A stretch of 64,000 nucleotides of DNA from Eledone cirrhosa (taxonomy: Eukaryota). How positions within the stretch are numbered: the stretch's first letter is position 1; every line of letters begins with the position of its first letter. Positions 1-64,000 of this stretch are shown in pieces. The notes under the pieces were generated by a model. It saw nothing but the letters and a program-made list of their open reading frames with translations. It did no database searches and had not been told where the DNA came from. The DNA is taken from positions 38,626,001-38,690,000 of the forward strand of contig OZ024743.1 of assembly GCA_964016885.1 (NCBI GenBank), read 5' to 3'. The translations under genes were made by a program, and so were the position numbers.

Positions 1-376
1 ATTTTGTTAATAGTTTGAATTAATATATATATATATATATACATACATATACATATATATATATATGTATACGTACATACATATATGTATATAGACGTAC
101 AATAGTATGTATATATATGTATACATACATGCACACACATATATATATGCACGTATGGATTCACCGAACATTTATTATAATGCTCGGTGTGTTTGTAAAC
201 AAATATCCCGAATTAAGCCGTACAGTGTCTCGCAACCATCGTTGCTCATTTGTTCAAAACTGACAAATGAACGCTGTACTAGTTTCAAGCTTATTAGCTA
301 TCGTCAGCAACGTATACCTTCCTGCCAGATGATTGAACGTCTGAAAGTATATACTTTCCTTATGCATATTAACGGC

Positions 377-502
377 TGAGCACCCTAATTTGCATATCGA
401 GTGAGTTAATCGGCTGGGCGCTGCGAAAACCATAAACGGAAAAAAATCGTTTTCGGTGCGCCCGGCCGATTAACTCACTTGATATGCAAATTAGGCTGCT
501 CA
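377..502. repeat. ~54-bp-arm inverted repeat (hairpin), MITE-like or hairpin RNA
   Basis: tgagcaccctaatttgcatatcgagtgagttaatcggctgggcgc..cgaaaac / gttttcg..gcgcccggccgattaactcacttgatatgcaaattaggctgctca with an 18-nt loop. Confidence 0.85.
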
Positions 503-1950
503 TATATATATGAAGAAATAGTAGTGTTGAAAGTACGGCATATCCAACGAGCAATATTCCATATTTTCTTATGAAATCTGTGTTCACGTTTCTGAGCATC
601 ATGCAGCAATTTTTAAGGAGATTCAGTGTGACCAGGTTGCCAATAAATTGTCTTGATTAAGTATAAAATGCACCATCAGCATTGGCCACTCTATCTTGTG
701 ACAACTGTCTTTGTCGTTAACAAGCTGGGATTTGAAGTCCAGATGAACTAGATTTTTGCCAGCTGCTTTGAATGTATCAAGGTCAAAGAAAGTATCTTAT
801 TTAATGACAAAATGCATCACAGGAATCATATTGTAGCCCATATGAACATGAAACAAGCAGCCTAGCAAATAACCCGCGTGCTTTCACCTATCGTAACCTG
901 AGACCTCACTGTATATTACACACTTGTTCGCTAGTTTGCCATGCTCGATTTCTATATATTAACATTTAAGAGTAATCTTCAGGTACATGATAGCTTGCCT
1001 TAGATTATTCAACAGGACACATGCAACGCAATATAATTTCTAATGAAATAAAAATAGAAATATACCCACACTTACATCAATATATACATATCCTATTCTA
1101 AAAAACGCACCTAATATTCCAGCAAATATGACCTGTCATGTGAGCCACAACACTTGTCGAACATATCAAGTTGCCATCATCATGTTTACACCTATATATG
1201 GAAGTGAGATCTAGAGTAGCATGACAAATATCAACACAAAGCTGAAGATATTGCATCGATGATGCATTTAAAAGTTTATGATTATTAAGCGGAAAAATTG
1301 TATTACAAATGTACAGAGATTACAAATGAGAAGAGGAAAGTGAGACTCACTGAAAAATAAAGTTACGAAACGACGACTCTAACTTGTTGGATGCATTTTC
1401 CGTCTACACGATTAGCAGCACACACAAAAAATCAAGATAATTTGGATTCCACCCAGAGAGAAACGGAAAAGAGTCAGAACGAAAATCACCTAGCGGTGGA
1501 TATCCATACTCTTCTAAGTATGAAAGATTCCTCTCTATTCATTAATTTTCTCCTTTTATAACAATCTGGATGAGGAGTAATTGCTGGAAATCAGTACGGC
1601 ATTATTCAAATGTAATCCAGTCAATGAAATTAATAGGACCAGAAGAATGTGCTGCATTCATACCATAGCAAGAATGAAACATTTGCGCATGCGTGTTTTG
1701 GTGGGTGTGTATTGAAATATATTTTTGAGTTTCATTTTTCAGTGTATTTACATGGTAGAAATAATTTTAATTATACCTATATTAAAAAAATGTTGAAATT
1801 AAATAATATAATGGTAAATTTAAGTCTTAAAATAAATATACATGCATACATGTGAATATGAACATATGTGCGAATATATTTAGAGAATTTGCCTATGAGA
1901 AACATTAACTTTAATCTCGCCATCCATCTCTCTTTCTCTTCCTCTCTCTC

Positions 1951-1999
<49 letters not shown>

Positions 2000-2707
2000 A
2001 TATATATATATATCATCCGTAGAAATGTCCATAATCTCCAGAAGACAAATGGTGAAGGGAAACTACCGCCCGTTCGTGCTTTCCTCTTATTTATATATAT
2101 ATATATACGTGTGTGTGTATGTGTGTATGGTCTGTATGTGTGTGTGTATGTATGTATGTATGTATGTGTGTGTGGGTGTATGTGTGTATGTGTGTGCGTG
2201 TGTGTATGTGTGTGTGTGTGTACAATTCTGTTCATATATTCATATAAATAAAATTACTGCCAATTCACCACCCGATTACAAAAGAGGTGGAATCAACAAA
2301 GAAAAGTAATTCATTAAGAAATATATATCTCCATTAATGGATAATTGTCATTCATATTACACAAACAACTATAGTTATGTTCAAAACAATTAACTCTAAA
2401 TATAAGGTATCTATATTCGTAAGGTGGTACTTATATAAATGTGTGTATGTGGAGGCCTGTATGTTGGTTTGTTAGCAATGTTGCGTGTGTAAGCGCATCC
2501 GGGTGTGTATAACCACTTACACGCACGGGATACATACAATTGATCGTATTTTTGAAATAATTTACTTTCATAGATGAAAAAATTCACATTTACATGTTCG
2601 TAGAATTTCTGGTAAATTATAACTCAACTTTATAAAATGAGCCATTTCTTGAAAGGCCTCCAGAAAATGTCGTTTACGGATTTCCTGTTTTAAAATAATC
2701 ATATGGC

Positions 2708-2776
<69 letters not shown>

Positions 2777-3044
2777 CTTCAGAAATAGCGAAGCGTGGTA
2801 GTATGTGAAATTTTAAAATGTGAGTGCCGAATGCGGACGATAAACTTAACACCTGTCGAACACTGATGACAGTAGATGAGAAAATTGAAGAATCCTTGTG
2901 AGAGACGGAAAACCGAGATCGAGAGGAGTCAGTCCTTATTTTGTTGTCTCTAAGTATGATTTACCCAATTCATGATCTTAGGTTTTCGTCTAACATTACA
3001 GACGTACACGTGCAACTCACGCACTCCCCAACACGCACACGCAC

Positions 3045-3206
<162 letters not shown>

Positions 3207-3585
3207 GCAAATTCCTTTGTTAGAATTCAACCGCCAAACCACGTGTTTTACCCTGCGATAGATTATTTCCTCAATTAAAGGAAGGGTGTAAAATTAGCTA
3301 GGGCTACTAGATTCCATGTCCTGTATTGAACTATCTTATGACATGGGCCTCCCTGCTGATGTGTGTAACAGCCCGGCTACGTAAATATATGCACATATTA
3401 CGTGATGTTCTGTACATTGAGCATCTATATCTGCATTTGTGAAGATATGTTGCACATAAACGATGTCGCCCAGGGATGAGAATTTTACATTTCTCTATAC
3501 CAAAACACCGCCACCGTGTCTGCTGTTAACTAAATGAATGCACTCTGAATGACTGTTTGCAATTGCATTACTGTCATTCGGAAGG

Positions 3586-3639
<54 letters not shown>

Positions 3640-3951
3640 CATGAGTTAGTCTGTAAATAAATACAGTACCTGGTATTTTAGTGTATATGTGCCAGTTTTC
3701 TTTTTTTTATATTTTCCCAAATAATTTCAAACTACTGTTTTGGAAGATTTTGTCAATTATCGCAGGAACAGAATTACTAGGGTAGCAATTTCTAAAGCAG
3801 AGCCACAAGCCAACATACCCAAATCATGATATTCATAACAAAAAGTAACGTATTCCACTATAGTATATATTTCCACAATGGCGTCACTTGCAAATTTAAC
3901 AATTTAGTTTTTGATCGTAGACAATTATTATATGTTATTATACACATATAA

Positions 3952-4142
3952 GGGCGGTGGATTGGCAGTATCGGTAGAGAGTCGGACACCATGCTTTGAA
4001 GCATAGAGTTACGTCTCTTTATGATCTGAGGTCAAAACCCGCCGAGGTTAACTTTTCCTTTCATCCTTACGGCGTCGACAAAATAAAGTACCAGTAATGG
4101 ATTGGTTAATTGCTGGCCTTGTGTCAAAAGTAGGAACAATTA
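3952..4142 (+). mobile_element. tRNA-derived SINE
   Basis: A-box-like tggcagtatcgg, B-box-like gaggtcaaaacc, core ctttcatccttacgg..tcgacaaaataaagtacc, tail gctggccttgtg..aaaagtag; about 9 copies in the window. Confidence 0.85.
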
Positions 4143-4158
4143 TATGTTATTATACACA

Positions 4159-4338
4159 GGGTGGCAGATTGGCAGAATCGGTAGAGGGCTTGACGCCATG
4201 CTTACGGCCCTTTATGATCTGAGTTCAAATCCCACTGATGTTAATTTGCCTTTCTTCCTTACGGGGTCGATAAAAAAAGCACCAGTAATACACTGGAATA
4301 ATTGCTGGTCATGTGCTAAAAGTAGAAACATTTATTAT
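4159..4338 (+). mobile_element. tRNA-derived SINE (tandem neighbour)
   Basis: tggcagaatcgg / gagttcaaatcc boxes, same core and tail. Confidence 0.85.
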
Positions 4339-4544
4339 ACGTATTTATTTTAAAATGCAACTTCCTATTATTTCACCCCAGTTGCATACTTACTTGCTTC
4401 ACCGTAGCGCCGGCCCAGGGAGCAGGCCATTGTTTAGAAGAGCCGAGGTTTGATATATCCATCGTTCAACTAAATACAGAATGCGGTTATTTCTTCGAAA
4501 GATACACATTATCAGAGATTGGAAAAAAAAAAAATATATATATA

Positions 4545-4594
<50 letters not shown>

Positions 4595-4976
4595 CGTTTA
4601 CTAAGCTCTGCGTCACTCAGAAAGTTGGTTTCAGAGCAAAATTACAAGTTGATAACATAATATTCCTTGTTCGATCTTTATGCTGAAAGCTTATAAATTT
4701 GAGCACACATTATTATTGATTTAGGTGTCATAGAAACCCTGCATTTGGATTTTACCACTAATTCCATTTGGGTCCAGGTTTTTATCATTTATTTTGTTTG
4801 ACCTGTTTAGCTTGATTTGTATTTCGGCTTAGGTGGTTAATGACGTTTTAACCACCGTTTCAGTTTGTATGGCGTTTTAACATATTGTTTAGCTCTAGTT
4901 TTTTTTAACTATTGAGTGCTTGCGTTTCGTTTTGCTTTTTCTACCAGCCGAAATACAATTCTCGCTGAATTATATT

Positions 4977-5063
<87 letters not shown>

Positions 5064-5380
5064 ATAACCCAGTCTTGTATAAATGTGTGCCAACATATAA
5101 TTTATTTTAAACGTAAACAAGACTTAAATTTTAAGTAAATAAGATTCAATAATTAGCCAAGCGTGAAACTAAATTCATATACACACGACTACAAACATAA
5201 AAATTAAAAAAATAATAAAATTTCATCATTGTTTTTCTAATATATTTCTGTTGCAATGTAATCTTATACTAAACAGATGAAAAATAACTTTTGAAAGTAT
5301 TTATCATGATCGACTATTGATGAAAATACAAGTACAACACAAATACGAACATAAACGCGATATAAGCACACATACACACG

Positions 5381-5420
<40 letters not shown>

Positions 5421-5448
5421 CGTAAGAACACGTACACACGTATATATA

Positions 5449-5518
<70 letters not shown>

Positions 5519-5543
5519 CGTGTGTGTGTGTGTGTGTGTATAA

Positions 5544-5592
<49 letters not shown>

Positions 5593-6001
5593 ATGAGATA
5601 CGAAACGAAAGGAGCTGTGTGGTTACTAAAAACAAGGTTTAGGATGATGGTTAGGACGGAACTAGAGGAGAAAAGAAGGACAATCCTTTGTCAGCTGTAA
5701 GTATCTCGATCAAATGTTTCGGCGCTGAATTACAGGACATCTGTAGAGATCAGCGGCACCCAAGGCCTTTTATTAATCAAAAGGCCAGGAGGAAGAGGAG
5801 AGAGAGAAAGGAGAGAAAAAAAGAGGGGAAAAAGAGAAAAAAAGGAGAAAAAAAGGAAATAAGAGGGAAAAGAGGAAGAACGGATGGACGGGGGTGATGA
5901 GACGAGAGGAAGAAAGAGAGAAGGGAAAAAAGGGAGAAAAAAAAGAGAAAGAAATAGGAGAAAGAATATGGGGGGGGGGGGAAGCCATCATGTATATATA
6001 C

Positions 6002-6521
6002 ATTATACAGATTAATGTTCAGAGCCATCCTCAGCATTCTCGTGTAACACATACACCACTGTAGCAACGAAGAGAGGGATCTTCAGGTCTTTGCGTAGGT
6101 CCGATTTCCAGACCGATCTCAATGTGTGGCACGCCACCCTGGCTTTGCTTTTTCTCTCAACCACATCATCCTCTCTTTTCCCAATCTTTGGTCCCAAATA
6201 GAGGAAGTCCTCAGCCAACTGCAGCTGCTTCCCGTCTACATTCATAATTTTCTCTGGATGAAGAACTCAGAGATGTACGGGAGCCTCATAAATGCCAGCT
6301 CGAATGTCACACAGTGGAGACTTAGGCTAGCTGGACATGCTCAGCGATATTCGGAGTTGAGAATGCAATCAGTGCTCCTGTGGGTAACTCTACACTAACA
6401 TACTGGAATAGAAAGACCGAGGTTGACATATATTGATGCCCTAAGAAGAGACAAAAGAAATGGCGGTGATGATGAAGGACAGAGAACGCTGGAGAGAACT
6501 GGTCCATGGATCTCAGGAATT
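6002..6521. mobile_element. RTE-clade LINE 3' fragment with internal inversion
   Basis: Minus part encodes EDFLYLG..WKSDLRKDLKIPLFVATV; plus part encodes RLRLAGHAQRYSEL..VLLW and ends ccatggatctcaggaattt like the copies at 18.3 and 48.3 kb. Confidence 0.8.
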
Positions 6522-9500
6522 TAGGATTTACAGAAACCCTTGAAGCTAGATTTAACACCTTTCTAGTGGGTCCGGGTATGATTTTACATTCATTTAAATT
6601 ATTGATGTATTGTTTTATTGATATTTTTTATCTGTTTGTCCCGAATCTTCTATTATCGATTTTTTATCGTATGGTTGATTGTAGACTTGTTCTATATGTG
6701 ACGGTATTTTAACGATAGTTATAGCTCTGATTCATCTGAATTATTGAGCCCTCTGCCGCTCATTTCGAATTTTGTTTATCGTGAACTCGTGCGCCGATTT
6801 TTCGATACTCGATCTTTCTAATATTTTTAGCTCTGGACATAGCTATCCACCAGTTAATTTTATTGCTCATTTTTTGTCGATTCTATTGAGTGATGAATAG
6901 CTTTTGTTTTATTTTAACATGTCTATTGAGCACTCTTATTCGATATGTGTATTTCCACATTCCCTCGAATAGTTTTCGCGGATATGGAGGTTATCTCCCT
7001 TGTCTAATGCCATGTGCGTTTTTCACTGGTAGTTAGCCCCTTTTCCGCTAGGAAAAAAGCTCGTTGAGAAAGTAAACTCCGTTCCTCTTGCTCTAGTAGG
7101 CTTTTATATTTATATGTGAGCTGATAGAGTACAGTCTAAGGATTTACAGAAACCCATGAAGCTAGATTTAACACCTTTCTAGTGGGTCCGGGTATGATTT
7201 TACATTAATTTAAATTATTGATGTATTGTTTTATTGATATTTTTTATCTGTTTGTACCGAATCTTCTATTATCGATTTTTTATCGTATGGTTGATTGTAG
7301 ACTTGTTCTATATGTGACGGTATTTTAACGATAGTTATAGCTCTGATTCATCTGAATTATTGAGCCCTCTGCCGCTCATTTCGAATTTTGTTTATCGTGA
7401 ACTCGTGCGCCGATTTTTCGATACTCGATCTTTCTAATATTTTTAGCTCTGGACATAGCTATCCACCAGTTAATTTTATTGCTCATTTTTTGTCGATTCT
7501 ATTGAGTGATGAATAGCTTTTGTTTTATTTTAACATGTCTATTGAGCACTCTTATTCGATATGTGTATTTCCACATTCCCTCGAATAGTTTTCGCGGATA
7601 TAGAGGTTATCTCCCTTGTCTAATGCCATGTGCGTTTTTCACTGGTAGTTAGCCCCTTTTCCGCTAGGAAAAAAGCTCGTTGAGAAAGTAAACTCCGTTC
7701 CTCTTGCTCTAGTAGGCTTTTATATTTATATGTGAGCTGATAGAGTACAGTCTAAGGATTTACAGAAACCCATGAAGCTAGATTTAACACCTTTCTAGTG
7801 GGTCCGGGTATGATTTTACATTCATTTAAATTATTGATGTATTGTTTTATTGATATTTTTTATCTGTTTGTCCCGAATCTTCTATTATCGATTTTTTATC
7901 GTATGGTTGATTGTAGACTTGTTCTATATGTGACGGTATTTTAACGATAGTTATAGCTCTGATTCATCTGGATTATTGAGCCCTCTGCCGCTCATTTCGA
8001 ATTTTGTTTATCGTGAACTCGTGCGCCGATTTTTCGATACTCGATCTTTCTAATATTTTTAGCTCTGGACATAGCTATCCACCAGTTAATTTTATTGCTC
8101 ATTTTTTGTCGATTCTATTGAGTGATGAATAGCTTTTGTTTTATTTTAACATGTCTATTGAGCACTCTTATTCGATATGTGTATTTCCACATTCCCTCGA
8201 ATAGTTTTCGCGGATATAGAGGTTATCTCCCTTGTCTAATGCCATGTGCGTTTTTCACTGGTAGTTAGCCCCTTTTCCGCTAGGAAAAAAGCTCGTTGAG
8301 AAAGTAAACTCCGTTCCTCTTGCTCTAGTAGGCTTTTATATTTATATGTGAGCTGATAGAGTACAGTCTAAGGATTTACAGAAACCCATGAAGCTAGATT
8401 TAACACCTTTCTAGTGGGTCCGGGTATGATTTTACATTCATTTAAATTATTGATGTATTGTTTTATTGATATTTTTTATCTGTTTGTCCCGAATCTTCTA
8501 TTATCGATTTTTTATCGTATGGTTGATTGTAGACTTGTTCTATATGTGACGGTATTTTAACGATAGTTATAGCTCTGATTCATCTGAATTATTGAGCCCT
8601 CTGCCGCTCATTTCGAATTTTGTTTATCGTGAACTCGTGCGCCGATTTTTCGATACTCGATCTTTCTAATATTTTTAGCTCTGGACATAGCTATCCACCA
8701 GTTAATTTTATTGCTCATTTTTTGTCGATTCTATTGAGTGATGAATAGCTTTTGTTTTATTTTAACATGTCTATTGAGCACTCTTATTCGATATGTGTAT
8801 TTCCACATTCCCTCGAATAGTTTTCGCGGATATAGAGGTTATCTCCCTTGTCTAATGCCATGTGCGTTTTTCACTGGTAGTTAGCCCCTTTTCCGCTAGG
8901 AAAAAAGCTCGTTGAGAAAGTAAACTCCGTTCCTCTTGCTCTAGTAGGCTTTTATATTTATATGTGAGCTGATAGAGTACAGTCTAAGGATTTACAGAAA
9001 CCCATGAAGCTAGATTTAACACCTTTCTAGTGGGTCCGGGTATGATTTTACATTAATTTAAATTATTGATGTATTGTTTTATTGATATTTTTTATCTGTT
9101 TGTACCGAATCTTCTATTATCGATTTTTTATCGTATGGTTGATTGTAGACTTGTTCTATATGTGACGGTATTTTAACGATAGTTATAGCTCTGATTCATC
9201 TGAATTATTGAGCCCTCTGCCGCTCATTTCGAATTTTGTTTATCGTGAACTCGTGCGCCGATTTTTCGATACTCGATCTTTCTAATATTTTTAGCTCTGG
9301 ACATAGCTATCCACCAGTTAATTTTATTGCTCATTTTTTGTCGATTCTATTGAGTGATGAATAGCTTTTGTTTTATTTTAACATGTCTATTGAGCACTCT
9401 TATTCGATATGTGTATTTCCACATTCCCTCGAATAGTTTTCGCGGATATAGAGGTTATCTCCCTTGTCTAATGCCATGTGCGTTTTTCACTGGTAGTTAG

Positions 9501-10510
9501 CCCCTTTTCCGCTAGGAAAAAAGCTCGTTGAGAAAGTAAACTCCGTTCCTCTTGCTCTAGTAGGCTTTTATATTTATATGTGAGCTGATAGAGTACAGTC
9601 TAAGGATTTACAGAAACCCATGAAGCTAGATTTAACACCTTTCTAGTGGGTCCGGGTATGATTTTACATTCATTTAAATTATTGATGTATTGTTTTATTG
9701 ATATTTTTTATCTGTTTGTCCCGAATCTTCTATTATCGATTTTTTATCGTATGGTTGATTGTAGACTTGTTCTATATGTGACGGTATTTTAACGATAGTT
9801 ATAGCTCTGATTCATCTGGATTATTGAGCCCTCTGCCGCTCATTTCGAATTTTGTTTATCGTGAACTCGTGCGCCGATTTTTCGATACTCGATCTTTCTA
9901 ATATTTTTAGCTCTGGACATAGCTATCCACCAGTTAATTTTATTGCTCATTTTTTGTCGATTCTATTGAGTGATGAATAGCTTTTGTTTTATTTTAACAT
10001 GTCTATTGAGCACTCTTATTCGATATGTGTATTTCCACATTCCCTCGAATAGTTTTCGCGGATATAGAGGTTATCTCCCTTGTCTAATGCCATGTGCGTT
10101 TTTCACTGGTAGTTAGCCCCTTTTCCGCTAGGAAAAAAGCTCGTTGAGAAAGTAAACTCCGTTCCTCTTGCTCTAGTAGGCTTTTATATTTATATGTGAG
10201 CTGATAGAGTACAGTCTAAGGATTTACAGAAACCCATGAAGCTAGATTTAACACCTTTCTAGTGGGTCCGGGTATGATTTTACATTCATTTAAATTATTG
10301 ATGTATTGTTTTATTGATATTTTTTATCTGTTTGTCCCGAATCTTCTATTATCGATTTTTTATCGTATGGTTGATTGTAGACTTGTTCTATATGTGACGG
10401 TATTTTAACGATAGTTATAGCTCTGATTCATCTGAATTATTGAGCCCTCTGCCGCTCATTTCGAATTTTGTTTATCGTGAACTCGTGCGCCGATTTTTCG
10501 ATACTCGATC

Positions 10511-10518
<8 letters not shown>
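6522..10518 (+). repeat. Tandem array, ~6.5 x 616-bp near-identical units (retrozyme-like)
   Basis: taaggatttacagaaaccc recurs at 7137, 7753, 8369, 8985, 9601, 10217 (period 616); ends in (TA)n; related 609-bp unit at 50167-51038. Confidence 0.97.
7114..7205 (+). ncRNA. Candidate non-canonical hammerhead-like motif (one per 616-bp unit)
   Basis: atgtgag-CTGATAGA-gta c agtc taag gatt tac a-GAAA-ccc..gctaga..tctagt ggg-TC-cgggtatgat-tttacat; extra nucleotide in the core and a displaced stem I. Confidence 0.4.
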
Positions 10519-10553
<35 letters not shown>

Positions 10554-11522
10554 TACGAAAATGACACACCTACTGATGAAATCCATATCTTGTATTTCTT
10601 AAATATATTGTTTATTTTAACTATGGTTAATATTTTTCTTTATGGTTTGAAAGAGTTGTATTGGTATAGTTAATAATGTAAGTAATAACTTTAATTTAGA
10701 TTATTTACTGTCTTGTCACAGGTCTTACAAATAATATTATTTTATGTACATTCTCTGAAATATGTTTTTCATATCTAATTTCCATCGATATAATTATGCT
10801 TATGATACATATTCACACAGACAAATACACTCATAATTATATTTTCGATTTAACGGACCCCCGTTACTTCTGTTTCTCATTTGTAATCCTGAAGAAGCAC
10901 TTAAGACAGTCATGTCGAACTTTCTTTCCCCTTTTCGATATAATGGTTGAAACTAATAATAGTTGTTGTCCCTCTTTGTTGTCTCCTTGAACAATATATA
11001 TATATATATTGTTATACTTGTTGAGGATCATATTGTTGTAATAATATTGCCAGAAATAATAACAGAACACACCTACTGTTTGGATGGATTTCGCTTCTGT
11101 ATCTTTTATATCTCCATAGTTAATTTATTTGGCAATTAATGTTTATCATTGATTGAACAACCGTTAAACATACATATATAAATATATATATATATATAAG
11201 AGAGTATTGAAGTTTGCTTGAAGCATTGTGGAATAATAAGATATATTTTCTTTAGGTCGAATCCGAAATATATAGCAACAATTAAATCTCTTACAAGGTA
11301 ACTTTATCTCGTGTTATTATTTTTATTTTTTACGCTCTTTCCCTCGTTCTTCTACACACTATACATCTCATTCTACATTCACTTACATATCTCTCTTCAC
11401 CACCGGATCTCGTTACCTGAAGAATTACCCATCTGCATTGTTGAGGCTTCCAAAACGTCCTAAAGAAAAAAAATATATATATAGTCCAATCAAAGTTCTT
11501 TCGTTGCACCTCTGTGTGTGTG

Positions 11523-11556
<34 letters not shown>

Positions 11557-11728
11557 TGTATGTATATATAAATACGGTTGTTTGTTTATGGAAAGGTTGG
11601 TTTAAGGGGAAGCCGTAATAGATAATTGCTTTAAAATGTTGACTTCATGGTTAAATATTGTATGTAATAAGAATCTTATATGCTATTAGCAAATAGCTTA
11701 TAACATGACCTATACCTTTCCGGCATTT

Positions 11729-11906
11729 AGATTGGCAGTATCGGTAGAGGGTCGGACGCCATGCTTTGACGCATAGAGTTACGGCCCTTGCCATTCTGAG
11801 TTCAAATTCCGCCGAGGTTAACTTTGCCTTTCGGGGTTGATAAAATAAAGTACCAGTAATCCACTGGGTAATTACTGGCCTTGTGCCAAAAGTAGAAACA
11901 ATTATT
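11729..11906 (+). mobile_element. tRNA-derived SINE
   Basis: A/B boxes, ccgccgaggttaactttgcctttc core, agtagaaacaattatt tail. Confidence 0.88.
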
Positions 11907-13353
11907 TTAACTAACACATCCCTAATGTTCCAATAACGGGAGCACGAATATGCCCTATATCAGGAAGGAGTCTCCCTGATCTTTGAGTAAGAATTTATGT
12001 TGGATATATATCCTAGGTATTACGCATGATTAGTCACATTTTGTGATTTACGGAGGATTTTACAAATTAAGGGTATATGCATATAATTGTTTCTACTTTT
12101 GGCACAAGACCAGCGATATATATTATATGCATATAATATATAAACATTATATGTTTAGCATAGAAATGCCATCATTTAGAGGAATGAACAATTTGACAAT
12201 ATTAAGCATGTATGTATACCCACCTCTCTCTGTCTCTCTCCCCCCTATCTCTCTACACACACACTCATATCTATGCGTGTATATATATATATATATACAG
12301 AGAGGGAGAGAGAAAGAGAGAGAAAGAGTGAGAGAGTGTGAGAGAGAGAGGGAGAGAGAAAGAGAGAGAAAGAGACAGAGAGAGAGAGTGTGAGAGAGAG
12401 AGAGAAAATAGTCAGATAGATATTTGTGCGTTTGTATGTACGTGTACTCTGTGTGCACATATAGATAGATAGAGATAAATAGATGAGTGGCTTCTCAATA
12501 TGTGAATGCAGAAAGACCGCTTTGAATAGATGGTCACTGAGCCATTAAAATTCACTAAAATATTCACCGAATAATATGTGACTAGATGGCATGGCTATGT
12601 TCTGATTACCATATGTGTGAGTCTGTTATCACTATCTATCCGCCTATCTATCTCCCTACGACTTCTCCCCCCCCTCTCTTTCTTGTTTTGTATATATATA
12701 TATATATAATATATGCACATAAAATAGGCACATAAACACCCACACACACGCACATAGTAATGATTCGTAAATATCCCTTTTAAATGAAAATATAAAGAAC
12801 GTAACATAAAATGTAATTATTATACATAACATACGATATGGAAAATTAACTAATATACATTAGTAGAATCGTCTCCTCAATAATGATGGCAATTGTGTTG
12901 AATGTATTTAACTTTTAGTTTCCATGATTAATATCTCATATATCGAGGTATAGCTGGATATTTAAACATTTTCCAAACGGAACGATTTGCGGTTTGATGT
13001 TTTACTGATTTACATGAGAAAAAAACCTTTATCTCATGTTGAACACTAATACAGAAGTGATTAGAAATTAGAATGAAACTTTAATGATTTATATCTAGGA
13101 TATAATTACAGAAATGTTCAACATATTTGTGCTGATGACATAGATGATTGAATGTATAACATTGGAGAAATGTGACTGGGAAACGAACTTCACATTGTAC
13201 CCGAATGATTGGGTTCGAACATTCTTTGTGTATATCGGAGTAAATCTCAAAGTTAGTCAATCACACACACACACGCAAATATATATATATATATATATTA
13301 ATATATATATATATATATATATTAATATATATATATATTAATATATATATATA

Positions 13354-13432
<79 letters not shown>

Positions 13433-13590
13433 ATACTTTGGGAGGGTCATGTTGCCAATAAGAAACACACGCACCAGCTGCTTTCACTTCAATTTATTAT
13501 ATATTTATAAATTTATAAATTTACAAATCTACAAATTTATAAATATCTGGTTGGTTGGTTGGTTCCACAACCAGATAGTTGTTTATATAT

Positions 13591-13635
13591 AGTCATAGTC
13601 CTTTCGTCACACACTCTGTGACCTCTTCAGTGACT
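13591..13635 (-). ncRNA. Type I hammerhead ribozyme
   Basis: Reverse complement: agtca CTGAAGA g gtcaca gagtg tgtgac GAAA ggac TA tgact (stem I 5 bp, stem II 6 bp, minimal stem III). Confidence 0.8.
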
Positions 13636-14012
13636 GGGGATTCCTTTCTTTGTTTCTGTGCCTTTCCTTTCTTCTGTCCTACGCCATTTTGTTTCTGTGT
13701 GTGTGTTGTGTGCTCAGTTTGCGCATGCGCCACATCCGGGTGTCTGTGTGTGTTCGTGTTCATTTATCTATTTGTTTACTTATTTATTTATTTACATGTT
13801 ATTGGTTGGTTGTTTGTTCTATGTGTGTGTGTGTTTTCATTTTGTCCTTAATTGTAAGTTGTGATGTTGCTGTTCCACTCATATTTTCTATTTAATTTTG
13901 GTTGTAATTCTTTTATATTTATTGCCTCTGTAATTTGTCTAAACATTGCATCTTTTCTGTGTGTAGACTCTATTTTTATTTCTATGTTTTCTAATTTACC
14001 TTTGTGTTCTAT

Positions 14013-14254
14013 ATTAGCATGTTGGTGGAGTACAGATGATTCTTTATTATCTTGAAGGTCTCGCCAGTGTTCATTTATCCGTTCCCCTATACTAAATTCC
14101 CCTATACTAAATTCCCTATACTAAATTCCCTATACTAAATCTTAGCATGTTGGTGGGGTACAGATGATTCTTTATTATCTTGAAGGTCTAACCAGTGTTC
14201 ATTTATCCGTTCCCCTATACTAAATTCCCCTATACTAAATTCCCCTATGCTAAA
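14013..14254 (+). repeat. 2 x ~128-bp direct repeat containing a 15-bp subrepeat (tcccctatactaaat)
   Basis: ttagcatgttggtgg at 14014 and 14142; 15-mer reiterated in each unit. Confidence 0.9.
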
Positions 14255-14268
14255 CAAATTCAGAAACG

Positions 14269-14336
<68 letters not shown>

Positions 14337-14362
14337 AACAAGGGGAGAAGAATACTGCATGG

Positions 14363-14400
<38 letters not shown>

Positions 14401-14405
<5 letters not shown>

Positions 14406-15000
14406 GACAGGGGGGAAGAAAAAAATGGCTTCACTTGTGCTTTAAAAAATTTATTTTCTTCACAAAATCCAAAAATAATTTTTTTCCGGATTAGAAAATT
14501 TTTTTTTTTTTTTTTTTTTAAATGTTATAATTTGAGTCGTTGGTTGTTGGTTAGGTCTTAGGAGTTCTTGGTTAACGTAGGAGGTATTGTTTCGTTTCTA
14601 AAAAGACCTTTCACGCTGAGGTGCGCTTGTCAAACTGATGTGTATGTATGTGGTGTGTTGTTATATATATAGGGATTTAACATGTTTGTGGTGCGGTGGC
14701 GGTATTTTTCTCCCCCTTTAATAAGTGTAGGGGTGTAGGTGTGTTGAAAAAAATATTAATAGCAGTAATGAGTTGAGACAGTGAGTAGGGTTGGGTGGGG
14801 AATGTAGCAAGCGCGGCCTGCCCCGGTCATTCTCGAAAAATTCCTTTATTCAGGGGAAAAAGCTGTTAGTATTGCTTTGTATCGAGGCGAAAAAAAAAAA
14901 AATTTCTCATCCGGAAAAAAATTATTTTTGGATTTTGAGAAGAAAATAAATTTGTTGAAAGCACAAGTGAAGCCATTTTTTTCTTCCCCCCTGTCTTAAT
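14401..15000. mobile_element. ~600-bp element with ~105-bp terminal inverted repeats (MITE or PLE fold-back)
   Basis: attaagacagggggaagaaaaaaatggcttcacttgtgctt.. / ..aagcacaagtgaagccattttttcttccccctgtcttaat; TA flanks. Confidence 0.75.
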
Positions 15001-15059
15001 ATACCTAACTGTACCAATGATTACACACATTTTGCAATATATATATATATATATATATA

Positions 15060-15247
15060 AACCACAACGCTCCATCTGAATTCTTCTTTTGAAAAACAAA
15101 AGAACTGCGAAACCGGTAAAAGAACCAAACAATATATATTAAAAAAATTCCAGTTGCATTTTCGATTTCAGCATTTTTCTTTATACTTTCATTCGCGTAG
15201 GAGACCTCGTTTTTTTTCATTTTGTAAAAGAACCTCACTTTCTAATA
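15060..15247 (+). mobile_element. Diverged single arm of the U3-A8 hammerhead family
   Basis: ttttgaaaa..gaactgcgaaaccggtaaa..cagttgcattttcgatttca..cctcactttctaat matches the 48.8 and 59.1 kb elements. Confidence 0.85.
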
Positions 15248-15367
15248 TATATTTATACAGTGTATATATATATATATATATATACGTTATTCCGGGTTTA
15301 ATCGGAGGTAACCACAGTAAGTAAGGTACTCAATAAATAGTAGAGTATAAAAGTTTTAATATAGATG

Positions 15368-15418
15368 AGATTCTACAGGACTAGAACTGTTTCATTCATT
15401 AGAAATCATCAGGAATCT
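15368..15418 (-). ncRNA. Type I hammerhead ribozyme
   Basis: Reverse complement: agattc CTGATGA t ttc taat gaa t GAAA cag ttctagtc ctg TA gaatct. Confidence 0.8.
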
Positions 15419-16208
15419 GGGTATCAAAAAATAAAAATGGTATTTATAGGTCTCTACAAGTGGTAGGAGAGGGTGGGGAGTGGGATGGGTGTAGGTCATT
15501 GGTTGATAGAAAAGGGAATTCATTAAAAGCTAATTCTACAAAGCTATAGTTTATTTTTATTTATTTATGTTTTTAGAGTAACAAAGGCAGACAGAACTCT
15601 ATAAACAGGTTCTGGATGGCATACCATTCCTTGTCATTAAGTTTCTCTTAAGCTAACAGATGTCTATAAGATCAGTGGGGAGTCAGTCATGGTCGATAGA
15701 ATTAAAGTAAAGGGAGATTCTTTAAAAGCTAAAATCATTAAGGTTCTACTAAGTGACAAAGGTTTAGAGAATTCTGTAGACAGATTCAAAATACTGAGTG
15801 CATATCTTACAATTATCTTCGAACTTCTCTTAAACTAATCAACTATATGCCAGAAATCAACAGGCACATTCACAAAAAAACATACTCACTCATACACTCA
15901 CGCACAACCATAAACACACATACACATACAGATATACACACATAAAAACACACACACATATATATAAATATATTTATATACATACATATACATACACACC
16001 TACATATATATATATATATATACACATATACATACACACGCATACATATACATACACACACACATATATATATACACACACACACACATATATACACATA
16101 TAAATACACTCACACACATACACATATACATACAAATACATACACACATATATATATATATATATAAAACACACACACATATATACATATACACACACAA
16201 ACACACAG

Positions 16209-16275
<67 letters not shown>

Positions 16276-16324
16276 TATAATATATACACACGCACACACA
16301 TACACATATATAAGAAAAAAGCAC

Positions 16325-16424
<100 letters not shown>

Positions 16425-16479
16425 TACAACATTCATACATATATTCATATATATATACATACACACATATACATATATA

Positions 16480-16551
<72 letters not shown>

Positions 16552-16554
16552 CAT

Positions 16555-16613
<59 letters not shown>

Positions 16614-16652
16614 TATACACATACATATACACACATATATATACACATACAT

Positions 16653-16706
<54 letters not shown>

Positions 16707-16762
16707 GCATATATATACACATATACACACACACATACACATACATATATACACAAATACAT

Positions 16763-16853
<91 letters not shown>

Positions 16854-16984
16854 AATATATATATATATAAAAAAATACACACACACATACATACATATAC
16901 ACACGCATATATATATATATATATATACATACAAACATACATACAAACATACATATACACATATATATATACATATATATATAT

Positions 16985-17027
<43 letters not shown>

Positions 17028-17133
17028 TATACATATATATATATATATATATACACATATATACACACACACATATATACACATATATATATATATACAC
17101 ACACACACATACACATGCAAATGTATAAATATC

Positions 17134-17178
<45 letters not shown>

Positions 17179-17257
17179 ATACATATACAAATATACACAT
17201 ACATATACAGACATATACATAAATATACACATATATACAGACATATAACGCATATAT

Positions 17258-17305
<48 letters not shown>

Positions 17306-17401
17306 GCATACACACATACACACACACACACACACAAATATATATACACACTCTCTCTCACGCACATATATATATATATATACACATATATATATACACA
17401 T

Positions 17402-17454
<53 letters not shown>

Positions 17455-17574
17455 TATACACACCCGCCCACACACATATATATATATATATACACACATG
17501 TGTGTGTGTGTATATGTGTGTATGTATTTGTGTATATATGTATGTATGTGTGTGTGTATATGTGTATATATATA

Positions 17575-17609
<35 letters not shown>

Positions 17610-17651
17610 GTGTGTATGTATATATATATGAATATATGTATGAATGGTGTA

Positions 17652-17725
<74 letters not shown>

Positions 17726-17774
17726 GTGCTTTTTCCTTTTATATATGTATGTGTGTGTGTGTGTATATATTATA

Positions 17775-17843
<69 letters not shown>

Positions 17844-17980
17844 TTGTGTGTTTGTGTGTGTATATGTATATATGTGTGTGTATGTGTTTTATATATATAT
17901 ATATATATGTGTGTATGTAGTTGTATGTATATGTGTATGTGTGTATATATATATATATATGTATATATATGTATATATTT

Positions 17981-18065
<85 letters not shown>

Positions 18066-18277
18066 ATGTGTATGTATATATCTGTATATGTATGTATATG
18101 TATCTATGTGTATTTGTGTGTATATGTATACACATGTATATTTGTGTTTGTATGTATGTGTGTGAGTGTATTTATATGTGTATATATATGTGTGTGTGTG
18201 TGTGTGTATATATATATGTGTGTGTGTGTGTATGTATATGTATGCGTGTGTATGTATATATATATATATATATATAT

Positions 18278-18552
18278 TCTTCTTCTAAGGCGGGTAAAAT
18301 TCCCGAGATCCATGGACGAGTTCTCTCCAGCGGTCTCTGTCCCTCATTATCGCTGCCATATCCTGCATCTCCAACAGACCAGTGTCTGTCCTTAGGGCAT
18401 CAACATATGTTAACCTTGGTCTTCCTCTTCTAGTGTGTCCATGTAGGGGCTCCCAAAGGAGCACTGAGTGCAATGTCAACTCTGGATGTCGGTTAGCATG
18501 TCCAGCCAATCTCAGTCTCCTCTGTGTCACTTTTGAGCTGACTTTTGGGATA
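18278..18552 (-). mobile_element. RTE-clade LINE 3' fragment
   Basis: [49 protein letters not shown]-terminal motif; short gaa tail. Confidence 0.85.
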
Positions 18553-19143
18553 TATATGTAGGTGTGTATGTATATGTATGTATATAAATATATTTATATA
18601 TGTGTGTGTGTGTTTTTATGTGTGTATATGTGTATGTGTATGTGTGTTTATGGTTGTGCGTGAGTGTATGAGTGAGTATGTTTTTTTGTGAATGTGTCTG
18701 TTGATTTCTGGCATATAGTTGATTAGTTTAAGAGAAGTTCGAAGATAATTGTAAGATATGCACTCAGTATTTTGAATCTGTCTACAGAATTCTCTAAACC
18801 TTTGTCACTTAGTAGAACCTTAATGATTTTAGCTTTTAAAGAATCTCCCTTTTCTTTAATTCTATCGACCATGACTGACCCCCCACTGATCTTATAGACA
18901 TCTGTTAGCTTAAGAGAAACTTAATGACAAGGAATGGTATGCCATCCAGAACCTGTTTATAGAATTCTGTCTGCCTTTGTTACTCTAAAAACATAAATAA
19001 ATAAAAAATAAACTATAGCTTTGTAGAATTAGCTTTTAATGAATTCCCTTTTCTATCAACCAATGACCTACACCCATCCCACTCCCCACCCTCTCCTACC
19101 ACTTGTAGAGACCTATAAATACCATTTTTATTTTTTGATACCC

Positions 19144-19194
19144 AGATTCCTGATGATTTCTAATGAATGAAGCAGTTCTAGTCCTGTAGAATCT
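19144..19194 (+). ncRNA. Hammerhead copy in the other fold-back arm (GAAA>GAAG, probably impaired)
   Basis: agattc CTGATGA tttctaatgaat GAAG cagttctagtcctg TA gaatct. Confidence 0.7.
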
Positions 19195-19206
19195 CATCTA
19201 TATTAA

Positions 19207-19242
<36 letters not shown>

Positions 19243-19244
19243 TG

Positions 19245-19974
19245 AATCATGTCTTTAGAATTATTAGATAAGATATATACCATTTCCTCTCCCAATTAGC
19301 ATAATTAACCATATAAAAAAATCAATTAGACCACGCTATAAGAATAAAGGCTCCTATGAAGAAATGTCCGACAAATAACCGAAAGCGGCCTCTTCTCGGT
19401 GGCCCCGATAGAGTATCTATCCAACATTTCAACAGCATGTAGAAAGTGACTTAATATAGCGTCAACCATACACAATTAGGTGTAAATTAAAACTTAGAAG
19501 AAATGTGTACATACCGTAATTATATCTCTACCATGGTTTCGTCCGTATTTTTAGACATCCTATAACAGGATACGTCCAGAGTTTCCGACTCATCATGAGT
19601 GCACTCAAAATTAGACATTTAATTTTCCAAAGTGATCGCGCCAAAAATAGATTCAAAAACGGCTAAGAATCGTGACGTAGCAGTGGTCAAGTTATAAAGA
19701 ATGTGATTTGTTGCTTACGGCGGGTAGGCTTGTTGCTAGACAGCGCAGTCCATTATTGCCCAATTGTATCTCAACCTAACGGGAGATTATTAAATATAAA
19801 GATATACATATACATAAACATAAAGTCATAGATATATATGTGTTTTGCAACCGGTCACGTTGTGGCTCAATGAAGAATTAATAAATTAAATAATCAGAGC
19901 AATATACAATAAATCATGTCTTTAAAATTATTAGATAAAATATATACCATTTCCTCTCCCAATTAGCATAATTA
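19245..19974 (+). mobile_element. Element with ~65-bp direct terminal repeats between (TA)n tracts (pseudo-LTR-like)
   Basis: aatcatgtcttta.aattattagataa.atatataccatttcctctcccaattagcataatta at ~19245 and ~19912. Confidence 0.6.
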
Positions 19975-20992
19975 TATATATATATATATATAGGTTGATT
20001 ACGAAGTAAATGGTATAGCTAATTAACTACTAACAAAAGTATTTGTTCCCCAGTTATCGTGTGGAAACATTTCGATATTTAAACATGGATATAATATATT
20101 TAAACTATTTATGCTATAGAATTTTAAATGGTATTCAACGATAGATTCTTTATATGACTGGCAAATGACATTGGTTATATTTTGTTTTAATAACATCAGA
20201 TTTATTCACCATTAACTTGTATCAGGAGACACGTCATAGTTCAGCTTATTCATATCATTCACAAAACCGCAAAGAGATTTAACCTTCACTAATTGAAGAA
20301 TAGCAACCTGCTCTCCAGCTCATTAACAATCTAGATTGCTATTACATTAATCATCAGGTTCGAAACTATCACAAAATGTGGCATTTCTTACAAAACGTAT
20401 CTGAGTTAAACTGGAAATTGGCAGTAAACTGAACAATAGATATTTATAATTCAATTACACTAAGCAAATCTTATATCTAAAGAGAAGGATTTAGCCTTGC
20501 ATTCTGTAAGAAAAGACATTACATTGACCAGCATACAAAGAACCTACGGACCATTCTAGTCATAAAGAACTTTTACAGAAAGCTATTATTTCAAAACGGA
20601 ATTGCCAATTATATACAAAATAGGTTGTCCATGGTTATGGGGAAATGTAGAAATATATTTCAATGGTCAATGAATATATTCACTGCAAGCTTAGATACTT
20701 CAGAATGTCTGCATCAAAATTACATTTTAAATCTTAAATACTACGATTTTCTTTGATAACAAAAAAATTCCAGCTTTTTCCGTAACGCTAAAAACAGAAT
20801 ATAAAGGGTATTTTAGTAATGTATGTATTAGTGTCTCATAATAAATTTAAAAGTTCAATTCTCTCCATTTATCTCAAATATTCTTAGAAACTACAATTAT
20901 TGGTAGCGTAAAATATATTGCATGATATATTAAAATAGTAACTTCTGTACGAACCACTTCAATTTGTATTGAGAAGGCTTATGTCATTGTTT

Positions 20993-21114
20993 TCTTCTTC
21001 TTCTTCTTCTTCTTCTTCTTCTTCTTCTTCTTCTTCTTCTTCTTCTTCATCTTCTTCTTCTTCTTCTTCTTCTTCTTCTTCTTCTTCTTCTTCTTCTTCT
21101 TCTTCTTCTTCTTC
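20993..21114. repeat. (TTC)n microsatellite
   Basis: Directly visible. Confidence 0.97.
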
Positions 21115-21338
21115 TCTGTGGTCTGAGCCCAGTTGTGGTTTGCCTGATAGTGATCAGATACTAGTCATCTCTCTCAAGTGCGCAACGTGAGGAGGTAGAC
21201 AAACATAGGTCCCGCGATTATGTCAAACGAAAGATAACATTATTTCCATTTTCGATTCTACTATTTATGCACACGTGCATGCATAAATACATGCATACAT
21301 ACATATGTACATACATAAATACATAAATACACACACAT

Positions 21339-21399
<61 letters not shown>

Positions 21400-21485
21400 A
21401 AATATCGCTACCATATACTGTACCGATTGTGTTGTTATCTCTGTTTACCTTTGAAAATTGTAAACTTGACTGTCACCACATAATA

Positions 21486-21524
21486 TGAACCTGAAGATTG
21501 CGAAAGCATGAGAGTACTTGTTCA
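21486..21524 (+). ncRNA. Degenerate minimal hammerhead (GAAA>GAGA)
   Basis: tgaac CTGAAGA t tgc gaaa gca t GAGA gtac TT gttca; palindromic stem III. Confidence 0.6.
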
Positions 21525-21651
21525 ATTAAAACTTAACATTTAATATTCTACCATACTATTTCATTCTAATACCATTATAATTTTAAAGGATTGTAAATAG
21601 AACAAGTTGGAATTCCTTATATTAATATAATCTTCTATACACACCCGTGTA

Positions 21652-21699
<48 letters not shown>

Positions 21700-21774
21700 C
21701 GTATACTTCATACCTACCTCATGCATATATCCATACATGCATAGATACAAAGGTACATACATACACATTGTGCT

Positions 21775-22490
21775 GCCCCCTCGTATATCGAGTATGGCCA
21801 TTGCACGATATAACAGTATTAATAATTATCAATTAATGCTATCGTACAAAGCCTGTGCGTGAAGATGTTTTTGGAAGTGAGGAGAAACTCTTCACTGAGC
21901 GACAGTAGCTATAACCCGAAAAGAAGAGAAATTCAACATCATCGGTAACTATTAAACCGCAGCTTTTATGTCAAAGTTATCCTAGTTTCCTGACTTGCTT
22001 TCTCCTAGAAGAATGTCTTGACAAAAGCTAGGCGTACTTCCCTCCCACTGGTTTAACAGCGCCATCTGGTATCCAGAACGATTATTTCTATGTCCCCGCG
22101 CACATACATACACATGCATATATGTATATACATACATAATGGATGGCCCCTCGTTATCAAGTATGGTCATTGCACGATATACCATTATTAATAATTATTA
22201 ATTAATTCTATCGCGCAATGCCTGTGCGTGAAGATATTTTTTATAGTGAGGAAAGACTGTGCACTGAGCCAATCCCACTCTCTGAGCGACAGTAGCTATA
22301 ACCCGAAAAGAAGAAAATATCAACATCATCGGTAACTAATTAGCCGCAGGTTTTATATCGGAGTTATCCCAGTTTCCTAAGTTGCCTTCTCCTAGAGGAA
22401 TGCCCTGACAAATGCTAGGGCTCCTTCACTCCCAGTGGTTTAACCGCGCGATCGGGTGTCCATCCCGACTATTTCTCTGTTCCCACGCAT
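21775..22490 (+). repeat. 2 diverged ~370-bp direct repeats
   Basis: gcccctcgt..agtatgg.cattgcacgatata..gcctgtgcgtgaagat..ctgagcgacagtagctataacccgaaaagaaga at ~21775 and ~22146. Confidence 0.85.
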
Positions 22491-22622
22491 ATACATGCAC
22501 ATGCACCCATGTATATATACATACATATGTACATGTGTATATACATATTTACACACTTTTAGATGGCCGATGACTCTTATGAGTTCTTCCGACCTTTGTC
22601 AGGTATGTACATACATACGTAT

Positions 22623-22787
<165 letters not shown>

Positions 22788-22929
22788 TGACATACCATAT
22801 TTAACTTGGTATCCTTGAAATATGTATAATTAAATAAATATGACAATTAAGTTAATTTCGTTTCGTTATTTGTTTAAATAAATATGGTTTTATAAATATA
22901 GTTTCCATTTGTTAATATCGTATATATAT

Positions 22930-23106
22930 ATTAGAAAGTGAGTTTTTTTTTACAAAATGAAAAATAACCGAGGTGTCCTACACGAGTGAAAGTATAAAGA
23001 AAAAAAGATGAAATCGAAAATGCAACTGGAGTCTTATTTAAAAAAAATATATATATATTTATTTGGTTCCTTTACCGGTTTCGCAGTTCTTCTGCTTTTC
23101 AAAAGT
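22930..23106 (-). mobile_element. Single arm of the U3-A8 hammerhead family (HHR 23069-23105)
   Basis: attagaaagtgag..ggttcctttaccggtttcgcagttcttctgcttttcaaaag, matching the 59.1 kb arm. Confidence 0.9.
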
Positions 23107-23759
23107 AGACTTGAGATATATATACATGCATACATGTATATACATGTATATACAGATTAGAAAGCGTATGCTTACATTTAGTAATGTACAGTTTTGAATA
23201 CCACCCACTATTACTGACTGGAACGTTTTATATATATGTGACATTCGTACAAAATAAACGGCTAAGTTGAATGGCAAATTGAAAGTAAACTGAACAATGC
23301 ATATTTAAAATTCAATTACATTAACGAATTCCTATATATAAAGAGGGAGAGTTAGGCCTGCGTTTCAAAAGAAAGGTTATTGTAGGATCTTATAGACCCA
23401 ACATATAATGATTTCACGAACAATTCTCCATATAAAAGACGTTTACGTTAGGCTATAATTTCAGCAGAATTGTCAATTACATATCGAGTGGCGAATTTAT
23501 AATTCTAGGCAATAATAACATATATTTAAACGCCTGCAAAACATCTCCTGAATGGAAATTTTTCCTTTGAGATACGCTTTGCTAACATGCTATGGTTGTA
23601 CAATTTGATCGGCAAATTAACCACTATGGAATTACAGAAGGCTTATATCTAACATCTTAGCGCGAGAACATTCAGACACACACCGATACAGACATACAGA
23701 CACACACAGACACATACAGACAGACACACACACACATACACACACGCGCTCATACACAA

Positions 23760-23837
<78 letters not shown>

Positions 23838-24089
23838 AAATGTTCGCTCTACATGGCTGAATAAAATAAATGTAATCTGAGTTTTTCGAATATTAATAAT
23901 AACATTGGATTCGTTTGCAATTATACAAACAAGCCTCAATGTTATAGCCATGTCAGTAGAATGAACCCTTCATTATTGCTCTTGTGTTGGCATGTGAACA
24001 AGAATGAAGGGTTCATTCTACTGACATGACTATAAAATTGAGGCTGTTTTGCATAATTGAAAACGAATAGAATGTTATTATTAATATTT

Positions 24090-24194
24090 CAAATCCCGCC
24101 GAGGTTAACTTTACCTATACGGGGTCGATAAAATAAAGTACCACTAATGCACTGAGTAATTGCTGGCCTTGTGCCAAAAGTAGAAACAATTATT
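24090..24194 (+). mobile_element. 5'-truncated SINE with 13-bp TSD
   Basis: SINE core and tail; attattaatattt at 24077-24089 and 24189-24201. Confidence 0.85.
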
Positions 24195-24276
24195 AATATT
24201 TGAGAAACTCAGATTACATTTATTGTGTATTTTTGAAAATAACATATATTTTCACTAGCTCTGAAAGTGTGGCTGG

Positions 24277-24340
24277 TGAACAGTGAGCTGTACTGATGAA
24301 GGGTGATACCCAGAAACATTAGTGTCTGCAGTTCTGTTCA
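24277..24340 (+). ncRNA. Type I hammerhead ribozyme
   Basis: tgaacag t gagctgta CTGATGA a gggt gat accc a GAAA ca ttag tg TC tgcagttc tgttca. Confidence 0.88.
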
Positions 24341-24696
24341 GATGCCGACACAAGAGAAAGAATGACGGGTTCATTCTACTGACATGGCTATAACATTGAG
24401 GCTTGTTTGCATAATTGCAAACGAATGCAATGTTATTATAAATATTCGAATAACTCAGATTACATTTATATATATATGCTTGTCTGTGTGCTAGACCTTA
24501 CTATGAGAGAGCTTCACGGGGTCAGGTTAATTTGGCTACCAAGTAAGATGAAAGCAGACACATTGACCATTAATTAATTGATATCACTTAAACTTACAAC
24601 TTATGATGCTGTCAATTATATCTACAACACTTTTGAAACTGTAAATAATCGTGATGATCAGCTCTTCCCACCTCTAAACACAACTGATATATTCAG

Positions 24697-24727
24697 AGAA
24701 GAGAGAGAAATAAGAGAGAGAGAGAGG

Positions 24728-24799
<72 letters not shown>
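24697..24799. repeat. (GA)n microsatellite
   Basis: Directly visible. Confidence 0.95.
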
Positions 24800-24802
<3 letters not shown>

Positions 24803-26409
24803 TAGGGGGTTCAATCCTGGCCCTGAAGTGGAAGTGATACATTTTGATCGAGCCAGGTTTGATGAAGGGCATGGTTTACCTAGTAGAACACCGACAGTCG
24901 GGCACAAAACCACAAGTCATTATATCCAAAATTCTTATAACTGCTATTTACCCGCGTATTCTTTATGACAAAGATAGTAAATATTGCTTTATTAATTATT
25001 GTATCTCAATGGTTGCTCAAATAGTAATCAATCAACTAATGCCACACTTAAATTTACAGTGGATTCAATATAATCGTATATATTGCGTATATATTCGTAT
25101 ATATTCGTATATATTCAATATAGGGCGTGCTGGTGTCCCACGATTTAAATCAATACAAATGCAATACAATATAATTAAAATTGCATTCAATGTGAGGTGA
25201 AACGACAAACAAAACTACCGCGAATAATGTGCTATATTACAAACATTAAGGCAGTTAATACTTCTTCCAATCGGATTATTTGTAATAGGCACAATTGGAA
25301 TTAAACAAACAAAATGTAAATTACCTGTGATGATAGATATAAGCAAGTTCCTGACCTGATAATTGGAATATTTCCATAAGTAAATTATGCGTCGTAGTTT
25401 TCATTCAAATGTCTTTAATAATTGGAAATATGTGTTGGCATTTCGTTTATTTCTTTTTCCTGTAAAAAGAGTTAACCTGGTAACCGTCAAATTATTAAAT
25501 AATGAAGATAATATGAATAGCATTAACTTTGTTTTTTTTATTTTTTCAATGTTGCTTATGTTTATGAAGTATTTTTCCTTTAGGCAGTTCAACTCTCATG
25601 TAATTGCTGTTTTGTTTTAACTTTATCACTTCCCTGGGCATACTTTGAAGATTACACCCACTATTTAAATTAGGTAATGCAGAATGTTGAGGGATTTACT
25701 GAATGTAGTAATTAATTCGTTACATACTAATTTAACGGATGCTTCTTATATAAAATTAAGTGCGAACATTTTACTTCAAGTTGAATGAGTGGTTTTAATT
25801 TTTAGAACCCAAACTAGTTTTGGTCGGGTTATCAACAGCAGTAAATGTTACAATTTTAAGATTTTCAAATTTAGCTGCTTGTAACTTCTATTGCATTGGT
25901 AATAATAGATCTAAACAGAGACATGTGGTAGTAGTTAACATGTTCTCTTCATAATAATGTTAGTACTGGTCGATGCCATTGCGTGGCCCTTTTTGCGAAA
26001 GTCTCGTTAATATAGATTCGGGTCGTCCCAAGCCTTGTGATTGATTTTAGGGGTGAAAGATACTCCATAAAATCGTGAACTTTGCCACATATTGAGTCAG
26101 CAGTGATCCGTTCTGGAACATGTATATGTCGAATACTCAACCACAACACGTTCTTAGATTTACTAATATATAATATACACGTAAATGTTACAGGTTATAC
26201 GTTCAAATAACTGAGAGTTCACCGTCGAAACTGACAATGGATCCATAAACAATAATATATAACTGTTTTTTTATATGTTTGCCCCACAGTATGTTTGATA
26301 TTTTTCTGATAAGTTTAAACTCTCTGTATTCAAAGATTATTTACGTTTTGAACTGAAATGAACTTCAATCTATTCAAAAGCGCATCTTACTCCTTAAAGT
26401 GCCAGTAAA

Positions 26410-26596
<187 letters not shown>

Positions 26597-26890
26597 TATA
26601 TAGATACGTATATATGAAAATAATTATTACAAGTGAAAATATATATTCCAGTGAAGGAATCTGTTCCGAAATCATTAGACGTGTTCGTCGAACCTGCAGA
26701 TCCAGAATCAGACAGATCCACACAATAATCGTGTCTTGAGTTGTCCGCCGCCGAAACAATTGTAACACACAATAAATTGAGTTCAGATGCATCACTTATT
26801 TTTCGTTTTATATTATATCATAATCTGCTCTGTAGGAGCATAGAGTGCTCAACCGTCATACCGCTTATGGAAGCACCTTAGCTAGCATCT

Positions 26891-26998
<108 letters not shown>

Positions 26999-27567
26999 CA
27001 ATTGAGTTCTTAACACGTTGGATTGATAATGTTTTCGAAAAAACTGATTAACCCGCGTGTATATTATTTATATTTTTTTCCCTCCTTTCGTGGATCGTAG
27101 TTGTCTCCCCTTCCCGCTTAGTGACGCTATAATACTTCCTCAGTCAAAAACTGCTGGAATTTCAAATTTGCCGGTCATTCGATGCGGGAAGGAGCAACTT
27201 AACAAGACACGATTTTTAACTGTGGTAAGAAATGTGTTTCTTATATCAAAGTTTAATGGGCTTCCACTGATGATTTATAAGGGCCCACCTAAATATATTC
27301 TTACATGAATGTATATTAGGCTTCTACATGAATTGGAAATATTCTCCGAATTTGTAGAAAACTTATAATGAAACAATTGTTTGGAAAGAAAGATATATTT
27401 TAACTTTAATTATATCTCATAAAATAATACAACTGGCTTTTCCATATAATACATATTGTTAGCACCCCAAACACTTAAATTGGGTTTATATTAAAATATA
27501 ACCTAATGTTTGTTGAGTGAGATGGTTACCAGTCAGAGATTAGCTTTAAACTATCTCTGTTATTGTA

Positions 27568-27647
<80 letters not shown>

Positions 27648-30269
27648 ATCCGTTGCATCAGCTAAACGGGAGGAGATTAGAGTGAATATAAGTTTTAAGT
27701 TCTTGTTAAGATATAAGCAATTTTACCAATCAATGTACTTTTCAGAGATATCTTTATCACCTATTTGCTCTCAGATTCATTATCCATGCATGAGATAATA
27801 GGAAATCTAATAATATGTTCGAACTTAGAAAAACAATTCACTGAGAAGAACAGACATTTAGGCAGTTTGTGTAGATAGATTCAGTTCTCTTTAGTTTAGG
27901 TTTCTGTTAAAGTTTGGATATATGTGAATAGAATTGCAACTGAAGACTGCACGATTTTCAAAGGCTGATAAATTTCTGCATTGCTAATGGGATTCTTGTG
28001 TCCTGACGTTACGTTTCCAGAAAGTGTGACGTACGTATAGATTTAATTCTGACATGGATTAAAATTCGTCCCTATGCTGCCATGTATAATAAGCACAAAC
28101 GAATTCAGAACAATAAGGACGTTGCTTTTTAGATTTACTTGTGATTTAGCACGACTTGGTAGAGCTATTAGGAAGTAAGCCGATTTGCTATGCTGTATTT
28201 ATTTCGAGTGTGTCCATTTTGGGTTCCAATACACACTGATGTTAATTTTGCTTTTCATTCACCCGCGACCGATATATTGACATTGTAGAAGGGTGGTTGG
28301 TAGATTATTTAGAATATCCAGATGAATGCTTAATAGTAGTTTTCCGGCTCTTTGTGTTTTGCGTCCCTTCCATATCCCGTTCTGTTACCACAATTTTGCA
28401 TTTCTGTGCATTAAATAGAGTCCACTCTGCTGTAAGCATTTGATTTAGGATCCTTTTATCCTTCCCTTTTTACAAGACATTTCGAAGACCTGCAAAGTTT
28501 CATGGACATTGCCCATGTCTCTCTCTCTGACGAAAACAGGAAAACATGTCTATACGAGCTTACAATCTTTTCTGAAACCGATGAACTGGTATCAACTCTA
28601 GATTCACCATCATTTCGGAAGCAGACGCCCTATGAATGTTGTCGATATCGCACAGATATGCGTAGCGTCTTAATGGATACATTATAAATTAATGAAATTT
28701 TTATTTTGTGCAAGGCTACAAATAAAAACAATGCGAATAACCTCAACGAGTAAAAATAACTTGCACAAATTAGTTTTCGTTCATGGAAGAAAACTTTCCT
28801 GATTTCCTCTGAAAGTTTCAGACTTGTGATAGGAAAGAAGGTAATTTATTTAACATTTTCTATATAATGTCGACAGTTTTATTTAATTTCTTTTTTCTAA
28901 ACATGTATTTAGTACTGACGCATTAACTAGGTTTGAATGTCCATTATCGTAACTGCTACTATTATTTCCATAAGTGGTTGTGCTACAAATACAGCCAACA
29001 GCAAGGATTATATGATAATTCATGTTTCAATTTTTTTTTTTTTTTTCTTTCCATTAAATTGTGCTAATACCGTATACTGTGATCATGTTCTTATAAATCG
29101 AATACTGAAGTTCAGATTCAATCTCTAGCATGTCAATATTTCATAGAATGCTGTTCTTTTATGATCTCTGATTCTGTATACTGTTCAGTGGACTAGTTGT
29201 GAACTATTGTACGATTTTGTCTTGTAAAAGTAGAGGAGAAATGTTATCTTGTTGTATGTCTATATTATAGCGTTAATAATACCCCAATGAGACGGAGAGA
29301 CAACTTCGTTACAATGCCGGATAGAATGCTTTGCGGTGTTGTTCCAGCTTCCTGTGATCTCAGTACAAATCTCACTGAGGCCTAGTTTGCTTTATTTCCC
29401 TGTAGAAGTCGATGGATAAATTAGCATCACATACTGTTGTCGAGTCACGTACTGGATTTAGGTTTCAACTACTTATACTAGCGCATTCTGAATTAATAAT
29501 AATATGGAGAATAATATGGTTTCGCCACAAAAATAACGCCTTGCCATGTGTAGTAATTCATTTGAATTCTACATAAATATTTTCTGTAAGAGGGAGTCTT
29601 TTGTCAGTATCTACACGGTCTTCACTATATAATTTTCTCTACAATAATACACTCAATATTCATTTCAATTGTATATCCTCGTTCTAGTTATACATTTCAC
29701 AATACACTAATCATGAAAACTACTATGTGTACAATGATAGGTATTCAACTTGAAATCTCACCTCCGATGCACAAGTCTCACTAAGGATTTTGTGGATAAC
29801 TAAACCTTCGTCATGGAGGGAAATACCACACCCAGCTACTGCTACTTTATCCAAGGGAATAGCAACGTGCAATATAGCTTGGCATCTGATTGATCACAGG
29901 CGTTGCTGTCAGAATGCATGCAGCTTGAATGGATTATACAATACATGTCCATCTTTATAACACGTATGCTATTCCTTCAATTTTATTTTGTATATTATCA
30001 ATTTCGAACGGATGAAGGATAACGTTTATCAAATTTAGAATAAGAAACAGTGCTGTAAGGCTTCGATTATTTCAATGACCTCCGAAGAATTATCAAATAA
30101 ATCTTGCTGAATATTATGAATTATTTTTTAACTTTAAGAGTAGGATTCTCCGTTTATCTTTTTAACTGGAACTCTTATCGTCATAACTGGTAGAATGCCA
30201 GGTATAATCATAGGAAGGGTAAGGAACACCCCCTTTTCTTCTTATTTCTTAACGACCAGAAGCGATATT

Positions 30270-31625
30270 AAAATAGGTTGCATAGAGGTACGGGATTCGG
30301 CATGATCCTGTAAGCAAGATTGCTTGATTAGTCTCGTCATATAATTAGCTATGTTTGCAACAGTCATTAGCGAAACCAGGCTCTCTGACACCCATGCTAC
30401 TGACTCCAATTTTAAGATATATGTGATTCTTAGGTGACCTGTAATGGGAGACTTGTTGGTAGTGCTGTTTAGAAAAAGCCTAAATCTCGAGATTTCTGGA
30501 CTCGGATGTCAACCTGGTGGCCATAGATATTGGCAAAAGTGAAGGTTGTGCATTTATATTTGGAGCGATCTTCGACCCCTCAAGAACAGGAAGGTAAGAT
30601 TCCTTTAAGCGTCTAGAAGTCTTCTTAGGAACATCTCAACCTTTACCGTTAGGAGAGAACTGGAACGGCATCATGGATACACATCGGGACTTGCTGATAG
30701 AAGCGGTTATTCAAAAACGTCAGGAACATGATCCGATATTTCAAGCTCGTCGTTTTAACGGAACTCAAGCGAAGACCAAGTGTAGGCTCATGGCATCTGG
30801 ATTGCTGTGTTGCGTTCAGAGCTCTATTACAATGGCCACCGCGATAAGTCAAAATTCCACGATAGCGTTCTAGAGAACACTAGTGGTGAACAAGATGGAC
30901 GACAGTCTTAGATACATTGGAGGCCTCAGCGAGAACAAAGCAGCGACTATGTTCTGGAATTGGAAAATTTGAACAGGCTTGGAAGTGAGGAAGTGTCGCT
31001 AGAATGATCACTCCGAGATGCCCCCACAGCAATGACACGCGTTTACACTCACTTGACCACATTGCCGGCTTATGGAATACGTCAACCAACGATTGTCGCA
31101 TGTAGGACGGCTACGGCTTTTGGCCGGCTCCACCTGAAGATCACTCAGTCGCCTTCTTTTGGCTAGAATGTTTAGGCAGTTTTCGTCTATCTGGTGGATA
31201 TGGTGGACATGGCTTAAAAGGACAGAAGATAGACACTTTCTAATTCAGCCAAACCCTCGTTGAGGTTTCGAGTTCCACTTGGAAAGGAAGGTGAGGGTGG
31301 TGAGATAAGTGCTGCCCCAAGTTCATTTGCTAGATGGAGCGTGAATAGATCGAGAATTGCCCGTGTGACAGGGCCTACGATGACTATAATTTGTGGAGGA
31401 GAGGTGTACTCTCCACAGGTGCACTCGAAGTGTCGGTTGGTTCAGGTTGTTGGGGTACCTGAGTTGCCGCTGGGTGATTCTCTCCCTACTGTGGAATATG
31501 TTTTTATTTTCATCTTTTATTGTTATTGTTTATGTACATATATTACCCAAGTATATTGTAAAACGCCATTGTCCCTGTCCAATGTATTGTGCTCTATATT
31601 TAGGTCCTTGTGCGCAATAAAGAAC

Positions 31626-31627
<2 letters not shown>
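30270..31627 (+). mobile_element. Heavily decayed, internally deleted Tx1/L1-type LINE
   Basis: APE-like remnants (cagtcattagcgaaaccaggctc; gaactggaacggcatcatggat) and C-terminal ccacttggaaaggaaggtgagggt shared with the 33-kb element; aataaa at the 3' end. Confidence 0.7.
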
Positions 31628-31679
<52 letters not shown>

Positions 31680-32605
31680 GCACCAAAAGATCATATTCCA
31701 TTACAAAAGATGCACAAAGATACAGTAATGGACTACAAATTTCAGAAGTCCCATTTACTGCTGAAATGGAAAACACAGAAAAAGCAAAGCAGGTAAAAGT
31801 AACTGCAAAGAAAGAACTGCTACAGAAACTGGCTAAGAAATGGCAAGAAAAGCCTCTGTATGGAAAATACCCAGAGCGAGCTAACAATCCTGATGTTGAC
31901 AAAACTTTAACCCATCAGTGGTTGGCATCCTCTGGACTGAAATCGGAGACTGAAGGACTGATTATATCCGCACAAGATCAGTGTCTGCCAACAAAAAATT
32001 ACCAAGCCAACATAATAAAAAATGGGTGCAGCCCATTATGCCGTGTATGCAAAAAACAACCAGAGACCATTGACCATATAATTTCAATGTGCAGTCCTAT
32101 AGCTCCAACCGAATACCTAAACAGGCATGACAGAGCTGCACAATACATACATTGGATAATGTGTAAGCATTTTGACCTGCCCCATCAAAAGAATTGGTGG
32201 GAGCATCAACCACCTCCCATACTTGAAAAAGATCACATCTCCATCTTGTGGAACTTTAGCATCCAAACAGACCGAAAAATAGATGCAAATAGACCTGATA
32301 TAATATTGAAGGACTTTCAAAGGAGGGTATGCCTGCTAATTGATATGTCTGTTCCAATAGACAAGAATGTATCTATAAAAACATTTGAAAAATTGAGCAA
32401 GTATAAGGACCTGGAGATAGAAATTGGAAAAATGTGGAAATTGAGAACTAAAACAATACCAGTGGTTGTAGGCGCTCTGGGAATGATACCTAAGGGGGCT
32501 AACGACTACTTATCGCAAATCCCAGGAAACCCGCGTATAGGAGAAATACAAAAGATAGTACTAATGGGAACTGCCCATATACTAAGGAAGATCCTGTCAA
32601 TATAA
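31680..32605 (+). pseudogene. C-terminal zinc knuckle + restriction-like (PD-D/ExK) endonuclease of an R4-clade LINE, 5'-truncated
   Basis: CRVC..ETIDHIISMC, RHD, RPDII..IDMSVP..KLSKYKDL. Confidence 0.9.
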
Positions 32606-32746
32606 GTACATCACAAGTCTAAACACTAAGGATGCATGTGTGAATATGTGTGTTCTTTCTTGAACATGGCGGACCTTGTTGTCTCTTGAGGTCACTGGTT
32701 GTGACTTGGTGATAACTCGTATAAACATAAAGCAAGATAAATGCAA
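31680..32746 (+). mobile_element. 5'-truncated R4/Dong-type LINE between (TAA)n tracts
   Basis: Open frame to 32605, short 3' UTR, (AAT)n on both sides. Confidence 0.88.
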
Positions 32747-32949
32747 ATAATAATAATAATAATAATAATTGTTTCTACGTTAGGCACAAGGCCAGCAATT
32801 ATCCAGTGCATTACTGGTACTTTATTTTATCGACCCCGTAATCATGAAAGGCAAAGTCAATCTCGGCGGAATTTGAACTCAGATCTTAAAGGGACGTCAC
32901 TATGCTGGAAAGCATGGCGTCCGACCCACTACCGATACTGCCATTCCAC
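32747..32949 (-). mobile_element. tRNA-derived SINE with (ATT)n tail
   Basis: Reverse complement of the SINE consensus (..ggcggaatttgaactcag..ctaccgatactgcca). Confidence 0.88.
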
Positions 32950-33199
32950 TTTCATTTATTGGCCAAAAGGTCCGACATATACGGGACAACACAAAAGACT
33001 GGGACAGTCGGGTTTTACAGAAAAATCGAGTAAACAATATGAATAAGAATAACAAAGTAACAATAAAAATATGGGAAAAATTCACCAATAGGGGGGATGA
33101 CCACCCAGGGTTCGCTCAGGTACCCAACCAATCCTGAATGACCCGACGCTTCGAGAGCATCCTGGAAGGGCACCCCTCTCCTCCTCAATTTACCCACCT

Positions 33200-36100
33200 A
33201 CAGCCGCATGACCAGAGTAGGTCCATTCACACGGGCCATTCTCGCCACATTCACGCACCTTTCAGCAAATGTATTGGGGGGCAGCACTTCTCTCTACACC
33301 CTCACCTTCCTTTCCAAGTGAAACTTGAAAGAGTTGATGAGGGATTGGCAGAAGAGAAAAGTGTCTGTCTTCAGTCCTTTCAACTTCGTCCACCATACAA
33401 CCTCTTTCGCTACAGCCACCAGACAGAGGAACATTTCCTGCCATTCCTGACCAAAAGAAGGCGGCGGGTCGATCTTCAATATGGACTCGGCCGATAGCCG
33501 GATCCGTTCTACAGCCGACGGCAGCTGTTCGACATAACTCCACAAGTCAGTAATGCACGGACACTGTACGAGTGCGTGCAGAACGGTTTCGTTGCTCTGC
33601 GCCAATCTCGGGCACGTACGTCTGACAGCACTTCCGTGCCTGTAGAGTTTATTTCGAACCGTTAGTGCCTCCCGGTAGCACTGCCAAGCGAGGGATTTTA
33701 GGAAATTATCCATCGTCCCCGGCTCGAAAGTCCTCTTAAACAGACTGGTTAGTTAGATTTGGTCGACTCCAAGAGCCTCTCCGAGTGCGTCGTCACACTT
33801 GCCCACCACTAATGCCCTATAGAACTCGAGAGTGGAAGTTCCACTGAACGCATTGCCCGCTTGGTAGAGGGCAGTGAGTGCCTGGCAACATTCCAGATGC
33901 CAGTCACCCAGTCTCGGTCTCTTCTTGACCCTGGACTGCAGCTCAGTCAAAGAAACGGGCTCCGGAAAGGCCCGTCTGACAACCGGCAAACACACCTGTT
34001 CAACGTTCAGGCAGAATATCTGGAGATGCCGCAGCCTTAGCGCGTGTCTGAGCAACATTAGCCACGGCATGCCCAGCCCTCCACGTAGAGGGTGCCGGCA
34101 GCAGATGGACCGCCTCACCAGCGGAACCTGACCCCTCCACAAGAATCTGAAGAGGAGCCGCTCCAAGATGGCGAGGCGCGAACGGGTGCAATGGACGACG
34201 GTCAGACGGTAGTAGGTGACGGACTCGATGTACACTTTCGCCACCGCCACCGGACCTTTCAGTGATAGCTTCTTCCCAGCCCATTTCTGGGTGAGACTGG
34301 CTACCCTTCCCGTCACATCGTCCCAATTCTTATCCACCTGGAGGTCTTGCCCGAATCAAACCCCGAGCGACTTTACCGGTCCGTCCGTCCAGCGCCTGAC
34401 GACGCTGTTGGACGGCATGGACTTGCTTCTCCATGTGCCGAGTTGCAAGCCCACCGACTTTTCCGGGTCAAGTTTTGTTCCCGTCAACCTCTCATATTCC
34501 TCCAAGAATTTGCCGACCACCTCGATGTCTGAGGTGTCCGACACCATCACGGTGATATCGTCCGCATAAGCCGACACAGCCTTTCCGCGTCCCGGTTCGA
34601 GCAGGATACCCTGCAACAGCTCCAGCTTCCGCAGTAAAGGCTCGAGAGTCAATACGTACAGAAGGGAGGAGAGAGGACACACTTCAGGGACCGATCGGGA
34701 GACTTGAAACGGTTTCGAGAGGTGGTCATTAATTTTGACCACCGAGAAGGTGCTGCTGTGCATTGCAGCGATCCAGATTCTGAAGACTGGGCCGAAGTCA
34801 ACCGCCTTGAGGACAACCTCCAGGTACCGATGGTCGACCCTATCGAATGCTTTCCATTGATCTAAATTGATCAGAACCCCACCGAAGCCAGGTTTACACC
34901 CTACCCTCTCTATGATGTATCGTATTAGGTGGAGATTGTCGTGTATGGACCTGGTTGGGATTGCGCAATTTGCGCCTCCCCAACCAAATCCCCGACCACA
35001 AGCGCCAACCTCTTCGCTAATACCCTGGCCAAAATCTTAAACTTTGTGTTGACTGGGTTATGGGCCTGAAATAGTCTAATGTGTCCGTCTTGTTCTCGTA
35101 TTTCCTTATCAACGTCACTACGCCCCGGCTCACGGAACTGAGAATACTCCCGTTTTGAGGCCAGTTGCAGTAGAGGGCTTCGAGGAGATTGGAGAACAAG
35201 TAGTCTGGCATATTGATGTAAATCTCGTAGGGAAGACCATCCAAACCGGGTGACTTGCGCCTCATGCAGCCGGCAAGGGCATCCTGAATCTCGGCTGAAG
35301 TCATTTGCCTTTCGCAGCGTCCATCATCAGCTGTCGAGAATTGCGGCAAACCATCGATGTAGGGAATGAAGTCCGCCACCGTATATGACTCGCCACTTCT
35401 CTCGAACAACCGAGCAAAATGTTGACGAAAGGCCACACATCCGCTTGGAATCGCTCAGCTCGTGTCCGTCTCGGTCCGTCAAAGACCGAATCGTGGTTTT
35501 ATTACCACGCTGTGCCTCTGCCACGCGGGTCCATCGAACAGCTTTGGTTCCCTTGTTCCTCAGAGCATGCGCCTTAGCTCTGACAATGCAACCTTCGTGT
35601 TTCGCATTGAAAAAATGGTCTAATGTGACTCTTGCCGTTTGCACGTCAGTTGCAATGTCACTACCAATAGCCTCGTCTAACTTATCTTCAAACTTCCCCT
35701 CCTTTCTATTTTTTTCTAACGCTACTTCTTTCCTAAACTCTATCGACATTACTCTAATCTCTCTTTTGAGAGTCCCCCACCATCTATTGTTGACGACGCC
35801 CCTGTCAACCTTTACTTAACTAAATTGTTGACCCGGTCCCTGTAAGCCTTACGTGCCGGAAATGACATGTTTAGCTTCCAGTAACCAGGTCCTAACCTAC
35901 GCGTCTTATCTTGGTCGACCATACAGATCACAAACTTGTGATCTGAATAGGCGACCGTTTGAAATCGGGGAGAGCTTACACTATTTCTGTCTATTTCCCT
36001 AAATAATATCCTGTCTATATACAATCTAGATGACCCTATGCGGTTAGTCCAGGTCAACACTGACGCATTAGGGAAATCTAGTCGGTACATGTCAGACAGT

Positions 36101-36618
36101 CGGAACTGGCTGATCAGGTTCTTGAGGCTTTTGCACCACCCGATCCTATCGGATACTCCCACACAGTCCCAGCGTACGTCTAAGATGTCGTTCCAGTCCC
36201 TCTCTAACAGTAAAGGGCGAGACTTACCCAGAAAGGCTTCCACGCGTCTAAAGAAGTCCGGCCGTCCTGCCCCAGTAGGGGAATAGGCGGCCACCAGTCT
36301 AAAGGCGCCACCTTTGTTATTGTTCACGTCCAGGACAACCAAATTCCCGTGCAGGTCGCGGAAGATCGACCTAACCTCGAGAACCAGGCCTTTGCTAAAC
36401 AGCACTGCCGCCCCGCCTCCCATTCCCGGCCGGCTAACAGATGTAAATATATGTTAGTCGTCGAAAATGTGGGCCTGGTGTGCGCGTGTCGGAAATCCTG
36501 ATCTCGCTGACGGCAATTACATTAATTTCTAGAGACCTGAGGTCGTTGAGCAGGTGACCCTGCCTCCAAGGCGATCCCAGGCCTCGAATATTTAAATTTC
36601 CTACTCTTAATTCGGCAT
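33200..36618 (-). pseudogene. ORF2: apurinic endonuclease + reverse transcriptase + Cys motif, disrupted
   Basis: VGNLNIRGL, GGGAAVLF, DWNDILD, IDRI, SDHKFV, GPGYWKLN, KSPGLDGLP, FRPIT, CPLSSLLY, AYADD, GGLGMP, CPR..ETVLHALVQCP. Confidence 0.92.
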
Positions 36619-37381
36619 TGTTATAAGGTTAAAAAGAGAGAGAGGAAAAGTTTACTTACCTTCCGGGCTCTTGTGAAGGGCGGGTGGTTCGACCTCCATA
36701 GTTGGTGGGGTTTCTTTTGGGAACCCCGTTAAAAGTCTTGAAGTGGGTTTTACGTTCGGGGTTCCCACGTCCCGAGGAAAGGTGTCTCGTATATATTTGT
36801 ATAAATCGAGCGACATTCGCACCAGAAACAATTCTTCCAGCAGGCGAAATGTGCTCGATTTAAAAAGTTCCCCATCTTTTTGTATATTTTCACTTCCTGC
36901 TACGAGGGCCATCAGTGCCTTGTTGGGTCTCCTGACGAGCACGAAGTTTTGTATGTTTTGTTGATGTGATTTTATTTGTTTCCGTGGCTGTGGTGGTGAT
37001 GGTTTTGGTGGTGGTGTTTCGGTTGTGTCTGTGTTTGTCGTGATTACGGTGTCTGTGGTTTCAGATGTTTGTATGTGTATATGTTCTTGCGTCTGTTTAG
37101 GTTGTTCGTGTTTGGGGGATTCTGGTGATGGTGATAGAGGTGTTGATGTTGGTGTTATTGGAGAGATGTTTGCGTGGGTGGTGTCTGCATTTTTTTTATT
37201 GTGGGTGATTTTGTGTTTGTTGATATTTTTTTTCCTTTTTGTGTTTCCTTTTCTGTATTTGGGGGGATTTTTGTTTTCCCTCATCTTTACAACTGGTAGA
37301 TGAGGTGTCTGTGTCTGTAAGTGTGTCTGTGTGTATGTTTATGTTTTTATTGGTGTGTGTATTTATGAGGGGAGGGTGAAT

Positions 37382-38590
37382 TTAACAACTTTCCTCGTTT
37401 CCCCCCTGGGTGATCAATGTTGGTGGTGGTCTTTCATATGGTGTTGTTGGTGGTTTTGCCGATGCTGGTGTTGGTTGTGGTCCTCTCCCCGGAGTCGGCA
37501 GCAGTGGAGCCTTTGGACCCCTTGCATCTTTCAGCAGTTGAGGGAAGAAGGCTCGCAAATAGGTTTTTCCCCCACAAACAAAACAATGCGGCCTTTTCCC
37601 CTCGGTCATAATATGAATGACGGTCCCATTCTGAAGGCGGATGTGGTCCGGGATTTTCTTCACGTTCTCGGGCCTGATCTGGAGCAGTATCTCCAGGTCA
37701 ACCCCGGACCAGTCCCCTCTGGCCGTTCTGGTCACTTCTATCGGGACGGTATCCATCCCCTCCACAATCACACATCCCAGTCCTGGTGGGATTCTGGGAA
37801 TGCGGAGACGGGCCGTTTTTTTTCCCATGTGGGAGGGGTACATAATGACCTTGCTCGTTTTGCAAGGAGTCATAGCGTGTTTCATAGCGAGGGCTTCTGA
37901 ATTGAACAGCATCGAAATGGTGCCGTACTGACTGCCCCTCGCTATGTATTCGGTGTATTCTCTGATGCACCTCAGCGCGAATTCGATATCTGCTTGTGGA
38001 ATTAAAGCTGCCCGTTTGGTTTGTGCTGAGATGCATCTATAATGGACCGTTCTGCGCTCCACTGCCTCAATAGCTTCTACCGGGACAGTTAAATAGGCCC
38101 AGGTTTGCTCTTGCTTGATGAGCTTCCAGGCTTGGGCCAACTTTTCATATTTGTTTGAGAGGTCCATGTTGAAGTATGGCCTCTTTTTTTGCTGCTGCCG
38201 CAGCGAAAGTGTTCTTCTTGTGTCGTAGGGGGTGTTGTTGTTGTTGTCGATGTTCTTGTTGGTGTTGTTCTTATCACTGTCGCAGTTATCATTGGTACCG
38301 TTGATATTGTTGCTGTTGGTGTTGTCGCTATTCGTTTTCATGTTAGTGGTGTTGATATTATTGTTGCATTTGTCATTTTTTCTATTATCTGTATTTTCGT
38401 TGTCGATGTTACTGTCATTTTTTTCAAAATTAGAGTTCTCAGTGTTGTTATCATTGGTGTCTATGTTTACATTGTTTGTGGTGGTGTTTGTTGTATCAAT
38501 TTCTGTTAATCTTGCCGTAGCGCTCCTCTCAACTTCTGCGTCGTTGTCGCACGACAGCATATATATCGCTGGGGCGCGTGGCTGAGCCAT
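37382..38590 (-). pseudogene. ORF1 (gag-like nucleic-acid-binding protein), probably continuing into 36652-37284
   Basis: MAQPRAP start, Asn/Thr-rich N-terminus, decayed knuckle RPHCFVCGGKTYLRAFFP, upstream of ORF2. Confidence 0.75.
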
Positions 38591-38824
38591 TTTTTTTTCG
38601 TTTTTTTTTCGATAATTTAAAAAGAATGTAAAAGAGTTCAAATATTTGGGCCAAAAGGCCCAACTATTATTCTTTCCTATTCACAGGGCTAAGTCAAAGG
38701 GCTTGTATGCCTTTCACAACAACAAAATTCAACAAATAAGTGTTGACAGATAAATAAATAAACTTACGGGAGCGAGCAAAAAGACGTCCGTTCAGACTCA
38801 ATAATAATAATAATAATAATAATA

Positions 38825-41377
38825 AAAGACAAACAAGAAGATCAGAACCTTGGTGGAAGAAACGACTGAATGTTCAAATCAAGGAAATGAGAAATGACAT
38901 TGGAAAGCTTGGGTCCCTACTGAATGGGACACTACAAAACATAGACACTAAAAATAGATTGGAAATAAAGTACAAAACTAGGAGGAAAAAGCTAAATATC
39001 ATCATAGAGGAACCGAAGCAACGCATTGTAGCAAAGAGTGCAAAGATTAGGCGGTATGAGAGCAGAGTCAGTCAGTATATACAGAACTGCATGTTTGACA
39101 ACAACCAGAAGATGTTTGGACAGCTTGAATGGAAAGAAAGAGACAACGACTTGATCCCTGAGGCGGTACAGGCTAAGACATTCTGGAAAGGAATATGGGA
39201 GCAGGATGTTGAACATAATGATCAGGCAGTGTGGATTGAGACAGTACAAAAGGAGATTAGTGAACAAGCACACCAACAAACTGATTTGAGTACCACAGTT
39301 GAAACTCTTAAAGTGCAGGCCAAAAAACTAACTAACTGGAAATCACCAGGCTCAGATTGTATGCAGGTGTATTGGATAAAAAATATAACATCTCTCCACC
39401 CGAAACAGACAACCATGTTCAATGACTGCTTAATGTCGGGTGAGGTACGAGAGGTACAAAAGGTACCGTCGTTCTGGTAATGAAAGACCGAGTGAAGGGT
39501 AATGATGTTACCAACTATAGACCTATCACATGTCTGTCCGTAATGTGGAAACTGTTACAAGCATTGTGTCCGAAGATTCTACCATCACCTCCACACAAAC
39601 AACTTGTTACCGGACGAACAGAAAGGATGCCGAAAGAAGTCCCGTGGTACAAAGGACCAGTTACTTATTCATAAGATTGTAATGAGGATGTGCAAGAGGA
39701 GACACACTGGTCTTGCCATAGGATGGATAGATTACAAAAAGACATTCGACATGGTACCTCATTCTTGGATAACCAAAAGGCTAGAGATCTTCAAGTTGAC
39801 AGATAACGTCAGACAGTTGTTGAGCAAAATTATGAGGTCCTGGGAAACAAAGTTAACTTCGGGTGGAGAATACTTGGAGGCGTTAATATCAAGAGAGGTA
39901 TCTTCCCTGGAGATAGTTTGTCCCCCCTGTTGTTTGTCCTTGCCCTGATACCCCTGACGATTATACTGCGAGAAGTGAGAGCAGTATACAAGTTGGGAAA
40001 AGGAGAGCTTACCATCAACCACCTCCTCTTCATGGACGATCTTAAACTATTTAGGAAGAGTGAGAAGGAGGTGGATGTACTTGTTGACACTGTCCGTATT
40101 TTCAGCAATGATATATGTATGCAATTTGGTATTAATAATTTGGAGTTCTAGTGATGAAGAGGTGTAAATTGAGCAGAGGCAACGGAATCCAGGTACCAAC
40201 AGGTGAGATGATAAAGGAAATTGACACTGAAGAAGGATACAACTATTTAGGTGTTCTGGAGGGAGATGACTGTCATAAGTGCAGTGAATTCCCGAGCTGT
40301 GTCTATTATTCGGTACAGTGCGGGAATTCTGAAATGGAATGTTGCTGAATAAAAAGAAATGGATAGGAAGACTAGGAAGCTATTTACTATCTACAACATG
40401 TTCCACAAGAGGAGTGATGTCGATAGACTCTACTTAAGGATATCTGAAGGTGGAAGATGTCTTTTCAGCATAGAGGACTGTGTTCAGATGGAGAAAAACA
40501 ACCCGCACGTGACTGACAGTAGGGAGCCAATGCTCAGAATTGTACTGAAGAAGAGGACAATAGACCAGGGGATATCCAAGGAGGAAATAAGAATAAGGAG
40601 CAAGAGCAACCTTCATGAAAATCCCTTCATAGTACATTCTTTAAGAAAACTGAATTTAGAGATCCACAGACATGGAACTGGTTAAAAAGAGACCTTAAAA
40701 AGGCTACAGAAGTTATGCTAATGGCTTCCGAAGAACAGGCCCTCAGAACAAAGTGGGTGTAACACTATATTTACAACAAGGATGCTAGTCCACTGTGTAG
40801 GATCTGTGGAGAGAGAGAGGAGACTGTGGCTCATATCGTATCCGAGTGTAAACACCTAGCCCACACTCACTATAAAGGCTGGAGACATGATGTGATCCAC
40901 TGGCACATATGCAAAATAAACATTTTAACACATTCTGAGAAGTGGTATGAGCATAAGCCAGAGTCGGAAACTGGAACACAATAGGGCTGAACTGGTGGTT
41001 TTGGACAAGGAAAAAAGATCGTGTCTGATTGTGGATGTAGCCTGTCCATTTGACACGAGAGTGCAAGAAAAGGAGAATGAGAAAATTAACAGATAAAAGG
41101 ACTTAAAGTGGGAGATAAAAAGGATTTGGAAATGCGATGAAGTCAGAGTCGTCCCGATTGTCATAGGCGTACTAGGTACTATCTCAAAGAGTTTCCAAGG
41201 ATGGATAAAGAAAATTAGTCCAGCCCCGCTATTTGGAACACTTCAAAAAGCATGCTTGCTGGGAACAGCAAGAACCCTCCGATACGTCCTGAATATCTGA
41301 GGCAGAAGGTAGCGGCCTGATATTCATTTCAACAAACTTTCAAGTTAAATAACATCAATGACTGAGACTCAAAGAAC
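38825..41377 (+). mobile_element. 5'-truncated, decayed R4/Dong-type LINE (RT + REL endonuclease), second family
   Basis: [77 protein letters not shown]; (AAT)n both sides. Confidence 0.92.
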
Positions 41378-41563
41378 AATAATAATTATTTCTACTTTTG
41401 GTACAAGGCCAGCAATTATCCCAGTGTATTACTGGTATTTTATTTTATCGACCCAGTAAGGATGAAAGGCAAAGTTAGCCTAGGCGGGATTTGAACTCAG
41501 CCCATAAAAGGCCGTACCTCTTTGCTGCAAAGCATGGCGTCCGACCCTCAACCGATACGGCCA
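41378..41563 (-). mobile_element. tRNA-derived SINE
   Basis: Reverse complement of the SINE consensus. Confidence 0.88.
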
Positions 41564-41612
41564 ATAAAAAAAATAATATTAATTATCATTATTGTTATTA
41601 TTATTGGTAGTA

Positions 41613-42116
41613 ATCCCTCTTCCATTAGCCGGGAAGGGCAGGCAGTTTTTATCTCCCTGGTGGCCATGGCGAAAGTGATAGTATGGTGGACACGTTTGAA
41701 AGGGCTGAAGACGAGCACTTACCTCTTCGGTGATGCCCTGATTAAATTTTTCAAATTTCATTTGAAAAGGAAAATCAGGGTAGAGAGGGAAGTGCTCTCT
41801 TCCCAGCATTTTGTTGAAAGATAGGTGAGAGAAGCAAGCATGGCCCGAGTGAATGGGCCTACTCTGAGTATGTGTCTGTAAATTAAAGGTGGACAACTGG
41901 GAGAGGGCACTTGCCCTGGTGGTCAGCGTCACTGTGGCCTTTTAATGGGCTTTCTCCACAAATGTCCCTCGGAAGTCCCCCATATTGGGGAATTTTTCAT
42001 TGTTATTTTTTTTATTACATCCTCTGTTTTTTACACGCAGAAATGCCCATTTGTACCGTCCTGTATTGTCCTGTACTGTCTACTTTATGTAAACCCTTGT
42101 GGTTAATAAAGAAAGC
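41613..42116 (+). mobile_element. Tx1-type LINE 3' fragment with 13-bp TSD
   Basis: VAMAKVIVWWTRLKGLKT..FFKFHLKRKIRVERE homologous to 33294-33500; attattggtagta at 41600-41612 and 42117-42129. Confidence 0.88.
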
Positions 42117-43829
42117 ATTATTGGTAGTAGTAGTGGTATTATTCTTATTATTAGTATTATTATAACTATTATTATTATTAGTAGTAGTGGTAGTAGTAAC
42201 AAAAACAGAAAACCAGCGATGAAATGTGTTCCTGAATTATGCTTTGGGAATGATGACGTTGAATACATATATATTTTTGTCAATTATTTAACAAGTATTG
42301 CCTTTAAATGTAACGTAACTTAAACATAAATGTCTGGTTTATACTATTTTCAATTTTACAGTCCTGATGCCAAGAAATATATTGTTCAAACGATGTAGTC
42401 GCAATTTTGAATGTATTTTATTATTTTTTCTTGATTTTGTTTCCCTTACCCCGTTCCATTTTACTCTACATTTCATTTTCTTTGTTTTTACAGTTACAAC
42501 TTTTAATTCTGTTACGTCAAAGGCAACTGCATGAAACATAAAACAAACCAAAAAAGCCAAGAAAAATATGTTTACTTAGAAATTCACAAACACACTCTCT
42601 GTCTCACTATCTTTGTCTCTGCATGCTCACACACATTTATATATGCGTCTCTCTCTCTTTCTTTCTCTCACTCTGTACATCAACACACATTGGAAAATGA
42701 TACTGCAAGTATATATTTATTTTGTTATAGATTCTTATTCAACAAGAATTCAGGAACAGGGAAGAAAATAATCGTGCTACATAGGTCAATTTTAAACATA
42801 ATGGTCGTATGATGGCTTCTCTTAGTTACGTGAGGCCAGATGAAATAAATTGCATAGATAAGTGTGTTTGTTGTGTGCTTATACATAGACATTCATACAC
42901 ATACTTATCTGTGTGTGTGTCTGTATGTATGTGTACAAAAGTTAAGCGATGGAAAACCCTGAATAAATTCCATAATAGTTTTCAACAATAATATCGTCTT
43001 TAGATTCTACGTAAATAGAATTTAAGTTTACAAATAAAAGATGTATATAAAAATTTATATTTTACGTATAGATTTAATAATGAGTCACTTGATAAACGTG
43101 ATGTTATTGAGTGTGTGTGGCTGGAATTGAATGAGAGAAGACTGTGAGACGCTAGGAAGTGTAACAGAATATCAACGTTAGATGTAGAAAGAGAAAAGAA
43201 GAGTGAACTTTATAGAGTTTAAATCATTTGATTTTACATAGAGATGGATGACAAGCCAATTTTGTTTGAAATAACGAAATAAACGAATAGGGTAGTTGTT
43301 TGATAATATGTGGAACATAAATATCGACATGCTGTAGTGAGATGTATAACTGTAATATTACAATTAACAATGTGTGCTTATCATCAGTTCAAAGGGCAGG
43401 CCGGTTGATTTGCAGAATTTCCAGCCTGTCCTATGAAACACATTATAATATTTAGATCCGACCTTGTATGATCTGATTTCAAGTCCTGTCGAGATTCGTT
43501 TAAAGTCTCATTCAAAAGTGTGAACAATTTTTAATTCAAAGAAGGATGGTTTCAAAGAAGGATCGGTAGAGGGTCGAACAAAATACTGTGTGTCCAAACA
43601 CCGCTGGATACATGTTTGCGTTTCATATTTGCCGCTCAATACAATAAAACACTTTTCGACTTTATTCATCCCTTTAAATTACTGGAACTGTGTTTGAATT
43701 ACTTCCTATAATGAATGTTCATATAAATGGTATATCTTTTAAATTGTACTTTAGCTATTTTTCTGTTGTTATTCTGCGTGGATCATACATTTAATCATGT
43801 CGCGTGTTCCTTTCTCCCTATCTCTCTAT

Positions 43830-43890
<61 letters not shown>

Positions 43891-44870
43891 TGTGTCTATG
43901 TGTGCGTATGTGTGTGTGCTTGTGTGTGTGCATAAAGCTTTTTAATTTACACACGCCTACAGAAATCGCACTTCTTATATCGATTATGTTGGTAACATAA
44001 GAAATTCACACTCAAATATCAAGATTCTAGATCATTACCCTGTAAACAGCTATTCCTCTAAAGTTACTCCTACTTTTAATCATATATGCCATCTGTTCAT
44101 ATATGATGAACATTTATATACTTATATTTCAATCTCACCTTTAATACTTACACGTTTCAGTAGTCATCATTAACTCCACAGATTCTTTTGAGCACACATT
44201 ATCAAAAAGCATATATTTGGTAACCAGGGTTTATAAAGCGTACCAGTTCTTGACTCTCCAAATTAAATACCTTCAAAGCTATTGCCGTCATTATTGGTGT
44301 CAAGGGTCCATAGCAATTTACATAATTGTTTTCTGTATATTATCTGTAAAAACGAAATTTTTATGAATATTATTTTCTAATCGTTTTCTGTAAAATTTCT
44401 TAAATATGTATCATAATTTTAGTATTCTGGCCGAGTAGAGATCATAATAGCACATTATATATGCAACCGTTTATACAACATTATTTGTTATAAAAATTGA
44501 CGTATACAATATTATGCTAGGAATACATTTCAGGCACACAATGAAATGCAGATATCGATGAGTATAACGATGATATAATTACATCCAAATCACCAGGGGC
44601 ATGTACAGGAATGACAAGGGGTCCATGTTGGGTACCCTCTTTCGGCAGGGCCTGGAAATTTATCACGTATCTTTGATCTCAATCTGGTGAGCCACAACAC
44701 ACTGCGAAAGCAACACCGTTATAATGCAAGAAGAAGAATCAATGACATCATAACCTCACGTGAAGGTGTATACACCAATTACATCATGGCATCCCATGCA
44801 GGCAGTGACATTATCACGGGACATGCTGGCAATGTAATCATAACATCACATGCTGGCTAGGACATATGCA

Positions 44871-45093
44871 ATAATGATTTTTATTATAGGCACAAGGCTC
44901 GTAATTTGAGGGGAGGGGAAAATCAATTACATGGACCCTAGTACGTTACTTGTGCTTCTTTTTATCGACCCTGTAAGTATGAAAGGCAAAGTTAACCTCG
45001 GCGGGATTTGAACTCAGACTATAAAGAGCCATAACTCTATGCTGCAAAGAAGGTGTCCGAGTCTCTCCCGATACTGCCTGCCAATCCACCACC
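44871..45093 (-). mobile_element. tRNA-derived SINE (variant tail)
   Basis: gaaaggcaaagttaacctcggcgggatttgaactcag core. Confidence 0.8.
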
Positions 45094-45190
45094 CTAAGGA
45101 CATATACAATAATGGAAGCATAGTATGATATCTAGACAATCAATGGTACATAAATGATGCATAACATTCCATGTGGGCAATGGCTTGTGT

Positions 45191-45338
45191 AATAATTGTT
45201 TCTACTATTGGCATAAGGCCAGCAATTGCCCAGTGCATTACTGGTACTTTATTTTATCGACCCCGAAAGGATGAAAGGCAAAGTTAACCTCGGCGTGATT
45301 TGAACTCAGAATGGCAACGGTCGTAAATCTATGCGTCA
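45191..45338 (-). mobile_element. 5'-truncated SINE
   Basis: Tail, core and B box in reverse complement. Confidence 0.85.
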
Positions 45339-46642
45339 ATGTAGGAAATGAAATATACTTCAATAGTCTCTCAACGTCATATGTATGTAATGATATTTAC
45401 AACAATGATAACACAAAGTCATTTGTTGGCAATGGTATTTACAGCAATATCATAATATCCTAGGTAAAGGATATACAACAATGGAATCATAAACTTCACA
45501 CGCAGGCAATGTTATCATATCATACCTTATACACAATGATATCTACAGCACAGACACTATAACCTTCCATATGGACAATGGCAAAGTAATATAAATGAGT
45601 TCTGCTGGGTATATATTTTTGAAAAGTAAACTAAATATAATACCACAAGGAATACAACGCGGTATAAATACATACAATCATAACTTCAGAATTTGATTTA
45701 CAAGTGTATCTAAAAACCTTCTGAAACTGGCGAGATTCAATTAGTAATGACCCTTTCAAAATTATCCGTAGTGTTCACTGAACTAAAGCATGTAGTAGTA
45801 AGTATCTATTTTCAAGTAGCTTTTGAATATCTCCTATCACCATGACTTCTCTGGGTGAAGACTGACAATTTCAATGGATTTAAGAGAGGCCACATGACAT
45901 CAACGCCGTGTCACTTGCGTGGAACTAAATGTACGCATCACATATTTGAATGTATAGGATAAAAGCGTAGGTAATTATTACTAATTCTGTATCTGTGTAC
46001 AGATATTGGGTTGAATGTGGTGTAAAAAGATCACTACTGAACTGACAGGTCAAACATATATTTCTCTGCAACAATCTGGTTATAATTGCCGGTTTCACAA
46101 GTATAGCAACTGCAATATCCCATAGGAATAGCATGTGTGTTTTGATTTTACCATATTTCTAGCTGTGTATGTTCCATTATGTAAAGAACTCAAATATATG
46201 TTACCTAATGAGGCGAGTGAATATCAGTCTCATGGATATGCCGATTCAGGCCATATTTGGGTTGAAGAATTTTTCAAAAACAATAGCAGGTAACACATTG
46301 TTTTCAGTTAATTAACTAGAGTTTCCGACAGAGACGTCAACAGAAATGTCTAATATTAGTTTTATACTTCATGTAAAAGATCTTACGTAATCGATCTCAT
46401 ATATTTCATGTTGACAAAAATAGTATTTGTTAGAAATATAATAATTAAGTTTTACGTTTGAAAGTCTCCTCATATGAACTGTTCATCTTGCCATGGGCAT
46501 ATACAAAAAAATATATGTTTTAATGTTTGTAAAGCATACACCATATACTCACACCATTAGATGTTTAAATATTTCCCTGAAATATAGATGTAATTATCTC
46601 GCCTATAGTAGCCTGTGCTCAATACGTTTATTATAATAGCTA

Positions 46643-46718
<76 letters not shown>

Positions 46719-46793
46719 GCACACATATATATATGTATGTGTATATATATATATATATATATTATATATGCACACATATATATATGTATGTGT

Positions 46794-46876
<83 letters not shown>

Positions 46877-46915
46877 GCACACATATATATATGTATGTAT
46901 ATATATATATGTGTG

Positions 46916-47371
46916 CAAAGGGCAAAGGAGCTCTTAAGAGTCAATGGCCATCCAAAATCACCGGGAGAGATGACCCCTTAGCCTTTGTCAAGGCAGAATT
47001 CTAGGAGAAGGAAAACTCTGATATAACACCTGCGACTCTGATGGTATCCAATGATGTTGACTTGTTCTTCTTTTTGGTAAATATCATCTTGGTTAAGAGA
47101 GTGGGACTGGCTTTGTGCAATGCCTTTGCTCACTATAAAAGCTTCACGGCACAGGCATTGCTTTATATCTGGAGATCTCTCTGCACTTGTCGTCACATGG
47201 TACCATGGGCCCAGCACTATGTGTCAATAATTGTCACAGGTGTAGTGTTTGTTCCAGAGTTTTCGAGTCGCTGGCTGGACTGGAAAGTCACACCCGTTCG
47301 GCGCATCGGTAGGGGTTCTCCTATATGGATATAAAGTAGTGGCCGTACTCGAAAACGAGTTGGCAGCCACC
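46916..47371 (+). mobile_element. Non-coding interspersed repeat (truncated copy), possibly derived from an RTE 5' UTR
   Basis: Near-identical reverse complement of 49475-49930; ends gagttggcagccacc + (AT)n. Confidence 0.75.
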
Positions 47372-47405
<34 letters not shown>

Positions 47406-47431
47406 GTATAATATACATATATATATGTATA

Positions 47432-47498
<67 letters not shown>

Positions 47499-47526
47499 TA
47501 TATATATATATGCATATATATATATA

Positions 47527-47902
47527 GTATAAAGAAAAGCGAAGTAGTTTCAGATGTTCAAATCCTTTAATAATAATGCTGTGATATATATTTCAGTGAC
47601 GACACTGGCCACACTGTTCTGTGTGCGAGTGTCGTGTCATCATCAGACAGCTTGTTACATAATAAGGTTATGTTTCCGAGGCAATCCAAATTGGATCGAC
47701 GAGGGAACAATTTGGATTGCCTCGGAAACATTATTATCAAAAGTTCAAAACCCGCCGAGGTTAACTTTGCCTTTCATCCTTAAGGGGTCGATAAAATAAA
47801 GTAGCAGTAATACACTGGATAATTGCTGGCCTTGTGCCCAAAGTAGAAACAATTATTATTAAAGGATTTGAACATCTGAAACTACTTCGCTTTTCTTTAT
47901 AC
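47527..47902. repeat. ~50-bp terminal inverted repeats enclosing a truncated SINE (47742-47860)
   Basis: gtataaagaaaagcgaagtagtttcagatgttcaaatcctttaataataat / attattattaaaggatttgaacatctgaaactacttcgcttttctttatac. Confidence 0.85.
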
Positions 47903-47974
47903 GATATTTAACCCGTCACTCCTATATGGAAAAAGTACGTTGAGTGCTTGAAATGAATTGCATCACTGTTTACC

Positions 47975-48113
<139 letters not shown>

Positions 48114-48123
48114 GTATATATAT

Positions 48124-48194
<71 letters not shown>

Positions 48195-48286
48195 TATATA
48201 CATATATAAATACATATATATATACATACATATATACATATATATATACATATATATATGTATATATATATATATATCTCTATCTA

Positions 48287-48741
48287 TCTAAGGCGGGTAA
48301 AATTCCCGAGATCCATGGACGAGTTCTCTCTAGCGGTCTCTGTCCCTCATTATCGCTGCCATATCCTGCATCTCCAACAGACCAGTGTCTGTCCTTAGGG
48401 CATCAACATATGTTAACCTTGGTCTTCCTCTGCTAGTGTGTCCATGTAGGGGCTCCCAAAGGAGCACTGAGTGCAATGTCAACTCTGGATGTCGGTGAGC
48501 ATGTCCAGCCAACCTCAGTCTACTCTGTGTCAATTTTGAGCTGACTTTTGGGATGCTCCCATACAGCTCTGTGTTTTTCATCCTCAGTGTATACTGATTA
48601 ATGTTCAGAGCCATCCTCAGCTTTCTCGTGTAGCACCCATCCACCATCGTAGAGACCTGAAAATCCGCCTCTTCATTGCTGTAGTGGAGTCTGTGCTGCT
48701 GTGTGGGTCTGATACTTGGACACTGACCAAGAGACTCACTC

Positions 48742-48745
<4 letters not shown>
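48287..48745 (-). mobile_element. RTE-clade LINE 3' fragment with inverted 5' piece
   Basis: Minus MVDGCYTRKLRMALNI..RLRLAGHAHRH..; 48651-48743 on plus encodes the upstream RDLKIRLFIAVVESVLLCGSDTWTLTK. Confidence 0.88.
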
Positions 48746-48784
<39 letters not shown>

Positions 48785-48880
48785 TATATGTATATATATA
48801 TATATATAAAGAAAAAGGGATGAAATCGAAAATGCAACTGAAGTCTTATTTTTTTTTTAAATATATATATTTATTTGGTT

Positions 48881-48918
48881 CCTTTACCGGTTTCGCAGTT
48901 CTTCTGCTTTTCAAAAGG
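48881..48918 (-). ncRNA. Hammerhead, U3-A8 core variant (antisense arm)
   Basis: Exact reverse complement of 48994-49031. Confidence 0.82.
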
Positions 48919-48993
48919 TGAGTTGAGATGGAGGGTCTGTGGTTTTTCTTACATCTGATGTGAGAAAAACCACAGACCCTCCATCTCAACTCA

Positions 48994-49031
48994 CCTTTTG
49001 AAAAGCAGAAGAACTGCGAAACCGGTAAAGG
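48994..49031 (+). ncRNA. Minimal type I hammerhead, U3-A8 core variant
   Basis: cctt TTGAAAA gcag aagaa ctgc GAAA ccgg TA aagg. Confidence 0.82.
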
Positions 49032-49162
49032 AACCAAATAAATATATATATTTAAAAAAAAAATAAGACTTCAGTTGCATTTTCGATTTCATCACTTTTT
49101 CTTTATACTTCCACTCGTGTAGGACACCTCGGTTATTTTTCATTTTGTAAAAAAAACCTCAC

Positions 49163-49253
<91 letters not shown>

Positions 49254-49299
49254 TACATATATATATGTATATATATATATATATATACATATATATATG

Positions 49300-49385
<86 letters not shown>

Positions 49386-49391
49386 CATATA

Positions 49392-49474
<83 letters not shown>

Positions 49475-49476
<2 letters not shown>

Positions 49477-50082
49477 TGGCTGCCAACTCGTTTTCGAGTA
49501 CGGCCACTACTTTATATCCATGTAGGAGAACCCCTACCGATGCGCTGAACGAGTGTGACTTTTGAGTCCAGCCAGCGACTTGAAAACTCTGGTACAAACA
49601 CTACACCTGTGACAATTATTGACACACAGTGCTGGGCCCATGGTACCATGTGATGACAAGTGCAGAGAGATCTCCAGATATAAAGCAATGCCTGTGCCGT
49701 GAAGCTTTTATAGTGAGCAAAGGCATTACACAAAGCCAGTCCCACTCTCTTAACCAAGATGATATTTACCAAAAAGAAGAACAAGTCAACATCATTGGAT
49801 ACCATCAGGGTTGCAGGTGTTATATCAGAGTTTTCCTTCTCCTAGAATTCTGCCTTGACAAAGGCTAAGGGGTCATCTCTCCCGGTGATTTTGGAAGGCC
49901 ATTGACTCTTAAGAGCTCCTTTGCCCTTTGACAGGTTTTGTTTTTAGTCCTGCAGGATGTCCAAAGTCACCCTCCTCACCAAGAAACCTTGGTGGGGTTG
50001 CCAGTATAGTCGCCAACGACCCGACCATGAGACAGGTTGTACTGGGATACATGTTACCAGTAGCACCAACTGGTGACCTGAC
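49475..50082 (-). mobile_element. ~610-bp non-coding interspersed repeat (longer copy)
   Basis: Shares its end with 46916-47371; contains ctaggagaaggaaaactctg; (TA)n both sides. Confidence 0.75.
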
Positions 50083-50083
50083 A

Positions 50084-50115
<32 letters not shown>

Positions 50116-50123
50116 CACATATA

Positions 50124-50166
<43 letters not shown>

Positions 50167-50168
<2 letters not shown>

Positions 50169-51038
50169 CATCTTTCTAGCGGGTCCGGGTATGCTTTTTA
50201 CATTCATTTGATTTATTGATTTATTGATTTTTTATCTGAGTGTCCCGAACCTTCCGATCGCAACTTTTCGATCGTACGGTTGATTATAGACTTGTTCTAT
50301 TTGTGACGGTATTTTAACGATAGTTATAGCTCTGATTTATCTAAATTATGGAGCCCTCTGCCGCTCATATCGAATTTTGTTTATCGTGAACTCGTGCGCC
50401 GATTTTTCGATACTCGATTATTCTACTATATTTAGCTCTAGACCTAGCTATTGACCAGTTAATTTTATTGTTCATTTTTTGTCGATTCTATTAAATGATG
50501 AATAGCTCCTGTTTATTTTAACATGTCTATCGAGCACTCTTATTCGATATGTGTATTTCCACATTTTCCCGAATATTTTTCGCGGATATAGAGGTTATCT
50601 CCCTTGCCGATTTCCATGTGTGTATTTAGCTTGGGTTATGCCTTTTTATTCGTTTGGACAAAACTAGTTGAGGAAGTAAATTTCCTGTCCACTGGTATCT
50701 AGAAGTCTTATATATTTTTATGTGAGCTGATAGAGAACAGTTTAAGGATTAACAGAAACCCAAGAAGCTAGATTTAACATCTTTCTAGCGGGTCCGGGTA
50801 TGCTTTTTACATTCATTTGATTTATTGATTTATTGATTTTTTATCTGAGTGTCCCGAATCTTCCAGATCGCAACTTTTCGATCGTACGGTTGATTATAGA
50901 CTTGTTCTATGTGTGACGGTATTTTAACGATAGTTATAGCTGTGATTTATCTAAATTATAGAGCCCTCTGCCGCTCATAACGAATTTTCTTTATCGTGAA
51001 CTCGTGCGCCGATTTTTCGATACTCGATTATTCTACTA
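50167..51038 (+). repeat. 1.4 x 609-bp unit, diverged relative of the 616-bp array
   Basis: aacatctttctagcgggtcc at 50167 and 50776; same 3' terminus region (gatttttcgatactcgat..ttcta) then (TA)n. Confidence 0.95.
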
Positions 51039-51042
51039 TATA

Positions 51043-51649
<607 letters not shown>

Positions 51650-51653
51650 GTAT

Positions 51654-51905
51654 ATAATATAAGATCAAAAGATGGTTAAAGGAGTTCCATGTATTTTATT
51701 ATGCGCATTTCAAAAACAAAGATCATCATGCAATAATATTTGTGTTTTCATCAGATAAAACAGGAGAACATGATATGAAGGCTAAAAAACACTTGTAGAT
51801 AGTGCAGTTTTAAATCAACATATCATTACATGATGATGTTTGTTTTTGAAATGCGCATAATAAAATACATGGAACTCCTTTAACCATCTTTTGAACTTAT
51901 ATTAT
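51654..51905. mobile_element. Fold-back element with ~85-bp inverted arms
   Basis: ataatataagatcaaaagatggttaaaggagttccatg.. / ..catggaactcctttaaccatcttttgaacttatattat. Confidence 0.85.
51694..51760 (-). ncRNA. Type I hammerhead with long stem II
   Basis: Reverse complement: ttttat CTGATGA aaacacaaa tattat tgc atgatg atc tttgttttt GAAA tgcgca TA ataaaa. Confidence 0.82.
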
Positions 51906-51998
51906 GCATACTCCAGTCCTACAAACTGTAGAGTGCCTCTTATACGATATCTGCATTGCTTTATTGTACTACAATAAAACTCACCTCCTACATATATG

Positions 51999-52111
<113 letters not shown>

Positions 52112-52112
52112 G

Positions 52113-52270
<158 letters not shown>

Positions 52271-52271
52271 C

Positions 52272-52352
<81 letters not shown>

Positions 52353-52363
52353 CATATATATAC

Positions 52364-52436
<73 letters not shown>

Positions 52437-52466
52437 CTTATATATATATATATATATATACTTATA

Positions 52467-53376
<910 letters not shown>

Positions 53377-53704
53377 TCTCCTTGTCTCTCTATCTCGCTC
53401 CGTTGTTTTTCTTTACATACATCTCTTCATCAACTTCTTTTTTTTAGTTACATACATCTCCTCATCTTCTTCTTCTCATCTTCGTTTTTCTTTCTATATA
53501 ACTGTCATAACAGTTTCACTACCAAATCAACTTTTTAAATGGAAGTTGCATTATTACAAGGTATGTAACTAATTATTTATAAAACAGCTTATGTATTGTA
53601 TTATGTCTGAGGAAGGCATACCATATTTTTAATATGATATCCCAGAAATATATATAACGAAATAAATATGGTTTTATAAATATAGTTTCCATTTGTTTAA
53701 TATC

Positions 53705-53822
<118 letters not shown>

Positions 53823-53862
53823 TATATGTATATACATATATATATATATATATATACATATA

Positions 53863-54612
53863 TTCTCCAGAGAATAGAGGAAATGTGTTTCCTTGAAAAC
53901 TCGTATGACTCTAAAACCCGGTCCGCCTGTGTGGTTACATACAGACTAGCTGACACTCACTGTAAAGTGTCTAGTGAAAAGCTGAGTACATGTACATATG
54001 TATACATGTGTGTATTTATATGCATACTAATACTTCCGTATACATATGTAGATGTACACTTTAACTTAATTGTTTAAGCGTCAGTCATACAAAAGTGAGT
54101 TAGAAGCGAAACGAAATTTAATTTCGTTTCGTTATTTGTTTTTATCGTTTCCGCTGAACCGGTGCGTACAATGACTCACGTTCTATGCAAATTAGTCTAC
54201 CCACTACTAATTTTCATAGAAAAAGCATATAACGATATGTGCTTTTACAATTCTCCAGAGAAGCCGGAAGATGGGTAAATATTGCTGATGAGATGTAATA
54301 ACATAGAAACTAGTCCAATATTCCTGTCTGGCCCTCTGGAGAATAGAGGAAATGTGTTTCCTTGAAAACTCGTATGACTCTAAAACCCGGTCCGCCTGTG
54401 TGGTTACATACAGACTAGCTGACACTCACTGTAAAGTGTCTAGTGAAAAGCTGAGTACATGTACATATGTATACATGTGTGTATTTATATGCATACTAAT
54501 ACTTCCGTATACATATGTAGATGTACACTTTAACTTAATTGTTTAAGCGTCAGTCATACAAAAGTGAGTTAGAAGCGAAACGAAATTTAATTTCGTTTCG
54601 TTATTTGTTTTT
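53863..54612 (+). mobile_element. 1.6 x 469-bp partial tandem, HHR-bearing (retrozyme/non-autonomous PLE)
   Basis: agaatagaggaaatgtg at 53871 and 54340; ~270 bp apparently identical direct repeats; (TA)n flanks. Confidence 0.88.
54251..54343 (+). ncRNA. Canonical type I hammerhead with extended stem I
   Basis: ttctccagag..gcc..agatggg ta aatattg CTGATGA g atgt aata acat a GAAA ctag TC caatatt cctgtct ggc c ctctggagaa. Confidence 0.92.
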
Positions 54613-54620
54613 ACATATAA

Positions 54621-54653
<33 letters not shown>

Positions 54654-54680
54654 CATATATATGTATATATATATATAAAC

Positions 54681-54831
<151 letters not shown>

Positions 54832-54955
54832 CATATATATGTATATATATATATATACATATATATGTATATATATATATATACATATATATGAATATAT
54901 ATATATACATATATATACATATATATGTATGTATATATATATATATATATATGTA

Positions 54956-54989
<34 letters not shown>

Positions 54990-54998
54990 CATATATAC

Positions 54999-55055
<57 letters not shown>

Positions 55056-55058
55056 TAC

Positions 55059-55091
<33 letters not shown>

Positions 55092-58000
55092 GCGAAGGAA
55101 ATGTGGTAAGGAACCAGGTGGACCATAACGCACCAAAGTACTCAATACTTGAGGTAGTAGAGTGGGTAATAGGAACCAGTAAGACCCCGACAGCTGAGCT
55201 GAAGCCGTTTAGACGGCTAATTCTGGACTAAATGAAAATTTATCCTGGTATTTAAATAGCCGATCTTCTCAAGGGGTTATTCCATATATGGTCAAAGTGA
55301 TTGTCAAAAATCAGTAGTAAGTCTGTGGATGCAAATTAGTAGGGGAGATGGTGGCTAAACCTGCCAGTAGGAGAAAGAGGGGAGGGGGTGGAGTAGACCC
55401 AATCAGGCGTTTGTAGTGCCAGCTACAGCTGGGCATGAGGTCAAAGAAGATACAGGGGAGGGGGAGGAAGTCGGAACGGTAGTTAGAACAATGGGGGGTA
55501 GAAAAATATAGGAAAGAAAAAATACTGAGAGTGAAGAAAAGCAAATAAGTGTAAAGAAAAACAAATGAGTGTAAAGAAAAAAGTAAAGTAAATTAAATTC
55601 TACGACCTAGGTCTCTAGCTATTGTTAGGCTAGAATAAATAAATAAATAAAGAAAGAAAGAAAGAAGTAAAGAAAGAAATAAAGAAATAACGAAATAAGT
55701 AAAAGAACTAGGTGGGACGAAATAGGCGAGGACCCTTTTAAGAGGTATAAGGACGTAAATGATACGGTGACGGGTCAACAAAAGGGGCCAAAATACTAAA
55801 GAGACTACCACGAAATAAACAATAAAGGTTTCCATCCCGGGCACAATTCCAGCAACCACCCAGTGCAGCAAAGTGAACTAATACGAGATAATAATTCTGA
55901 GTCCCGAGAAAAATATATACTAATGCTAACTCTAAAAGATCTAAAACAAGCTACATGAAAGTTCGTACGAAGTAAAGGTAGAATACGGAAAAATAAATTC
56001 AGAATCCACCCCGCCCAAAATAAAAGCGAAGAAAGAAATACTGAAACGAAAAAATAAGGCATAAGTGTCACTAAGAAATATAGAGGGCACAGAGAATAGT
56101 GGGAGCGGTCGGAAAAAGGGGACAAGTATCCGGGGTCTAAACCAACTGCTATAAAGGGCGGAGTCCGCCAAATCTATCCTAGACTAGGGGAGGGGGTGGG
56201 GGTACTAAGGCTACAAGGGGCCAAAGGGCAGCCTCGGGTGGGCGAGAAAAGACGCCGACAAAGGAGAAGAGCTGGGGTAGAAGGACTAAGGAGAGAGAGG
56301 GGAAGGAAGGAAATAAAGGAAGCGATAAAAGAATACAAAGAAGATCTTACGTCTCCCTTGGCAAGCAGGGGTTACCCATTGAAAAATCGGCAAGTGGGGT
56401 GTTATAGCCCTAGTCTACCCCCCCCGGGTCATTATGGGGTTTGAGGGCGAGGGAAGTCCGACGCAATCTATGTTCACATGCAGTAACCAGTTCATCTTTC
56501 TTGTTTAGGAGTTGGTCCGTCGAAAACAGCATTTGTAAAGTTTCCTCCGAGCATAAATTGCACGGACGGCGTCCTCCCGTGTAAGAATTGGCTCCGGACA
56601 GTAATCTCCAAGTGAGATCATAGGTGATGTTGTTGTCGTTGAGGTCCCATATGTGGCCAGAAAGTGTAGTGGCGTGACGCCGGGCCGGGTTTCGGAAGGT
56701 ATGTCTATGTTGGTATAGCCGGGTCTTGAAGTCACATGCGGTAAGTCCTATATAGGCTTTGTTGGAGGTATCCGTCCTCACGTTGCACTGGTAGATCACA
56801 TTACGGTCTCTGCATCTATTGTCGAGTGGGCAAATAGATCTATCCGGGCAGTTACACCTCCTGGTCGGTTCTCCACTGCTATTTAGGTTATTTCTGCCAT
56901 CGGGGTTGAGTTTTTTGTTGTTAGAGGAGACGATGTTTTGTGCGAAGTTTGGTTTAGTGCTGTAAGAGAGTTTGATGGTATTTTTGTTAATTATGTTGTG
57001 GTAGCGGTGTTGTAATGGGAAGTGTTTTTCAATGAGCCTAAAGAATAGTTTCCCGATGGGAGTTGTCACCTCTGCGTTGTGGGGAGGATTGAACCATGTT
57101 ACATTGCGTGAGCAGCGGCGGTGTCTCCTGCTGGTTCCGCTAATGGGAGCTGGATAGTAGGATATTTCCTCCCGGAAACCACTCCGCTTGAGGGCCTGGT
57201 TGTAATAAGGCGCATGTTCATCGAATATCCGCTCATTCGCTGACAAACGGGATATGCGGAGGGAGATGTTTTTGACCAGGTTGTTTGTGATGTTCCTAGG
57301 ATGGTTTGATCGGCGGTGGATGTAGTGCAGATTGTCATTAGGTTTCCTGTATGGGTAGTACAGGTCGTTTTCGAGGTCGAGGGTCATGTCCAGGAAGTTT
57401 ACTCTGGTCAGGGACGTTTGTAGGGTTATTTTAAATCCCCAGTCTCGGAAGAATCTGATTAATTGTTTCTGGACCCGATCTGTACTACTGGGGTTGTACC
57501 CTTTAAGGGTAAGGAGCCCATCATCACGGTACAATCCACCACCGAATGCAGGAAACATATCAGTGAGTTTGGCTATTAGGAATAATCCTATAAGATCTGT
57601 GACCTCCGCCGAATGCGTGGCGCCCATGCTGATGTCGAAGGGTGAGTCGGGAGCTCTTTTTATCCATTTAGAGTCGTCAAAGAGAAAGACTGTCTTCCTG
57701 GCGTGGAGGATGATTTTTCTTTCCTGGTCGGTGATGGGCACAAGTGTTTCGGCGAAGTCCAAGGCGGCAGTAAGTAGCGGTAAGGTGATTGAAGCATAGT
57801 AGCTCTCTATGTCGAACTGTATGAATTTAGTTTCTCGTTTATCCTCCATATTGCTGAACCAGGAGCTTACTTCCTGGGTGTTGATCCATAGGCTAAGTCG
57901 GGTGTGTTGCTTGACTTTTGGTATCACGCGGTCTAGGATTTTTTTGCTGATTCTCCCTATGTCGGACTTCGTTGGGTTAATAAGCCTGATAGAGGGTTTA

Positions 58001-58852
58001 CGGTCAAAATCGGATTTATGGTCCTTCAGTGTGAAGTATGGTGTCCGTGGGTCTAGAGGTTCCGTGCGGTCGGCGACCCCGAGGCTGGAGGTGATTTGTT
58101 GTCCATCTCGATTTATGTCCTCGATGCAAGAGTGGTTGGCCTTTTTATAGGTAGAGTTTAGGCTGCTCCTGATCAGTGTGTGGTATCTGTCAGGGTTGAC
58201 AAAGTATAGGTTCCCAGTTTTATCCGAATGCACCATGATGTCATTTGTGTTATCATACACTGTTAGGTTGCTACGGAGTTTTTGTAGGAATCGGTTGTGT
58301 CTGGGTTTAAATTTAATGTTCTTGACCAGTTGGAAGAGGTCATTCTCGAAGGGTGCGAACAAGGGGTTCAGGGGCGGAGATTTGTAGGTAATAAATCCGA
58401 ATCTCTCCTTGGTGCCGAAGTCTTGGTTGTCGCAATATCTGTCATAGAAAAAAGTTCTCCATCTAAGTCTTTTCGCAAATAGATCGATTTTTTGCGTGAG
58501 CATCCGAAGGTAAAGTTTTTTCGGTGGGATTGGGATGTTCTTGGTAGAGAAGTCAATGTTGTGTTTTCGCATGGTGCGGGTGAAATGAATTGAGCTTAGC
58601 GGAAAAGTCTGGATACGGCGTGGTAGGGTCGGAAAGTGCTCTACTACGGGGGTAGGAGCTAGATAGCAAAGGAAATGTGGTAAGGAACCAGGTGGACCAT
58701 AACGCACCAAAGTACTCAATACTTGAGGTAGTAGAGTGGGTAATAGGAACCAGTAAGACCCCGACAGCTGAGCTCAAGCCGTTTCGACGGCTAATTCTGG
58801 ACTAAATGAAAATTTATCCTGGTATTTAAATAGCCGATCTTCTCGGCTATTT
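55092..58852 (-). mobile_element. Full-length Penelope-like element (Naiad-like) with ~175-bp pseudo-LTRs, in (TA)n
   Basis: Direct repeats 55096-55270 and 58669-58843 (2 visible substitutions), intact ORF, ~1.1-kb 3' UTR, small terminal inversion aaatagccga/tcggctattt. Confidence 0.95.
56410..58572 (-). CDS. PLE polyprotein: reverse transcriptase + C-terminal GIY-YIG endonuclease (720 aa)
   Basis: STKNIPIP..RLRWRTFF, SDKTGN, TLKDHK, RLINP, FDIESYY, SMGATHS, YRDDGL, NFLDMTL, CNC..CPL..C, VIYQC..YIGLT, CNLC; first ATG at 58572. Confidence 0.95.
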   Translation of the reverse strand: MRKHNIDFSTKNIPIPPKKLYLRMLTQKIDLFAKRLRWRTFFYDRYCDNQDFGTKERFGFITYKSPPLNPLFAPFENDLFQLVKNIKFKPRHNRFLQKLRSNLTVYDNTNDIMVHSDKTGNLYFVNPDRYHTLIRSSLNSTYKKANHSCIEDINRDGQQITSSLGVADRTEPLDPRTPYFTLKDHKSDFDRKPSIRLINPTKSDIGRISKKILDRVIPKVKQHTRLSLWINTQEVSSWFSNMEDKRETKFIQFDIESYYASITLPLLTAALDFAETLVPITDQERKIILHARKTVFLFDDSKWIKRAPDSPFDISMGATHSAEVTDLIGLFLIAKLTDMFPAFGGGLYRDDGLLTLKGYNPSSTDRVQKQLIRFFRDWGFKITLQTSLTRVNFLDMTLDLENDLYYPYRKPNDNLHYIHRRSNHPRNITNNLVKNISLRISRLSANERIFDEHAPYYNQALKRSGFREEISYYPAPISGTSRRHRRCSRNVTWFNPPHNAEVTTPIGKLFFRLIEKHFPLQHRYHNIINKNTIKLSYSTKPNFAQNIVSSNNKKLNPDGRNNLNSSGEPTRRCNCPDRSICPLDNRCRDRNVIYQCNVRTDTSNKAYIGLTACDFKTRLYQHRHTFRNPARRHATTLSGHIWDLNDNNITYDLTWRLLSGANSYTGGRRPCNLCSEETLQMLFSTDQLLNKKDELVTACEHRLRRTSLALKPHNDPGGVD

Positions 58853-58859
58853 ATATATA

Positions 58860-58910
<51 letters not shown>

Positions 58911-58979
58911 GTATATATATACATATATATATATATACATATATATATATGTATATATATATATATATGTATATATATG

Positions 58980-59473
<494 letters not shown>

Positions 59474-59572
59474 GTATATATAGTATTAGTTATACTATTT
59501 ATGGTTATGTAAACACAAAACCTTAAGCAGTTGTAAGTATTTTACACACACCCTAAATAGTGGTAGGCAGTA

Positions 59573-61000
59573 ATGTATTACTACCTTATTACCAGTAAGT
59601 TAAGCGATGATGCACTTCTACTCATAGAATATAAAAAATTTAATATAGAAAGAACTAGAAAACAACTGCATAAGACATTCAAAAACTTTAACCTTAGTAT
59701 CACCATGGACAAAAACACTAAAAATGTTAACTTCCTAGACGCCACACTATACCTAGACTCAAAAATATATACACCTTTCCATAAGCCTAATGAGAAACTT
59801 ATTTACGTAGATACCAAGTCTAATCACCCTAGATCAATATTAAACTCTATCTCTAAGGGGGTGTCCGATAGAATCTCTAATCTGTCCTATGACGCAAACA
59901 TATTTAGCAAAAACTCACAATATTACAATCAAGCATTAGCTAGCTCCGGCCATAATATAGAAATAGAGTTCCTACCTAAGAAAACACATAGCTACAACAT
60001 CATCTCGCACAACATGTCCATGAGGAAATCTAATAATAGGAATAGCAACCACAAGTACACCAAAGCGGAGGGTGCCACCGGAAGTAACCATTACCATGGA
60101 AACTACTGTGAGGCCTTAGGAGGAAGCAACACACCAAACACTAAAAGCAAAAATAGAAGAAGAAATAATACATTTTTCAACCCTCCTTTCAACCTAAATG
60201 TCTCCACCAACATACCTAGGGCTTTCTTCTCACTACTAGATAAAAACTTCCCTCTAGGACACAAGTACCACAACCTCTTAAACAAAAACACCATTAAAAT
60301 CTCATACTCTACGACGCCTAACTTAGCATACCACATAGCTAGCAGCAATAATAGTAAAATTAGTTCTTACTTCCAACAAACAAAATCACAACGGGATGCA
60401 AACCCTCTAAATACCACTGTAGCAAGCAACAATAGCAACGGCAGTAACAATAGAAATAACACTAGTATAAGTAATAACACCAGGGTTGTCAACCTGAACA
60501 CCCAAAATCCTATATCCACCACACAGACTTCCGCATTGCATTATAACCAGCGGACTAACGCACAGAATAATTGTAACTGTAGAGCTAATAGAACCTGCCC
60601 TTTAGATAAAAAATGCCTAACCAAGGATGTCATATACTCATGCACAGTCACGACTAATAACTCTTCAGAAACCTATGTAGGCTCCACTTCTAACTGCTTC
60701 AAAATTAGATATAACTCGCACATCCACTCGTTCAAAAAGCACAGCCTAGCCAACTCCACCTCACTTTCTAGCTACATACACTATCTAAAATCTAAAAATA
60801 AACCATACACACTCAAATGGGAAGTGATAGGCAGCGCGACCTCGTACAAACCACCTAATAAATTCTGTAACCTCTGTATACTAGAGACACACAATATTAT
60901 CTTCTCCAACCGTAACCTACTTAACAAAAAATCTGAGGTGTTTGCAACTTGCCAGCACCGCCTCAGACATTCCTTCCAAAACTTTAAGCCCTATATATAG
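59573..61000 (+). pseudogene. Truncated PLE RT (from the DD motif) + GIY-YIG with Asn/Ser-rich insertions
   Basis: SDDALL, VNFLDATL, KSNHP, FFNPPF, NKNTIKISYS, CNCRANRTCPLDKKC, VIYSC..YVGST, CNLC. Confidence 0.9.
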
Positions 61001-62431
61001 CAATGTCGGACTGGAACCTAACACCACATCTAGCATCAAACACCAGAGACACACCCTATACTACATACCCAACACTAGCTGATGCATTATAACACAAACA
61101 ACGACATCCCTCTGGAACCCTTCGCAGGGAAAATACCCATTTATACCTCTACGGCAGGTGTGACAACATCCACCCACCTGGACGGCACTACACCGCTCTA
61201 AGGGTAATTTGAGCATGAATCGATCGGTTGGATGGTGTTGGGCAGAGGAAACACCTTCCTTAGACAGATGTAAAATGATTTAATCGAGTAGCGCTGTTGA
61301 CCAGTAGGACCGGGCTGCTGAGCGCAGTGAGTGAATGCAATGCAACTGCCGTGCGGGTTGTACGTATATGGATGATCTGACGGTCAGAGAGGGGTCGCGA
61401 GGACTACGGATTGACCTTTGGCCTGCCTGGGGACGATTATCTTTCGACATCCAATGTAGCAAGCGATGACCCAGATCTTACCAGAGATCATTGGGTCCTG
61501 AAGCAATCCTGCAATCACCGCGCCTGGTTATATGAGCAGACTACAACCACAGAGATCATTAATTTAGAATCCTCGCTCATCATCTATAATTTCCATTTGT
61601 AGCACCTTAAGATGGGTTAATCCACATTAATAATAATATGATCTCCTTCAGCATAATTTAGTTAAACTATATAGTTAGTACACTTTATGCTTTAAAAGTC
61701 TCTCTTGGAAGGTGCACCTCACCATAGAATTTAGGGTCCATATTGGGACACATTTTAATGGCTAGATATAGAAACCCCAGAGTTACCTCCCCGCATGCAT
61801 TAACTCCCCTTAGCCACACACACACTTCCGGTATTCAATGGCGTCTCTCGAAACGTAACAACCTCCTGTATCGAACTAAGGAACACCAGACTACGATCTC
61901 TAACTGGATTGTCGTGGATTATGTGAAAGGCATATAATCGAAATATACACTCCCTTGACCATGAAAATGCCGAAGTACATGAATTACGTGACATCCCTGC
62001 GTTGTGCATCTCCAATACTTATAACACTTTTAATGCTTGCACTATCTTTAATGTTTATAATATTTCTCCACACACAGACTACATCAATCATATAAAGACT
62101 TTGCCACCAGATCTACCAACCTAACACTCTTATTTACCTACCTAAGTGCCTCTACCACACATATCTCTCTGCCACACTATATAAACAAGACGCACATGCG
62201 TGCCACACATATAACATTTGCACTATATAACCACTTATCTTCATGTTGTACTTTAAACTATATCTTTGATTGTACCTATTAATATAAATGTAATCTCGAA
62301 GTGTGTACTGCCACTCTAAATTTTGTAATGAATGTTGACCCACAATGTTTGAATATGTATCAATGTTTGAATATGTATTGGTATGTCTCTCGGCTGAAAA
62401 GGAGGTCATATAACTGTCCATGCATTAATAA

Positions 62432-62484
62432 ATTGCTCCGAAGAATCCAAACCTCGGTTTGGAGGAAACAGCTGTAAGCACAAT
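62432..62484 (+). ncRNA. Type I hammerhead (U4C core) at the PLE 3' end
   Basis: tgct CCGAAGA a tccaaac ctcg gtttgga g GAAA cagctg TA agca. Confidence 0.75.
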
Positions 62485-62663
62485 AATGTTTTGAACAGTT
62501 CTTTGATTCTTATATTTCATATGTATATATATATACATATATATGTATATATATATACATATATATGTATATATATATACATATATATATATATATACAT
62601 ATATATTTATATATATATACATATATATGTATATATATATATATATATATATACATATATATT

Positions 62664-62771
<108 letters not shown>

Positions 62772-62815
62772 CATATATGTATATATATATATATATATAC
62801 ATATATATGTATATA

Positions 62816-62855
<40 letters not shown>

Positions 62856-62909
62856 CATATATGTATATATATATATACATATATGTATATATATATATAT
62901 ATATACATA

Positions 62910-62982
<73 letters not shown>

Positions 62983-62994
62983 GTATATATATAC

Positions 62995-63056
<62 letters not shown>

Positions 63057-63127
63057 GTATATATATACATATACATATATATATATATATATATATAAGT
63101 ATATATATATATATATACATATACATA

Positions 63128-63327
63128 NNNNNNNNNNNNNNNNNNNNNNNNNNNNNNNNNNNNNNNNNNNNNNNNNNNNNNNNNNNNNNNNNNNNNNNNN
63201 NNNNNNNNNNNNNNNNNNNNNNNNNNNNNNNNNNNNNNNNNNNNNNNNNNNNNNNNNNNNNNNNNNNNNNNNNNNNNNNNNNNNNNNNNNNNNNNNNNNN
63301 NNNNNNNNNNNNNNNNNNNNNNNNNNN
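63128..63327. other. Assembly gap (200 N)
   Basis: Run of n. Confidence 1.

Positions 63328-64000
<673 letters not shown>

Follow-up and report, generated by a model that had tools for sequence, protein, structure and literature searches.

Animal retrozymes have been described as units of 170-400 nt with circles (Cervera and de la Pena 2020, PMC7229834). More recently, they were presented as non-autonomous derivatives of Penelope-like elements (PLEs), 51-972 bp in size, and cleavage was detected in one of the nine that were tested (Li, Clavereau and Pollet 2026, bioRxiv 10.64898/2026.07.22.740005). There are two proposals for the origin of tandem insertions: local amplification is favoured by Li et al. 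2026, and circles were proposed for PLEs by Cervera (PMC4209133), a source in which the U3-A8 hammerhead variant of PLEs was also published. Elements of the Chlamys clade are mostly devoid of canonical hammerheads (Craig et al. 2021, PMC8557442). In the case of PAc, a Poseidon PLE of the green anole, reverse transcription required RNA located 3' of an internal start, and the ribozyme was dispensable in vitro (Frangieh et al. 2024, PMC11167929).

We analyzed a stretch of 64,000 nucleotides of the Eledone cirrhosa genome (contig OZ024743.1, positions 38,626,001 to 38,690,000), further called the window. A first-pass annotation had proposed that a 616-bp array in the window is a retroposed concatemer which carries a new variant of the hammerhead ribozyme. 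The class to which the unit would belong, retrozymes or non-autonomous PLE derivatives, is already known, and the part worth testing is a conserved half-motif close to a putative 5' boundary of the RNA. We found no paper on the unit family or on the half-hammerhead superfamily described below, although relatives could be contained in the supplementary family lists of Li et al. and Craig et al. A literature search for CUGAUAGA or CTGATAGA combined with hammerhead returned unrelated papers only.

Results

Structure of the array and its relative

The array occupies positions 6523-10520 (plus strand) and consists of 6.5 non-coding head-to-tail units of 616 bp, each with 0-5 substitutions in comparison with unit 2. 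No ORF of 150 codons was found in it. We re-phased a single unit onto the fixed 3' end (7441-8056, plus strand) and numbered it U1-U616. The array terminates with ..CTTTCTAAT, followed by (TA)n at 10517-10550, a target repeat with no strand assigned. The fixed 3' end itself (10511-10520, plus strand; internal equivalent 7431-7440) is the putative internal start of reverse transcription and has ATAT microhomology to the target. On the 5' side the array adjoins, without TA, a LINE-like 3' fragment.

The unit variants followed one another as C' A B C A B C. Unit 1 was the only one with private changes, two in number. This order indicates that a three-unit block was probably duplicated exactly, after insertion or by assembly. 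The array would then probably consist of approximately 3.5 inserted units and 3 more that were added locally or by assembly.

A family-2 insertion of 1.4 units (50167-51039, plus strand) has (TA)n on both sides and is 84-85% identical to the array, which represents family 1. It stops at the same position of the unit and starts approximately 30 nt further into it, which confirms the earlier observation that the two insertions end alike and start differently. The unit had also been considered larger than those of typical animal retrozymes. This is correct with respect to the 170-400 nt given in PMC7229834, but not with respect to the range of Li et al. 2026, within which 616 bp falls.

Ends, lengths and spread across the genome

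The genome that we searched comprises 3.0 Gb. There were 2,046 candidates for family 1, and all the scored arrays (40/40) ended at query 301-303, before (TA)n. For family 2 we obtained 2,279 candidates, and 36 of the 39 scored arrays ended at the family-1 position. The exact pattern of the end joined to TA was matched 702 times genome-wide, while its reversed control gave 0 matches, therefore the shared end is not a result of chance.

Further, we mapped the first 100 listed consecutive family-1 matches, 10 of them incompletely because of the fetched length or a gap. The inserts were no longer than 252 bp in 22 cases, longer than one unit in 64 cases and at least 3 kb long in 18 cases; the longest had approximately 16 kb, about 27 units. 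In the second sample of mapped insertions the 5' junction could be resolved 45 times, and TA flanked 33 of these junctions. One copy, at locus L029, was 5'-inverted. Of 39 chosen arrays with at least two full units, 38 were compared: the units of one array differed by a median of 1, and in 9 of the 38 arrays all of them were identical. Most of the variants within arrays were private. Several arrays shared variants in blocks, which indicates that multimers are built by local duplication too.

The five subfamilies were 77-96% identical, i.e. 4-23% apart. Conservation was highest within approximately 110 nt on each side of the fixed end, where 82-95% of columns were invariant (40-column windows, five subfamilies). 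By analogy with the anole element (PMC11167929), this most conserved part of the unit (7340-7550, plus strand) is a candidate RT-binding region. A fixed end with a conserved flank 3' of it fits target-primed reverse transcription (TPRT) from an internal start, as reported for that element.

Mapping the ends of genomic copies, a check suggested by the first-pass annotation, gave a fixed 3' end and 5' ends that differ from copy to copy, with multimers dispersed over the genome. These results support a retroposed concatemer rather than an ordinary satellite. The copies show the traits of a non-autonomous PLE, namely a fixed 3' end, 5' truncation and both head-to-tail and inverted insertions at microsatellites. 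As in non-LTR retrozymes, they are dispersed copies of a small non-coding tandem repeat.

The hammerhead-like motif in the unit

All the motif parts named in the first-pass annotation were present: CTGATAGA at 7121-7128 (plus strand), GAAA at 7149-7152, a stem III interrupted by a 5-nt bulge, and the GUC at C7188. The change from G-U to G-C in stem III of the second family and its weaker stem II were seen as described, and so was the displaced ATGTGAG/TTTACAT helix, taken as stem I. CTGATAGA takes the position that CUGANGA has in hammerheads, but is not a canonical box. Another match to it was noted at locus L129, without similarity to the unit or to a PLE.

Compared with a type I hammerhead, the unit has G12-A13-A14-A15.1, stem III and U16.1-H17. 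We did not find the CUGANGA box (or its U3-A8 variant) or covarying stems I and II, and there is no complete type I hammerhead per unit of the kind that characterizes non-LTR retrozymes. The hammerhead fold had an energy of -4.3 kcal/mol, i.e. 14 kcal/mol worse than the best fold (-18.6 kcal/mol), with pair probabilities of 0.04 for stem II and 0.00 for G2.1-C1.1. Among 12 distinct close relatives, none of the 20 pairs was compensatory, including those of stems I and II, and the second pair of stem II was broken in 8 of the 12 rows. The proximal stem I of the unit has 1 bp. Other PLE-type hammerheads of this genome follow the order CUGANGA, extra base, stem II, extra base, GAAAC; when the unit is read in this register, it has A8 and G9.

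A search of Rfam at the gathering and E-value thresholds gave 0 matches for the unit. The same search missed a complete-core hammerhead (L327/L328), so this null result is uninformative. Consensus motifs were used for alternative ribozyme topologies. A cut after the second GUA, type II/III topologies and a hairpin ribozyme were all rejected, as there was no CUGA after the downstream ACCCG and no stem I.

Sister families and the conserved half-motif

With a profile search we obtained a distant sister, family X, of 579 bp, with 71% identity in aligned columns and 3,397 candidates. The copies of family X were 96-97% alike, had the same fixed end at TA and were longer than one unit in 13 of 30 cases. 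An exclusion pattern gave 363 further matches (control 0), and TA was located 166-252 nt after the GUC in 27 of the 30 that were fetched.

We compared 191 superfamily contexts. At the CUGANGA position we observed CTGATAG (107), CGGACGG (33), CAGACAG (16) or other words (21), with 14 contexts unassigned. CUGANGA was found in 0/191, and U4 of the box varied freely. The CTGATAGA box was not kept in sister families, and neither was the stem I proposed in the first-pass annotation. All of them kept CAG-AAACCC, the bulged hairpin and GGGTCCGG-GT. In the window this block (CAG-AAACCC, bulged hairpin, GGGTCCGG-GTA) lies at 7147-7196 (plus strand); it corresponds to the 3' half of the hammerhead and can also be read as an acceptor, a 42-nt exon and a donor. 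CAG preceded AAACCC in 188 contexts and GTA/GTG followed GGGTCCGG in 185, but in members found with the exclusion pattern the search itself imposes the invariance of flanking words and of the 3' half, which is not the case in families found by similarity. G2.1-C1.1, C3 and G5 were still conserved, together with the 3' half.

The upper helix of stem III covaried across the superfamily, with 5 of 9 consensus pairs changing on both sides, in part depending on the alignment, and stems I and II did not covary. The superfamily consensus structure was the hairpin only, in the other GGGT register, with stems I and II absent. Thus, the hammerhead is conserved as its 3' half only, in families that spread well. 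Since young and abundant sisters have no CUGA box or stem I, we regard the hammerhead-like block as a probable relic that does not cut. The proposal of a new hammerhead variant was not supported, given the lack of compensatory pairs in stems I and II, the distance of 14 kcal/mol from the best fold and the loss of the box and stem I in sister families; it is unlikely that the unit carries a new ribozyme.

5' ends near the GUC

The first 47 insertions included 16 sub-unit copies, 6 of which started 9-24 nt after the GUC. For the next 53 insertions the zone U365-390 (7189-7214, plus strand) was set beforehand, and 5' ends fell into it in 8 of 20 sub-unit copies (p = 1.3e-6) and, among the multimers, in 3 of 25. 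In the pooled data, 14/92 first passes and 4/136 later passes ended in this zone (Fisher p = 0.002; second sample alone, p = 0.11). No 5' ends were found in the next 26 nt, which are equally AT-rich. The GUC was passed twice by 47/100 mapped inserts, and 78/100 ran through the site.

We did not find a base-sharp pile-up at the cut. Of 18 matches, 5 started right after the GUC, 6 at +4, 2 at +2 and 2 just before the GUC, and 3 were internal variants. Starts 4-6 nt upstream of the GUC accounted for 11 of 14 matches, as read from the matched letters, and exact ends were as common there and at +4 as at the cut. As the pile-up is without a sharp edge, it may stem from a cut, from a transcription start or from a splice donor. 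The pile-up suggests that a minority of templates have their 5' end there and are trimmed to the next TA microhomology.

In family X the pile-up was weaker (4/30, p = 0.04) and not specific for the first pass, as 2 of these ends were on the second pass. In a family with an intact hammerhead, approximately 3/30 ends were just after the cut and 3/30 copies were longer than one unit; this family is old and rich in fold-backs, and did not map cleanly. The genome search for exon-exon junction copies gave 0 matches, and another search gave only 3 point variants.

The Penelope-like element in the window

The window contains an autonomous Hydra-clade-like PLE (55092-58848, minus strand) with pLTRs, which ends in (TA)n. 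Its ORF (56410-58773) encodes a 720-aa protein with the RT followed by a GIY-YIG endonuclease. The hammerhead of the 3' pLTR (55185-55276, minus strand) is a U3-A8 variant with a full 4-bp stem I and, in this copy, a change at G12. The protein has a C-terminal endonuclease, RWR (RWK-like), DKT, CxCx5C, CxxC and CxH; these motifs and the (TA)n target are given for the Hydra clade in PMC8557442, and by both of them the element appears to be of Hydra-clade type. Its identification as Naiad was rejected, as the endonuclease is C-terminal. Pfam gave no family for the protein, and 1,960 of 8,000 scored database proteins matched it. The element had 95,007 first-look candidates, of which 62 were scored and were 97-100% identical, and it forms 3.53-kb tandems. 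As expected for the host of a non-autonomous PLE, the genome holds a young and active autonomous PLE with the same target.

Similarity between the unit and the pLTR of this PLE was not significant, as a score as high was obtained in 70/200 shuffles for the window unit and in 8/200 for the best subfamily. The RT starts of both elements have the word TAT|YTAGCTC in common, but in an alignment without significance. No PLE ORF running into a unit was found among the loci examined (approximately 1.1 Mb of the 3-Gb genome). Two of the 100 arrays (L102 and L146) were joined directly to PLE-end pieces, one of them exactly after the GUC. We do not treat these chimeras as proof of the helper: 54 PLE-end pieces occur in approximately 1.1 Mb, and with pieces so common such joins are plausibly due to chance. 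The window PLE may represent the type of the helper.

Discussion

We think it likely that the unit is a dispersed non-coding non-autonomous PLE, copied by a helper by TPRT from a fixed internal start on an RNA longer than one unit, and that its hammerhead-like block is a relic which does not cleave itself efficiently. The helper probably belongs to the Hydra clade. Its GIY-YIG endonuclease would nick (TA)n, and the nicked target would prime on the ATAT of the unit, while the RT would sit on the conserved region that lies 3' of the start. The RT may then copy towards the 5' side, through a single unit or many, before it dissociates or reaches the end of the RNA, and the second strand or cDNA would be joined via TA microhomology. 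The RNA would begin near the GUC in approximately 15% of templates, and the remainder would be uncut read-through multimers or circles. We regard these two kinds of template as about equally probable: circles would explain the long homogeneous arrays, and uncut read-through RNA with local duplication would fit the same data without a working ribozyme. Observations that weigh against this explanation are the first-pass bias of the pile-up (14/92 vs 4/136), not expected from a motif that is fully dead, the conservation of G2.1-C1.1, C3, G5 and the 3' half, the block-shared variants that point to local duplication, and the lack of an autonomous partner with shared sequence in the loci examined.

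Alternatively, a non-canonical hammerhead may be active, perhaps as a dimer or with a protein partner. It would cut after C7188, the 616-nt monomer would be ligated to a circle, and the RT would run round it. Such a ribozyme would agree with the heaping of sub-unit 5' ends in the 26 nt after the GUC (6/16, then 8/20), with the five copies which begin exactly after it, with the long arrays of identical units and with the whole-unit circular fold (z = -3.4 vs 40 shuffles); a PLE hammerhead whose cutting depends on protein was published in PMC11167929. Nevertheless, we consider it unlikely, as CUGANGA is found in 0/191 contexts, U4 is free, no pairs of stems I and II are compensatory, the superfamily consensus is the hairpin alone in the other GGGT register, exact ends at the cut (5) do not outnumber those 4-6 nt upstream (11) and at +4 (6), and 78/100 inserts read through the site. 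Still more doubtful is the possibility that the superfamily keeps the substrate half (GAAA, stem III, GUC) under selection, is cut in trans and circularises without a catalytic core of its own. This cut would be made either by the catalytic half of the ribozyme of another element or inside the RNP of the helper PLE. A complete hammerhead whose arms match CGGGU and UUGC does occur in another repeat family of this genome, but such arms were what the search pattern was built to find, the duplex would have only 5+4 bp, and the genome is rich in hammerhead families. If the cut in trans were true, the unit would be a retroelement parasitising other ribozymes.

A further possibility, which we hold with some reserve and which complements the relic explanation rather than replacing it, is that the conserved block was inherited from a PLE pLTR as a signal for transcription or splicing, acting as an internal start site or as acceptor, 42-nt hairpin exon and donor. 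It would set the 5' end of the RNA, and the arrays would arise from linear read-through RNA and local regrowth with no circle. The block has CAG in 188/191 and GTA/GTG in 185/191 contexts, YTRAY-like words occur upstream of it in sister families, six 5' ends lie exactly at GT, the pLTRs of PLEs contain a start site and an intron (PMC8557442; PMC4209133), and blocks were duplicated in the window array and in others. However, no exon-exon junction copy was found in the genome, though PLEs are known to keep introns, the ends at GT may stem from microhomology of GTA with impure TA repeats, and arrays cannot lengthen from linear templates alone. Rolling-circle elements likewise yield tandem copies and prefer AT-rich sites. 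A non-autonomous DNA element of Helitron or Helentron type, replicated by a rolling circle, is nonetheless very improbable here, because the fixed end is followed by TA and not by CTRR or a T-tract, the ragged 5' ends have TA microhomology, and the hammerhead half lies in a PLE-style context. Growth in place by unequal exchange, as in an ordinary satellite, has a negligible probability. The exact three-unit duplication in the window and the block-shared variants of several arrays are what it would produce, but hundreds of short arrays on many contigs share one end base. For the family as a whole this origin is refuted, and it survives for the extra 3 units only.

These results bear on how PLEs and retrozymes build tandems, be it from a circle, from read-through RNA or by local expansion, and on whether they need a hammerhead. 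One genome offers young families of the same architecture, in which catalytic boxes are intact, decayed or missing, with hundreds of mappable ends. The multimers share a fixed internal start, and the need for cleavage becomes directly testable in this genome. The results also suggest that screens based on hammerheads miss such parasites.

Comparison with known systems

The unit resembles animal non-LTR retrozymes in being non-coding, low in GC and tandem, with monomers to multimers dispersed, one hammerhead-like motif, PLEs in the same genome and a size within 51-972 bp. Unlike retrozymes, it has no complete type I hammerhead and shows no target-site duplication. The fixed internal 3' end was mapped genome-wide here, and the available parts of PMC7229834 and Li et al. 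2026 contain no such map. Non-autonomous Chlamys elements, e.g. MRC1 (PMC8557442), are likewise PLE derivatives with multicopy head-to-tail insertions. They differ in sharing 3' sequence with an autonomous family, whereas no such partner of the unit was found in the loci examined; in addition, the unit targets (TA)n and its likely helper has a C-terminal endonuclease. With Hydra-clade PLEs (PMC8557442) the unit has in common the (TA)n target, tandem insertions and a hammerhead position upstream of the 3' end, but it lacks an ORF and is not significantly similar to the pLTR of the window PLE. Its fixed 3' end is comparable to the fixed internal RT start of PAc, which also has an AT-rich target (PMC11167929). 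PAc differs from the unit in its autonomy, in the intact C3-G8 core of its ribozyme and in priming that needs no homology, while the end of the unit carries ATAT microhomology.

Whole-unit insertions and other tandem families

We looked at the 5' junctions of the 45 resolved insertions of the 616-bp unit. Four of them, at loci L207, L223, L234 and L236, contained an exact whole number of units and ended at U2-3 (numbering in which U616 lies at the fixed 3' end). These whole-unit insertions probably arise via the same ATAT microhomology of the unit.

Two further non-coding or related tandem families were found elsewhere in the genome. A non-coding family with a unit of approximately 518 bp (L327:1927-2520; also L328) had 501 end junctions and carried a complete type I hammerhead. 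Therefore canonical retrozymes occur in this genome alongside the decayed ones, which keep only the 3' half of the hammerhead. The other was a 647-bp tandem relative (L263:7743-8594), with homology around the inferred RT start (E ~1e-9). It abutted a family-2 unit directly, and no hammerhead-like block was seen in it.

LINE-like and non-LTR sequences

The 616-bp array adjoins, without a TA spacer, a LINE-like 3' fragment at window positions 6040-6522 (forward strand). Another such fragment lies at 48330-48845 (reverse strand), for which Pfam gave no family; both resemble the 3' part of an RTE-type LINE. A broken non-LTR retrotransposon with an RVT_1 domain occupies 33294-38680 (reverse strand) and is, judging by its appearance, L1/Tx1-like.

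Penelope-like elements

Approximately 1.1 Mb of fetched loci contained at least 10 distinct hammerhead families of the Penelope-like element (PLE) type, in which stem II had an extra base on each side and stem III was palindromic. Short fold-back elements were very common (L028, L063, L114, L126, L165, L186, L261 and others). They consist of two inverted copies of the PLE terminal repeat (pLTR) end with the turning point in hammerhead loop II, and show a concentration of 5' ends 34-45 nt before the hammerhead cut. PLE fragments were also present, together with two cysteine-rich EGF-like exons, in a 2.57-kb segment repeated at least 5 times at L325 (G000:C10:27238500-27248400).

The window itself holds two PLEs. 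The 5'-truncated one (59483-62510, forward strand) is of the same type as the other, with 33% amino acid identity. Its minimal hammerhead lies near 62440-62485, and stem II of this motif carries one additional base on either side. The other PLE is young and Hydra-clade-like (55092-58848, reverse strand), with an open ORF of 720 amino acids. It gave approximately 95,000 first-look candidates genome-wide, and formed tandems of 3-4 copies at other loci. This is a very large expansion in a clade known from few families.
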